NCBI GenBank assembly: GCA_963787255.1
Contig: CAWBCJ010000029.1
Location: 128,001 to 192,000 of the forward strand
DNA length: 64,000 nt
Direction of reading: 5' to 3'
DNA from: Methanobacteriota archaeon
GTDB taxonomy: Archaea; Methanobacteriota; Methanobacteria; Methanobacteriales; Methanobacteriaceae
Shown in pieces: positions 1-64,000 of this stretch (positions are counted from its first letter, which is position 1; each line of letters opens with the position of its first letter). The translations under genes were made by a program, and so were the position numbers. The notes below the pieces were generated by a model. That model did not search any database. It was not told the origin of the DNA and saw nothing but the letters and a program-made list of their open reading frames with translations.

Positions 1-421
1 TTTCGGTACAATATTATATCTCACTAAAGAAAGCGATACTCGAAAGTTAGGTGGGATGATGATACATTCCCCAAAAGTAGCATTATTAGTGCTTTTAGCA
101 GGATTAGCAATGGCAGGTGTACCTCCACTAAATGCTTTCCAGAGTAAATTAATGTTGATTCAGTCATCATTAAACGCAGGAATACCCGAATTAGGTATAA
201 TAATGATACTTTTAAGTATTGTTACATTTATGACATTTATGAAGGCATTCTACACCATTTACATGAGATCTAAACCGAAGGATCTTAAAATTAGCAATGC
301 AAAAATACCAAAAGCAACCATATTTTCTCTGGTTGTATTCCTAATAATTTGTATAATACTGGGTCTGTTTCCGCAAATTGCAACCAATTATTTACAGCCC
401 CTTGCAAACAGCTTGATATGA
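1..421 (+). CDS. ehbF: Energy-converting hydrogenase B subunit F (antiporter-like membrane subunit), 5' truncated by window edge
   Basis: Frame is open from base 2 ([19 protein letters not shown]...). Contains the NuoL/M/N-type [16 protein letters not shown] motif and precedes the other ehb genes. Confidence 0.85.
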
Positions 422-462
422 TAAAAAGAGGATAAAAGCAGATAATAAAATAGAGGGATTAT

Positions 463-801
463 ATGAGCCTTTATGACATCATAATAAATAAAATAAAACA
501 AGTTCAGGAATATGATAAAGAAGGTGAACCTGTAACCAGTATTGCAGCTTCATCCACATTAGCAGCAGAAATAACGCTTTTATCATCCATTTTAGTTGCA
601 GTGATCATGTTAAGATATTTCAGTAATGCTTTGATGATTATAGCTGTACTTTTAGTAGCAGCAATAGCAGTTTTTGCCATGCCTTTAATGCCCAGATTTA
701 AAAAAGAACAGAATGATTCGCTTAACAGTATGGTATTTTATGTAATTCTGGCACTTGGAATTATTACAATGCTTTTCTATTGGGGGAGTTTAAATGTCTG
801 A
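463..801 (+). CDS. ehbG: Ehb membrane subunit G
   Basis: 112 aa with ~3 TM segments; position in the ehb operon. Confidence 0.75.
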   Translation: MSLYDIIINKIKQVQEYDKEGEPVTSIAASSTLAAEITLLSSILVAVIMLRYFSNALMIIAVLLVAAIAVFAMPLMPRFKKEQNDSLNSMVFYVILALGIITMLFYWGSLNV

Positions 802-1079
802 AGGAATAAGAAACCTTATCGCCAGCATATCTCTGGCTTTATTCGCAGTTACACTTGTTTCAAGCAATAATTGGATTTGATCAATTACTTACACCAGGTA
901 TAAGCCAAATTTACATCTGGATAGGCCCCAATATTGCTCCTAACGCAGTAACCAACGTTGTGTTTGATTGGAGAGGTTACGATACACTTGGAGAAGCTTT
1001 AATACTTGTTACTGCAGTAGTCGTGACTCTTCTTGTATTTGGAAGAGGAATGGTAGATCTTGGAGGGGATGATGAATGA
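794..1079 (+). CDS. ehbH: Ehb membrane subunit H (MnhB-like), apparent frameshift near 853
   Basis: ATG at 794 gives [20 protein letters not shown], which joins ORF 855..1079 carrying [18 protein letters not shown]. Confidence 0.8.
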
Positions 1080-1541
1080 GTATAATCCTTAAATTATTCG
1101 TATTTCCAATTCCCTCGATAATTATCTGTTTAGGAATAAATACCATCCTTGGAGGGCATATTACTCCAGGAGGAGGTTTTCAGGGAGGCGCAATGATAGC
1201 AGGAGGACTAATATTCTGTATTATTACGTACGGCCTTTCAGAAAGTCCATTTAAAATTACTCATGACTTCATGGCATCAATGGAAAGTGCTGGGAGCTCT
1301 TGCTTATGTATTCCTGGGTCTTGCAGGTTTACTCACATCAGGCTTTTACTTGTACAATCTGGGAGTAGATCATTTATGGTATAGTCCCTGCAGCAGTACA
1401 AACAATATTCGATTATCCTGACCCAATAAACGCCGGTATAATACCTTATCTTAACTTGTGGTTGGTATAAAAGTTTTAGTGGGTCTAAGCGCCGTTGTAA
1501 TAGCTTTCTTAGAGAGTGACAAAATTCTTGGAGAGGAATGA
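1076..1541 (+). CDS. ehbI: Ehb membrane subunit I (MnhB-like), several apparent frameshifts
   Basis: [13 protein letters not shown] motif. Coding sequence continues in other frames ([17 protein letters not shown]) to TGA at 1539-1541. Confidence 0.8.
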
Positions 1542-1544
1542 ACA

Positions 1545-1820
1545 ATGATTTTTTATATTGGTCCATTAGTACTGGGATTCTTACTAGGGTTTATATTAGG
1601 AACTAGAATTAAACCAAGTCCAGAAAGTAAATTAAAGTTTAGTGCAGAAGTTTATGCAATAGTAGTGATTGCAGCAATTATAGTAGCATACTTCTTAGGT
1701 CCTTTCCCATATTATCAAGATGTTCCCCTTGCATCTGGATTTGTATCAGCAATTATAGGCATAATCATTGGTAAATTGTTATTTGGAAGGGAAAAAAAGA
1801 GTAATGCTCAAATTAGCTGA
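1545..1820 (+). CDS. ehbJ: Ehb membrane subunit J
   Basis: 91 aa, 3 TM segments, GPFPYY motif; operon position. Confidence 0.8.
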
Positions 1821-1838
1821 ATTATAATAATTAAGTAA

Positions 1839-1905
1839 AATGTAATAAATTCCAAAAAAAATTGATTTGGAGTTACAGCAAGTGTAGTGAGTACACATCA
1901 AAAAT
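1839..1905 (+). repeat. 67-nt dispersed two-hairpin element, copy 1 (ehbJ-ehbK spacer)
   Basis: 66/67 identical to the reverse complement of 63361-63427. Confidence 0.95.
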
Positions 1906-1932
1906 AAGCAATAATATCAGAGGGCAAAAATC

Positions 1933-3291
1933 ATGTTTTTATCAACCAAAAAATGCGAAGGCATTGGAGAATGTATCAAAGAATGCCCAACAGGCGCAAT
2001 AAGGCTAGTAGAAGGCAAACCATTTAGCTGTATAACATGCGGTGCTTGTGCAGAAGCATGTCCCAACAGAGCCATATTTAAAAACAAGTACGGAGGCTTT
2101 GTTGTTGATAGGGCGAAGTGTAATGCCTGCGGAGTTTGTGAATTAACATGTCCGGTAAACAACATAACTATTGAAGGCGACATGGTAAAAGGAATATGTT
2201 CAAGATGTGGAATATGTGTAGATAACTGTCCAATTGGTGCCAGAGTAGATGCTTATGATATAATTGAAGATAGACAATTAAAATTCCTTGAATCATTAAA
2301 CCTTACAACTCAACCCAGCATGAGGGTTAAAACAGAAATTGACAACTCAAATAGAGTTAATGTGGTTACAGATTTTGAAAAATGTACATTATGTGGAAGA
2401 TGTGAGTATTACTGTCCAACAGATGCCATAGAAGTGGATATTGAGCCCGGTACATGTACAGAATGCAGAGTTTGTGAAGATGTTTGCCCTGCAGAAGCTA
2501 TTAAAGATACAACTATTGACCCTGAAAAATGTACATTATGCCTTAAATGTGTTAAAGAATGCCCAAATAAGGCAGTTTATATTGATGATTTTGAAATAAA
2601 AATAAGGAAGCCAGAAGACGGCGAGGAAATAGAAGGAAGTATAATTTCATGCCTGAATTGTGGTTTATGTGCCGATGCATGTAAAGCGGGTGCATTGAGG
2701 ATGATAAATGGTAAAATACGCTATGATCCTTCACTTTGTGATGAATGCGATACCATGGAATGCTTGGATGCATGCCCAGTTGGAACACTTAGATTGTCTG
2801 ATGATGCTACATGTAGAATAAAAGGATTCTGTGTATCATGCGGAAGGTGTGTAAGAGCATGCGATGTAAATGAGGCAAGAAGCTTTAAAAATGTCACATG
2901 GGATGGGACAGTAACTGATGACTGTATATCTTGTGGAATATGTGCAGAATTATGTCCAAAAGAAGCAATAACTCTTAAAAGAGGTAGTATCGATGTGGAT
3001 CTTGAAAAATGCGTTTTATGTGAAAAATGCGCTATTCACTGCCCGATGGATGCAATTCCAAAAACTACCATGCATAAAAAATCTATTAAAGATGGATTCG
3101 TATTTATTGAAAACAAATTGTGTATGAACTGTAAACTATGCGTTAATACCTGTCCTGAAGAAGCAGTAGGTGAAGATGAAAACAGCAGGATAACTGTAGA
3201 CGATTCAAAATGCATATACTGCGGTGCATGCAATAATGTTTGTCCTGCAAGAGCCATATTATTTGAAAGGGAATTCGAGGTATCACAATGA
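1933..3291 (+). CDS. ehbK: Ehb polyferredoxin subunit K
   Basis: 452 aa with many CxxCxxCxxxCP motifs. Confidence 0.92.
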
Positions 3292-3782
3292 AAAATTTAG
3301 TTAGAATTGTCCTGGAAGGAACATACAGCAATATAATGAGGATTCTTTTCGCCTCAGACAGAGTAACAGATATGGAACTTCGAAGTAAAATTCTTGAAGG
3401 TCGTATTGTACCTACAGATAAGGTTGCTGAAATATCCTGTATAGGTTGTGCTGGATGTAAAAATGTTTGTCCAACAAGCGCCATTGAGATGGTAAAACTG
3501 GAAGAACCAGTTGAGTTAATGGAAGGACTTATCAAAGAAGAAAAACCTGTTTTAGACAGCTTAAAATGCGTAAATTGTTATTACTGTCATGATTTCTGTC
3601 CACTTTATGCATTATTTGGAGAAGCAGGTACAATACATCCAAATGATGTTGGGGAAGTACAATCAGATATTACCGAACTACTTGAAAAACCTGTTAAGAT
3701 ATCTGAAGATAAAATTGCATTTATATCTCAGTATCTCTCTGACACTGCAATAATCAGGAAAAGAGAAAATAAAGATAATTAA
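3288..3782 (+). CDS. ehbL: Ehb 2x[4Fe-4S] subunit L
   Basis: [12 protein letters not shown] and [12 protein letters not shown] motifs. Confidence 0.9.
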
Positions 3783-3827
3783 ATTACAAAAAATGAAAGT
3801 TAAACTAACCTATAAAGAGGGATAAAT

Positions 3828-4274
3828 TTGGGTTTAAAATCATATTCAAGAGGAAGAGCAGTACATGTTATGCTTGTATACACTGGAGGATGCAACGGCT
3901 GCGATATAGAAATAGTAAACTGCATATTTTCGCCTAAATACGACGCAGAACAGTACAAGGTCTTTTTAACATGGAATCCAAGAGAAGCTGACGTTCTAGT
4001 TGTAACAGGACCTGTTACTAAACATAATGAAGCGCCTTTAAAAGCAATTTACGACGCAATACCCGAACCTAAAGCTGTTGTTGCGGCAGGAGCTTGCGCA
4101 ACAATGGGTGGAGTTTACAAAAACATTCATGGAGATATACCATCTGAAGAGATTGCAGGCCCAGTTGATAAAGTTATACCTGTGGCTGCTAAAGTCCCTG
4201 GCTGCGCTGTAAGACCTGAAGACGTTATTTCAGGATTGGTTTCTGCATTACCACTATTATTAAATGCAGATTAA
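3828..4274 (+). CDS. ehbM: Ehb [NiFe]-hydrogenase small subunit M
   Basis: [17 protein letters not shown] and VPGCAVRP motifs of the NuoB family. Confidence 0.93.
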
Positions 4275-4348
4275 AAAAATGAAGATCAATATACTAAATT
4301 AATGAAAAATTAAAATGTCAGAATTATTTTCTGACAAGGGGTGTCATT

Positions 4349-5561
4349 ATGGATAACAATAACAAAGTCACACGTCAAGTAATCGAAACAGAAGTTCCAC
4401 TGGGAACAGTTCACTCTGCTGCACTGGAACCATACAGGGTGCGATTATTTGTTGAAGATGAAATTGTAAGAGACGCCGAGTTAACAGTAGGTGTCAATCA
4501 CAGAGGAATTGAAAGAATAATGGAAGGATTGCCAGTTGAAAAGGCAAATAGCCTTACTGAGAAAATATGTGGAATTTGTTCCAACAGCCACCTCTGGAAT
4601 TCATGTCTCACCGCTGAAAAAGGGCTTGAAATTGACGTTCCTCCAAGGGCAGAATACGTAAGAATAATCATGGAAGAGCTGGAAAGATTACACAGTCATT
4701 TTCTTTACTTAGCCCACGGAAGCGAAGTTTTAGGCCACGAAACATTCGCAATGAGACTGTTTTACATAAGAGAGACTGTAATGGAGCTTCTAAGGATGAT
4801 TGGAGGTAACCGTGTTCAGTACGGTGTGTCAGTCATAGGTGGAATAAGGCCACGTTGTGATCTAAATGAAATGAGAATTCAAAAGATCAGTGAAGGTATG
4901 GATTACGTTGAAGAGAAAATTGGTGAATTTGCAGATAGATTTGTTAAAGATCCAATGGTCATGTCTCGTATTAGTGGAATAGCAGCAATTACCAAGGAAG
5001 ATGCCCGGAGATTAGCTACAACTGGCCCTTCACTTAGAGCAACAGGTATTGATGTAGATTTAAGACGCGACATGAAACAATATGAACCGTTTGAATTTGA
5101 TGTAATCACCCAAGATACTGGAGACGTTAAGGCAAACCTTCTCATGCGTGTTCTTGAAATTCCAGAGTCTGTAAAAATTATCAGGCAGGCCATTAAAGAC
5201 CTTCCGGATGGAAATGATAACCAACAGAAGCTGGGAAATGCAAGATACTGGTATTATAAGAAATTACATAGAAGTACCAAGAGGTAAACTCTACCACTCT
5301 TACAGTTTAGAAGACGGACGAGTAAGAGGTTCAATAGTTAGGACACCTTCAATAACAAATATAAATACAATGGAGTTTGCATGTATTGGAACTCACATAA
5401 CCGATGCACAATTAGCCATTGTTCAATGTGATCCGTGCTTTACATGCACTGACCGTGCAATACAAATAGTTGACGAGCCTTTAAAACCTAAAGGTTTTAA
5501 TGCACAAATCGAAGATTTGTCAGCACTAGAAAAAAAGAAAAATAAAAACAGTATAGTTTAA
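4349..5561 (+). CDS. ehbN: Ehb [NiFe]-hydrogenase large subunit N, apparent frameshift near 5211
   Basis: N-terminal KICGICS is in ORF 4349..5287; C-terminal EVPRG and DPCFTCTDR are in ORF 5208..5561. Confidence 0.92.
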
Positions 5562-5586
5562 GATCAGCTTTAAATTTAAGCTGGTT
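5562..5586 (+). other. Intergenic stem-loop between ehbN and ehbO
   Basis: GATCAGCTT-TAAATTT-AAGCTGGTT inverted repeat with G-U pairs. Confidence 0.5.
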
Positions 5587-5640
5587 TAATATTTTATATA
5601 ACGATAAATCACTCTAATAGCATATTTAGGAAGTGTCAGA

Positions 5641-6642
5641 ATGGATACAACAATGATTATAAGCTCATTTGTAGCAGTAATTGGAACATTAATTATAGCA
5701 TTTGCAGTCAGTATCTGGCTTCCAGGTATTGAAAGAAAGTTCATTCATGCAAGGATTCAACAAAGGGTTGGACCACCAATCTCAAGTCCGGGATTTATGG
5801 CCCCAATTAAGTTTTTCTTTAAACAAACTTTAACACCCAACTCTCCCATGCCCAGATTGTACAATGCACTTCCAATTATCAGTTTAATTATTGTAGTATG
5901 TATATTAATCTTGATAATGCCTCAATTATACTTTTTAGGGGCTTTAGCAAGTATTATAGCTGTAATAGGACTTCTTAAAGTCGAGGAAATAATGTACATG
6001 TTTATGGGTTCGCTATCAAAATCAGTCATGTCAGTTGGCATGCCCTTCCCTGACCTTGTAAAAGGTGCTAAACACGTTGATACAACAAGATCTTTCATTG
6101 AAGAATTGAGCACACTACGTGCATTCCGTCTTATAGCATTTGGATCTTTCCCGCTTTACATTGCACTTTTTGTTCCTGTGGTTATGGCTCAAAGTTTATT
6201 TATTGGGGATATAGTGGCTTATCAACAATTACACGGACCAGTACTCTTTACAGTAGCTGGAGTCATTGGTGCAATTGTATATTTCATCGGATTCATGATA
6301 TTATTAAACGAATATCCATTTGCCATAATGAAAACCAAAGCAGACGTTATGGAAGGCCCTTTACTTGAGTACATGTCCAAATACAGAGCATATACATATA
6401 TTACAAGAGGATTTCTGATATTTGTACTTGCAAGCTTATTTACAACCATGTTTATTGGAATACCACCAAACTTATTCAGCCTAGGAATATTAGTTACAAT
6501 TGCGGTAGCAATAATATTCACAATAGCAATGGCAATATTAAGTACATTCTCCCCTATATTTACATTCAGGCAATTTTATCCGGTTGTAGCTGCTACATCA
6601 ATCTTAGGAGTACTTGCAATAGTTGCCTCCTTTTTAACTTGA
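5641..6642 (+). CDS. ehbO: Ehb membrane subunit O (NuoH-like)
   Basis: [18 protein letters not shown] motif; multiple TM segments. Confidence 0.92.
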
Positions 6643-6679
6643 TAAAAAACAAAATTTAGCATTAAAGGACTAGATTAAT

Positions 6680-6943
6680 ATGAAATTCGTAGTAAGACCT
6701 CAGCACATTATAAGTGTCGGTGGATACATCGTTGAAGTTGATTTCCCTTACAGGAACATAATTGTAGTTAATCCTACAGAAGAGCCTATAAAAATTGATA
6801 TTCCAATATTTAACACGGAATGGATTGATGAACATAGGAAATTAGGGCTTGAAATAATACCCGTAGAAGATGAAGATTCATTTTTACGCCTATTCAGGAA
6901 AGCTAAAGCCAATCTGGATAAACTAAAAGCTGAATCCTCTTAA
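6680..6943 (+). CDS. ehbP: Ehb subunit P
   Basis: 87 aa hydrophilic protein with [12 protein letters not shown]; follows ehbO. Confidence 0.85.
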
Positions 6944-7060
6944 TTAATTTTAATTTTTCTCTTTTAATTCTTTAGCAAAAATCTTTCTAATAATTTTTAT
7001 GACATGAAAGAAATGTCAGATTTCTGTGAATAATTAAAAATAAAAAATCGTAAAAATAAA

Positions 7061-7213
7061 TTAAGGGCTATGCACATTTAATTCCCTTAAAAGTCTGTCT
7101 CTTTCATCTTTAAGTTCTTTCAACAATTTTTCATCGCATTTTCCATTCTTCTCTAAATGCGCAATGGTTGTAGTTATGGCCTCTAAATTAGCTTCATTTT
7201 GATTTACTGACAT
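7061..7213 (-). CDS. 50-aa small helical protein (not in ORF track)
   Basis: ATG..TAA encodes [50 protein letters not shown]; GGGGT SD upstream. Confidence 0.65.
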
Positions 7214-7363
7214 TTTATAAACCCCTTTCAAGTATAAAAAAATTTTTTAATTTTAAACAAAAATATATAGTCCAGATTAATTATTTAAAATTAATCAAAA
7301 ATCTAAGATAATTGGATAAATTCGTTTAAATTTCAACCAAGTACCAAACTATTTTTAATTTTT

Positions 7364-7807
7364 TTATACTTGGACTGCCTTTTCCTCAGCTTCATGTTTT
7401 AGAGCATTATTCATTAATTCAAAACCAGATTTAGTATCTTTTAATAAATTTGAAAAAATTGGAACCAATAGTCCGTAAAATTTTTCTTTTTGAATAAATA
7501 AGACTTTATTTTCGCTTATTTGTTTAATGACTAAACTATGCTCTCCATCAAAGAGCTTTGGAATCCATAATTTCCCTAACCATCTTAGTTCTTTTTCTTC
7601 TTGAAATTTAATTATTTTTGGCTTAAATTTCATTCCTTTTGATTGCGGCGGTTTAATACATACTTCAATTATTGATCCTTCCCCTGGAATTCCTGATATT
7701 TCTTTAATAAATGGATTCCAGTGAGGATAACCCTCAAAATCAGTTATTATACGCCATATAATATTTGCAGAGGCGTTGATTTCGATTTCAGTATAAATTT
7801 CTTTCAT
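7364..7807 (-). CDS. SRPBCC/START-like (polyketide cyclase) family protein
   Basis: TEIEINASANIIWRIITDFEGYPHWNPF N-terminus typical of the family; start taken at MKEIY. Confidence 0.8.
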   Translation of the reverse strand: MKEIYTEIEINASANIIWRIITDFEGYPHWNPFIKEISGIPGEGSIIEVCIKPPQSKGMKFKPKIIKFQEEKELRWLGKLWIPKLFDGEHSLVIKQISENKVLFIQKEKFYGLLVPIFSNLLKDTKSGFELMNNALKHEAEEKAVQV

Positions 7808-7904
7808 AAAAATATTATGTTTTTTATGATACAAAAAAATTTATCTACATATTGAAACTTTAATTAAAATACTAAAAAAGAAGGAATAATAAAATAGAAA
7901 TGGT

Positions 7905-9204
7905 TTAATCTTTCCCCTTATTTTCCGTTATTTCCTTTGATACTTTAAGTGCAAGTGCCGCAGTAAGAAGAATTGTAGGTAAACCCTGTGAACGAGGTGC
8001 CAAGGATAGATCAGCAACCCATAATCCTTCAGGCAGCCACGAAGGTTTCATTGAATCTACATCCTCAGCTTTAAGAGGAACAGTACCTCCTAAATGTCCT
8101 CCATTGTGCACCCCATTAATATAAGGGCCAGAAACACCTGCAGATTCCATAACTTTTTTTGCTTCTCCAATTGCTTCATCAAGACGAAGATGATCCTCTC
8201 TTTTTATGGATTTTTGTACTTTCCCATCTGCAAATACTGCTCCTTCTTCTATATCTGCAAGTTTTACCATCATACCAACTCTATCATCTATAGAAACATT
8301 TCTCCAAGGTTTATGGAACCAATGGGAGAGAATATCAAGATAAGGGGAGAGAATATAATCTTCATGTTTTGTATACCATACCATTGGCGGTTCTTTAAGC
8401 TGATTTGCCCCTTTAAGGACACCACCCAGCGTGAGGACAATATCGACCCATAAATTGTCTTTAGCAGGTAATTTTGAAGCTTTTAATATTTGAGCCGTAC
8501 CAATTCCTCCTGCAGCTAAAACTACAATATCTGCTTTAATGGTTCTTGATTTATTTTTTGATTCTTATAACAACTCCGTTTACATGGCCATTTTCCATTA
8601 TAACTTTTTCAACTGGTGATGATGTATGTAATACTGCACCATTATGAATTGCATCATCTAAAAAGCTTCTAGAATCCCATCTTGCACCAGTAGTGCATCC
8701 AAGCTCGCATAATCCACAGGACACACATTTAACAGAATCCACCGCCTTTGGAGTAGCTTTTGGCTCTAAACCTAACTTTTCTGCAGCTTCAAACATATTT
8801 TTAGTTACCGGCTGCCATCTTTCCACTGGAAATTCAGTTATACCTATATTTCTTTCAATTTCTTCAAATTCCGGTGTAAGATCAAGCCCTATTTCCTTTA
8901 ATCCGTGCTCAGCCCGTACCATATTACCACATGAAAGTACAGTAGAACCGCCAGTTGTTATACCTCTAACAAGAACAAGATCATTTTCTGAACGCATAGT
9001 GTCCATTGGGGGAAATAGTCGGGTGATTGTTTTTTCATCCCCTAAAAGTCCTGTTCTTCTAAAAGGTCCTGCAAGAGATAAAAGGTTTCTAAATGGTTTA
9101 AACGGCTTTCCTGCCTCTAACATTATTACTTCAAAGCCTTTATTTGCTAATTCGCGTGCAGCTGTTGCTCCACCAGCACCGGTTCCCACGACTATTGCTT
9201 TCAT
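7905..9204 (-). CDS. GMC-family FAD-dependent oxidoreductase, apparent frameshifts near 8550 and 8385
   Basis: [11 protein letters not shown] motif, GGST, CxxCxxCxxGC, AAGGIGT and C-terminal HLGGT...VADLS...PT. Confidence 0.85.
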
Positions 9205-9806
9205 GTTTTTACCTCATTAATACAAGCTATACATTCAGATGCTCCCTCAGTAATCCTCTCTTTAAATTGCATATTCATCTTTTCATTTAGACCGCGAACA
9301 ACACCTTCATCTGCGGCGCTTAAAACCATACAAGTTTCAGGAAAATAATATTTAGATAGAGCACATCTATTTACAACCATAATTATATTTCCACCTTTAT
9401 TTTCTATTTTAAAATCTATTCCAAGTATTTTATATAGTAGTCTTGCTGCAAGCTCAAGATCCTTAAAATCATTTCCAACTCCAAGCTTCAGGCGAGCTTC
9501 TTGCCCTAATTGATATCCAACATCAAACATGGATTTTCTTGCTACTTTAACTGCATTTTCATATCCTAAAACTTCAATTAATGATTTAACACGGATATTA
9601 TGGGCCTTAGCCATTACAATCCTTCTTTCTTCTAGGCTGCCCTTTAAAATTTCATCTTTTTTAGCAATTTTTTTCATTTTTTCAGGTGCATGTTGCTTTA
9701 AAATATCATTTAACCCTTCTATGGTATTTATAGCTACATTATCAAGTTCTTTCTTTAAAATAAAATTTGGAATCCATAACGAAGCAATTCGTAATCTTAA
9801 GCTCAT
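9201..9806 (-). CDS. V4R/ATC-hydrolase-like protein with conserved Cys residues
   Basis: C-terminal VNRC..ETC...DEG...G...EGASEC pattern; 4-bp overlaps with both neighbours. Confidence 0.6.
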
Positions 9807-12588
9807 GATTCTTTCTCCATACGGCCAATGTGCAAGATATCATCTGGTCGAGGTCCAGATTCATAAATGAAGCTAACTAAATCACTATAACGTTCCATAA
9901 TTGCTTTTCGTTTAAGTTTAAGATTTGCTGTTAGATCATAACCTATTGAAAGATCATTTTCTAAAATAATCCATTCTTTAACCTTTTCTGGACGAGAAAG
10001 TTTATTATTTATTTCTTTAACTGAATTGTAAATTCTGTTAAAATTTAAATCAGTTTCTTCAGTCCATAAAAAAGCACTGCAGTATGGTTTCCCATCACCA
10101 ATTACCATTGCTTCATCAATTCCAGGAATATTTTTAAGCATTCCTTCAATCTTTAGAGGACTTATTGTCTTTCCATAAGAGTTTACTATAACTTCCTTTT
10201 TACGGCCTGTAATTATAAGACTACCTTCTGGCGTTATATGGCCAAAATCACCGGTACAAAGCCATCCCTCTTTAAAAAGGGAACCAGAATCATTCTTAAA
10301 ATATCCTGATGTCACCTGTGGTCCTTTTACCAGTATTTCTCCATCTTCATCTATGCAAATATCAGTAGATGGAAGAGGTTCTCCTACTGTACCTATTCTA
10401 TTTTTTCCTGCTCTATTAATTGTAATAAGTGGAGCTTCTGTCAATCCATATGCATTGTGAATTTCAATGCCCATATCATGGTAGGATTGAAGTAAATCAT
10501 CGCTTATTGGGGCCGAACCAACAATTAACTGAGCACATTTATCAAGACCTGCCTTTTTAAGAATTTGCCTTTTAAGTAAGTTTCTCAAGGTTTTCTTTAA
10601 AATTTCACTGGAATCAACGTAAATTTTGCCTATTCTGGATCCCAGCACATTGCTCCATACCTTTTCATAGAAACGAGGCACTGAAAAGAAGATTTTCGGT
10701 CTTATTTTTGGAAGAACTTCTCTAAGATCATCCAAAATTTTCTAAGAAATAAAGTTTTAAAGGTGCAGGAGCATAATATGGAGAATAAGTTCCCATAATG
10801 CCCTCAACTACATGATTCATAGGAAGGAATGAAAGATATGAAATTTCGCTAATTCAATCTTTCCATGGAGGCATTGAAGCTATGAATTCGGCCATCCAAC
10901 GAAGATTTCCGTGATTGAAAATCACTCCTCTTGGCTTTCCAGTTGTTCCAGAGGTATAACGGATGGTTGCAATATCTTTAAAATTTACAGGTACATTATT
11001 AATATTTTTTTCAGTTTTTCCCATTTTCAGGAATTTATTCCAAGATATAATATAAGAATGAATATTAAAATTTCTTCTTGACAGAATGAAATGACAGGAA
11101 TTTGAATTTTAAGCTTTTTAAGTTCCTTAAGTAGTTCGGGAGTACCTACAAAAAGGACAGCTGCTTCGCTATCATTCAATATTTCTTTTATTTCATTTAA
11201 TGGGCTAGTATAATAAAGAGGGACACTTACTGCCCCTGTTAAACCAATAGCAATGTCTATGGTTAAATAATGTGTGCTATTAAACCCTACAATTGCTACT
11301 CTATCTCCTTTATTAATTCTTAAGCTTTGCAATGACTTTGCAGCTGTAATTATATCCTTATAAACATCAATCGAGTTTTTCTTTTTAAATTCGCCCTTTG
11401 TAATATCATAATATTTAACAAGTTTACTTCTGCTTTTAAGCCTGAATAAAGCTTGTTCATGAACGGTACGATCGGATCTATGGAAAAACCCATAATAGAC
11501 TGCAAATTCGAGAATTTTAGGCATTAAATCCTGCCATTTATGATTATATGGTCCGAGTAGTTCATCGGTGTTATCTCTTTGGTACTCCCTGTTTTCATTG
11601 AAGTATGGGGAAAGCGTATTCATAGTTTCTAGTAATCTAGCAGTGCCTTTTCCAAATAAATAGCTCATAGATTCAAATTTTTGGGTAATTGAACTATTTA
11701 ATGGCATATATATTGGATCATTAAGTTTGACATCTAGATTTTCATGACTCCATGATTTAACAAATTTAATAAGTTCTTTTACTGTAGGTAATAGATTCTT
11801 TGGGGGCAGTTAAATGAAATGTTTTATTTGCAGCTTTTTTGTCAAATGTTAATTTAACTGTAGCATCTGCAACATAATCTACAGGAACTAAATTTATTTT
11901 CATGGAACTAGAAACAGGAATTACTGATAACTTTCCATTTAAATAAAGCCTGAGAGGTACATAAACCGTGTTAAATGTTTTTATGTATCCTGTAGATGAA
12001 TCCCCTACAATCATGCTTGGACGGAAAATGGATATATCAAATGATGATTTTCTTACTTCAATTTCACTTTCGAAACTTGGTTTTTTCGTAATTACTTAAA
12101 AATCCATATTTCGATGTTAGAGAATCTTCAGAAACAGTGCCCATTTTCCCACCTGCAACGTAAGCCGTTGATATGTGAGAGAATCGTTTTAATCCATGGT
12201 CTTTATGTGCTGATTGAGCCAATTTAAGTACATTTTGTGTTCCCTGCACATTGGTTTTTTGAAGTTCTTCAAGAGATGCTTTTAGTCTCCAATCTGCAGC
12301 AGTGTGAATTATATGAGTTACAGTTTGAACTAAGATTTTCATATTTATTCTTTTCTATTCCAAGATTATTTTGAGTGATATCCCCATTTAATACATGAAT
12401 TCTACCATCTATTTCTTCTAAAAGTTCTGGAAACTCCCACCAAGCTCTGCATAGCCTATTTACAGCATCTTCTTCATTCTTACCTCTTATAACGCCATGA
12501 TATCGCGATCAGAATGTTTAATGATTTTTAAAGCAATTTGTGTGCCTAAAAAACCATTAGCACCCGTTAAGAGTATGATTTTATTCAT
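9803..12588 (-). CDS. Fusion of an extended SDR (fatty acyl/thioester reductase-like) domain and an AMP-dependent acyl-CoA synthetase domain, ~920 aa, multiple apparent frameshifts
   Basis: ATG at 12588 gives LLTGANGFLG. Downstream pieces carry IIHTAA, HISTAYVAG, YEKTK, RPSMIVG, VPVDYVA, then YTSGTTGKPRG (~10930-10965), AYGLTE, TGDFG and GRKKE. Confidence 0.8.
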
Positions 12589-13814
12589 TTTCTCCCTTTC
12601 CAGCCACTATCTTGAAGAAAATTCTTCAATATTTCAGGATTTTTATTTGCACGATTAAGATGCTCAATAAATCCGTCTTTTAGTGCTTTCATTTGTACTT
12701 CAGGGTTTTTAAGTAGTTTATCTACTTTTTCTTCTAATTTATGCCAGATTTCAGGTGACATGTAATCTATTAAATAATTCTCTAATCCAAGTTCTCCATA
12801 AAAACCTTTAAGACGAGTATCGTGCCCGATGGCTATTTGAGGAATTTGAGCCTCAAGGGATAAAATTCCGGCATGATAACGAGAGGTTACAAGAAGTTCA
12901 AGGCTTCTGAGGATATTTGTCATCTCGGATGCATTATAATCCCTTGATGAGAAAATTTTAACCATTTCAGGATTTTTCATTTTTTCTTCTATACATTTTG
13001 CCAGTGGTTCGTCCACTTCTTCCATGCAAATCAATGCTATCCTTTTATTATGTTTTTCAATTATTCTATCTGCTTCCTGAGCCCATTTAAGAGCCAATTT
13101 TTCGCTTCCTTTAATTCTATCCTTTGAACGGGAAAAATAATACGGCCATTTATACAGGTATCTCCTTTTTACCCCATGGACGTATAACTACAGGCCATAG
13201 ATAAAAATCAATAGGTGCTAACCCTATGACACCTAAAGATGATTCTGGCCAGCTTTCTTTTAAGATATTCTCATCTCTTTTAGCGTTTTAAAGGTAAATG
13301 CACAGTCAGCTGTTACATCTATAGGAGCATTAACTTCAATTTTTTTAAGTTCTTCAGCAGCTAATTCTGTCCTTGTTAAAATTAGATCAGTTTTACTGGC
13401 CTCTCGCTTAACTAACCACCTGTTAAAAGTAGATAGATGCCCTACATCAACTGCATATGCTAAACTTGGCTTTTTAAAATTATTTGCACATCTTGTGCCC
13501 CACAAGAAAGCCCAGAGAAGTGCTGAAGTCCATGTATCCATGTAACAGCTCCCTTCAACCAAAATAAGGACATCATGCTCTTTAACCAGTCTCCTTATGT
13601 CAAAAAAGAAGATTGAAGCTATTGGAGCAATCTTCAAAAATTCATCTTCTTTAAGATAACGCCTTAAATTAACTTCATTTAAAGTTGGGACAGTTATAAG
13701 AGCATTAGGACCTAAAATTGATCTTACATCATCTATGATTGAGAGTAATCTTGCTTCAGAACCAGTATTATTGGCGCCGTTATAGCCCAATAACAAAACT
13801 TTTGGATTTTTCAT
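12585..13814 (-). CDS. Polysaccharide pyruvyl transferase family protein, apparent frameshift(s) near 13160-13270
   Basis: [14 protein letters not shown] at the N-terminus, TADCAF, and [10 protein letters not shown] in the C-terminal half. Confidence 0.82.
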
Positions 13815-13913
13815 AAATATACATATTTTTGTTTTTAAAAGGTTAAATAACATAAATAGTTGACATTTAAAAAAATATAATGGATAAAATCGTTATTTTT
13901 GTTTTTTTAAACT

Positions 13914-15414
13914 TCATTCATTCTTAAGTATCAATTCTGCAGCATTTCTTCCCGAATAAGCAACGCTTGGCACCCCCGAAGGCCCTACCCAGTGTCCAGC
14001 CTGGTAAAGTCCCTGAATGAATGGAATTTTCTGTTTCCATTGTTTTAAGTCCGTATAACTCCAACCAACAGCAGCACCATGGTAATTATAAGTATAACGG
14101 TACATTGTTATTGGTGTGGCTATATCAAGATAAATAATATGTTGACTGATACCCGGCATATTAGCTTCAAGTTTTTTTATCAAATCGGAGGCAAATACTT
14201 TTTTGAATTCCTTATATTCATCTCCCCTTCGTAATTCAGGGTCCTGTTCTCCAGTAATTTTCAAAATCAAATGTTGCTGGAAACACAATTTGAATCCCAT
14301 GAATATTAGAATCTAATCGTTCGCTACGATATTTTGGGAAATTCAAATGAAATGAAGATTTTTCAGGATTGTTCGGCGTCATTGCTTCTTTTATATCCAA
14401 AGAAGAGTTAATAAACACATCTGAGCCGTCAAAACCATATTCAGATGGATCTATGTCGGTTACAATTGAAACTATGAAAAATGTATCAGAAACAGGTGTA
14501 GAATCTAATTTTTTCTTAAACTTTAGGGGAATCATTTCAGGATCAATAAGTTTATTAAACGTTGTTTTAGCATCTATCGCAGATATCATATTTCCAGCGT
14601 TGAATTCGCTTCCATCTTCAAGTATAACTCCTCTTACTTTTTTATTTTCTATTTTAATTCTTTTTACCATTTTTGAATAAAAAATCTCCCCACCATTTGT
14701 GATTACGGCTTCCTCGAATGCATCAGCAATCTTTTGCGCTCCACCAACTGGAGCATGTGCTCTTCCCTTCAATGCAAATCCAATAAAAGCAAGCATTCCT
14801 ATAGCGCTGATACCTTCAATAGGGGCGATGCTAAAAAGAGCAACGCGCAGGCTTTTTAGAATTTCTCCAGGAAATAAAGATTCAAGGAACTTTTCTGCGG
14901 GCATCTTACTGTATTTCAGAATTTTTTTCAATTTAAATGGAATTTGTACTCCCATTAATACCTTAGAGAAAATCGACATTAATTCAAGACTTTCAGATGG
15001 GGCATGCATCAGTTCATTTTCAATTGCAAGTGATTCATGGACTAATTTATCCAATGATTTCCGATTTACATTTGGATAAGTATTCAAAATTGAATTTTCA
15101 AATTTTTCACGGTCCTTGGTTAGTATAATATCTAATCCTTCATCAGGACCCATATAATGACCTACAGGTTCGTGAAGAGCAAACTCAAGGGTTTGAACAT
15201 TTAATTCTTTGAGCATTTCGTTTATCTTGTGTGGAAAAGCTGTCCAGTGTGCACTAATGTCAAAAATCACGCCTTTTCTAGTAAAAGAGGTATAGTAACC
15301 TCCCGGCTTCTTATGCTGCTCGAAAACAGCCACCTCTTTCCCGGCTTTAGCAAGATAAGCTGCAGAACTTAAACCTGCTATTCCTCCACCAATCACAATT
15401 GTATCATATTTCAT
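13914..15414 (-). CDS. Phytoene desaturase (CrtI)-like FAD-dependent oxidoreductase, apparent frameshift near 14240
   Basis: IGGGIAGL..EQHKKPGG, GGAQKI and C-terminal TPITM..GLYQAGHWVGPSGVP. Confidence 0.85.
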
Positions 15415-15430
15415 GTAATACTCTTTATTT

Positions 15431-16339
15431 TTAATTTATTATATCATCTAATCTATCTTTAATTTGTATGTATTCTTTTTTATTAAAACTGCATTCCCGC
15501 ATGCAAATGGTGCACCCATGGCATAAATCTTTAATGATTTTAGTTCTTATTTCGCCGTTTTCAAGAAATTCTTCAATGATGGCATTTCCCGGACACTTCC
15601 TAATACATCCACCACATTTTGCGCAGAAATCAGGGACCCATAAGTGTTCATTTTCGTTTTTTACCGGCAAATTTTTAATACTGGTAAATATAACTGATAA
15701 TCTTTGTCTTGGTCCAAATTCAGGAGTTATTAACATTCCATGCCTTCCCCTGTAACCTAAACCTGCCTTCTGTGCAAGAGGTGGGTACATAACAAGTCCT
15801 CCTGCGGGATGACTGGCATGGGCCGCGAATCCGTTTTCTCGTAAGAATTCAGCAAGTTCATTGGTCTTTTTACCAAGTTCATCATAGGTTACAACACCCA
15901 TTTCCTGTGTTTCCTGGCTTGGAGCCGCGTCAATGGATTTTTTATCCATTTCCATAATAAGCACAATTGCATTATCAAATAATATTGCTTTATCTTTGAA
16001 TATTAGCTCAGAAGGTACTTTTACATATCCCACCTTATTTATACCAATTGATTTTGTATAATTTTCAAGTTTTTCAATAAATACATTTTCTGCTTGAATT
16101 TTTGGGTTTTTGGGATTATTTTTTAGTGATTTAACCGTGAATTCCATATTTTTTGCTATTGAAAGCTGTTTTGGAAGTGTTTTAATTGTGATTTTTAGTT
16201 TATCCGGCATTAATTTTTCTGGAGATGTTGGTGATGCCATTACACATCCTTCTTTTTCTTTTACACTATCTTCAAGTTCATTAATCTTTGTTAGCCTGTA
16301 ATTAGCATATTTATTCTTTATTCCATTTAATACTCCCAT
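15431..16339 (-). CDS. QueG/reductive-dehalogenase-like 2x[4Fe-4S] protein, probably cobalamin-binding
   Basis: AQKAGLGYRGRHGMLITPEFGPRQRL plus CAKCGGCIRKCP and CHGCTICMREC; no Tat signal. Confidence 0.78.
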   Translation of the reverse strand: MGVLNGIKNKYANYRLTKINELEDSVKEKEGCVMASPTSPEKLMPDKLKITIKTLPKQLSIAKNMEFTVKSLKNNPKNPKIQAENVFIEKLENYTKSIGINKVGYVKVPSELIFKDKAILFDNAIVLIMEMDKKSIDAAPSQETQEMGVVTYDELGKKTNELAEFLRENGFAAHASHPAGGLVMYPPLAQKAGLGYRGRHGMLITPEFGPRQRLSVIFTSIKNLPVKNENEHLWVPDFCAKCGGCIRKCPGNAIIEEFLENGEIRTKIIKDLCHGCTICMRECSFNKKEYIQIKDRLDDIIN

Positions 16340-16505
16340 AATATTCCCCTATCATATTAGTAACTAATTTTAAATTAAATTTAGATTATTTTATACTTTT
16401 ATTAGGAAGTTTTAAGTTATTGTTTATAAATTTCCTGATTTTATTGTGTTAATTAACACTTTTTTTATCCAATAATTAAAAATTTTATAATAAGTACATA
16501 TCCTT

Positions 16506-17690
16506 TTAGCATGCTGGAATTGGTTCTACTTTGTGAGGTTCTTCCAATTTGATTTTAAATAATTTCATCAGATGATCAACGTTAATTTCTGTGGGAATTC
16601 CTTTGTTGTCCCAGTGGTTTTTACAACTTGCAGAATCTAAAAGTACACATTGAGCTGGAATCCCTATAGAATTTGATTTCCAGCCTCCTGCAATAAGATT
16701 TGATACACATGCAACCCCTACAATTCCAAGTTCTTTTCAATCATCTTTTGAGCTTTTAGAGAATGCTGATGATTCATGAGAAATAATATACACCTCAAAT
16801 TCATAGATTTCTCCCATATCTGTTAGTTGATGAACGTTACAATTTTTTACACACCCTATGCATCTTAAACCCAGTTTTGTTTCTTCTGCTTTACAAATTT
16901 CCTGAGATATTCTCATACAGCCAGGTAAAAGAAGAGCCTTTCTGGGCCTATCTTCAAATTCTTTATTAAATGCTCGGTTCATGATTTCTGCACCAACCAT
17001 ATTTAAATGGTATTCCACCTCTTTTCTACTGCAAAAAATTACATCTTCCTTAAATAAATGTTCATGCTGTTTATTTTTTAAAAAATTATCCAGATTTGAT
17101 GTGTATTTACCAAAAGTTACTTTACTTACAGATTCAAACCATTCAGCAAATAAAATGGTGTTTGAAAGAAACTTTAAAACTTCATCCTGTGTTTTTACCT
17201 TTAGAAAAGATTTCCAGATCTTCAAACGCTCTACTTCTTGTGAAAAATCCCCTGCAGCTACAAGGTATCCTAAAAGTTTATCCATCCCATTTATGTCTAA
17301 TTCCAACGAATAATTATCATTTTCTTCTTTAGGCATTAAAAATGGAGTCATTACCATGCCCCGTATTAAATCTATGATTTCCTTTGCTGGCTTGTTTTTC
17401 TGGCGTTCTAGAGCAAAACTTTCCAGTAATTTTTGTGGGTTTTCATCCAGTTTGGAAGCTCTGGAAGAGTATACTCTCCAGAAAGTACCGAACATTAGAA
17501 ATTCAAATATGTATTCTTCATTGCTTCTGATTTTATCCATTCCATTTTCCTGGACGTATTCTTTAAATTCGAATATGGTGGAATGGGCATCAAATTCATT
17601 TAATATTTCATCAGTAAATGATTTAATCTCTTCATAATATTCATTTGAATTATTCTGGTTTCCTTTAAGTGAATAAGTAATATATTCCAT
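16506..17690 (-). CDS. DUF116-domain protein, apparent frameshift near 16737
   Basis: LLLPGCMR..C...C..C...C, continuing in another frame as GIVGVACVSNL...PAQCVLLD..C..HW to TAA at 16506. Confidence 0.75.
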
Positions 17691-17695
17691 TTTTT

Positions 17696-18371
17696 AACCT
17701 CCAATAGATTTTGGTGTCATCAATTTTTACAACTTCTAAAAGGAATTTTGCGTGGTTAGACATTCGTTCCCAAACCATATTCCATAAAAGTTTCATTTTC
17801 ATCGTATTTCAGGACAAAATACTCAAAGAAAAGATAAATTGCAAAGTGAAAAATACTCATAAGCAAGTATTTTAGGATCTACTGGCTTTATCACTTTTTT
17901 TTCTATCATTTTTGTAAAGATCTTTTCCCAAGCATCTATTGGTTCTTCTAAAAGTACATTTTTGTAAAAATTTCTTATTTTTTCGTTGTGATAGAGTTCT
18001 ATAGATATAATTCTCCATATTTTTTCATTTTTTGGAGCACTCATCCTTTCAAAGAATGCTCTTCCCCCAACTTCAAAAAATAATTCAGGAGTTTCCATTA
18101 ATTTCTCCATTTCTTCCTCAGGAGGACTACTACTTACTAATTCAGACATGAAATAGTCAATTATAGCATCCAGAATAGCTTCTTTATTTTTATAATGATT
18201 GTATATTGAACTTTCCCTTATTCCTACTTCTCTTGCGATTTCACGTACTGATACTGCGTCAAATCCTTTTTGTGAGAAAAGATCAATTGATACATCAAAT
18301 ATTTTTTCTTTTGTTGATTTTTTTGTCTCGTTTTGTTTTTTTGATTGTTTTTTTATTGTTTGATTTTTCAT
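17696..18371 (-). CDS. TetR/AcrR family regulator, 3' end frameshifted (end approximate)
   Basis: [49 protein letters not shown] helix-turn-helix. Confidence 0.9.
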
Positions 18372-18386
18372 GATCTTAACTTCCTT

Positions 18387-18459
18387 AACTAACGAACGTT
18401 AGCTTCTTGATTGTACTGTATATCTTCTACTATATAAATGTAACGAACGAACGTTAGTT
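18387..18459 (-). promoter_or_regulatory. tetR promoter: TATA box flanked by two 18-bp palindromic operators
   Basis: AACTAACGAACGTTAGCT (18387-18404) and AACGAACGAACGTTAGTT (18442-18459) surround minus-strand TTTATATA (18431-18438). Confidence 0.75.
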
Positions 18460-18535
18460 AAAATTAAGGAGACTAAAAATCTATTTAAAATTAACTAAAA
18501 AAAACTTAATCTTCAAAAAATAATATTTATTAAAA

Positions 18536-18925
18536 TTAAATAAATGATTTATCAGTGCTAAGAGGCTCTTTTAAAAAATCAATTTCTAATCTGCAATAGT
18601 TACTAGTATACGAAGTTAATTCACCCATTAAATCATGTTTACATCCTTCACCTTCATCTTTCCATAAATATTCACTTATTTCAAAATAAAACGTGTTATT
18701 TTCTTTTTCAGTTTTATAATAAGTATCCATGAATTTTTCATCTAATTCACTTTCAGGAAGTTTTTTATCGCTAATCCAGTATTTAACAATTAAATAATTG
18801 CCGTATTTTTCTGAATCATCCTGAATAATTGTTTTTAAAGGTTTTTCATATTTATCTAAATACAAATTAGCATTATTTGAGTTATTTTTGTGGATTAATT
18901 GCCCTTCATAAACCTTTTTTGTCAT
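18536..18925 (-). CDS. Hypothetical protein
   Basis: 129-aa ORF with GGAGG SD. Confidence 0.65.
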   Translation of the reverse strand: MTKKVYEGQLIHKNNSNNANLYLDKYEKPLKTIIQDDSEKYGNYLIVKYWISDKKLPESELDEKFMDTYYKTEKENNTFYFEISEYLWKDEGEGCKHDLMGELTSYTSNYCRLEIDFLKEPLSTDKSFI

Positions 18926-19073
18926 TTAATTCCTCCTTAATAATTAATATTGTGTCCAAATTAATTAATAATTTTCCCTAAAATAACATATTAAGACTTA
19001 TTTCTTAAATCCAAGATTAATCCGGTTAATTTTAAATAAGAGTATAATTCAAAGTATATTACGGTGCAGATTA

Positions 19074-19541
19074 ATGAGAAGAAGCGATAAGGAAATAAAA
19101 GACAAAGATACCATTGAACATGTATTAAAAGAAGCTCAAGTATGTAGAATTGCTCTTTGTGACTATGATCAGCCTTATATTATTCCAATGAACTTTGGTT
19201 ATAAAGATAATAACCTATATCTCCATTCAGCATTAGAAGGACATAAAATAGACATTCTAAATAAAAATAACAATGTTTGCCTTGAAGTAGATATTAAAGC
19301 AGAGATTGTAAGTTCTGATAACGCCTGTGACTGGGGGATGAAATACTATAGCGTGATTGGATCTGGAAAAGCGCATTTCGTGGGAGATATAAACGAAAAA
19401 AAGAAAGCTTTAGATATTATAATGCAAAAATACAGCAGAAATAATGCCAAATCATTTGAATATTCCAAATTAGCTCTTGATAAAATAGTTGTTATTAAAG
19501 TCAAATTAACAGAAATAACCGGGAAAAAATCTGGTTATTAA
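19074..19541 (+). CDS. Pyridoxamine 5'-phosphate oxidase-like (NimA-type) flavin-binding protein
   Basis: MRRSDKEI, PYIIPMNFGY, LHSALEGHK, YYSVIGSG and ITGK motifs. Confidence 0.88.
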   Translation: MRRSDKEIKDKDTIEHVLKEAQVCRIALCDYDQPYIIPMNFGYKDNNLYLHSALEGHKIDILNKNNNVCLEVDIKAEIVSSDNACDWGMKYYSVIGSGKAHFVGDINEKKKALDIIMQKYSRNNAKSFEYSKLALDKIVVIKVKLTEITGKKSGY

Positions 19542-19559
19542 AATTAAAGAAGTGATTAA

Positions 19560-20156
19560 ATGAAAGTACTGGTAATTTTAGGTCATCCTACGGCTGGAAG
19601 TTTTAATCATGCCATTGCAGAAACTGTTGCGGCTAAATTACGGGAAAACAGCCATGAAGTAATATATCATGATTTACACGCTGAAAAATTTGATCCAATC
19701 CTTTTAGGAAAAGAAATCCCTAAAGATGCAGAATTAGATCCTATAATCAAAAAACACTGCAAAGAAATTTCTGAAGCTGATGGGATAATCGTGATTCATC
19801 CCAACTGGTGGGGTCAGCCCCCTGCTATTTTAAAGGGTTACATTGACAGAGTAATAAGAGCAGGAGTGGCCTATGAATTTATAGACGGTGATGATGGTGA
19901 AGGAGTTCCTGTAGGATTATTAAAGGCAAAAACTGCAATTGTATTTAATACTTCTAATACATCAGGAAAAAGAGAAATTGAAGTTTTTGGAGATCCTCTA
20001 GAACTCATCTGGAAAAATTGTATTTTTGATCTATGCGGGGTGGATAATTTTTACAGAAAAATGTACCGCGTTATAGTTACAAGCATTAAAAAAGAGCGTG
20101 AAAAATGGCTGGAAGATGTTAAGGAAACTGTTGATAAATATTTTCCACCAAAATAA
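19560..20156 (+). CDS. Flavodoxin-fold NAD(P)H dehydrogenase (quinone), MdaB/KefF-like
   Basis: ILGHP..GSFN and PNWWGQPPAILKGYIDRV motifs. Confidence 0.9.
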   Translation: MKVLVILGHPTAGSFNHAIAETVAAKLRENSHEVIYHDLHAEKFDPILLGKEIPKDAELDPIIKKHCKEISEADGIIVIHPNWWGQPPAILKGYIDRVIRAGVAYEFIDGDDGEGVPVGLLKAKTAIVFNTSNTSGKREIEVFGDPLELIWKNCIFDLCGVDNFYRKMYRVIVTSIKKEREKWLEDVKETVDKYFPPK

Positions 20157-20244
20157 TGAAAAAAGAAATATTTAAAATATTAGTAATGATTGAATAATAA
20201 AATATACATTTAATTAAATTCATAACGTATTAATAGTGGTTTAA

Positions 20245-20901
20245 ATGGGGAAACTTGCAATAACTATAAAATCAGATAATAAGCCGGGTGTTTTACGTGA
20301 TATTACTGATTTAATGGCAAAATGCGGAATGAACATTATTTATACTCATCTTTTTATAGAAAAAGACGGATCATCATCAGTATACATGGAACTTGAAGGA
20401 GTTAGAAATGGAGAAGAACTTTCAAACAATGTAAAAAAGTTTGAATCTGTAAATAAAGTGGAAATTCATCCTTCTTTAAGTGAAATTTATGGAAAAAGAA
20501 TTATTATTATTGGTGGCGGCGCTCAGGTAGCCCAAGTTGCACAGGGAGCCATAGTAGAGGCAGATAGGCACAATATAAGGGGTGAACGTATTAGTATTGA
20601 TACAATTCCTCTTGTAGGAGAAGAAGAGCTTGCAGATGCGGTATCAGCTGTGGGAAGACTCCCTCGAATAGGTGCTCTAGTTCTTGCAGGTTCTTTAATG
20701 GGTGGAAAAATCTCTGATGCAGTTGAAGAGATTAAAAAAGAACACGATGTTATTATAATAAGCTTAAACATGCCTGGAAGTGTCAGAAATATGGCAGATT
20801 TAGTAGTTACAGACCCTGTTCAAGCTGGAGTTATGGCAGTTATGGCTGTGGCTGATACAGCAATATTTGATATTAAAAAGGTAAAAAATAAAAGGTTTTA
20901 A
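20245..20901 (+). CDS. ehbQ: ACT-domain protein (DUF5612-like), probable EhbQ orthologue
   Basis: N-terminal ACT ([10 protein letters not shown]) and conserved [24 protein letters not shown]. The ehbQ assignment rests on recalled Methanothermobacter synteny. Confidence 0.6.
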
Positions 20902-21182
20902 CTCATTTCTATAGCTCTAATCAGTATACTTGCAGCGTTTTTAAGTTCAGTATCCTTAATTTCCCCGCTTTCTCTGATTTTAAGGGCCATTCCCAGTACT
21001 TTTCTTACATCATCGGGTTTAAGGTTTTCAGCCATTTCAAGGTAGGTCTGATCTCCTTTTTCTTCAATTTCGAGTTTTTTTGTTTCCATTAACTCAAGCA
21101 TTACTTTACATGCACCCATGATATCGCCGCTTCCAGCGCTTTCCTGGCATTTTTTTAATAATTCTTCAGATTTTGCATCCAT
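20898..21182 (-). CDS. Small helical Cys-pair protein, paralog 1 (most divergent)
   Basis: KKC-x11-C and [14 protein letters not shown], shared with three adjacent genes. Confidence 0.8.
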
Positions 21183-21366
21183 TTATAACACCAATAGTTA
21201 TTATGCACTATAATGGATTTATATTTGATTATTATGCGTTTTCAAAATAATAATACTTGAATTGTTATTCCATCTAAATAATCTAAAACAGTAGTTTATG
21301 TAATTAATTAAAAAAAATAATTTGTTTAAAAATTTAAAAAATGAAATTATGCTGCTTACGTTAATA

Positions 21367-21675
21367 TTAAAACATTTCAATGGCTCTAATTAATCGTGCT
21401 GCAGCGTTTTTTACTTCGGTATCGGTTATATCTCCACTATCTCTTACTATAAATGCAATTCTAAGAACCTCTGGAACATCTTTTGGGGCTATGTTTTGCG
21501 CCATCTGAATGTAAGATTGTCCTGTTTCATCATTTAATACAATATTTCCACTTTCCATTTCTTCTAAAAGTACCTGGCATGCGCCCATTCCCTGAGTAGC
21601 AATTTCCTTATCTTCACATTTTTTCATCAATTTCTTTGCATTTTCATCGAGAGGTATATTTTTTTGCTTCATCAT
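21367..21675 (-). CDS. Small helical Cys-pair protein, paralog 2
   Basis: KKCEDKEIATQGMGACQVLL; GGTGA SD. Confidence 0.8.
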   Translation of the reverse strand: MMKQKNIPLDENAKKLMKKCEDKEIATQGMGACQVLLEEMESGNIVLNDETGQSYIQMAQNIAPKDVPEVLRIAFIVRDSGDITDTEVKNAAARLIRAIEMF

Positions 21676-21709
21676 ATCACCTATAGCTTCTTATTTAATA
21701 AATAGATAG

Positions 21710-22015
21710 TTAAAGTGCTTCTATCACCCTAATCAGCCTATCCGCAGCGACTTTAAGTTCAGGTTCAAGATTTGGACGCTCTTTAATTTTAAATGCCATC
21801 ATAAGGATTTTTGGTACATCTCGTGCTTCAATTTCTTGAGCCATCATTAAATAAGACACATCATGATTCATTTCCCCTAAATCTATTTCTTCCCTGTCCA
21901 TCTCTTCTAAAAGTACCTGGCATGCGCCCATTCCCTGAGTAGCAATTTCCTTATCTTCACATTTTTTCATCAATTTCTTTGCATTTTCATCCAGAGCAAT
22001 CTTTTTAGGGTGCAT
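21710..22015 (-). CDS. Small helical Cys-pair protein, paralog 3
   Basis: Same motif; ATG at 22015 is preceded by GGTGA SD. Confidence 0.8.
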   Translation of the reverse strand: MHPKKIALDENAKKLMKKCEDKEIATQGMGACQVLLEEMDREEIDLGEMNHDVSYLMMAQEIEARDVPKILMMAFKIKERPNLEPELKVAADRLIRVIEAL

Positions 22016-22061
22016 GAAATCACCAGAATAGTCAAATCTTGACAATATTCTTAATGATTAA

Positions 22062-22352
22062 TTAAAAGGCTTCTATTGCTCTTATTAATCTGTTTGCAGC
22101 GTTTTTAAGTTCAGGACTAACATTTGGATCTTGTTTCATTTTTAATGCCATATCAAGAACTTTAGGAACGTCTTCGGGAGTTATGTTTTGTGCCATCTGC
22201 ATGTAAGATTGGTTTGGATCGTCCCCTTCAAACATTATATCCTCTTTTTCCATTTCCTTTAAAAGTACCTGGCATGCGCCCATTCCCTGAGTAGCAATTT
22301 CCTTATCTTCACATTTTTTCATCAGTTTCAGTTCATTTTCATTCATTTGCAT
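22062..22352 (-). CDS. Small helical Cys-pair protein, paralog 4
   Basis: Same motif; GGTGA SD. Confidence 0.8.
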   Translation of the reverse strand: MQMNENELKLMKKCEDKEIATQGMGACQVLLKEMEKEDIMFEGDDPNQSYMQMAQNITPEDVPKVLDMALKMKQDPNVSPELKNAANRLIRAIEAF

Positions 22353-22636
22353 ATTATCACCAGCTTAATATATGATCTTTAAAGGATTTAAATTTAATAC
22401 TAGTTTAAAAAATAATATGATAATTAGGAGGATTAGGAATAGGTATTACTGAATCAAAAATTCTAAATAACAAAAAGCACATACTAAAATAAAAAAAATA
22501 TTTTCCACAATTTAAAAATGAATAAATCCAACATAATACCCCATAATTAAATTTAAATCTTAAATACAGAACTTAAATTGATATTACGCCCATACCAACT
22601 AATTAATATTATATAAATAGCTTTGGAGGTAATTAA

Positions 22637-24118
22637 ATGTTGAAATACCGATGTTTAATATGTGAATATGTATATGATCCCCAAAAAGGAGATCCTGATA
22701 CTGGAATCAACCCCGGAACTTCATTTGAAGACCTGCCTGATGATTGGCTGTGTCCAGTATGTGGAGTAGGTAAAGATCAATTTGAACCAATGGAAGAAGA
22801 GCAAAAAGAATCTAAAAAAGAAGAAAATGAGATGTTTTGCTATCAATGCTCTCAAACAGCAAGAGGAACAGGGTGCACAATACAAGGAGTATGTGGAAAA
22901 AGCGCAACTGCTGCAAGGCTTCAAGATAATCTTTTATTTGCAATTAAAGGAATATCCGCCTATCTTTACCATGCAAGAGAACTTGGATACACTGATCCAG
23001 AAATTGATGCATTTATGGAACGTGGATTTTACTCAACACTTACCAATGTCAATATAGACGTTCCAGAGTTAATTCAACTAGCTCTTGAAGCTGGAGAAAT
23101 GAATATAAAGACCATGAGACTTCTTAAAACTGCTCTTATTGAAAAATATGGTGAACCTACACCAGTTGAAGTTAGTACTGGAACTAAAAAAGGACATGGA
23201 ATCGTGGCAACTGGACACAGTATGAAAACACTTGAGGAGCTTCTAAAACAAACAGAAGGAACTGGAATTAATGTTTACACTCATTCTGAGCTTCTTCCTG
23301 CACATGGGTATCCTGAATTAAGAAAATATGACCATCTTGTTGGGCAGCTAGGTAAATCATGGTTTGATCAAAGAAAAGTGTTCTCTAAATATCCTGTGGC
23401 AATCCTTGGAACTTCAAACTGCGTTTTACCACCAAAAGAAGATTACAGAGATCGAATGTTCACTTCAGGAGTTGCAAGACTAACTGGAGTCCAGCATATA
23501 GAAGGTTATGACTTTTCTCCAGTAATTAACACTGCAAAATCCTTACCTGAGCTTAAAGAGGAGCCCGGAGATAGAATGATGGCAACAGGATTTGGAGCTT
23601 CCACAATTCTTGCACTCGCACCAAAAATAAAAGAACTGGTAGAAGCTGGAAAAATAAGGCGTTTTTTCCTTGTAGGAGGCTGCGATGCCCCTCTTGCAAA
23701 ATCACCATATTACACTGAATTTGTAGAGAAATTACCTGAAGATACGGTGATTTTGACCCTTGCCTGCGGTAAATTCAGAATGAATCAGTTGCCCCTTGGC
23801 GATATTGAAGGAATCCCCCGACTAATAGATATAGGACAATGCAATGATGCCATCGTTGGAATTGACATCGTAACGGCACTATCAGACCTTTTTGGACTTG
23901 AAGTAAATGAACTTCCACTGACATTTGTTTTAAGCTGGATGGAACAGAAAGCCGCAGCAATACTATGGAGCCTGCTCTATCTTGGAATAAAAGGAATTTA
24001 CCTGGGCCCAATAGCTCCAGCATGGGTTAATGAAGATATTTTAAACGTTCTAGTTGAAAACTACGATATAAAACTAATAAGTACCCCCGAAGAGGATATT
24101 AAAGAAATTTTAGGGTAA
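22637..24118 (+). CDS. hcp: Hybrid cluster protein (hydroxylamine/NO reductase) with N-terminal rubredoxin fusion
   Basis: [10 protein letters not shown]...WLCPVCG rubredoxin, then [11 protein letters not shown]...GVCGK, THSE, SNC, GGCD, ACGK, GQCND and WMEQKA. Confidence 0.93.
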
Positions 24119-24216
24119 AAAAAATAATACCCTATTTAAATTTTATAATTATTTTGTTCTATCATCTACGAAAAATATTTTTATTACCTATTTTAAAGTC
24201 ATATAATGTGATTTAA

Positions 24217-24411
24217 ATGACTAGAGACAATAATATCGATAAAGAGTTTGAAGCTCAATTAAAAGGTAAAATGGGCTGGAAATGCTCCTGTTCACTGGAT
24301 ATCATTGATAAAGAATCTTCACTTAGAACGGTTACATGTAAAGGATGCGGCAAAGTTTTTAAAACTAATAGGAATACAGATTATTGTTTTAAATGTGAAA
24401 GTAAACATTAA
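24217..24411 (+). CDS. Small Cys-rich, putative zinc-finger protein
   Basis: CSC, CKGC and CFKC within 64 aa. Confidence 0.7.
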   Translation: MTRDNNIDKEFEAQLKGKMGWKCSCSLDIIDKESSLRTVTCKGCGKVFKTNRNTDYCFKCESKH

Positions 24412-24421
24412 TGGTGAAAAT

Positions 24422-24637
24422 ATGGCAAAAATAGAAATTGAACGGCCCATGTGCATATCTTGTGGAAACTGTATTGATATATGCCCAGAAATGTTTGAAT
24501 ATGGTGATGATGGACTTTCAACTCTTAAAGAAGGTGAAAGAGTTGGGGATAATGATGAAAGAGAATTAGAAAATCCTGGATGTGCTGTAGATGCAGAAGC
24601 AAGTTGTCCTGTATCTATAATTCACGTTTATGATTAA
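24422..24637 (+). CDS. Monocluster ferredoxin
   Basis: CISCGNCIDICP...SCPVSII; ATG at 24422 after GGTGA SD. Confidence 0.88.
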   Translation: MAKIEIERPMCISCGNCIDICPEMFEYGDDGLSTLKEGERVGDNDERELENPGCAVDAEASCPVSIIHVYD

Positions 24638-24651
24638 TTGGAGGCCATAAA

Positions 24652-24972
24652 ATGAGTGATATGATTGGAAATGTGTTAAAGACTGTAGATTTAATAGAGT
24701 ACCAGGAAGGCTCTGTAGTGAGTCGAGAAATTATAAGAAAAGATACTGGCACTGTAACCATCTTTGCTTTTGATAAGGGTGAAGGTTTAAGTGAACACAC
24801 AGCACCGTTTGATGCAATGGTTCAAATTGTTGATGGTAAGGCAGAAATAATAATTTCAGGCAATAAAAACGTGCTTGAAAAAGGTGAAATGATTATAATG
24901 CCTGCAAACGAGCCCCATGCTCTTAAAGCGCTGGAAAAATACAAGATGGTTCTGACCATGATAAGGTCATAA
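24652..24972 (+). CDS. Cupin-domain protein
   Basis: FAFDKGEGLSEHTAP and MPANEPHAL motifs. Confidence 0.88.
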   Translation: MSDMIGNVLKTVDLIEYQEGSVVSREIIRKDTGTVTIFAFDKGEGLSEHTAPFDAMVQIVDGKAEIIISGNKNVLEKGEMIIMPANEPHALKALEKYKMVLTMIRS

Positions 24973-25270
24973 ATCATTTTATTTTAGCTATAAAATTAAC
25001 AGAATTTCCATATATTCACATTTCTTATACTTTAAATTTAGCTGTTCATTTTCAAGGGAAAATTCCTTAAGTAACTGGAGAAAAGCTTCTCAGAAATTTC
25101 CATTTCCCTGCTTTTTAGTGATTTCCATCAATTTTTTAATCTTTAAAACTAGCTTAATTATTATCTTCCTTTAATTCCTAGAAAAATTTATTAAATCTTC
25201 TTAATTTGATTTAAAATAAATTATTAAAACTCATCTAAAAACAATAGAAAAAAAATTTCAATATCTAAAT

Positions 25271-25549
25271 TTATTCTGATTCCTTGATTTCCCTTATAAG
25301 TTCATAGTAAAAATTCATGAATTCGTTAATATGTGCTCTAATGTATCCAATATCATCATATTGTTCTTTTGAAGGGTCTAATCTTAGTACAACGAATAAA
25401 TTTAGCTTTTTATTATCATCAATGAATGCATTTTCATTATATTTGGTCAATTTACTTTCAATCTCGTTTTTCCATTCTTCAGGGGATACATTATCTATAA
25501 AACAGAGATCCAGTCCTTCTTCACCATAACAACCAAGATATTCTAACAT
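25271..25549 (-). CDS. Hypothetical acidic protein
   Basis: 92-aa ORF with plausible codon usage. Confidence 0.6.
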   Translation of the reverse strand: MLEYLGCYGEEGLDLCFIDNVSPEEWKNEIESKLTKYNENAFIDDNKKLNLFVVLRLDPSKEQYDDIGYIRAHINEFMNFYYELIREIKESE

Positions 25550-25695
25550 ACCTTGTTATATGTTTTTTATTACTATTATATTTTTATTACATATATTGCT
25601 GGTTATGATAATCCATTTAAATAAAAAATAATTGATCTAATAAAATCTCTAGTAATTTAGACTACCCTAACACAAATAAAATAAAAAAAGAAAAT

Positions 25696-26985
25696 CTAAT
25701 CCTCTAAAACTCTTATAAATAGAGTGTCATTTTTTACAAAATTGAGGGCATTTATTTCTTTTACTGCATTCTGCATATTTCTTTCTAATGCTTCATGCAT
25801 TACCATGAAAATTGGAACTTCAGGCGCTTCATCTTCTTTTTTCTGGCTCATTGATTCAATACTAATATCATATTTACTTAAAATACCTGATATTGTATGT
25901 AAAACTCCAGGTTTATCAACTGCAGTAAGACGCAAGTAATATTTCGATTTTATATCTTCAATGTTCTTTATTCGCTTAACTTCAGTAGTACCTGGACCAT
26001 AAATGTTATGGCGCTCCATATTTTCCATTATATCCAGGCAATCTCCAACTACAGCACTTGCTGTAGGCATCATTCCTGCTCCCTGACCATACATCATAAC
26101 AGGACCAACAATATCCCCAACAAGGTATACACCATTAAATACATCATTAACAGATGCTAAAAGATGATCTTGAGGTATCAATGTTGGGTGAACCATTACT
26201 TCAAGTTCTCCTTCTTCAATTCTTGAAATAGCCAGTAATTTAATTGAATAACCCATTTCATTTTTTATAAATTCAATATCTTCCTGTTTAATCTTGCTTA
26301 TTCCTTCAACATGGAAATTATCCTGCTTTACATAAATTCCAAAGCCCAATATAGTAAGTATAATCAATTTCTGTGCAGTGTCATGCCCTTCAATGTCAAA
26401 TGTTGGGTCCTGTTCAGCATATCCCTTTTCCTGAGCCTCTTCCAACACTTCTTCAAAATCAAGACCTTCATCAGTCATTTTAGTTAAAATGTAATTTGCA
26501 GTACCGTTTATTATACCATAAATTGATTGAATACGATTCGCGCCTAAACTTTCATTTAATGGCTGAAGTAAAGGAATACCTCCACCTACACTTGCCTCGA
26601 AGCAAATTCTGACATTATTATCATTTGCTGTTTGCAAGATTTCATCCCAGTGTTTGGCAAGCAGTGCTTTATTTGCAGTTACTACGTGCTTTCCGTTAGA
26701 CATTGCCTTTAAAATAAATGTTTTTGCAGGTTCGTAACCTCCAATAAGCTCTATTACAATATCAATCTCGGGATCTTCCAAAATATCATTTATATCAGTT
26801 GATAAAACATTTTTATCGACTTCAACACCCCTATCTGTTTCTATGTCCAGATCAACTATTTTTTTAAGCTTAATTTTTGCGTTTATTTTCTGTTCCATGA
26901 GTTCCAGATTACGATTAAATGTTTCAACAACTCCAGATCCTATTGTACCGAAACCTATAAGTCCTATATTGTAAATATCCTTCAT
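25696..26985 (-). CDS. hom: Homoserine dehydrogenase with C-terminal ACT domain
   Basis: [32 protein letters not shown] and DKPGVL motifs. Confidence 0.95.
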
Positions 26986-27075
26986 TTAATGCCTCCTTAA
27001 GAAGATAAATAATTTAAAATCATTATAATCAATATTATGTCTTTAAATAATATCAATTGTTATTTTATAACTTTT

Positions 27076-28089
27076 TTAAAATCTTTCCTTTAATTTTATA
27101 TATTCGTCTATTGATTCTCTTGTTGTGCCAACTACAATCCTATATCGGCTATTTCGACCTGTAACTTTTTCCAATTTACCTTTTGCGATTATTTCCTCTC
27201 CTTCTCTGGCCTGTCCTGAATAAGTATGAGTATATGATGCAATTTCAGTAATATCAACATTTTTACCTTCTAAAATGTTTACCTCTTCAATTTTATATAC
27301 TGCAGGGTTATCAAAAGCTGCCAGTGCATCTTTTACTCTGCATTCAACCATTGCAGTGCCCATAGATTCAAATTTTTCATCACCATACTTTCCTTTAATT
27401 TCATCCCAGTCCCTGGTGGCAAGAATATCAAATAAAACCCCTTTAAAGACTCCTCGATTATTTTTACGCTTTTCATACCATTGGAACTCTTCATAACTTA
27501 AAGAAGTATCTTTAATCCTTTTTTCATACAAATGAGCCCAGTATTCGTCACTTATACTTTTTAAATCACTCTTATCTTTAATTTCGCCGAATTTTTCCCG
27601 TGCTTTCCTATGATTATTAAGTCCATATATCACAAAATCTAAATCAGAAACCTTGGGATCATATAAACCAGGTAAAATTGAGCCAGAAATTCCCATTTTA
27701 GAATAAGGAATATCTGCTTGATTATGAAAAATATCAGCCAGCATTACAACTTTTTTTAGTAAATCTTCGTTGTTAAAATTATTTATTATTTCTTTAAGGC
27801 GTTCATCTGGGCGTAATATTTCTTTCACCTTATTTAACGGCACGCCCATCATTTTAACCCCCGTAATATCACAATCATATAGATATTCAGGATGTTTACT
27901 GCTTAAAAACTCGTATGCCTGCTTTGAATCTACCTTTGTATATTTTCTACCATTTTTTGACCTTTCTCCCTTTTCATCAGGAACATATCTCAAAAATGAG
28001 AGTATTCTATCTTCAGGATGAAGATAAGATGTTGTAGCGAAGTATAAATCATCATCAGTGTATATGAAATCTCTGGTACGGGCTTTCAT
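27076..28089 (-). CDS. Archaeal nucleotidyltransferase (Pol-beta superfamily) domain protein
   Basis: [10 protein letters not shown]....SDLDFVIYG motif. Confidence 0.8.
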
Positions 28090-28182
28090 AAATTTATTTA
28101 ACTGCACAGACTATATATATCAAACCATTAGAAGAGGTTGAACAACAATTTATATATGAACAAAAAGTAGTCTTTTAGTGCT

Positions 28183-28590
28183 ATGATAATTTCAAGATTA
28201 AAGCCTGGGGAAGACCTTAAAAAAGGTATTGAAAATATAATTAAACAAAATAAAGTTAAATCAGGCGTTATAATTTGTATAGTTGGAAGTTTAGTTTCTG
28301 CTACATTAAGAATGGCCAATGAAACTTTAAAGACATTTAATGGGCCTTTTGAGATTGTATCTGCCAATGGCACTATAGCAGAAAATGGAATTCATGTTCA
28401 TATTGCTATTTCTGACGTAGAAGGCCCTGTAATTGGAGGACATTTGCGCGAAGGTTGTATAATAAACACTACAGCAGAAATATGCATATTAAAATCAGAT
28501 AAACCCCTTAAGAGAGTATTTGATCCAAAAACAGGTTATAAAGAGCTTGTAAATATTAAAGAAGTGAAAGCATGGAATATAAAAAACTGA
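28183..28590 (+). CDS. PPC/DUF296 domain protein
   Basis: [21 protein letters not shown] and GGHL motifs. Confidence 0.88.
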
Positions 28591-29144
28591 AAGAAAATAT
28601 TCTTTACGATGGAAGCCAGATCGAACCATTTTGGGCTTTAAAAGAATTAAAATTGAAAGGATCAAGCATCATATCATGGATAGGGCCCATGGAAATAAAA
28701 CCTGCCAAGATTATAGATTATGAAGATGTAGGGATTGAAATCAAGTCGGCTGAAATGGTACACTTCATAATAGAACATTTTGATATTCAACCAGCAGACA
28801 TAAAGACTTGTTATCACAGGCAGAGAATACTCGTAATGATAGTTAAAGATATTTTAAGTGAATCAGGAATTCAAACAAATAGAAAAGGCGATGATATTTA
28901 CGTTAATAGCAAAAAACTTAGTGTTTCAATCGCTACATGCTCAAACAGCAGTATGAAAATACATTTCGGAATGAATATCACAAATAAAGGAACTCCTGCA
29001 GATATAGAAACAATAGGACTTTCTGAATGCAGAAAAGACGTTGATGACCAATTTGTTCAAATATTAATTGATAAAATATCCAAAAGTTATATTAATGAAA
29101 TTGGATCTATTGAAGAAGATATAAGCAAGACAAAGGTCTTTTAA
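28572..29144 (+). CDS. DUF366 family protein
   Basis: [35 protein letters not shown]; adjacent to queDE. Confidence 0.85.
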
Positions 29145-29263
29145 ATTTAAAAAAGTTATAGATGAGTTAAAAATATAAATAAACACTAAAAAAAGGAAAT
29201 TAATTCAAAAAAAAGGTTTATCAAGTTTTATATTAACATTTAAATAATTATGAAGGTTTAAAA

Positions 29264-29746
29264 ATGAAAATAGTAATTAATGGAATACATGCTAATTTAA
29301 GATTCTCAGCCGCCCACATGATACCACTCCATGAATCCTGCGGAGGAATACACGGACATTCATACATTGTAGATGTTGAATTCGAAGGTGAAAGAAGTGG
29401 TAAATTCGGATTTGTTGTTGATTTTAAAAATGCGAAAAGTATTGTACGTAAAATTTGTTCAAAACTTGATCACAAGGTTTTAATTCCATCTGAAAGTAAT
29501 GTTATTGAATTCCAAAAACATGGTGATAAGTCCATAGAATTTAGGGTTGGAGAAAAGGAATACATGCTTCCTTTAGAAGATTGCTGTCTTTTACCGCTTA
29601 AATCAACATCTGCCGAGGATCTGGCGGAATACTTTGCCGAGGAAATATTTAAATACTTAGAAGAGACAAATAATAACATCTCAAGTGTCCAGATTTGTGT
29701 TAATGAAGGTATTGGACAAGGCGCCTACTTTCAGAAGACTGTATAG
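29264..29746 (+). CDS. queD: 6-carboxytetrahydropterin synthase
   Basis: FSAAH...C..IHGHSY, DF, LDHK and SAE motifs. Confidence 0.9.
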
Positions 29747-29764
29747 GATTTGGTGACCGTACAA

Positions 29765-30463
29765 ATGAAAGCTCGCATTAATGAGGTTTTCTCCAGTATT
29801 CAAGGTGAAGGAAAACTAATTGGTAGAAGACAAGTTTTCGTAAGATTCTCTGGATGCAATCTTGAATGTAATTACTGCGATACTCCACTGAGTAGAGATC
29901 CAAATTTTGGCGCTCTTTTTTCAGCCGAAGAGCTATTTAATTCCATAGATAAGTTAATAACTCCTGATTTTCACTCTGTTTCTTTTACAGGAGGAGAGCC
30001 ATTATTACATGCTGATTTTATAAAAGAATTTCTTGAAGAATATAACTTCAACTGTCTTCTAGAAACTAACGGCTCATTACCTCGCCAAATAGAGAAAATA
30101 ACTGGTTTAATTAAATACGCTTCTTTAGACATTAAATTACCAGAACATCATTCAACTTTAGACCATAATAAGCTGTTTAAGAGCGAATTAGAATCACTAA
30201 ATCTATTAATAGATTGGGGAATAAATACATATTGTAAGGTAGTTATACTGCCCTCTACAAAAGTCGACATGATAAGCTCAATAGCTTCAAAGATAAGTGA
30301 TGAAATTTCAGATATCTCAAAACTATCAATGGTAATACAACCCGCAGACCCGCTGAAACAGTGGGAAAAATGCAACAAGCTCTTTGAAATTTCTGAAAAA
30401 GCAGGAGAATACATGGATGTATTAACAATACCACAGGTTCATAAAATTCTTAGAATACGATAG
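29765..30463 (+). CDS. queE: 7-carboxy-7-deazaguanine synthase (radical SAM)
   Basis: [30 protein letters not shown] and PQVHK motifs. Confidence 0.93.
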
Positions 30464-30474
30464 GAGGTTTAAAA

Positions 30475-31041
30475 ATGGAAATTGAAACAAATGTAACAGT
30501 AAAAGACGCAATGACATCTAGTGTAATTACAGTAAAGCCCGAAAACAGCGTAACTGATGCGGCATTCTTAATGACCCAAAATGAAGTGGGTTGTTTAATA
30601 GTAAAAAGCAATGGCGAACCTGAAGGAATAATTACTGAAAGCGACATAATAAACAAAGTAGTGGCACGAGATATTAAGGCCAGCGAGATAACTGTTGACG
30701 AAATAATGACCAAAAACCTCATAAGAATCGATCCTGGAAGAGAATTGAATGAAGCAGCGCGTTTCATGTCAAAAATGAACATAAGAAGATTGGCTGTCGT
30801 TAAAGATGGTTCACTTACTGGTATATTAACTGCAAAAGACATAATGGCGGTTTCTCCAGAATTGACCGAAATTCTAGTTGAAAATGCAAGAATGGAAAGT
30901 CAAATGGACTATATAGATGAAAAAAGTCCAGTACCTGGAGTTTGTGAGGCATGCGGAAACTTTATGGACTATTTAGACGAAATTGATGGAAAATTTGTCT
31001 GTGATGAATGTAAAGAAGATTTAGAAGGTGATCTTACTTGA
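30475..31041 (+). CDS. CBS-pair protein with C-terminal zinc ribbon
   Basis: Two CBS motifs plus CEACG...CDEC. Confidence 0.88.
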
Positions 31042-31853
31042 ATAAAGTTAAAGATATTATGACACTAAATCCGGTAACAGTTTCTGTAGATACAATTGCA
31101 ACAAAAATTAGATCAATATTAAGAGATAATGATTTTAGAGCCGTTCCTGTAGTAAACGGCTCTCGCCTTGAAGGTATGGTGACTAGAGGAGACATAATAA
31201 ATATTTCTGCAACAAAATCAAATGTTGATGCGCGCGGAATTATGGACCACATTACACTGGACATTACAGAAGACATGGATATATCTGAAGCTGGAAGGAG
31301 ATTGATACATGCAGGAACAGTTCAATCACCGGTAATCAAGTCATCAGAAGATATGCATCTTGTTGGAATGTTAAGTGTTGTTGACATTCTTAAGAAATTT
31401 GTTGATGATGGGAATAATCCCAAATATAAAAAAATAGATGACATTGTAATAAAAGACGTTGTTATCTGTAATTACGATGACTTAATATCCCATGTCTGGA
31501 ATAAAATGGACGATGAGGGATTTTCAGGACTTCCTGTAATTAAAAAGAAGAAATTAATTGGGATAATAACAAGAAAGGATATTATTAATTCAGGAACTGC
31601 TCGAATAGTCAAAGAATCCAATGAAATGAAAGGATCCCCGAAAGTGGAGAGTGTCATGAGGACTCCCCCAATTGTAACTACTTTAGATAAAGAAGTTAAG
31701 GACGTCGCAAAGATTATGGTTGAAAACGACATAGGTAGGTTACCAGTAGTCGAACATCCAGTATACGTCAAAAAAGAGCCAACTAGAGCAAGAGAAGCAG
31801 ATTTAATTGGAATAGTGGCAAGAGAAGACGTTTTGAGGGCGTATATTAATTGA
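31038..31853 (+). CDS. Four-CBS-domain protein
   Basis: Repeated PVV....GxxTxxD motifs. Confidence 0.88.
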
Positions 31854-31933
31854 TTTTGCAAAATTCAGAATTGAAGTATTCACTTTTATTTTTTAGTATA
31901 TTAGTTTATTTCATATTCATGTGAGGTGTACTG

Positions 31934-32875
31934 ATGAGAAGAAAAGAACTAATTAATGTGGTAAAATCTAGAGAAAGAGCTCCACTGGAGTTTGAAACCC
32001 ATATAGCAGAACACGACGGCGATATTATGAGCATTGCCAAAAAAGAAGTAATTACAGTGCCCCAAAGTGCAACAATTAAAGAATCTGCCGAAATAATGGT
32101 AAAAAACAAGTTCAGAAGGTTACCTGTAACTGACCCCGGGACAGGAAAAATTCTAGGAATAGTAACATCCATGGATATACTGGACTTTTTAGGTGGTGGG
32201 GATAAATACCAGATTTTAGAGAAAAAACACGACGGAAACTTTTTATCTGCCATAAATGAGCCTTTAAGAGAAATTATGACCCGGAAAGTGGAAGTTTTAA
32301 ATAATAAAAGCTCCATGGGAGATGCAATTTCAAAAATGCGTGATAAAAAAGTTGGTGCACTTCCAATAATTGATTCAAACGACAAAATAGTAGGAATAGT
32401 TTCAGAAAGAGATTTTGCTATCCTTCTTTCAGGGGTTTTAACCGATGAAACAGTTGAGGATTATATGACAACTTCTGTAATTAGTACAACCCCCGGAACA
32501 AGAATTGAAGGCGCCACCAAAATAATGGTGAGGAACAAGTTAAGAAGAATCCCTGTAACTGGCGAAGAGAGAAAAACACCACACCCTGAGAATGAAAAAC
32601 TTGTAGGAATAGCCACATCAACAGATATTCTAGAATTCCTGGGCAAAAACACAGCCTTTGAAAAACTAATAACTAACAATGCAGATGAAGTCTTAAATAC
32701 TACGCTTAATGATATAATGACCCGAAATGTGGTAACAACCAACATATACACAAAATTAGGCGATTTATGCAGTATAATGGAAAAAGAAGGGATTGGGGGA
32801 ATGCCCGTAGTAAGAGATAATGAATTACTAGGTATAATTACAGAAAGCGATATTTTAAGGGCAATAAGCGAATAA
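31934..32875 (+). CDS. Four-CBS-domain protein
   Basis: RRLPV/GIVTSMD repeats. Confidence 0.88.
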   Translation: MRRKELINVVKSRERAPLEFETHIAEHDGDIMSIAKKEVITVPQSATIKESAEIMVKNKFRRLPVTDPGTGKILGIVTSMDILDFLGGGDKYQILEKKHDGNFLSAINEPLREIMTRKVEVLNNKSSMGDAISKMRDKKVGALPIIDSNDKIVGIVSERDFAILLSGVLTDETVEDYMTTSVISTTPGTRIEGATKIMVRNKLRRIPVTGEERKTPHPENEKLVGIATSTDILEFLGKNTAFEKLITNNADEVLNTTLNDIMTRNVVTTNIYTKLGDLCSIMEKEGIGGMPVVRDNELLGIITESDILRAISE

Positions 32876-32892
32876 TTCTAGGCGGTGCTATC

Positions 32893-33735
32893 ATGAAAGT
32901 TAATGAAGTAATGAATGACGAAGTATTTTTAATTCAGGAAAACGAACAGGTAAGTCATGCCAGAAATTTAATGATTAAACACGGGCTAAGCAGAGTTATT
33001 GTCGTAGATAGAGACGATAATCCTGTTGGAATTGTTACAGAAAGAGATTTAACACGTAAATTAAGAGGAAATGGTCCCGCATGGAAAAGAAGGCCAATTG
33101 ATAAAATTTCAATTAGAAGGGTAATGAGTAACGGTCTTCGAACCATAGAAGATGATAAAGACGTGAAAGATGCAGTAGAAATCATGATACGGAACAAAAT
33201 AAGCTCTGTACCTGTTGTAGATTCTGAAGGACTGGCGGGGATGTTAACAAAAACTGACCTCATGAAATTTTACATAGAAAAATACGCCAACAGATGGAAA
33301 GTTTCAGACCTCATGGCCAAAGATGTGGTAACTGTAAACGAAAATCACACCATAACTCACGTTATAAAGGTTATGGATGAAAATAACATAGATGGACTTG
33401 TTGTAATGTTCGACAGTGAAATCGCTGGAGTAATAACACCTGCAGACATTTCCTTTGCCATGGTAGATGACCCTGAAACTGGTGTCAGTGTGGAAAGAAT
33501 CTACTTTATTAGACAGCTTGCTGATGGTGGGGACAAAAGAAAAACCAGAGAAGTTTCAATGCTCACTGCAGGAGACATCATGACTGAAGAGTACATAAAA
33601 ATCAGCTCAAACACTGATGCAGTTGAAGCTGCAAAACTCATGTCTGAGGAAGGAGCAAGCCACATTCCTGTAGTTGAAGGTGAAGATCTGGTTGGAATAA
33701 TCACCAAAACTGACATAATCAAAGGAATTCAATAA
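32893..33735 (+). CDS. Four-CBS-domain protein
   Basis: GIVTERD and GIITKTD repeats. Confidence 0.88.
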   Translation: MKVNEVMNDEVFLIQENEQVSHARNLMIKHGLSRVIVVDRDDNPVGIVTERDLTRKLRGNGPAWKRRPIDKISIRRVMSNGLRTIEDDKDVKDAVEIMIRNKISSVPVVDSEGLAGMLTKTDLMKFYIEKYANRWKVSDLMAKDVVTVNENHTITHVIKVMDENNIDGLVVMFDSEIAGVITPADISFAMVDDPETGVSVERIYFIRQLADGGDKRKTREVSMLTAGDIMTEEYIKISSNTDAVEAAKLMSEEGASHIPVVEGEDLVGIITKTDIIKGIQ

Positions 33736-33783
33736 ATTAAATGAATTTATGGCAATTATAAATAATTTGAGTGAGGGATAAAC

Positions 33784-34608
33784 ATGCATGTAAAAGATAT
33801 AATGAGCAGGGAAGTTTTTGTAATAGATAAAGACCAGAACATTCACGATGCATTAAAACTCATGAAAAAACATAAAATTTCAAGGTTACCCGTTGTAAAC
33901 GTGAACGGGGAAAACAAAAGGGAATTAGTAGGTATAATAACCGAAAAAGATATTGCAATAAGGCTTGGTTCATCAAGATACGGTAATTTAGCCCCTTCAC
34001 ATTTCCATATCTCCACAGTTATGAGTACTGATCCGCTAACCATTGGAAGCACCAAAAGTCTTGGAACCGCCGCAAAAATCATGAATGAAAATAAAATCGG
34101 CGGAGTACCGGTTGTAGATGACGGGGAGATTGTAGGCATAATAACAAAAACAGATTTCATTAAAACATGCCAGGGAGTACCTTACAATAATACTCCAATC
34201 AAAGAATGGATGAAAACCAAGCTCATGACCATCAGTCCTGAAGATAGGATAGTTCATGCAAGAAGAATGATAATAGACGAGGAAATAGGAAGATTACCCG
34301 TAATGAGCGGTGGTGAACTTGAAGGAATAATAAGCGCTAAAGACATTGCAAAATCAATGATATCCTTTAGAAAAGTCGTTCCAGACAAATATCAGTCAGC
34401 CAGAATAAGAAATCTCATTGTAGAAGACATAATGACTCAAAATGTGCGGACAATTCCTGAAAACGACACATTAGAAGATGCTTCAACATTGATGATAAAA
34501 GAAAACTTCAGTGGAATACCCGTTATGGACAGTACAAACAATATCACCGGCATTATAACCAAAACAGATCTCATGAATTTCATTGTTGACCTGGAGGAGG
34601 TTCGCTGA
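33784..34608 (+). CDS. Four-CBS-domain protein
   Basis: SRLPVV and GIITEKD repeats. Confidence 0.88.
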   Translation: MHVKDIMSREVFVIDKDQNIHDALKLMKKHKISRLPVVNVNGENKRELVGIITEKDIAIRLGSSRYGNLAPSHFHISTVMSTDPLTIGSTKSLGTAAKIMNENKIGGVPVVDDGEIVGIITKTDFIKTCQGVPYNNTPIKEWMKTKLMTISPEDRIVHARRMIIDEEIGRLPVMSGGELEGIISAKDIAKSMISFRKVVPDKYQSARIRNLIVEDIMTQNVRTIPENDTLEDASTLMIKENFSGIPVMDSTNNITGIITKTDLMNFIVDLEEVR

Positions 34609-35861
34609 ATTTACCTGAAATTAAGTGTCCAAACTGCAAATCAAAGATGAACATTGATTGGAGGAGAAATAACTCCCTCAATAATTTCTTTTTTAATTGT
34701 TCATCCTGTGATTTAGAATCCAGAGTAGTAATTGAGGATTTTTTAGATAAAAAACTTCAAAAAATCCTTGGAGTAAAGGCTGAAAAGCTGAACCATGCTA
34801 TAGAAAAAGGAATTATTAAGTTCTTTGACTTTCACGGCACACCCGCGCTCCAATTTAAAAAAGACGTTGGTAAAATTGAAGCTGGAACTGCAATTTATTT
34901 TAAAGATAATGTAGAAGTTATAAGGGGCTTTCCAAAGACCCGAAGAACTTTAATGTTGTCTCCAACACTTACAAATCATTTTAAAGATAAAATTGTTGTT
35001 GAAGAGAAGATGAATGGGTACAATGTACGTATAGCTTCACTCGGCGATGAAATAATAGCTCTAACTAGACGGGGATACATGTGCCCTTACACCACAAAAA
35101 AAGCCGTTGAAATAATGGATCTTAACGATTTTTTTAATGATAACCCTGATCTTGTAATTTGCGGCGAAATGGTAGGTACAGACAATCCTTATGTTTCTCA
35201 TTACTACGAAGAAATCGGAAGCCTCGGTTTTAGAGTGTTTGATCTGCGAAAAAAAATTACAAATGATCCTCTCCCGCTTAAAAATAAATATGAGATTCTT
35301 GAAAAATATGGACTTCCCAGCGTCCGTGTTCTTGCAACTTTAAATACTAAAGAAGCCTCTGAAAAAATAAAAGAGATAATTAAAGAAATTGGGGAAAAAA
35401 ACAGAGAAGGAGTGGTAATTAAAGATCCTAAAATGGAAGTTATTCCACTTAAATATACTTCTTCCCAAGCTCATGACGACGAGATAAATTATGCCTTCAC
35501 ATATCCCTTTGATTTTGGAAAAGATTTCTTCTTCAGCAGAGTTATAAGAGAAGGTTTTCAGGCTTTTGAAATGGATGAAAGTGAAGAAGAGCTTCAAGAG
35601 AGAGCCAATAGGCTTGGAAGATCAATTCTGTATTCCATGGTAGATACTATCAAAAATGTGGCCTCTGGAAACATTGCAAGCGAAGACATGGTTATAGACG
35701 TTGAAACTAGAGAAGAAGCTGAAGAATTTCTGCGCCATTTACACGATCTTGGGGTGTACGCACTTTTAATTAAATTTGAAGATAAAAAAGCCGTTATAAG
35801 GAGAATACATCAATCTACAACAGATAAAATCAGCAATTTCCTCAATGGCGGGCTTTATTAA
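34605..35861 (+). CDS. ATP-dependent RNA ligase (Rnl3/Pab1020 family) with N-terminal zinc-ribbon extension
   Basis: EEKMNGYNVR motif I, CGEMVG, FDL and REGVVIK. Start inferred at CTG 34605; first ATG is 34647. Confidence 0.88.
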   Translation: MNLPEIKCPNCKSKMNIDWRRNNSLNNFFFNCSSCDLESRVVIEDFLDKKLQKILGVKAEKLNHAIEKGIIKFFDFHGTPALQFKKDVGKIEAGTAIYFKDNVEVIRGFPKTRRTLMLSPTLTNHFKDKIVVEEKMNGYNVRIASLGDEIIALTRRGYMCPYTTKKAVEIMDLNDFFNDNPDLVICGEMVGTDNPYVSHYYEEIGSLGFRVFDLRKKITNDPLPLKNKYEILEKYGLPSVRVLATLNTKEASEKIKEIIKEIGEKNREGVVIKDPKMEVIPLKYTSSQAHDDEINYAFTYPFDFGKDFFFSRVIREGFQAFEMDESEEELQERANRLGRSILYSMVDTIKNVASGNIASEDMVIDVETREEAEEFLRHLHDLGVYALLIKFEDKKAVIRRIHQSTTDKISNFLNGGLY

Positions 35862-36008
35862 ATATCTATTTTTTTTCCAAAAATTTTATATCTTTTTTTG
35901 TAATTTTATTTTAAATATAATGAGTACATAAAACCATCAACATTATAAAATGTTTAATTCAAATAGAAAATTTTTCTATATTAGTTTAAAAATATCCTCG
36001 GGAAAAAT

Positions 36009-36854
36009 ATGTCAAATGATTTACAAAAAATAAGGAAGATAGGATTCCTCGGCCCTTCAGGCACCTATGCAGAAGAAGCAGCTTCAAAATTAGTTGGAGA
36101 ATTAATAGCATTTAATTCTGTAATGGAAGTAATGGAAGCAGTTAAGCAAGGAAAAGTTGATATTGGTGTGGTTCCAATTGAAAATTCCATTGAAGGCCCT
36201 GTAGGTGTTACTCTTGACCTTTTAGCCCATGATTATGATTTAAAAATCAACGGCGAAATAATTTTACCAATAAGTCATAAACTTCTTATAAACCCCCGAT
36301 CATCCATGCAAGACATTGAAATGGTTTATTCTCATGCCCAGGCACTCTCACAGTGCCGAAAATTCATAGAAAAGATGGATGCTAAGCCAGTTGCAACACC
36401 AAGCACTTCAGGAGCTGCAGAAATGGTTAAAGGCCAAAAAAATGCCGCTGCAATTGGAACACAAAAAGCTGCAGATTTATATGGCTTAAAGATCGCTGCT
36501 CAAGATATCCCCGATTATAATGATAATTCAACTCGATTTATTGTTGTGAGCAAACACGATCATGAACCTACCGGCCATGATAAAACTTCTGTTGTTTTTT
36601 CATTGATTGAAGACAGGCCCGGAGGTCTTTACGATGTTCTGGGTGCATTTGCAAAATGCAATGTCAATTTGACCAAAATTGAGTCACGGCCTTCCAAAAA
36701 AAAGCTTGGAAATTATATCTTTTTTATTGATTTTCAAGGTCATAAGGCCGATAAAGAGGTAAAGAACATTTTAAATAACATAAAAAACAAGATATCTTAT
36801 GTTAAGATTCTGGGTTCATATCCCATAGAAGGGGATGATTTAAATAAGTATTGA
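36009..36854 (+). CDS. pheA: Prephenate dehydratase
   Basis: LGPSGTY, PIENSIEG, SHAQALSQC, NSTRF and ACT-domain LTKIESRP. Confidence 0.95.
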   Translation: MSNDLQKIRKIGFLGPSGTYAEEAASKLVGELIAFNSVMEVMEAVKQGKVDIGVVPIENSIEGPVGVTLDLLAHDYDLKINGEIILPISHKLLINPRSSMQDIEMVYSHAQALSQCRKFIEKMDAKPVATPSTSGAAEMVKGQKNAAAIGTQKAADLYGLKIAAQDIPDYNDNSTRFIVVSKHDHEPTGHDKTSVVFSLIEDRPGGLYDVLGAFAKCNVNLTKIESRPSKKKLGNYIFFIDFQGHKADKEVKNILNNIKNKISYVKILGSYPIEGDDLNKY

Positions 36855-37494
36855 AAGAGATAAGATTACAAAAAGCCTCAATGAACTTGAAATTGAATTT
36901 AAAAATGGTAATATACCAAAAACCCATTATGAATTTCAGAAGAGGCAATTAACTGAAAAGCTTGAGACTTTAGCTGTTGCAGAAAGAGTAATGAAACTTC
37001 AGGGAAAGAAAACTGCTGAAGCGCCAGTTGAAACAAGTGATGATAAAGAAAATGAGGAATTGTTTAGAAAATACATCACATCTCCAGGGCTTAAAGAAAA
37101 GAATATTGAAAATAATAAAAAGAAGGGAATTTCCCAAAACACCATGGTTGCAACCGCTCTTTTAATTGTAGCCTTCGTTGTGGGTATTGGTTTTGGTATT
37201 TATACCCTTAATATACCTGAAGAGGTTTCCAGCGTTTCTTTATATACAAATGACAGTGCTTTTCCGCCTTTTGTGCTCAATAACACTACTAACGTGACAA
37301 ATACAACTAACAGCACCAAAATGCTGAACACTACTAAAAAAGTTACCACTCCAGTAACTCAACCTACACAAACAAATACAACACCACCTAAGAATACAAC
37401 TAGTAATACAACAACTAAACAGCAAGCAGCAGGCGAGCCAGGTACTCAAAAAACCACCAAGACACAAACAAGTTCAGGTAATTCAAGCCCATGA
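36844..37494 (+). CDS. Membrane-anchored protein with SHOCT-like N-terminus and Thr/Asn-rich tail (start uncertain)
   Basis: Frame is open from 36844 (LNELEIEFKNGNIPKTHYEFQKRQL); one TM segment; many NxT sequons. Confidence 0.65.
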   Translation: MSIERDKITKSLNELEIEFKNGNIPKTHYEFQKRQLTEKLETLAVAERVMKLQGKKTAEAPVETSDDKENEELFRKYITSPGLKEKNIENNKKKGISQNTMVATALLIVAFVVGIGFGIYTLNIPEEVSSVSLYTNDSAFPPFVLNNTTNVTNTTNSTKMLNTTKKVTTPVTQPTQTNTTPPKNTTSNTTTKQQAAGEPGTQKTTKTQTSSGNSSP

Positions 37495-37683
37495 TAGAAC
37501 TTAAAAAAAGTTGAAATATACTTTAACTACATTTTTTTTAATAACAAACAATAATTTCAAGAATTCAGCAAAAAAACACGATTATACAGTAATATATTCA
37601 CTTTTTCTCCTCTTTACAATACTAAAGAAAATAGAAAATTATATATCTGGTTTTCAGATGATAATAGATAGAGGTAGATAAAT

Positions 37684-38232
37684 TTGAAGAAATACTTACT
37701 TGTATTAATCCTCATATCGGCTGTTGTTTTGGCATCTGGATGTACAAACAGTGGAAATCAAACATCTGGAAGTGTACAGAATAAAACTAAAGTGTACAGC
37801 GGAGAGGAGATAACATTTGAATATCCGGGAGGGTGGCAAACCATAGCAAGCCAGGCAAGGGACAGTGCAGTTGCAGTAGGCGATCCAAATTCTGCTGACG
37901 GTAATGGTAATGCCCAAGTAAATGTAGTAGTACAAAAAACTATAAAACCGCAGAATGCTACATTTAAAGACTATTATAATGCTACTTACGCCCAATTTGC
38001 ATCTCAAAATCTGGGTTTTATACCCATATCCGACGGTACCGTAGTAGTAAATGGAATTACCGCCTTTGAAAATATTTATAAAATTAATTCCGGCAGCCAA
38101 AAACAGGAACGTGCTGTATGGATCCTGAAAAACGACAGAATATACATTATACTTTGCAGCGCACCGGTATCAAAATTCAGCAGCCAGCAGGCGAACTTTG
38201 ATAGCATAGTTAACAGCTTCAAAGTCCTTTAA
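37684..38232 (+). CDS. PsbP/Mog1-like lipoprotein
   Basis: Lipobox LASGC, FEYPGGW and C-terminal FDSIVNSFKV. Confidence 0.8.
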   Translation: MKKYLLVLILISAVVLASGCTNSGNQTSGSVQNKTKVYSGEEITFEYPGGWQTIASQARDSAVAVGDPNSADGNGNAQVNVVVQKTIKPQNATFKDYYNATYAQFASQNLGFIPISDGTVVVNGITAFENIYKINSGSQKQERAVWILKNDRIYIILCSAPVSKFSSQQANFDSIVNSFKVL

Positions 38233-38399
38233 TTATTAATTTTAATCAAATTTGTATCTAATATTTTCATTTTATAGTAAAAGTAAGTAAAGTTTTATAC
38301 TTTCCACACCAATTATAATGCAAAATAGTGATTTTAAGCTAGCTTATAAAATAGAATTTATAATTAAGTAGGTTCTTAAATCTAATTTACGGTGATATA

Positions 38400-38957
38400 T
38401 TGAAGAAAAACCTTTATATTATATTAATTCTTGTTGTTGCCATTTTTCTAGCTTTTTTTTATTTAAAAAGCCCGGATACATTAAGCAATATCACATCAGG
38501 AGATAATAATTTAAATACCTATTCTGCAAACGGTGTTTCATTTAATTACTCTGAAAACTGGGTACTGGTTAATGAAACTGGTAAATATGTAATTGCATAT
38601 CTCAAGGACACCACTGTAAATGAAACAGATAATAAACCCGGTGCCGTGGTTGAAATCTCCAAAAAAGCCTCCGAGGGTATTCCTCTAGAAAAATTTTATG
38701 ATGAAGTTAAGGTAGGTGCTTCAGGAGTGCCAGGATATCAACAATTATCTGAAAGAAAAACAGAAGTAGATAATGAAACTGCTTATGAATTTACTGCAAG
38801 TGGAATTGATAATGGTGTTGAAGAACAGTTTAGAGTAATTTTATTTGAAAAAGGAGGATATATATACATGATAGCATGCGGAACACGCGCTCCCACTTCT
38901 CTTGCTGATAAAAACAGTGATTTTAACATTATAATCAATAGCTTTAAGGTTCAATAG
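38400..38957 (+). CDS. PsbP/Mog1-like surface protein
   Basis: Signal anchor, SFNYSENW and FNIIINSFKV. Confidence 0.8.
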   Translation: MKKNLYIILILVVAIFLAFFYLKSPDTLSNITSGDNNLNTYSANGVSFNYSENWVLVNETGKYVIAYLKDTTVNETDNKPGAVVEISKKASEGIPLEKFYDEVKVGASGVPGYQQLSERKTEVDNETAYEFTASGIDNGVEEQFRVILFEKGGYIYMIACGTRAPTSLADKNSDFNIIINSFKVQ

Positions 38958-39161
38958 GTAAAAAGTCTATTAATCTCTTTTTTTGCCAATATTACCAGAT
39001 TTTTCATAATAAAAAAAATATTCGTTTTTTACAAGATAAAAGAATTGTTAGCCCTTTTTTTGTTTTTTTTCAAATAAATTTACATGATTTTTTTTTGAAA
39101 AAAGAAAAATATATTAGTCTGTTTTTTAGAAGATGTTACATATAACTCCAGAGGTAGTCAA

Positions 39162-39842
39162 TTGAGCGGCCCACTAAAAAAAGATAACAGAAATCTCCTT
39201 AGAAGTCCTACAAATAATGGTAATAAAAGGAAAATAATCCCTTTAGGGGTTAAATATCGAAGAGAATTAATTGCAGGATTGATTGCAATTTTAATAGCAC
39301 TTTTAATTATCCTGCTAACCAGCAGTGGGAATACTGTAGAAAATAATACTACTGTAACCAATCAAACCACTGAAATACCAACTAAAATGTATTCTGCAGG
39401 TGGAATATACCTGGAATATCCCGCATCATGGAATGTTACTACTGACGAAGTAAATGGCAACAGCATGCAGATTGTGATACAGGACTCATCCTCAGCAAAT
39501 AATCCTAACAGCACCCAATTAGCAGCATTTACAATACTAAAAGTGCAGAAAGACCCCTATGAAACATTAGAACAGCGGAAAGACAGTTTTATTCAAAGTT
39601 TAACAAGTTCTGGTGCAAACATAGTTCCCACAAATACAACTAACAAAACATTAGGGGGAATAAATGCCACAGAAACTATTTACAATGGTAATGGGCCTAA
39701 ATACGAACAAATACAACTTAAACTGGTGTATTTCGAGCAGAATAGCATAATTTATATTATGGCATTTCTTACCAAGGGGATGGATTTACAAAGCCAAGCA
39801 CCTTACTTTGACGTTATTTTAAATAGTTTCAAACTCCAGTAA
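39162..39842 (+). CDS. PsbP/Mog1-like membrane-anchored protein
   Basis: TM segment, LEYPASW and FDVILNSFKL. Confidence 0.8.
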   Translation: MSGPLKKDNRNLLRSPTNNGNKRKIIPLGVKYRRELIAGLIAILIALLIILLTSSGNTVENNTTVTNQTTEIPTKMYSAGGIYLEYPASWNVTTDEVNGNSMQIVIQDSSSANNPNSTQLAAFTILKVQKDPYETLEQRKDSFIQSLTSSGANIVPTNTTNKTLGGINATETIYNGNGPKYEQIQLKLVYFEQNSIIYIMAFLTKGMDLQSQAPYFDVILNSFKLQ

Positions 39843-40337
39843 AACTAATTTTTTTTAAGATCTAGATTTTAAAAACTTTAGAATATAGATTAATATTCTT
39901 TTTATTTCGGCGTTAAGATAATGAAAATAAATGAGACAAAATTAAAATTTTATCTTTTAACTAAAGATTTAGAAAAATGAAATTTTTTTAATTATTCAGA
40001 GATTATAATAGCATAATATATATTAATGAACAGAATATATATTTGTTATATTGTATTTGAAAGACAGAATGGAAAACTAACAAAGCTGCCTAAATCTGCT
40101 TTTTATTTTAGCTGCATCGAGTGATGTACAAAATAGAAAATCACCTTTTTACCTAAAAAGTTATAATAATGCTGTAAAAGCAATTTTGGGAATTTAATGG
40201 AATTAAAATTAGGAAAATAAATCGCAGTAACGTTTTTGGGAGGGCATGCTACCTATTTGGAGGTTGAATTTGTTGGATGATGCAATTTTTAAATATAATT
40301 TTTAAAATTATCAAGAAAATACTAAGGAGGAATGAAG

Positions 40338-40835
40338 ATGGTATTGCCAGTATGCGATGTCTGTTTAAAAAGTGGAATGTTATGTCAGGGTTGTGAAAAC
40401 AAATTAAAAAGTGGTGAAATAACCCAGCTGGACTTAGACATTGCTAAATTACTTTTCAAACTTGGCGACGGTAAAATAGGATTTAAAAAGACAATAGAAA
40501 TAGGAGACGTCGTTATAATCGTAACAGATAAAGATCAAGTTGGAAAGATCATAGGGAAAAGTGGGAAAATAGTAAGAGCAATATCAAAAAAGGTTGGAAA
40601 GAAAATAAGAGTTATAGGGGAAGGTTCTGACTTCAAAGAGATTGCAAGAGATCTTTTAGCTCCTGCAAGGATTTCAGGAATAAATATAGTCTATGGAATG
40701 GGCGATGAGGAAAAATACAAAATTAGAGTTATGAAGGAAGATTCAAGGAGACTTCCAGCAAGATTAGATGTTTTAAACGACATCATGAATCAATTAACCG
40801 ATGAAAAAACTGTTATTGTTATTGATGACCTTTAA
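40338..40835 (+). CDS. Archaeal NusA-like KH-domain protein with N-terminal Zn site
   Basis: PVCDVC..SGMLCQGC and KH motif IIGKSG. Confidence 0.85.
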   Translation: MVLPVCDVCLKSGMLCQGCENKLKSGEITQLDLDIAKLLFKLGDGKIGFKKTIEIGDVVIIVTDKDQVGKIIGKSGKIVRAISKKVGKKIRVIGEGSDFKEIARDLLAPARISGINIVYGMGDEEKYKIRVMKEDSRRLPARLDVLNDIMNQLTDEKTVIVIDDL

Positions 40836-40866
40836 ATAGCAATTTTCGCGCCATAAGAGGACAAAT

Positions 40867-42015
40867 ATGGAAATTGTACTTTGTGTTACAGGGAGTATAG
40901 CTGCAACAGAATCTATTAAACTCACAAGAGAGTTTAAAAGGCAAGGGATTGATGTTAAATGCTTCATGAGTGATGGAGCATCCGAAATAATCCATCCTTA
41001 CGCTATGGAATTTGCAACCGGGCAAAAAGTAGTTACAGAACTTACAGGAGAAATTGAGCACGTTAAATACTCAACTTCAGATCTTGTAATTGTTGCACCG
41101 GCTACTGCAAACGTTATAAGTAAATTCGCCCATAAAATTGCAGATAACCCGATTAACACCCTTTTAATTACAGCTTTTGGTAATAAAACACCTATTTTAA
41201 TAGTTCCATCTATGCACAATTCCATGTACAAAGCAGTTAAGGGAAATATTGAAACCCTTAAATGCGAAAATATTAGTTTTGTTAAGCCTAAAATAGAAGA
41301 AAAAAAGGCAAAATTCCCGGATATTCAGGATATCGTTCTCCATGCCATGCGAAAATTAGATGAAAACAATTTAGAAGGCAAAAAAGTGCTTGTAAGCGCT
41401 GGTGCAACTTATGAGAAGATTGATGAAGTTAGAGGTATTACTAATAGAAGCTCCGGCAAAATGGGTGTTGAAATTGCAAAAGAAGCATTTATTAGAGGTG
41501 CTGATGTTACTTTAATTAAAGGTAAAATGACTGCAGACGTTCCAAATATTTTTAACATCGTAGATGTTGAATCTGTTGAAGAAATGTATGATGCAGTGCT
41601 TGAACAGGTTAAAGATAATGATATATTTATTTCAGCTGCTGCTGTTTCTGATTTTGTCCCTAAAGTAGAAAATAAGGAAAATAAAATTTCATCAGATGCT
41701 GAAATCACTTTAAAGCTTGAAAAAGCGCCGAAAATCATTAGTGAAGTGAAGAAAATAAATCCTGAAATTTTTCTTGTAGGATTTAAAGCCGAATATGATC
41801 TTTCTCGTGAGGAATTGGTTAAATCAGCTTCAAAAAGAGTTGAAGAATTTGATATTGACCTTATGGTTGCAAATGATGTTGCAATTGAAGGTGCGGGTTT
41901 TGGATTTGATGAAAATCAGGTTATTTTAATTGATGAGGATATTATTGATGTTTCTTTGAGTTCTAAAAAGGAAATTGCGGCTAAAATAGTTGATAGGATT
42001 ATTGAAAAACTTTAA
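40867..42015 (+). CDS. coaBC: Phosphopantothenoylcysteine decarboxylase/ligase
   Basis: TGSIAA, APATAN, PSMH, NRSSGKMG, AAAVSDF and GFKAE motifs. Confidence 0.95.
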   Translation: MEIVLCVTGSIAATESIKLTREFKRQGIDVKCFMSDGASEIIHPYAMEFATGQKVVTELTGEIEHVKYSTSDLVIVAPATANVISKFAHKIADNPINTLLITAFGNKTPILIVPSMHNSMYKAVKGNIETLKCENISFVKPKIEEKKAKFPDIQDIVLHAMRKLDENNLEGKKVLVSAGATYEKIDEVRGITNRSSGKMGVEIAKEAFIRGADVTLIKGKMTADVPNIFNIVDVESVEEMYDAVLEQVKDNDIFISAAAVSDFVPKVENKENKISSDAEITLKLEKAPKIISEVKKINPEIFLVGFKAEYDLSREELVKSASKRVEEFDIDLMVANDVAIEGAGFGFDENQVILIDEDIIDVSLSSKKEIAAKIVDRIIEKL

Positions 42016-42052
42016 TTAATAAATTCTGTTTTAAGTTTTTAAAATTCATTAT

Positions 42053-42187
42053 TTATTCTTCATCTTCCTCAATTATAATTGCTCCTTGATATCCACAATC
42101 ATAACACTCCCATAAAGACCACATTTGTGGCATGACCCATTTAATGTTTGTAGACCCACATTTTGGACATTTTTTAACCTTAATCAT
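42053..42187 (-). CDS. 44-aa zinc-finger microprotein (not in ORF track)
   Basis: MIKVKKCPKCGSTNIKWVMPQMWSLWECYDCGYQGAIIIEEDEE; GAGGTGA SD. Confidence 0.8.
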   Translation of the reverse strand: MIKVKKCPKCGSTNIKWVMPQMWSLWECYDCGYQGAIIIEEDEE

Positions 42188-42198
42188 CGTGATTCACC

Positions 42199-42864
42199 TC
42201 AAAAACTGAATTCACAAACAAGAGCCATGTGATCCTTTTCATAAGGCTCAAGCTTTATCTTTTCAAGCACATTAAATCCAGATGTTTTCAATTTTGATTC
42301 CTCTTCCTTAAATATCTTATTCGGAGCTTTTGTAACATCGATACTCCTTGCTTTTATCATCAGTATTCCAATACCATCTTCTTTCGAATATAAACGCATG
42401 TTATCCATAAAAAGCTCTGATTGATTCGGCTGAGCCACGTCAGCATAAACTACATCCACTTTTTGAACCATATTCATGTAATTACGTGGTTTTGTGGCAT
42501 CATCGAGAATTGGAATCATATTTTCCCGCTGGTTGCATAAATCTACCAGTTTTCGCATCATTTTTGGTGAAAACTCAATGCAGTAAATTAAACCATCTTT
42601 TGAAATGTCAGAGATGTGGGAAGGAGTTGTACCTGCAGATGCGCCTAAATAAAGCACTTTTGAATCTTCTTTAAATGGAAAAGTACTCAAACCATTTAAA
42701 ATAGCCGAAGAAAGTTTTGAACGCCTTGGATCCCATATTCTGTATTCATTATCTTCAATTTCAACTAATCTTTCGTCATAAACTTTAGTTCCAGGATTCA
42801 AATTTAAAGTAGCAATGTGATTATCAATTTCATAAACACCAGTAAATTTTTGAATTATTTCCAT
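42199..42864 (-). CDS. flpA: Fibrillarin-like rRNA/tRNA 2'-O-methyltransferase
   Basis: YRIWDPRRSKL, VLYLGASAGTTPSH, DVAQP, IKARSID and EPYEKDH motifs. Confidence 0.95.
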   Translation of the reverse strand: MEIIQKFTGVYEIDNHIATLNLNPGTKVYDERLVEIEDNEYRIWDPRRSKLSSAILNGLSTFPFKEDSKVLYLGASAGTTPSHISDISKDGLIYCIEFSPKMMRKLVDLCNQRENMIPILDDATKPRNYMNMVQKVDVVYADVAQPNQSELFMDNMRLYSKEDGIGILMIKARSIDVTKAPNKIFKEEESKLKTSGFNVLEKIKLEPYEKDHMALVCEFSF

Positions 42865-42913
42865 TTTAATTGTCTCCAATGATATTAATTTATTAAATAA
42901 TCCATTTCAGCTT

Positions 42914-43258
42914 TTATTTTTCATTTTTATCTTCTTTTATGATGCAGCTGTCTTCTAAACTCTGCATAGATTCCAAAATTTCTTCCCTGATTTTATGCAC
43001 ATTTTCTATGGAGTCCAAAAGCTCCAATCTTGTACCGTGAACTGAGGATCTTATGTTTTCTGCTTCCTTTTCAAGACTGGCAAAAAGATCTTCAGTTTTT
43101 TCATGCTGTAGATCCATCATACCTCGAATGTGCTCAAAATTCTTTTTTAGCCGTCCTTCAGTTCTTTTAGAAAATCTAATTGCATACAAAGCCAGAATTG
43201 CAGATATTACACTTGAAATAAACGAAAGAATATATAAAGGTAGTAGAACATCAACCAT
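42914..43258 (-). CDS. Hypothetical single-TM coiled-coil protein
   Basis: N-terminal hydrophobic helix and heptad-like body; GGGGAG SD. Confidence 0.65.
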   Translation of the reverse strand: MVDVLLPLYILSFISSVISAILALYAIRFSKRTEGRLKKNFEHIRGMMDLQHEKTEDLFASLEKEAENIRSSVHGTRLELLDSIENVHKIREEILESMQSLEDSCIIKEDKNEK

Positions 43259-43270
43259 AAAACTCCCCCA

Positions 43271-44483
43271 TTAATAGTAATCTTTAATATTTTTCTTATA
43301 TTTGTCCCTTTTTTTCTTCTTTTTCTTTCCTTTATCCTTTTTATCCTCTTTTCGAGATCTACCTGCTCTTGGAGGGAATGGATGAGCTTTTTTAATTTCT
43401 TCAAGCCTTTGCTCAAGCTCCTCTTTTATAGAAGGATCAAATTCACCAGAATAAACGTCTTTACGGACTGCAAGGGAAATTTTAGCAGCTAATGCCCGGG
43501 CAAATTTTCCTTTAAGCCACCATTTAGTGCTTCTAATTTCGGGATATTGGTAGATAAGGCCGTGTTTTGGAGGGCGTTCTCCAGTTTTTTTATGTCTGAA
43601 AAGTGCTTTTTCAGCTCCTATTATTTGAACCGTGCTTGATGGAAGCATTGATAATTTCTGAATACTTCCTATGTGGGCTATTAATTTCGCCCCAAGTGAA
43701 GCACCTACAAGATCACTTAAATTCGGTGCAACTTCGCTCATTTTTTGTTCTACATAATCATTAAGTGATTTTTTAGTATTTTGAAGGGTTTTCAAGGAAT
43801 TTGCAAATTCCTGGATCATTTGGAGATCTTTTCCTTCAATTTCAGATCCCATGCCCTTATCTTTAACATTAATCTCTTCTAATATTTTATTTTCTTTTAT
43901 AGAACTCCTATTCCCATATTCTGCTATTAGATTCACATATTTTTCGTTATTTTTTAGTTTATTAAGTTCCGGGAAATGGATCATATACCATTCCCTTAAT
44001 CTTTCAATTAATTTACCTGTAGCCTCGTCAATTTCATCTATTGAATTTATAGCCTGAATTAAGTACATGTCTTCGGCTTTAGAAGCCTCTTTAATCTTAT
44101 AATTTGTAAGATCAAATGATACCCTGCGCAATTCTTGATTTAATTCATCCTCTGAATCTATAAAACCCGTTTCTTTTAAAACATTGCACATATTTGACCT
44201 TAAATAATTCTCCACCCGCACTTGGATTTTCAAATTTGAATTTAGATGATCCTTTTAAGCTTTTATATTTAGAAACATTGATATTTGTTTCTATTACTAT
44301 TAAATCGCATTTTTTAATGTTTCTTCGAAGTAAAGATTCTTCTTCAGTATTTAAATTTCCATTACTCCTTGCAATTATTCTTTCAGTAATTTTTTCCTTT
44401 GGGAAAAGTTCATAATCAATGAGATTAAAATTTTCATCTAATATAATAAAACCTGCAAAACAACTTGTAAGATAATATTTCAT
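43271..44483 (-). CDS. nop5: Nop5 (Nop56/58) box C/D RNP protein, apparent frameshift near 44215
   Basis: LREWY..HFPEL, APNL, GAEKALF..PPKHG and a Lys-rich tail; the N-terminus is in ORF 44145..44483. Confidence 0.93.
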
Positions 44484-44531
44484 AGAAATTGATCTGTATT
44501 GTATAGTTTTAAAGTTTTTTTATGGTGGAGC

Positions 44532-45437
44532 ATGATGTTAGAAGTTGATCTGTGTAATGTTAAAATGAAAAATCCAACCATGCTTGCAGCTGGTATCCTG
44601 GGAAGTACAGCAGCTTCAATGAACTGGGTTTCAAGAAGCGGCGCTGGTGCAGTTGTAACTAAATCGTTCGGTTTAGAGCCGAATAAAGGTTATCCAAATC
44701 CTACAACTGTTGAAGTAACCGGTGGCATTATAAATGCAATTGGTCTTTCCAATCCGGGGGTAGACGCTTTTATTGGCGAGCTGGAAAAAATTGAAAGATC
44801 AACTCCTACCATTGCATCGATATACGGCTCTTCAAGAGAAGATTTTGCGCGACTAGCTGCTAAAATTGAAAATTACGCTGATTTAATTGAATTAAACGTT
44901 TCATGTCCTCATGCACAGAAAGGATGTGGCGCTTCAATAGGAGAAGATCCTAATTTCACTGGTGATATTGTAAAAGCAGTTAAAAAGACGACTGATATTC
45001 CCGTTATTGTTAAGTTAACACCTAATGTTACAGATATTGTTGAAATTGCGCGGAGTGCTGAAAAAGCGGGGTGTGATGGGTTAACTCTTATAAATTCCCT
45101 TGGTCCTGGCCTTAAAATAGATATAGAAACTGCTAATCCTATTCTTTCTAATAAGTTTGGAGGAATGTCTGGCCCGGCAATTAAACCTATTGCACTTAGA
45201 TGTGTTTATGATACATATGATGCAGTTAAAATTCCAATTATTGGCGTTGGCGGTATCGCAGATTACAGGGATGTAATAGAATTTTTATTTGCTGGAGCTT
45301 TATGTGTTCAAATTGGAACCGCTATTATGTTTAAAGGGCCTTCAATTTTCAAAGAAATTAATCTTGGAATTGAAAAATTTATGCTGGAAAAAGATTATAA
45401 ATCCATTAATGAAATGGTGGGAAACGCCCATAAGTAA
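44532..45437 (+). CDS. pyrD: Dihydroorotate dehydrogenase, catalytic subunit (family 1B)
   Basis: VTKS, NAIGLSNPG, ELNVSCPH, KLTPNVT and GGMSGPAIKP motifs. Confidence 0.95.
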   Translation: MMLEVDLCNVKMKNPTMLAAGILGSTAASMNWVSRSGAGAVVTKSFGLEPNKGYPNPTTVEVTGGIINAIGLSNPGVDAFIGELEKIERSTPTIASIYGSSREDFARLAAKIENYADLIELNVSCPHAQKGCGASIGEDPNFTGDIVKAVKKTTDIPVIVKLTPNVTDIVEIARSAEKAGCDGLTLINSLGPGLKIDIETANPILSNKFGGMSGPAIKPIALRCVYDTYDAVKIPIIGVGGIADYRDVIEFLFAGALCVQIGTAIMFKGPSIFKEINLGIEKFMLEKDYKSINEMVGNAHK

Positions 45438-45466
45438 TAGGAAATGAACTAAATTAGGCTGGTAAA

Positions 45467-46261
45467 ATGCACGTTCCAAAAACTGTTGAAATAAAAAGAG
45501 TGATTAAAGAAACTGAAACTATAAAAACTTTCATTTTTGACTTTGATGCTCGAAATGTTAAACCTGGGCAGTTCATGATGGTATGGAATTTTAAAGACGA
45601 AAAACCAATGTCAGTATCATTAATCGACTCTGTAAATGACGAAATAGGGATAACCATCAAAAAAGTTGGCCACTTTACAGAAGCCATTCATTCACTTCAC
45701 GCGGGAGATAAACTTGGTTTAAGAGGTCCTTACGGAAGAGGTTTTGAAATAATTGGTTCAAACATACTTGCGGTTGGTGGGGGAGTTGGAATGGCTCCAA
45801 TTTCGGCATTTGTACATGAAGCTAGACTTATGGGAGTTGATGTTGACGTTATTAGCGCTGCAACCACCAAAGACGAGCTTTTATTCATGGAACATCTGGA
45901 ATCCACGGATATTACTACTTATGCATGTACAGACGATGGAACCTACGGTTTCTGTGGTTTTGCCACTGAATTCATGGAAAAAATAATTGAAGATAAGGAA
46001 TACGACATGGTAGTGACCTGCGGGCCTGAGGTAATGATGAAAGGCGTTTTTGATATCATTGATAAACTTAAAATTCCGGCGCAATTTTCACTTGAACGCT
46101 ATATGAAATGTGGTTTAGGAATTTGCGGACAGTGCTGCGTTGATGATGTGGGATGGCGTGTCTGCGTTGAGGGCCCTGTTTTTTGGAGTGATGAAGTAAG
46201 ATTGATAACAGAATTTGGGAAATATAAAAGAGATGCATCAGGGATAAAGCATAAAATCTAA
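45467..46261 (+). CDS. pyrK: Dihydroorotate dehydrogenase electron-transfer subunit
   Basis: RGPYGRGF, GGGVGMAP, CGPEVMM and MKCGLGICGQC...VCVEGPVF motifs. Confidence 0.95.
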   Translation: MHVPKTVEIKRVIKETETIKTFIFDFDARNVKPGQFMMVWNFKDEKPMSVSLIDSVNDEIGITIKKVGHFTEAIHSLHAGDKLGLRGPYGRGFEIIGSNILAVGGGVGMAPISAFVHEARLMGVDVDVISAATTKDELLFMEHLESTDITTYACTDDGTYGFCGFATEFMEKIIEDKEYDMVVTCGPEVMMKGVFDIIDKLKIPAQFSLERYMKCGLGICGQCCVDDVGWRVCVEGPVFWSDEVRLITEFGKYKRDASGIKHKI

Positions 46262-46317
46262 TATTTTAATGTTTTTCTATAATTAATTAGAAAATATTTT
46301 TATTAAGCGTGATAATA

Positions 46318-47364
46318 ATGATTTATAAACTAAAAGGTACGATTACATCAGCTCTTTTTATCATTACTGGTCTACTTATTCTTTCATTTTTTGTATTAAC
46401 TCCAATGATAAGCATGATTATTCTTGGAGCGGTGTTTGCCTATGTGATTCGGCCAATATCTAATAAAATGTTGCCTCGCCTCAAATTCGAAACTTTATCC
46501 ATAATTGTAGCAATGGTACTGGTAATACTGCCTTTGATTGTGGTTTTAGCAGTTATTATAAATTCTCTTATCGAATCAACACCTTTAATTGTTTCAGTAG
46601 CTAAAAGTGCCAATATTGAAAGCATAAATTCTAGTACTGCTCAACAATATTTGCCTTCGATGCTACAGAGTTATACCGGTTCAATTTTAACCAGCATTAA
46701 ATTGGCTCTTGAAGAAATTTTAAGGAATTTATTAAACTATTTTGTAGCCTATGTAGGATCCATACCCACTGTTTTGTTTCAATTATTCATATTCTTTGCA
46801 GCAACATTTTACTTTGCAAAAGACGGTGATAGATTATGGGAATATATTAAATTCGCCATTCCAGACAATAGAACCCATTATTTTAATTCACTTTTTAAGG
46901 AAGTAGAAAGAGTGTTAAAAAGCATATTTTTCGGGCATTTCTTTACCGCTCTTTTAACTGGAATACTTGCGGGAATCGGATTCTGGATTATAGGATATCC
47001 TTTTGCATCCTTTTTAGGTATATTAACCGGATTTTTCCAGCTCATACCATTTATAGGACATTGGCCGCTGCCAATTATTCTTGCGGTCTATGGAATCTTA
47101 ACTGGAAGCTATATACAAGCAGTTGCTGTTATAATACTCGGATTCTTGATGAGCGCTCTTGACATTTATCTTCGACCTAAAATATCCAGCAAATATGCCG
47201 ATATTCATCCACTGATATTTATACTAGGATTCTTGTGTGGACCGCTGGTATTTGGATTGGTAGGTTTTATATTAGGTCCCTTGATTTTAGGAGTTACCTA
47301 CGCAGCTTTAAGCACGTATAAAAAGGAAAACACTGTTGAAATTGTAAAACCTGATGAAAAATAA
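46318..47364 (+). CDS. AI-2E family transporter
   Basis: Multi-TM protein with IPFIG, LRPKI...IHP and G..GFILGP motifs. Confidence 0.88.
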   Translation: MIYKLKGTITSALFIITGLLILSFFVLTPMISMIILGAVFAYVIRPISNKMLPRLKFETLSIIVAMVLVILPLIVVLAVIINSLIESTPLIVSVAKSANIESINSSTAQQYLPSMLQSYTGSILTSIKLALEEILRNLLNYFVAYVGSIPTVLFQLFIFFAATFYFAKDGDRLWEYIKFAIPDNRTHYFNSLFKEVERVLKSIFFGHFFTALLTGILAGIGFWIIGYPFASFLGILTGFFQLIPFIGHWPLPIILAVYGILTGSYIQAVAVIILGFLMSALDIYLRPKISSKYADIHPLIFILGFLCGPLVFGLVGFILGPLILGVTYAALSTYKKENTVEIVKPDEK

Positions 47365-47410
47365 ACCTTAAAATTAATTTTATCGTTTTATATAAAATAA
47401 AAAAAAATAG

Positions 47411-47430
47411 GTCCCTGAAATTCAGGGATT
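47411..47430. terminator. Hairpin between convergent genes, probable terminator
   Basis: TCCCTGAA-A-TTCAGGGA next to an A-tract (U-tract on the minus strand). Confidence 0.55.
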
Positions 47431-47900
47431 TAAGATAATTTTATTTCAATAGAATTAGAAAGTACTGAATATTTAGCACCTTTACCATCGTTAAATGTAA
47501 CGCTGAATCCACCTATAAAATAAGGGTTGGATACTGTTGCGTTAGATCCAAAATCCTGCTGCACTTCTGCATCAGTAGGTATAAGAATTGTACTGGATCC
47601 TTTCTTGGTTTCACCTGGCTTTAAGGTACCAATATTTTGTGCAAAGTCCTGACTGTCAACTTGAACGTTGTACACAGTTTCATTACCATTATTGGTAACC
47701 TCATACTGAATAGTTACATTCATACCTTTTTTGGCTGTTTCAGGACCTTTTTGGACCGCTACCACGTCAATTGCCTTAGTAACATTAGTTGTATTCTGTG
47801 GTTGGACAGTAGTATTATTTTGAGCTGTTTGATTCTGTTGTGTGCATCCAGATGCAAAAACAACAACTGCAAGAATTGCAATTATTAAAACTATTCCCAT
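47430..47900 (-). CDS. Lipoprotein with Ig-like (CARDB/DUF11-type) domain
   Basis: Lipobox FASGC; YEVTNNG and IGTLKPGETK. Confidence 0.75.
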   Translation of the reverse strand: MGIVLIIAILAVVVFASGCTQQNQTAQNNTTVQPQNTTNVTKAIDVVAVQKGPETAKKGMNVTIQYEVTNNGNETVYNVQVDSQDFAQNIGTLKPGETKKGSSTILIPTDAEVQQDFGSNATVSNPYFIGGFSVTFNDGKGAKYSVLSNSIEIKLS

Positions 47901-48071
47901 CTTATTATCCGTTTAAATCCCTCCTTTGAAAAATAATTATGCACCAATCTATATAAAGTGATCAGTAAAATAGTGAAATATATAAAAATAATACTTTTTA
48001 AGCGCTTAAATAATTAAAATATGTATGAATAATGTTTAAATAGACTAAAAATGAGATAATTAAACTTTTTA

Positions 48072-48479
48072 TTAAAATTTGACTTGTTTGTCCTTTTTAA
48101 TTAATTCGTCAAATTCCAGACCTTTAGAAAATGCCAGATCTACGTCTACCTTGTAATTTTCTCCTCTTGTTTTTATAAGATCGTCAACGTGCACGAAACG
48201 CCACTTTTTATTCTTAAATTTAGCACCCAGATATGGTTCTGCCCCAAAAATTCCAGAAAACTCCTTCAATCCCATTATTTTTTCAGAGTTAATATAGATT
48301 TGCTCTGCAGAGGTTGATTTAACTTCAATTGCTAGATAAATCTTTCCATTACCTGCAATTATATCTGGAAGAGGTTTTTTTGTTGCTCCTCCTGAAGCTG
48401 GTGCTCTCATGGCAGCGCAATCTGCATTCCATAGCATTTTAACTAGTTCACGTTCTACGCGTGACCCTTTTTTGTTCAT
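48072..48479 (-). CDS. hjc: Holliday junction resolvase
   Basis: G...ERELV, RAPASG, PDIIAG and IEVK motifs. Confidence 0.93.
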   Translation of the reverse strand: MNKKGSRVERELVKMLWNADCAAMRAPASGGATKKPLPDIIAGNGKIYLAIEVKSTSAEQIYINSEKIMGLKEFSGIFGAEPYLGAKFKNKKWRFVHVDDLIKTRGENYKVDVDLAFSKGLEFDELIKKDKQVKF

Positions 48480-48574
48480 ATTATCAAGATTATCAGTTTT
48501 TGAAATATATTTAAAATTAGTTATAATTTAATATGATATAAAATCTTTGATAAAATGAGAATATTTTTAATTAA

Positions 48575-48883
48575 CTAAAGAGAATTGTCGTAATACTCCA
48601 TTTTAGAAGCATTAAAAGTGCCATTTTCACCAGGTGCCCTGATCCATTCAATTTTAGCATTCCGGGCTATTAGCTTTTTATCTCTAAAAATAATATCAAC
48701 TGTTATACCTGCGCCATAATCTTCTGGATTAAATGTTATAAATCTAGAAAAAGAGCCTTTAAAGCTGTATTTATTTTTTAAAAACCATTGAATGAGATTA
48801 ACACCTTCCATAATGCCTATTAACTTGCCTTCAAGTAAAACATCGCATTTAAGCGAGCTGCAAGTTCTCTCCATTTTAAGCAT
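48575..48883 (-). CDS. Conserved hypothetical protein
   Basis: 102-aa ORF with SD-like sequence upstream. Confidence 0.65.
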   Translation of the reverse strand: MLKMERTCSSLKCDVLLEGKLIGIMEGVNLIQWFLKNKYSFKGSFSRFITFNPEDYGAGITVDIIFRDKKLIARNAKIEWIRAPGENGTFNASKMEYYDNSL

Positions 48884-49046
48884 TTAATCATCTCATTGTA
48901 ACTAAACTATCCATTTATAAGTTAATTATATAATACTAAATATATTTTTCTAATTATTATGATATTGAAAAATAGATCAGCAAAATTAAAAGTAAATAGT
49001 GATTCAAAAGCAAAAATAAACGAGAAAAAAGTATATAGACGTGAGA

Positions 49047-49125
<79 letters not shown>

Positions 49126-49163
49126 GGGAATTAAATAATCGTGAGGAATATGTTTTTTTCGAA

Positions 49164-49247
49164 TGCGGGAGCAGGGATTCGAACCCTGGTAGGCCTACGC
49201 CAACGGGTCCTAAGCCCGTCCCCTTTGGCCAGCTCGGGCACCCCCGC
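49164..49247 (-). tRNA. tRNA-Leu(TAG)
   Basis: ACGGG-CT-TAG-GA-CCCGT anticodon arm; long variable arm. Confidence 0.95.
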
Positions 49248-49268
49248 TAGCTGTGAGTATTAAAAGTT

Positions 49269-49314
49269 GTCAAAACGGGGTTTTGACTGTCTGTAAAAAT
49301 CAAAGATTTTTACA
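49269..49314. repeat. Two adjacent perfect palindromes in the tRNA-Glu/Leu spacer
   Basis: GTCAAAAC-GGG-GTTTTGAC and TGTAAAAATC-AAA-GATTTTTACA. Confidence 0.75.
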
Positions 49315-49325
49315 AAATTAAAGAA

Positions 49326-49403
<78 letters not shown>

Positions 49404-49459
49404 ATACAAATTTACAATTTGTGCTCCAAAATTCTTCGAATTTTTGAGAGCATATGAAA

Positions 49460-49533
49460 TGGGCCCAATGGGATTCGAACCCATGGCCGCTCGGTTATGA
49501 GCCGAGCGCTCTACCTGGCTAAGCTATGGGCCC
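49460..49533 (-). tRNA. tRNA(CAT), most likely tRNA-Ile2 (agmatidine-modified)
   Basis: CT-CAT-AA loop. The GGGCCC acceptor stem is typical of archaeal Ile tRNAs rather than Met. Confidence 0.85.
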
Positions 49534-49537
49534 TCAG

Positions 49538-49610
<73 letters not shown>

Positions 49611-49706
49611 TATGCCAAGCAAAGCCTGCAAACTACTAGCTAGCGGCTTGCAAGAGTTTAAAATATAAGCACATTTGTGACGTATTTTTTAAGTTAGTGA
49701 TTATAG

Positions 49707-49720
49707 TATATAAACGTTTT
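49707..49720 (-). promoter_or_regulatory. Probable BRE/TATA promoter of the tRNA operon
   Basis: Minus-strand AAACG-TTTATATA ~100 nt upstream of tRNA-Asn. Confidence 0.55.
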
Positions 49721-49930
49721 GGATAATGTAATCCACATTATAACCAAGCATTAAGTGCTTATATCATATATATTTTGTTATTACTGAATTATAATAGTTT
49801 TATTTATTTTATACTTAAATAATAAAAGCAAAAAAGAAGATTGGAAAATTTAAAATATTTATTCTTTTAAAGTATAAAAATTAAGTTGATGAATTTCAAC
49901 TTACTATTCATTTAATTAGATAGGTGAATA

Positions 49931-50938
49931 ATGAACCTAATAAACAAAATTAAAAATTTCGAAACACTGGATTTAATGCAAAAGGCCAACAAAATTACCC
50001 TGGCCGAACAGGGGAATAAAATAACACTTGAAAGGGCTATTTTCCTTTCTTGGTGGTGTGATAAAGGCGATTGTCTGTTCTGCTATATGTCATCACAAAA
50101 GCCGAAAATTAAAGAACCAAGTACTGCAAGAAGGAATGTAAATTCAATTTTAGCAGAAGCGGAACTATGCAGAAGAACTGATTGGAAAATTGAATTCCTT
50201 TCAGGAGGATACGGCTCATTTTCAACCGAAGAAATAAAAGATATTTCACAGAAAATCTACAGAATCACCGGAGAGCCTGTCTGGCTAAATATTGGGGTTA
50301 CAAAGGATCTTGAAGTCTATGGAGAAGAAATTGCAGGAATTACAGGGGCTGTTGAGGTTGCAAATCCAGAATTACATGACAAAATTTGTCCAAGTAAATC
50401 ACTGGAAGATATCAGCGAAATGCTTGAAGTTGCAGGAGAATTAGGGTTCCAAAAAGCTATAACCATCATTTTAGGGCTTGGAGAAACTCCTGAAGATTTA
50501 AAATATCTGCATGAACTTATTAAGGATATAGGAATTGATAGAGTTACATTTTATTCATTGAATCCCCATAAAGAAACTGTTTATGAAAATACTCCGCAGC
50601 CAGCATCTTTATATTACGCCGGAGTTGTTGCTGCAACCAGAATTAGGTTTCCAAAGCTTAAAATAATTACCGGCACATGGATAGATAACCTCGCCAACAT
50701 CGGACCTCTGCTTTTAAGTGGGGCAAATGGACTTACCAAATTTCCATTATTTAAAATGTTTGGAACCCGTTACGGGAAAAGAGTTGAAGAAGAAGTTTAC
50801 TGGGCTGGAAAAGAGCTAGTTGGAACTTTCACTGACTTTGAAATGTTAACTAAAAGTGATATTCAAAACTCTGAAATTGAACCTTATATAAAACAATATG
50901 TTGATAAATGTTTGAAGTCAGCTCAACTTCAAAAATAA
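49931..50938 (+). CDS. BioB-like radical SAM protein of unknown function
   Basis: CDKGDCLFC (Cx4Cx2C), FLSGG and ILGLGET motifs. Confidence 0.8.
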   Translation: MNLINKIKNFETLDLMQKANKITLAEQGNKITLERAIFLSWWCDKGDCLFCYMSSQKPKIKEPSTARRNVNSILAEAELCRRTDWKIEFLSGGYGSFSTEEIKDISQKIYRITGEPVWLNIGVTKDLEVYGEEIAGITGAVEVANPELHDKICPSKSLEDISEMLEVAGELGFQKAITIILGLGETPEDLKYLHELIKDIGIDRVTFYSLNPHKETVYENTPQPASLYYAGVVAATRIRFPKLKIITGTWIDNLANIGPLLLSGANGLTKFPLFKMFGTRYGKRVEEEVYWAGKELVGTFTDFEMLTKSDIQNSEIEPYIKQYVDKCLKSAQLQK

Positions 50939-51137
50939 TTGCTCATCACTACAAAGGATTGTTTAAGAACGAAATATTGATAAGTGTCTTAAGGGTAAAA
51001 CAAATATTGGATTATATTTTAGTAAACTTTTTAACTATAATTTGAATATTACATTCACATTTCTGTTGATTTAAAATAACGATAACTTAATCTTTATTGG
51101 ATATTAGATATTTTTACCAGGAGGAATTCTTATTAAG

Positions 51138-52493
51138 ATGAAATGCGGACTTGAAATTCACGTTCAGCTTGAAACTGATTCTAAACTTTTCTGCGACTGC
51201 CGTACCAATTACCAGGACGCCCCCGCGAATTCAAACATCTGTTTTGTGTGTTTAAACCAGCCAGGTGCAAAGCCCTATCCACCAAATGAAGATGCAATGA
51301 ATGGGGCAATTAAGATAGCTTTAATGCTAGGATGTAAGATAGCGGAAGATGAAACTTACTTCATGAGAAAGCATTATGATTACCCTGATCTTTCATCTGG
51401 TTACCAGCGAACTTCAATTCCCATAGGGTACGAAGGCAATCTTAACGGAGTTAGAATTCGTGAAGTTCACATTGAAGAGGATCCCGGCCAATACAAGCCA
51501 GACTTAGGTGTTGTTGATTTTAACCGTTCTGGAATTCCACTTATTGAAATTGTAACCGAGCCAGACATGAAATCTCCTGAAGAAGCAAGGAAATTCATGC
51601 GTGAGCTTATAAGAGTTTTAGAATATAGTGGAAGCGCTCGTGGTGAAGGTACAATGCGTGCTGACGTTAACATTTCCCTTGAAGGTGGTAAAAGGGCCGA
51701 AATAAAGAATATAAACTCTATAAAAGGTGCTTACAGGGCCCTTAAATACGAGATAGTAAGGCAAAAAAACCTCATTAGAAGGGGCATTGAGATAAAGCAG
51801 GAAACACGTGCTTTTCTTGAATCTCAGATGATTACTGTTCCAATGCGTCTTAAAGAGGAAGCTGATGATTATAGATACATTCCAGATCCAGATCTTCCCC
51901 CAATGATAGCAGAAGATGAGTTAGTTGAAGGTATTAGAGAAGAAATGCCCGAACCTCCACATATAAAAGTAGGAAGGTTCATTGAACAGTATAATATTGA
52001 AGAAGAATATGCAAAGGTCATGACATCAGAATTGGCACTTGCAGATGTCTTTGAAGAAGTTGCAAAGCAAATAGAACCATCATTTGCAGCGGTCTGGATG
52101 AGAGATGAGCTTAAAAGAGTTCTTAATTACAATAAAATGAGCTTTGGTGAAAGTGGAATTACAAAAGATAGCATTGTTGAGCTTTTAGAATTGATTAAAG
52201 ATAAAAAGGTAACCCCAAAGGCTGCTAAGAAAATAATTGAAAAAATGCCCGAAAATAAGGATTCTCCATCTAAAATCGCTGCAGAAATGGGATTAGTTGG
52301 TGTAAGTGATGAGGAAAGTGTCATGAAAGCTGTTAAACAGGCCATTGATGAAAATCCTCAAGCTGTTTCTGATTATCATGAAGGTAAAAAAGGGGCGATG
52401 AATTTCTTAATAGGGCAAGTAATGAGACTTACACGTGGTAAAGCTAATCCTGGAGAAACTTCAAAGTTTTTAAGGGAAGTTTTAGCCGAATGA
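51138..52493 (+). CDS. gatB: Asp/Glu-tRNA amidotransferase subunit B
   Basis: GLEIHVQL, RKHYDYPDL, EEDPG, NRSGIPLIEIVTEPD and DYRYIPDPDL motifs. Confidence 0.96.
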   Translation: MKCGLEIHVQLETDSKLFCDCRTNYQDAPANSNICFVCLNQPGAKPYPPNEDAMNGAIKIALMLGCKIAEDETYFMRKHYDYPDLSSGYQRTSIPIGYEGNLNGVRIREVHIEEDPGQYKPDLGVVDFNRSGIPLIEIVTEPDMKSPEEARKFMRELIRVLEYSGSARGEGTMRADVNISLEGGKRAEIKNINSIKGAYRALKYEIVRQKNLIRRGIEIKQETRAFLESQMITVPMRLKEEADDYRYIPDPDLPPMIAEDELVEGIREEMPEPPHIKVGRFIEQYNIEEEYAKVMTSELALADVFEEVAKQIEPSFAAVWMRDELKRVLNYNKMSFGESGITKDSIVELLELIKDKKVTPKAAKKIIEKMPENKDSPSKIAAEMGLVGVSDEESVMKAVKQAIDENPQAVSDYHEGKKGAMNFLIGQVMRLTRGKANPGETSKFLREVLAE

Positions 52494-52680
52494 AATCTCA
52501 ATAATTTATTTATTTTTTTATCATTTTGAGCATAAATTTTTAAATCATATTCAACAGATTAAAATAATGATTATAGATTTCATAATATACATTTACCTAA
52601 GTTATCAAATAAATCTACAATGGTGTTATAAGCAAAATTAAATTTAATCACAAATCCATGATTTAAATCAGGTCTTATAA

Positions 52681-52908
52681 ATGGCAAAAAATGTTTTAGA
52701 CATGATTTTATGGCATCCAAAAATGGACTTTAATAAATGTAGCATTACTTATGTACATAGAGGTGCTCCTGGAAATCTTAAAAAAATTGGATGCACCAGA
52801 ATATCAAGTTTAGAACGTGGATTTTTAATATTGGATGATGAAACTCAAATTCCATGCCATAGAATTGTTAAAATAGAATATGAAGATCAGATAATTTGGA
52901 AAAAATAA
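52681..52908 (+). CDS. DUF504/MJ1316-family small protein
   Basis: ILWHP, YVHRG and IPCHRI...IWKK motifs. Confidence 0.8.
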   Translation: MAKNVLDMILWHPKMDFNKCSITYVHRGAPGNLKKIGCTRISSLERGFLILDDETQIPCHRIVKIEYEDQIIWKK

Positions 52909-52944
52909 TTTAAATTTCATATACATTAAAATAGGAGACTTTAA

Positions 52945-53742
52945 ATGAGTAGTTCAGCTCTTGTGAAGCATTATATGACAAAAGAAGTAATTACTGTAAT
53001 CCCAGATACCCCCAACGAAGAAGTAATTAAATTAATGAAAACCACCGGACATGACGGATTTCCAGTTAAAATAAACGGCGAAGTAATGGGCATGGTAACT
53101 GCCTTTGATTTACTCTTAAAACCATGGGATCATGCAGTTAGAGACATTATGTCAACAGATATTGTGGTTGCTGATCAGGACATGTCAATAAACGATGCTG
53201 CACGTGTAATGTTTAGAATGGGAATATCAAGGCTTCCGGTTATAGATAAAGATGAGAAATTAGTGGGTATAATAACCAATACGGATATCGTAAGATCCCA
53301 TATAGAACGATCCACTCCCATGAAAGTTAATTACTTTAAAAAGACTTTAGAACAGTTATATGGTGTGAAAACTAAACTTGTAAGGATGAAAGTACCTACA
53401 GATAAACTTAGACCAACCCAGAACAAGATATACGCCGATGAACTTCAAGGAAGAACTTACGAGCTTAAAAGAGGCCTTGCAGAACCTACAATCACCGTTA
53501 AAAGTGGAGATAGATTTATTTTAGTTGATGGACATCACCGAACTGTTGCTGCATCCCAGCTTGGATACAAGGAAATAGATTCCTACGTGATAGAATTAGA
53601 GAAGGATATTAAATTAGGGTTGGAAAAAACTGCAGATAAAGAAGGAATTTGCACTCTTGGAGATATTGAAATTATAGACGACGCCCAGCATCCATTAATA
53701 GCTATTACTGGAACTTTAAGGAAAGAAAAAGGCACAAAATAA
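52945..53742 (+). CDS. CBS-pair plus ParB/Srx-domain protein
   Basis: CBS motifs followed by PTQ and LVDGHHR. Confidence 0.88.
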   Translation: MSSSALVKHYMTKEVITVIPDTPNEEVIKLMKTTGHDGFPVKINGEVMGMVTAFDLLLKPWDHAVRDIMSTDIVVADQDMSINDAARVMFRMGISRLPVIDKDEKLVGIITNTDIVRSHIERSTPMKVNYFKKTLEQLYGVKTKLVRMKVPTDKLRPTQNKIYADELQGRTYELKRGLAEPTITVKSGDRFILVDGHHRTVAASQLGYKEIDSYVIELEKDIKLGLEKTADKEGICTLGDIEIIDDAQHPLIAITGTLRKEKGTK

Positions 53743-53768
53743 AGTAAAGGAATTTCAGAGGAATTTAA

Positions 53769-54056
53769 TTGAAAGATACAATTATAAGAGAAGTTTATAG
53801 TGTTTTAGAAGACCGGCGTGACAACCCTATTGATTCTTATACTTCTAAAATTATGAGTGACGATAAAAAGCTGGCAGAAGATAAAATACTCGAAAAAATT
53901 GGTGAAGAAGCAGCAGAAGTTATAATTGCCTCTAAAAATGATGAAAATCTTGTATCTGAATCTGCTGACCTTATTTTCCACACATTAATTCTTCTTGCAT
54001 ATAAACACGTTGATATTGACGAGCTTTTCAATGAATTCGAGAAGAGAAGAAAATAG
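53769..54056 (+). CDS. hisE: Phosphoribosyl-ATP pyrophosphatase
   Basis: [12 protein letters not shown] and ESADLIFH motifs. Confidence 0.95.
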
Positions 54057-54060
54057 TTAA

Positions 54061-54606
54061 TCACTTTTTTTTAACTGTTTCCATGAACCTTTCTTTAATC
54101 TCTTCCGGTTCCATATCAATAACATGAACATCTGCATTTCCAGGTTTAACTTTCATATGCACAAAAACAGGGCCTTCTGCATCTAAAACTCGCTTAAAAT
54201 CTATTTTTTCTTCAAAAACAAATGTATTTTTAAATCCAACCGACTTTGCAATTTCATGAAGGTCTACTTTTGTTGTATAAGTGCACTGCGACCCGGTAGA
54301 GCCGTAGCATTGATTATCAAATACCACAAAAACCATATTTCCCGGATCCTGGCTAAAAATTGTTACCAATGTTCCCATATTCATAAGAACTGAACCATCG
54401 CCGTCAAAGACTACCACTTTTCGTTCCTGTGATAATGCCAGGCCCAGGCCAATTGACGATGCCATTCCCATTGAACCAAGCATGTAAAAATGATTAGGAG
54501 AATCTTTAACTGAATATAATTCTCTAGATGGAAATCCAATATTACATATTACTAATTCGTCGTCTAGACTTTCTGCTATTGTTTTTATAGCTTCAATACG
54601 TTCCAT
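54061..54606 (-). CDS. comE: Sulfopyruvate decarboxylase subunit beta
   Basis: [18 protein letters not shown] and TPP motif GDGS...DN. Confidence 0.93.
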
Positions 54607-54648
54607 AATATCACTATCATTTTAAATAAATAATATTATCATAATAAT

Positions 54649-55143
54649 TTATTTCCAAAATGGAATTTCTAAGAGTATTCCCACAGGCGCTCCGCCCATT
54701 TCAGATAGTTTCCATGCCTGAGGGATAATTTCTAATGCTTCTTCAGGAGTTTTAGGATTGAAATAAGCAATATTTAAGGCATCTAAAACTGATGGCGTTG
54801 CTTTCCCCATTGGCACTTGAGCACCCATAAATTCGCCTTCAGTCCCCCTGTGACTCATAATAATAAGTATCGGAATCTTGTAAAGCTCATATAAAGATGC
54901 CAGAACATTAACTGAGTTTCCAAGTCCTGAATTTTGCATGAGTATTGCTGGTTTCTTTCCACCAAAATATGCCCCCGCACATATTCCAAATCCTTCTTCT
55001 TCACGTGTTACAGGGACATGGATTATATCAGAGTCGCAATCTACCATTTCCATGACTTTCCCAAGATTTACACAAGGTAAACTTACTACAAAGTCTATTT
55101 CTGCTTCTTTAATTGCGTTATAAACGGCTTCACTGCTTTTCAT
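54649..55143 (-). CDS. comD: Sulfopyruvate decarboxylase subunit alpha
   Basis: [22 protein letters not shown] and SHRG motifs. Confidence 0.93.
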
Positions 55144-55370
55144 TTAATACACCTAAATAACTGGTTATTTCAAGATTGAATATAAAAATTTTATTTTCTA
55201 TTTAAATATTAGTTTCAATTGGTATTTAATTATTAGATATAAAAATTTTCTAATATGATTAAAAAATGATTTTTATATTTCTCTATGTTTTAAAATAGAC
55301 AATACAATGGCTAAACCCCGTATCATACTTATTATAAATCCAATTATCCCTAAAAATGAAAATCCCAACT

Positions 55371-55603
55371 AAAACATAAATATTTGCAGAATGAATGTCA
55401 GCGTGGAAAAATTCATGGATCAATACCTGTTTAAAGAACGATCCTACTCCTCTTTTTGCTACTAAAGGCTCGTCAAATCCTTCATCAGAATTTATAACAT
55501 ATGAGACTTTTTTTCCTTCAATAAGTTCCATTGTAAGAACTTTAGATGTTTAATACTCTTTATAAACCTTTGGAACGTATACTGTTTCATTGTCCTTGAA
55601 ATT
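55371..55603 (-). pseudogene. Remnant of an ABC1/UbiB/AarF kinase gene (internal fragment only, bounds approximate)
   Basis: FKDNETVYVPKVYKEY*TSKVLTMELIEG...FFKQVLIHEFFHADIHSANI, with an in-frame stop and both ends missing. Confidence 0.8.
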
Positions 55604-55705
55604 ATATTAAACTATAGTAAAAAGTTCAATATTATTGAAAACTGCAAAAATTAGTATGAAATTAAAATAGATTTTTTATCTATAAAACTTAAAATTAAAA
55701 AGAAG

Positions 55706-55729
55706 TGATGTTATCATTTGACAACATCA
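55706..55729 (-). terminator. Hairpin downstream of purP
   Basis: TGATGTT.TCA-TT-TGA.AACATCA followed by a T-rich minus strand. Confidence 0.5.
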
Positions 55730-55766
55730 ATTAAATAAATGGTTTTATATCTAAAATAGGGCATTA

Positions 55767-56858
<1,092 letters not shown>

Positions 56859-57295
56859 TTCTTGAATCCCTCCTCATGTCAAAAAACATGTTTAGTTAAA
56901 TAAACATGGTTCGTTTCTAATAATTATCTTTTTCGTCTTGTTATTTTGTATGACAAATAAAGCGTTTAATAATAATATAATAATTTAAATAACATTTAAT
57001 ATAAAATAGCAAAAGTAAATTCAGACAAAATTAACCTTGATATAGATTTTTATTAGATATTTTAACATTTTTAAATTCAATAAGGAACGTTTGATTCTTA
57101 AAAACAATTTTGTATTCATGATTTTATGTATTAATTGTAGGTGCTTATTTTTCAAATTCAATTAAAAATGCTGATGATTTTTTATCTAATTTGTAAGCAG
57201 AAATTGTTGAAAAAAAATCGGGAGAATTAGAAAAATTAAAATGATAAAACTAAATTCATTTTTCATTTTTCTTAAGTATAATTTAAAAAAAAATA

Positions 57296-57417
57296 CGCTC
57301 ATTGCCAGAGGTAGTGATATTAATTGCTTGAATACTATGTGGATTTTTTTTTGGCTGAGTTGATAAATCCAGTAAATTAATCACTACAATTTTATATACA
57401 CCTATTGGAAATGAGCG
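57296..57417. repeat. 122-nt nested imperfect inverted repeat (MITE-like or structured RNA)
   Basis: Three nested arm pairs: CGCTCATT.CCA/TGG.AATGAGCG, GTAGTGAT..TAATT/AATTA.ATCACTAC and TGGATTT/AAATCCA. Confidence 0.7.
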
Positions 57418-57435
57418 AATGATGAAATGAAAGGT

Positions 57436-57963
57436 TTATTTATCCTCAACTAAAACTTTCATTTTACCATCGTAAAGGTCTATTATAAGACCATGTATAG
57501 GCACATCATCAGGAATAAATGGAGATTCTTTTATTTTTTCCACTACGTTTATCACATTTTCCTCTTCACTATCAATTGCCCCTATCCATTCTTCAATATC
57601 CACATCTAGAATGGTTTTTTCATCCACGCCTCGCGCTTTCATTGCATCAGTAAGTCTTTCAGGATCTACATTTGCCATTCCACATTCATAATGTCCGACC
57701 ACCATTACCTCTTCAGCGCCCAACGCGTATATGGCTGCTGCAACGGATCTTATAACATCCCTATCAACTACAGCATTACCTGCATTTTTAATTATCTTTG
57801 CATCTCCTCTTTCAATTCCCATTGCAGGCTCTAAAAATCCTGTAAGTCTGGTATCCATGCATGTTACAATAGCTAACTTCTTCTTTGGCATGTGACTCAT
57901 TTTTTTAGGTTCAAAGTCTTTAACAAAATCTTCATTGGCTTTTAGTACTTCGTCAAGCATCAT
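57436..57963 (-). CDS. cab: Beta-class carbonic anhydrase (Cab type)
   Basis: TCMDTR, KNAGN and GHYECGM zinc ligands. Confidence 0.92.
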   Translation of the reverse strand: MMLDEVLKANEDFVKDFEPKKMSHMPKKKLAIVTCMDTRLTGFLEPAMGIERGDAKIIKNAGNAVVDRDVIRSVAAAIYALGAEEVMVVGHYECGMANVDPERLTDAMKARGVDEKTILDVDIEEWIGAIDSEEENVINVVEKIKESPFIPDDVPIHGLIIDLYDGKMKVLVEDK

Positions 57964-58229
57964 TTTTATCACCTGAAATAATTAAATAGTAAATCACATC
58001 TTGAAACTAAGTTTTACTCCTTTTTTCATATATTTTAGAGGTGATGGAGTAAAAGATCAGCTTCAAGTAGCAGATAGAATTCAATCTATCTACATTCTCA
58101 AAAATATAAAATATGATTTACTGAATTTCATTGATACTGCATCTTCAGACAGACTAAAGCATCATTTAAACAGTAACAGTGATATTTCCTAATTTTTTTA
58201 AATAAAAAATATATAAAAAGTGAGTTTTT

Positions 58230-59433
58230 TTATTCCTCACTTGGCTCTTTATCTATTTTAGAAAGAGGCGGTTTTTGTTCTATGTCATATCCTGGACGGT
58301 ATCCAAAGGATTCTTGCAATTGGACATTTATCTTATGGAAGATTTTTGCAAGTGGAATCTCCGCAGGACATACTTCCTCACATTGACCACAGTTTGTACA
58401 TGAATCCACCATATGAAGCATTCTTACAAAGTGGAACATTGGTGATGGTGGAAGTTCTCCTTTTCCTACCCATTCATTAGATTCTGACTCAATAGAACAT
58501 TTTACACAGAAGCAAAGTGGACATGCTTCTCTGCAGCCAAAACATTTTATACATTTGTCAAATTCATCCATGTACTGATCAAGGGAAAGTAGTTCACCAC
58601 TTTCTTCTCCGAAGTTCCTGTCTTGCCATTTGTTTGCCAGATTTACCATTGACTTTATCAATATTTGCACGTATCTCAATACCCTTAGGTACTGGATCCT
58701 GTACCTTTAAAGCTCCGGCTTTTATAGCTTTATCTAAGACTTCTGCACCTTTATCTGAGAATACTTCCACAAAGGTTGCTTTACCTGCAAGAGGACCTAT
58801 AACACCCCAATTACCCATAGCTAAATCTGACATTACAGGTATATTGTTTTCACACCTTCTGCAGTTTGTCCTTCGTCCAAATCCTTCATCTTCAAGTTCG
58901 TCAATGCTTATTTCTTTTTCTTCGTCGTCTGCTGTTTCTATGATTAAGTTACCTTTGGCGATTTCTTCTTTTACTACAGTGTCAGGGTCGATTTCATAGA
59001 ATTTTTCTATCATTTCACGAGCCTGTACTGGAGGTAAAGTACCACCACAGTTAACTCCAATCATTACAACGTTGTCTCTTTCTATCTGGTTTCTTTTCAT
59101 GAGCTCTACAATGGTCATTGCATCGCAGGGCTTTGTGGTAACAGCTATTTTCATGTCCTTTGCGCCGTTGAGGTACTTATTGAGGGTTTTGGCGATGTTC
59201 AGTGTACCGCAGTGTAAAGAACCCGCTGACTCTATAACTTCCTCTGGGTCAGTTATTAAAGTAGGTACAGCGTCGTAAAGGTCTGCGCCTTTTTTAACTG
59301 CTAAGACTGCATCTACAATACCTTCTTCAAGTAAGAATTTCATTACAGATGTCACGGCTCCGCCGCATTCTCCACTTTCAGCTATCTCATCGTCTGGAGA
59401 CCATGCATAATACATATCATTTACTTTAACCAT
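58230..59433 (-). CDS. fdhB: F420-dependent formate dehydrogenase beta subunit, second copy, apparent frameshift near 58650
   Basis: [29 protein letters not shown] and C-terminal [24 protein letters not shown]. Confidence 0.9.
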
Positions 59434-59437
59434 GTGA

Positions 59438-59863
59438 TCACCCGATTTCCGCCTTATTTTTTCTCCAGGAGAAAGGACCAAGTTCTTTTACCTGATCACT
59501 TACTGTCCTCATTGCTTTGGCGAATTTTTCACCTTCTGATGCAGATATCCAATCTAGATAAAATCTTCCTTCAGGAATGCCTATGGTTTTCATAACTGTT
59601 TTTAGGCCTTTTATTCTACGATCACAAGCATAATTTCCTCTATCGTAGTGACAATCTCCAAAGTGGCATCCTGCGACCATTACTCCATCTGCTCCCTCGT
59701 CAAACGCTTTTAAGATGAATAGAGGATTTATTCTTCCAGAACACATCACTCTAATTATACGTACGTTTGGAGGATATTGCATCCTTGCTGTACCTGCAGT
59801 GTCTGCTCCACCGTATGAACACCAGTTACAACAAAAAACTAGTATTTTCGGTTCCCATCCCAT
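59438..59863 (-). CDS. mvhD: MvhD-type [2Fe-2S] subunit
   Basis: [28 protein letters not shown] and WISASEG motifs. Confidence 0.93.
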
Positions 59864-59932
59864 AATATCTTCTCCCTGTTAATTTATTTAATTTATTTAA
59901 TTTTTTTTAAATGTTAATATGAAAATTAAATA

Positions 59933-59954
59933 GGAAGTGAGTATCCTCACTTCT
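59933..59954 (-). terminator. Stem-loop between fdhB and mvhD
   Basis: GAAGTGAG-TATC-CTCACTTC. Confidence 0.5.
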
Positions 59955-59977
59955 TCTTTATTTTCCAACATTTTGAA

Positions 59978-61175
59978 CTATTTACTAGGCATTGGGAAGT
60001 AAGAAAGAGGTGGTAATTTTTCATCCATTCCCCTTACATATCCATAAGTTTCCTGTAATTTAGAATTGATTTCATGTGCAATTCTTGCAAGTGGAATCTC
60101 CGCAGGACATACTTCCTCACATTGACCACAGTTTGTACATGAATCTGCCATATGAACTAATCTTTCCAGATGGAACATTGGTGATGGTGGAAGTTCACCT
60201 TTAGCTATCCATTCAGGGCCATTTGCTTCTAATGTACATTCAGCACAGTAACAAATAGGACATGCTTCTCTGCAACCAAAACACTTTATACATTTATCGA
60301 GTTCATTCTGATATTGTGCTACAATAGAAAGGAGATCTCCACCATTTTCCTGGAAATCCTTGCCTTGCCATTTTTTAGCTAATCTTACCATAGCTCCATC
60401 GATAGTTTCACGTATTTCAACACCTTTTGGTATAGGATCCTGTACTGTTAAGGCTCCTGATTCTATAGCTTTATCTAAGATTTCTGCACCTTTTTCTGAG
60501 AATACTTCTACAAAGGTTGCTTTACCTGCAAGAGGACCTATAACACCCCAATTACCAAGTGCTAAATCTGACATTTTAGGAATGTTAGTTTCACATCTTC
60601 TACAGTTAGATCTTCGACCGTATCCCTCGTCTTCAAGTACGTCTATGCTTATTTCTTTTTCTTCGTCGTCTGCTGTTTCTATGATTAAGTTTCCTTTGGC
60701 GATTTCTTCTTTTACTACAGTGTCAGGGTCGATTTCGTAGAATTTTTCTATCATTTCACGAGCCTGTACTGGAGGTAAAGTACCACCACAGTTAAGTCCA
60801 ACCATTACAACATTGTCTTCATTGACTTTTTCTCTTTTCATTAGTTCTCTAAGTGTCATTGCATCGCAGGGTTTAGTTGTGACAGCTATTTTCATGTCTT
60901 CTGCACCGTTAAGGTATCTTGTCAACAACTTTTGCCATGTTTAGTGTACCGCAGTGTAGTGAACCTGCTGATTCTATGATTTTCTCTGGGTCAGTTATTA
61001 AAGTAGGTACAGCATCGTAAAGGTCTGCGCCTTTTTTAACTGCTAAAACTGCGTCTACAATACCTTCTTCGAGAAGAAATTTAAGAACTGAAGTGACGGC
61101 TCCGCCGCACTCTCCACTTTCTGCTATTTCTTCGTTTGAAGATAATGCATAATATTTATCGTTTACTTGGACCAT
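59978..61175 (-). CDS. fdhB: F420-dependent formate dehydrogenase beta subunit, apparent frameshift near 60925
   Basis: Same motifs as the other copy; directly follows fdhA. Confidence 0.92.
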
Positions 61176-61183
61176 GTGATCAC

Positions 61184-63291
61184 CTACTTTCCTATATCGT
61201 AAGCTTTTTTAGGTGTGGTTCCTGCCATTCCTGCTGTAGGTTCTAATTTTGTAACACTTGCTGCAGATACTTTAAATTCTGGCATTTTAGCTGCTGGATC
61301 CAATGCAAAACTTTGGGTCAATGTATTGGCTGCACATTCTACAAAGTGGAATGGTATAAATATTACTCCTTTCATGATGTCTGGAGTAACTTTTGCATTA
61401 ATTGCAATTTCTCCACGTCGTGTTTTAACACTCACCATTTCTTTATTTTTTATACCAAGTTCAGCGGCATCTTCTGGGTTAATTTCAACAAAACCTGTTG
61501 GAACTTCACTGGCTAATGTATCTGATCTTCTGGTCATACTACCGGTGTGCCAATGGAACAGCATACGTCCAGTTGTGAGTGTAAGTGGATATTCTTCATC
61601 TGGAAGTTCAGCAGCTGGTATAAATTCAATTGGCATAAGTACTCCAAGACCGTCTGCAGTTGCAAATTGTTCTGCCCAAAGTATAGGAGTTCCAGGGTGC
61701 TCTTCATCTGGGCATGGCCAGTGTAGTGCTTCTGGTTTTTCCAGTCTTTCTTTGTTCATACCTGCATATTGAGGGGTAACTGTCCTTACTTCTTCTAATA
61801 TTTCTTGTGGTGAGTTGAAGTTAAATAGGTCAGATCCCATTTTCTTTGCAATATCACAAATTATAGCCCAATCAGCTCTTGCTTCACCTGGTGCATCAAC
61901 TGCTTTTCTTATGTATTGCACACGTCTTTCTGTGCTTGTGAATGTTCCGTCTTTTTCAGCCCATGATGTTGCAGGAAGTACTACGTCTGCTAATTCAGCT
62001 GTTTCTGTTAAGAAGATATCTTGTACAACTAAAAAGTCTAGGTTTTCAAGAGCTTCCTTAACGTGTTGAATGTCAGGATCTGAGACCATTGGGTTTTCAC
62101 CCATTATGTACATACCTTTGACATCGCCAGAGTCTGCTGCATTCATCATTTCAACTACGGTTAGACCTGGTTTGCAGTTTAGATCACCACATCCCCATGC
62201 AGTTCTCATTTTTTCAGCCATTGGTTCTTCTATGACCTTTTGATATCCAGGGTATACAACTGGGAGTGCTCCCATGTCACATGCTCCTTGAACGTTGTTT
62301 TGACCTCTTAATGGGTTAACTCCTGTTCCTGGCCTTCCAATGTTACCTGTAATCATTGCAAGGTTGGATGTTGACATAACGTTATCTGTACCTGTGGTGA
62401 TGTTGAGTTATACCCATGGAATATACAATAGCCAGCGTTATCTGCTTTTGCATACATTCTTGCAGCTTCTTTAATTAGATCAGGTGATGCTTCAGTTATA
62501 TCTGCCACTTTTTCAGGAGGGTAGTTTTTGACAACTTCTTTTAGTTCTTCAAAGTTTTTTGTTCTTTTTTCTATGAATTCTTTGTCTTCAAGCCCTTCTG
62601 AAATTATCACGTTCATCATGGCGTTCATAAATGCCACGTCTGTTCCTGATTTAAATGGAATATATAAATCAGCTTTTTTTGCAGAAGGTGTAAATCTTGG
62701 GTCTGCGACTATTAGTTTTGCTCCATTAGCTTTTGCTTGTAATATTCTTCTCCACATTAGAGGGTGCTGTTCTAAGGTGTTAGATCCTATTATGAATATA
62801 ACATCAGCGAATTGTATACTCTTAAGGTGGTTGGTCATAGCTCCTGATCCAAATGTCTGGGCAAGTCCTGCAACTGTAGGACCGTGACAGAGTCTTGCAC
62901 AGTGGTCTATGTTGTGTGTTCCTATTACGGTACGCACAAGTTTCTGTAATAGGTAATTTTCTTCATTTGTACATCTTGCTGAAGAAAGGAACGCAAGAGC
63001 TTCTGGATCTACGCTTTTTATTTCATTTAATTTGGATACAACTAGGTCTAAAGCTTCATCCCATGTTGCTTCCTTAAATTCACCGTTTTGTTTAATTAAA
63101 GGTGTTGTTAATCTATCTTCTCTGTGAACGAATTCGTATGAAAAGTTACCTTTAGGACATAATTTTCCTTCGTTTACAGGATTTCTTTTCCATGGTTCGA
63201 CACCTGCAAGCTTCCCATCTACACTTACTAAGTTAAAACCACATCCACATCCGCAGTACGGACATGTAGTTGGGGTATATTGAATGTTCAT
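61184..63291 (-). CDS. fdhA: Formate dehydrogenase alpha subunit (Cys-type Mo/W-bisPGD), apparent frameshifts near 62390-62430
   Basis: TCPYCGCGC...[27 protein letters not shown] and [13 protein letters not shown] motifs. Confidence 0.95.
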
Positions 63292-63360
63292 TGTTTACCT
63301 CCTATTATTTACCAAATAAGAATTATTAAATTATATATGTTATTTACTTTGAATAATATC

Positions 63361-63427
63361 ATTTTTGATGTGTACTCACTACACTTGCTGTAACTCCAAA
63401 TCAATTTTTTTTGGAATTTGTTACATT
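63361..63427 (-). repeat. 67-nt dispersed two-hairpin element, copy 2 (fdhC-fdhA spacer)
   Basis: Reverse complement matches 1839-1905 at 66/67 positions. Confidence 0.95.
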
Positions 63428-63578
63428 ACCATTATAATCAAAGTATGTAAATTTCAGATGTCATTAAATATAATTGAAATTTGAAGTATTATCCTTCTCT
63501 TTTTCAGTCAAAAAAAAATAATGAAAATGGAAGGATTAATAAAACCTTACCAATTTTTCTATTTACTTGTACCTTTAG

Positions 63579-64000
63579 CTAAGCTTCTGCTTTTGGGGTT
63601 TCAGTTCCTCTAAGATAAGTCCACCAGTAGATTAGTGATACAAATATTGCTCCACCAATAATGTTACCTAATGTAGCAGGTACCATGTTGTTTACGAAGA
63701 ATTGTGTCCAGGTGACTCCACCTAAGAATATTCCAACTGGTATGAAGAACATATTTGCAACTACGTGCTCAAATCCTATTGCAACGAAAGCAAAGATTGG
63801 GAACCAAATTCCGAGTATTTTACCAATAATATCATCTGATGCGATAGCTAAGTATACTGCAAGACATACAAGCCAGTTACAGCCTATAGCTCTTAAGAAC
63901 ACTTGTACCCATGTTAAAGAAACAGTATTTTTTCCTGCTGCTACAAAGGTTGCTCCACCAAGAGCTTTTGTTTTAGCAATTGTTATTGCTGCCGCAGCCC
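63579..64000 (-). CDS. fdhC: Formate/nitrite (FNT) transporter, 5' end beyond window
   Basis: [22 protein letters not shown] and TLGNIIGG motifs; upstream of fdhA. Confidence 0.93.

Follow-up and report, generated by a model that had tools for sequence, protein, structure and literature searches.

A 67-nt non-coding element conserved 5' of ehbK, with a second copy 5' of fdhA, carries a palindrome that recurs at the fwdH promoter of Methanobacteriaceae

Two near-identical 67-nt sequences lie far apart, and inverted with respect to each other, in the window analysed here, a 64,000-nt stretch of the genome of a member of the Methanobacteriaceae (contig CAWBCJ010000029.1 of assembly GCA_963787255.1, positions 128,001 to 192,000). 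One precedes ehbK, a gene of energy-converting hydrogenase B (Ehb), and the other precedes the formate dehydrogenase gene fdhA. An earlier note on this DNA had read the pair as either a shared cis-acting RNA element coordinating two electron-input systems or a repeat of REP/MITE type, recently mobile and biased in its orientation. The locus thus raises the question of what this sequence is: a folded RNA, a dispersed repeat, part of a promoter, or a site that is recognized in DNA. The features at the first copy are as follows, in coordinates of the window.

1545–1820, + strand: 91-aa membrane-protein ORF upstream of the element, without a family match and assigned to ehbJ by position alone
1839–1905, + strand: the ancestral copy of the 67-nt element, with the 91-aa ehbJ-position gene on its 5' side and ehbK on its 3' side (orthologous copies in the genus)
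1840–1861, + strand: conserved 5' block of the element, consisting of ATGTAATAAA, TC and an A-run (invariant alignment columns)
1882–1896, no strand: perfect palindrome GTGTA-N5-TACAC, identical to hairpin 2 of the earlier note; proposed operator (arms kept in 21 of 22 aligned copies)
1933–3291, + strand: ehbK, polyferredoxin of energy-converting hydrogenase B, first gene 3' of the first copy (NCBIfam)

Alignment of the two copies (1839–1905, + strand, and 63361–63427, − strand) revealed 66 identical bases out of 67, with a single T/C change at element position 8, and flanks that are unrelated on both sides. A repeat search of the window recovered the same pair (67 nt, 99% complementary), while the runner-up inverted pair measured 41 nt at 71%. 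These results bear out the coordinates, identity, sharp boundaries and unrelated flanks first described for the pair. The spacings were likewise correct, with 27 nt between the end of the first copy and the ehbK ATG at 1933 and 69 nt between the end of the second copy and the fdhA ATG at 63291, and each copy is sense-oriented relative to its own downstream gene. NCBIfam identifies the 1933–3291 product as a 452-aa polyferredoxin, the name EhbK being taken from operon position, and homologues of ehbK were found in 120 of 121 genomes of the family. Placement of the element within both operons holds for the ehb copy but is less certain for the fdh copy, which sits between fdhC and fdhA, past a terminator-like hairpin and T-run. 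Elsewhere in the window, at positions 20897–22376, a unit of about 350 nt is repeated in tandem three to four times, the copies being 62–87% alike.

A search of the whole genome (2.47 Mb, E ≤ 10) gave 29 candidate matches, two of which cover the full 67 nt; the remaining 27 are 14–30 nt long with E ≥ 0.012. The dozens of randomly oriented copies expected of a generic repeat were not found in this genome. We then asked how the element is distributed in the genus and family. BLASTN detected it in 12 of the 22 other species of the host genus and in none of 38 genomes outside the genus. A covariance model added three genus species, with scores of at least 56 bits within the genus, and a palindrome pattern search combined with reading of the loci added four more diverged copies. 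In total the element is present in 19 of the 22 other genus species, always immediately 5' of ehbK. Surveyed in this way for copy number, orientation and downstream genes, as had been suggested, it occurs once or twice per species, and ehbK is the constant neighbour. The relative G002 retains the 5' block only, and no element was found in the G011 and G012 assemblies (80% and 84% complete). In 137 genomes of other genera of the family, a covariance-model scan yielded three marginal matches (34–35 bits), two of which lack the exact palindrome. In 13 genomes from other genera, ehbK is preceded by a spacer of 50–250 nt that is unrelated to the element. Since the element is conserved 5' of ehbK in 19 of 22 species and the spacers of other genera are unrelated to it, this spacer is its home site. 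Orthologous copies from different species differ by 6–29%, and a small-ORF reading of the element is ruled out by the 1–2-nt indels that occur among species in the segment linking the two hairpins. The element is a real, sharply bounded, genus-wide conserved non-coding sequence.

The second copy lies in the following setting.

61184–63291, − strand: fdhA, in two frames as a result of two 1-nt insertions relative to relatives (NCBIfam and comparison)
63331–63339, − strand: TATA-like box about 45 nt 5' of the fdhA ATG, 3' of the second copy (putative function, judged from sequence)
63361–63427, − strand: 67-nt element, secondary copy, in the fdhC–fdhA spacer (sequence match)
63370–63384, no strand: palindrome of the second copy (pattern search)
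63510–63551, − strand: hairpin and T-run directly 3' of fdhC, terminator-like and kept in orthologous spacers (putative function, likewise)
63579–63998, − strand: 3' part of fdhC, formate/nitrite transporter family (NCBIfam)

Orthologous fdhA genes, with at least 87% identity to the query, were found in eight genomes including that of the host (G000), and the spacer element was present only in G000 and G009. A filter-free covariance-model search of the other six fdhC–fdhA spacers gave no match better than E 0.8. The G009 copy sits about 60 nt 5' of a conserved spacer block, and the G000 copy begins right behind the homologous block. The comparison of orthologous spacers for empty sites, proposed in the earlier note, showed both insertion points to be empty in G001. 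The boundaries of the copied unit are the same to within 1–2 nt in the G000 and G009 fdh copies, and both copies are sense-oriented (2/2), an orientation that a bare palindrome would not need. Each fdh copy has its closest counterpart in the ehb copy from the same genome (98.5% in G000, 86.6% in G009), and in the ehbK tree the two genomes fall in different clades with 100% support each. The different insertion points, the own-genome similarity and the different clades argue for two separate copy events, and the fdh spacer copy probably arose twice independently. A single old fdh insertion followed by gene conversion and several losses would be a less simple account. In G005 and G020, which are close relatives, the fdhC–fdhA spacer is of a different type, with repeated aataatcatg units, and the element is missing; the G005 spacer also contains a GTGT-N5-ACAC palindrome, which has a shorter spacing.

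These observations bear on two further readings of the pair. The sharp boundaries, the near-identity of the G000 copies and the arrival of a second copy at two different points of one spacer in two species are what would be expected of a REP/MITE-like repeat that moved recently and favours one orientation, and the element resembles REP and MITE sequences in being short, non-coding and furnished with internal inverted repeats. It differs from them in having an orthologous home site, held in 19 of 22 other species, and at most two copies per genome: there are two full copies in G000 and one or two in every other species. Moreover, no terminal inverted repeats or target-site duplications were seen at the G000 and G009 fdh junctions, BLASTN outside the genus detected the element in 0 of 38 genomes, and the 137-genome model scan gave the three marginal matches alone. 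We therefore consider a mobile repeat very improbable. The inverted copies, 61.5 kb apart, might instead serve as a recombination substrate that is kept homogenised, in which case an inversion could swap ehbK–Q and fdhAB behind ehbA–J and fdhC. Their 98.5% identity, set against the divergence of orthologues across species, suits this idea, as does the same inverted layout in G009, where the copies are 58.8 kb apart. The rearranged order was seen in none of the assemblies read, however, 67 nt is short for efficient recombination, and such a role leaves the conservation of the ehb copy in single-copy species unexplained; we give it hardly any credence.

As fdhA is split in the host, we examined the condition of the fdh genes. 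Positions 62353–63291 and 61184–62377 encode the two halves of formate dehydrogenase alpha (NCBIfam), within a cluster on the − strand (57436–63291) that comprises fdhA, fdhB, an mvhD-like gene (59438–59863, Pfam FlpD), a second fdhB and a carbonic anhydrase gene. With the intact G009 operon of the same gene order as the reference, we found frameshifts in fdhA, fdhB and the second fdhB of G000, while its mvhD-like and carbonic anhydrase genes are intact. The fdhA break consists of two 1-nt insertions, neither of which falls in a homopolymer, and G005 carries its own separate break in fdhA. If the assembly is right, formate dehydrogenase appears to be decaying in G000 and, since the fdh genes are frameshifted, the second copy would at present be unable to coordinate formate use in this organism. 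The idea that the element coordinates two electron-input systems thus fits G009 and is at odds with G000, where fdhA, fdhB and the second fdhB are all frameshifted.

We next considered whether the element acts as RNA. In this scenario, which we regard as unlikely, hairpins 1 and 2 would form a processing, stability or protein-binding site within the ehb mRNA that sets the ratio of ehbA–J to ehbK–Q, and likewise acts on fdhA. The ehb copy lies within its operon, without a T-run behind the upstream gene, and is therefore probably transcribed, whereas the fdh copy is separated from fdhC by the terminator-like hairpin and T-run. Folding is better than in shuffled sequences for both G000 copies (z = −2.7 and −3.25), but not for the copies from four other species (z = +0.20, −0.47, −0.68 and −1.39). 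One inner-stem pair of hairpin 1 covaries (C-G in 5, U-G in 7 and U-A in 8 sequences), several one-sided stem changes convert G-C to G-U, and every copy, including both fdh copies, is in the sense orientation. Against these points, RNAalifold retained hairpin 2 alone on both 15 and 22 sequences, a three-helix model had 89.3% of its cells paired versus 89.2% in shuffles, and its covariation score was equalled by 136 of 500 shuffles. Changes on both sides occurred in one of the 17 pairs of this model (22 sequences); pair 14–32 is C·A in 10 of the 22 sequences, and the outer two pairs are broken in 8 and 9 of them. The stem of hairpin 2 is invariant, and the same stem sequence is found again at fwdH, where the predicted transcription start falls inside it.

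The two-hairpin fold described in the earlier note therefore fared poorly, with hairpin 2 alone kept by RNAalifold, pairing equal to that of shuffles and a single covarying pair. The T/C difference, which had been noted for preserving pairing on the transcribed strand, is a single observation and carries no evidential weight. An Rfam scan of the window at gathering thresholds gave five tRNAs and nothing at the element, and in a local E-value scan of the element the lowest E was 0.82, for unrelated families; the element belongs to no Rfam family, and the note had likewise put forward no named family. The tRNAs form a five-gene cluster at 49051–49610 on the − strand. A covariance model of the element finds copies in the genus, but support for the structure is slight. 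In a soil metatranscriptome (0.07 of sampled words), 45 short contigs were recovered, mostly from relatives and 30 of them less than 90% alike, and none demonstrably spans the ehb element. What stands of the shared cis-acting RNA element is a discrete, conserved, cis-acting, non-coding sequence common to two electron-input clusters; the RNA fold is the weak part. Since the arms of hairpin 2 are fixed, pairing equals that of shuffles and no Rfam family matches, what is conserved is mainly the primary sequence. Hairpin 1 may yet have a role as RNA, though with weak support. That hairpin 2 never covaries, and that its stem recurs at unrelated promoters, suggests that the sequence itself is recognized, most simply as DNA.

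The palindrome was followed through the genome. The exact pattern GTGTA-N5-TACAC occurs at four sites in 2.47 Mb, two of which are copies of the one element, and all four are non-coding: 5' of ehbK, fdhA, mvhD and fwdH. These correspond to eight strand hits, compared with 0, 0, 0, 2 and 0 in five Markov simulations, and the reversed control pattern has one site in the genome. Recurrence before redox operons is above chance for the exact pattern (four sites versus 0–1 expected), with the qualification that the link to fwdH is post hoc, as the genome was searched with the element's own palindrome. With the looser pattern GTGT-N7-ACAC, intergenic positions account for 5 of 11 sites (the four above and a distal fwdH site) versus 1 of 11 for the reversed control. 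When one mismatch was allowed there was no enrichment (11 intergenic sites versus 8 for the control). Genus-wide, the exact pattern is in approximately twofold excess (81 sites versus 42 for the control), and some of the conserved sites lie inside coding sequence. Among aligned copies of the element, the palindrome arms are unchanged in 21 of 22, and the 5-nt centre varies, with at least five different centres.

The mvhD palindrome lies about 47 nt 5' of the point where the mvhDGA hydrogenase operon probably begins, plausibly at the core promoter. It is present at 4 of 4 loci in the genus and at 0 of 26 loci from other genera, and it may be a by-product of GTACA boxes or have some other origin. 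In other genera the mvhD leaders (loci L159–L184) lack the palindrome and contain a GTACA box, repeated two to four times at conserved positions, which probably represents a regulatory motif of its own. In five genomes of other genera, fwdH was the only gene seen to be marked by the palindrome, and GTGT-N7-ACAC sites outside fwdH are mostly coding (15 sites read). Within the genus, two further palindrome-marked loci precede proteins or ORFs without a Pfam family. In G004 (L113, 1501–1532) and G021 (L114, 1501–1532), two GTGTA-N5-TACAC palindromes stand 17 nt apart, directly 5' of a gene for a 163–185-aa protein without a Pfam family.

At fwdH the palindrome holds a fixed place. In G000 it lies 11 nt 5' of the start of fwdH, which leads the fwdH-F-G-D-A operon, and across 29 loci a proximal palindrome with at most one mismatch ends 11–13 nt before the fwdH ATG, directly 5' of the ribosome-binding site, in 28 (17 genera). 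A distal palindrome is found 77–78 nt upstream at 19 of the 29 loci, and a TATA-like box (0–1 mismatch) 12–17 nt 5' of the proximal palindrome at 28 of 29. In most genera of the family, two palindromes thereby flank the fwdH TATA box. The GTGT and ACAC half-sites are exact in 28 of the 29 loci, without compensatory change, and at the fifth arm position the two arms often fail to match, so that an RNA hairpin would have an A·C mismatch there. In archaea the TATA box is centred near −26. Given this and the spacing of the TATA-like box, the fwdH palindrome should span the transcription start. With the start predicted inside the palindrome, the complete hairpin would be absent from the fwdH transcript, and we infer that the site acts as DNA. 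Scans for sigma-70 promoters and intrinsic terminators were set aside, as they are inapplicable to archaeal promoters.

In the element, the best TATA candidate, GTAATAAA, has two mismatches and lies 32 nt 5' of the palindrome; a canonical TATA box at fwdH-like spacing was not found there. The first seven bases of its 5' block resemble, by eye, the left half of the fwdH operator. The element could alternatively be ehbK's own internal promoter, an upstream activating region or a translation-initiation context, serving a factor other than FwdH, so that its palindrome would match that of fwdH by coincidence. The lack of a canonical TATA box argues against this, as do the arms that stay fixed around a variable centre, just as at fwdH, and the position of all four exact genome sites directly 5' of core redox operons. 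On the other hand, the ehbK spacer is unusually long (approximately 50–250 nt) for a tightly packed operon in every genus examined, conservation continues from the element into the ribosome-binding region, and a block like the 5' part of the element stands just 5' of the fdhA TATA-like box in G001 and G009 (by eye). The one-mismatch scan, with its absence of enrichment, also favours a promoter of ehbK's own. Weighing these points, we find this explanation quite unlikely.

As the palindrome marks its promoter, we examined the product of fwdH as a candidate regulator. The gene lies outside the window (G000 C29:582085–582549; locus L102, 4086–4550, − strand) and is the first gene of the fwd operon; its product, FwdH, is an orphan of fwdHFGDACB that is not known to be part of the solved enzyme. 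FwdH is a 154-aa protein that matches Pfam HTH_3 at residues 17–48 (24.6 bits, gathering cut-off 23) and contains 4Fe-4S ferredoxin (Fer4) domains, an architecture in which an Xre-type HTH is fused to a 2x[4Fe-4S] ferredoxin domain. Full-length homologues were found in 53 of 60 other genomes of the family, from 25 of 27 genera. In 19 family sequences, the presumed recognition helix (R35 to R45) and the eight cysteines of the two cluster motifs are invariant. The AlphaFold model of FwdH has a mean pLDDT of 83.7. A Foldseek search of this model against the PDB gave no match at E ≤ 0.001; the weak rows were small ferredoxin subunits and, for the N-terminus, C.Esp1396I (E 0.3, probability 0.75).

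Modelled as a homodimer, FwdH scored 0.50 versus 0.00 for the best control. A score of 0.50 was reached by 20 of 30 solved same-chain pairs and by 1 of 23 solved single chains, a rough calibration since FwdH was run with a custom alignment. The dimer runs agreed in at least 92% of contacts, with a partner pLDDT of at least 86. The modelled interface is symmetric and involves residues 53–73, so the predicted dimer would suit a palindromic site. Encoded directly behind the fwdH promoter, FwdH is the most likely candidate for a dimeric regulator that would bind the palindrome.

Among the papers listed by a search of the openly accessible literature, none treats FwdH as a regulator, and nothing was found there on the element at ehb or formate dehydrogenase genes. 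What PMC3814884 says of fwdH and ehb includes neither the element nor a regulatory role. A genome review names FwdH only within fwdHFGDACB, and according to a genome review of Methanothermobacter the redox or H2-status sensor is yet to be found.

Comparison with known systems places this proposal in context. The NrpR operator at the nif and glnA promoters of Methanococcus is an archaeal repressor operator that overlaps the transcription start. The palindrome described here resembles NrpR operators in being short, with fixed half-sites and a free centre between a TATA box and a start codon, and in having two sites at the regulator-proximal promoter. It differs in its half-site, GTGTA/TACAC, and in its proposed regulator, and the ehb site, intergenic within an operon, lacks a canonical TATA box at operator spacing. 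Bacterial Fe-S transcription factors of the FNR, IscR and RsrR types bind palindromes as dimers. FwdH is like them in the predicted coupling of an HTH to an Fe-S cluster and unlike them in its combination of an Xre-type HTH with a 2x[4Fe-4S] ferredoxin domain. Controller proteins such as C.Esp1396I are Xre-type HTH dimers that autoregulate via two palindromic operators at their own promoter, as proposed here for FwdH, but they have no Fe-S domain, their biology is unrelated, and the structural match is below significance. In Methanothermobacter, Tfx is a small HTH protein encoded directly 5' of fmdECB that binds DNA just past the promoter (PMC3087415). Like Tfx, FwdH is an HTH protein encoded at formylmethanofuran dehydrogenase genes in the same order of methanogens; Tfx belongs to the operon of the molybdenum enzyme and lacks an Fe-S domain, whereas fwdH opens the operon of the tungsten enzyme. 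In the available part of PMC3087415, FwdH is not credited with binding DNA.

Together, the sequence comparisons suggest that the element may be a cis-regulatory DNA module with a fwdH-type operator that gates ehbK–Q and was later recruited to fdhA, a reading to which we give an even chance. Its 3' third would supply the operator, a 15-bp palindrome with the same half-sites and spacing as the palindromes of the fwdH promoter, and a dimeric regulator, most likely FwdH, is predicted to bind it. Binding would gate transcription that enters ehbK–Q, the electron-transfer and catalytic half of Ehb, either by repression of an internal promoter or as a roadblock, from a position that we place at the boundary with ehbA–J, the membrane-subunit half. 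Copying into the fdhC–fdhA spacer in two species would have brought fdhA under the same control. A more far-reaching version is tentative, and we think it may well not hold in full: FwdH would be an Fe-S redox-sensing HTH repressor, autoregulated via the two promoter palindromes across Methanobacteriaceae, whose control in one genus came to include Mvh, the catalytic half of Ehb and, in two independent events, fdh, the last two by copying of the 67-nt cassette.

Even without the operator link, the element is a well-defined non-coding sequence with genus-wide conservation, placed where the membrane half of ehb meets the catalytic half. How hydrogenases and CO2-reducing enzymes are regulated by electron supply in hydrogenotrophic Methanobacteriales is largely obscure, and here one short palindrome joins four electron-input or CO2-reduction gene sets. 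The candidate regulator, with its Fe-S domain, is concrete, expressible and testable. If the link is true, the palindrome and FwdH would be the first operator–regulator pair for the fwd operon, FwdH would be a candidate for the missing redox or H2-status sensor, and the copies of the element would constitute a clear natural case of regulatory rewiring through the copying of a small cassette.
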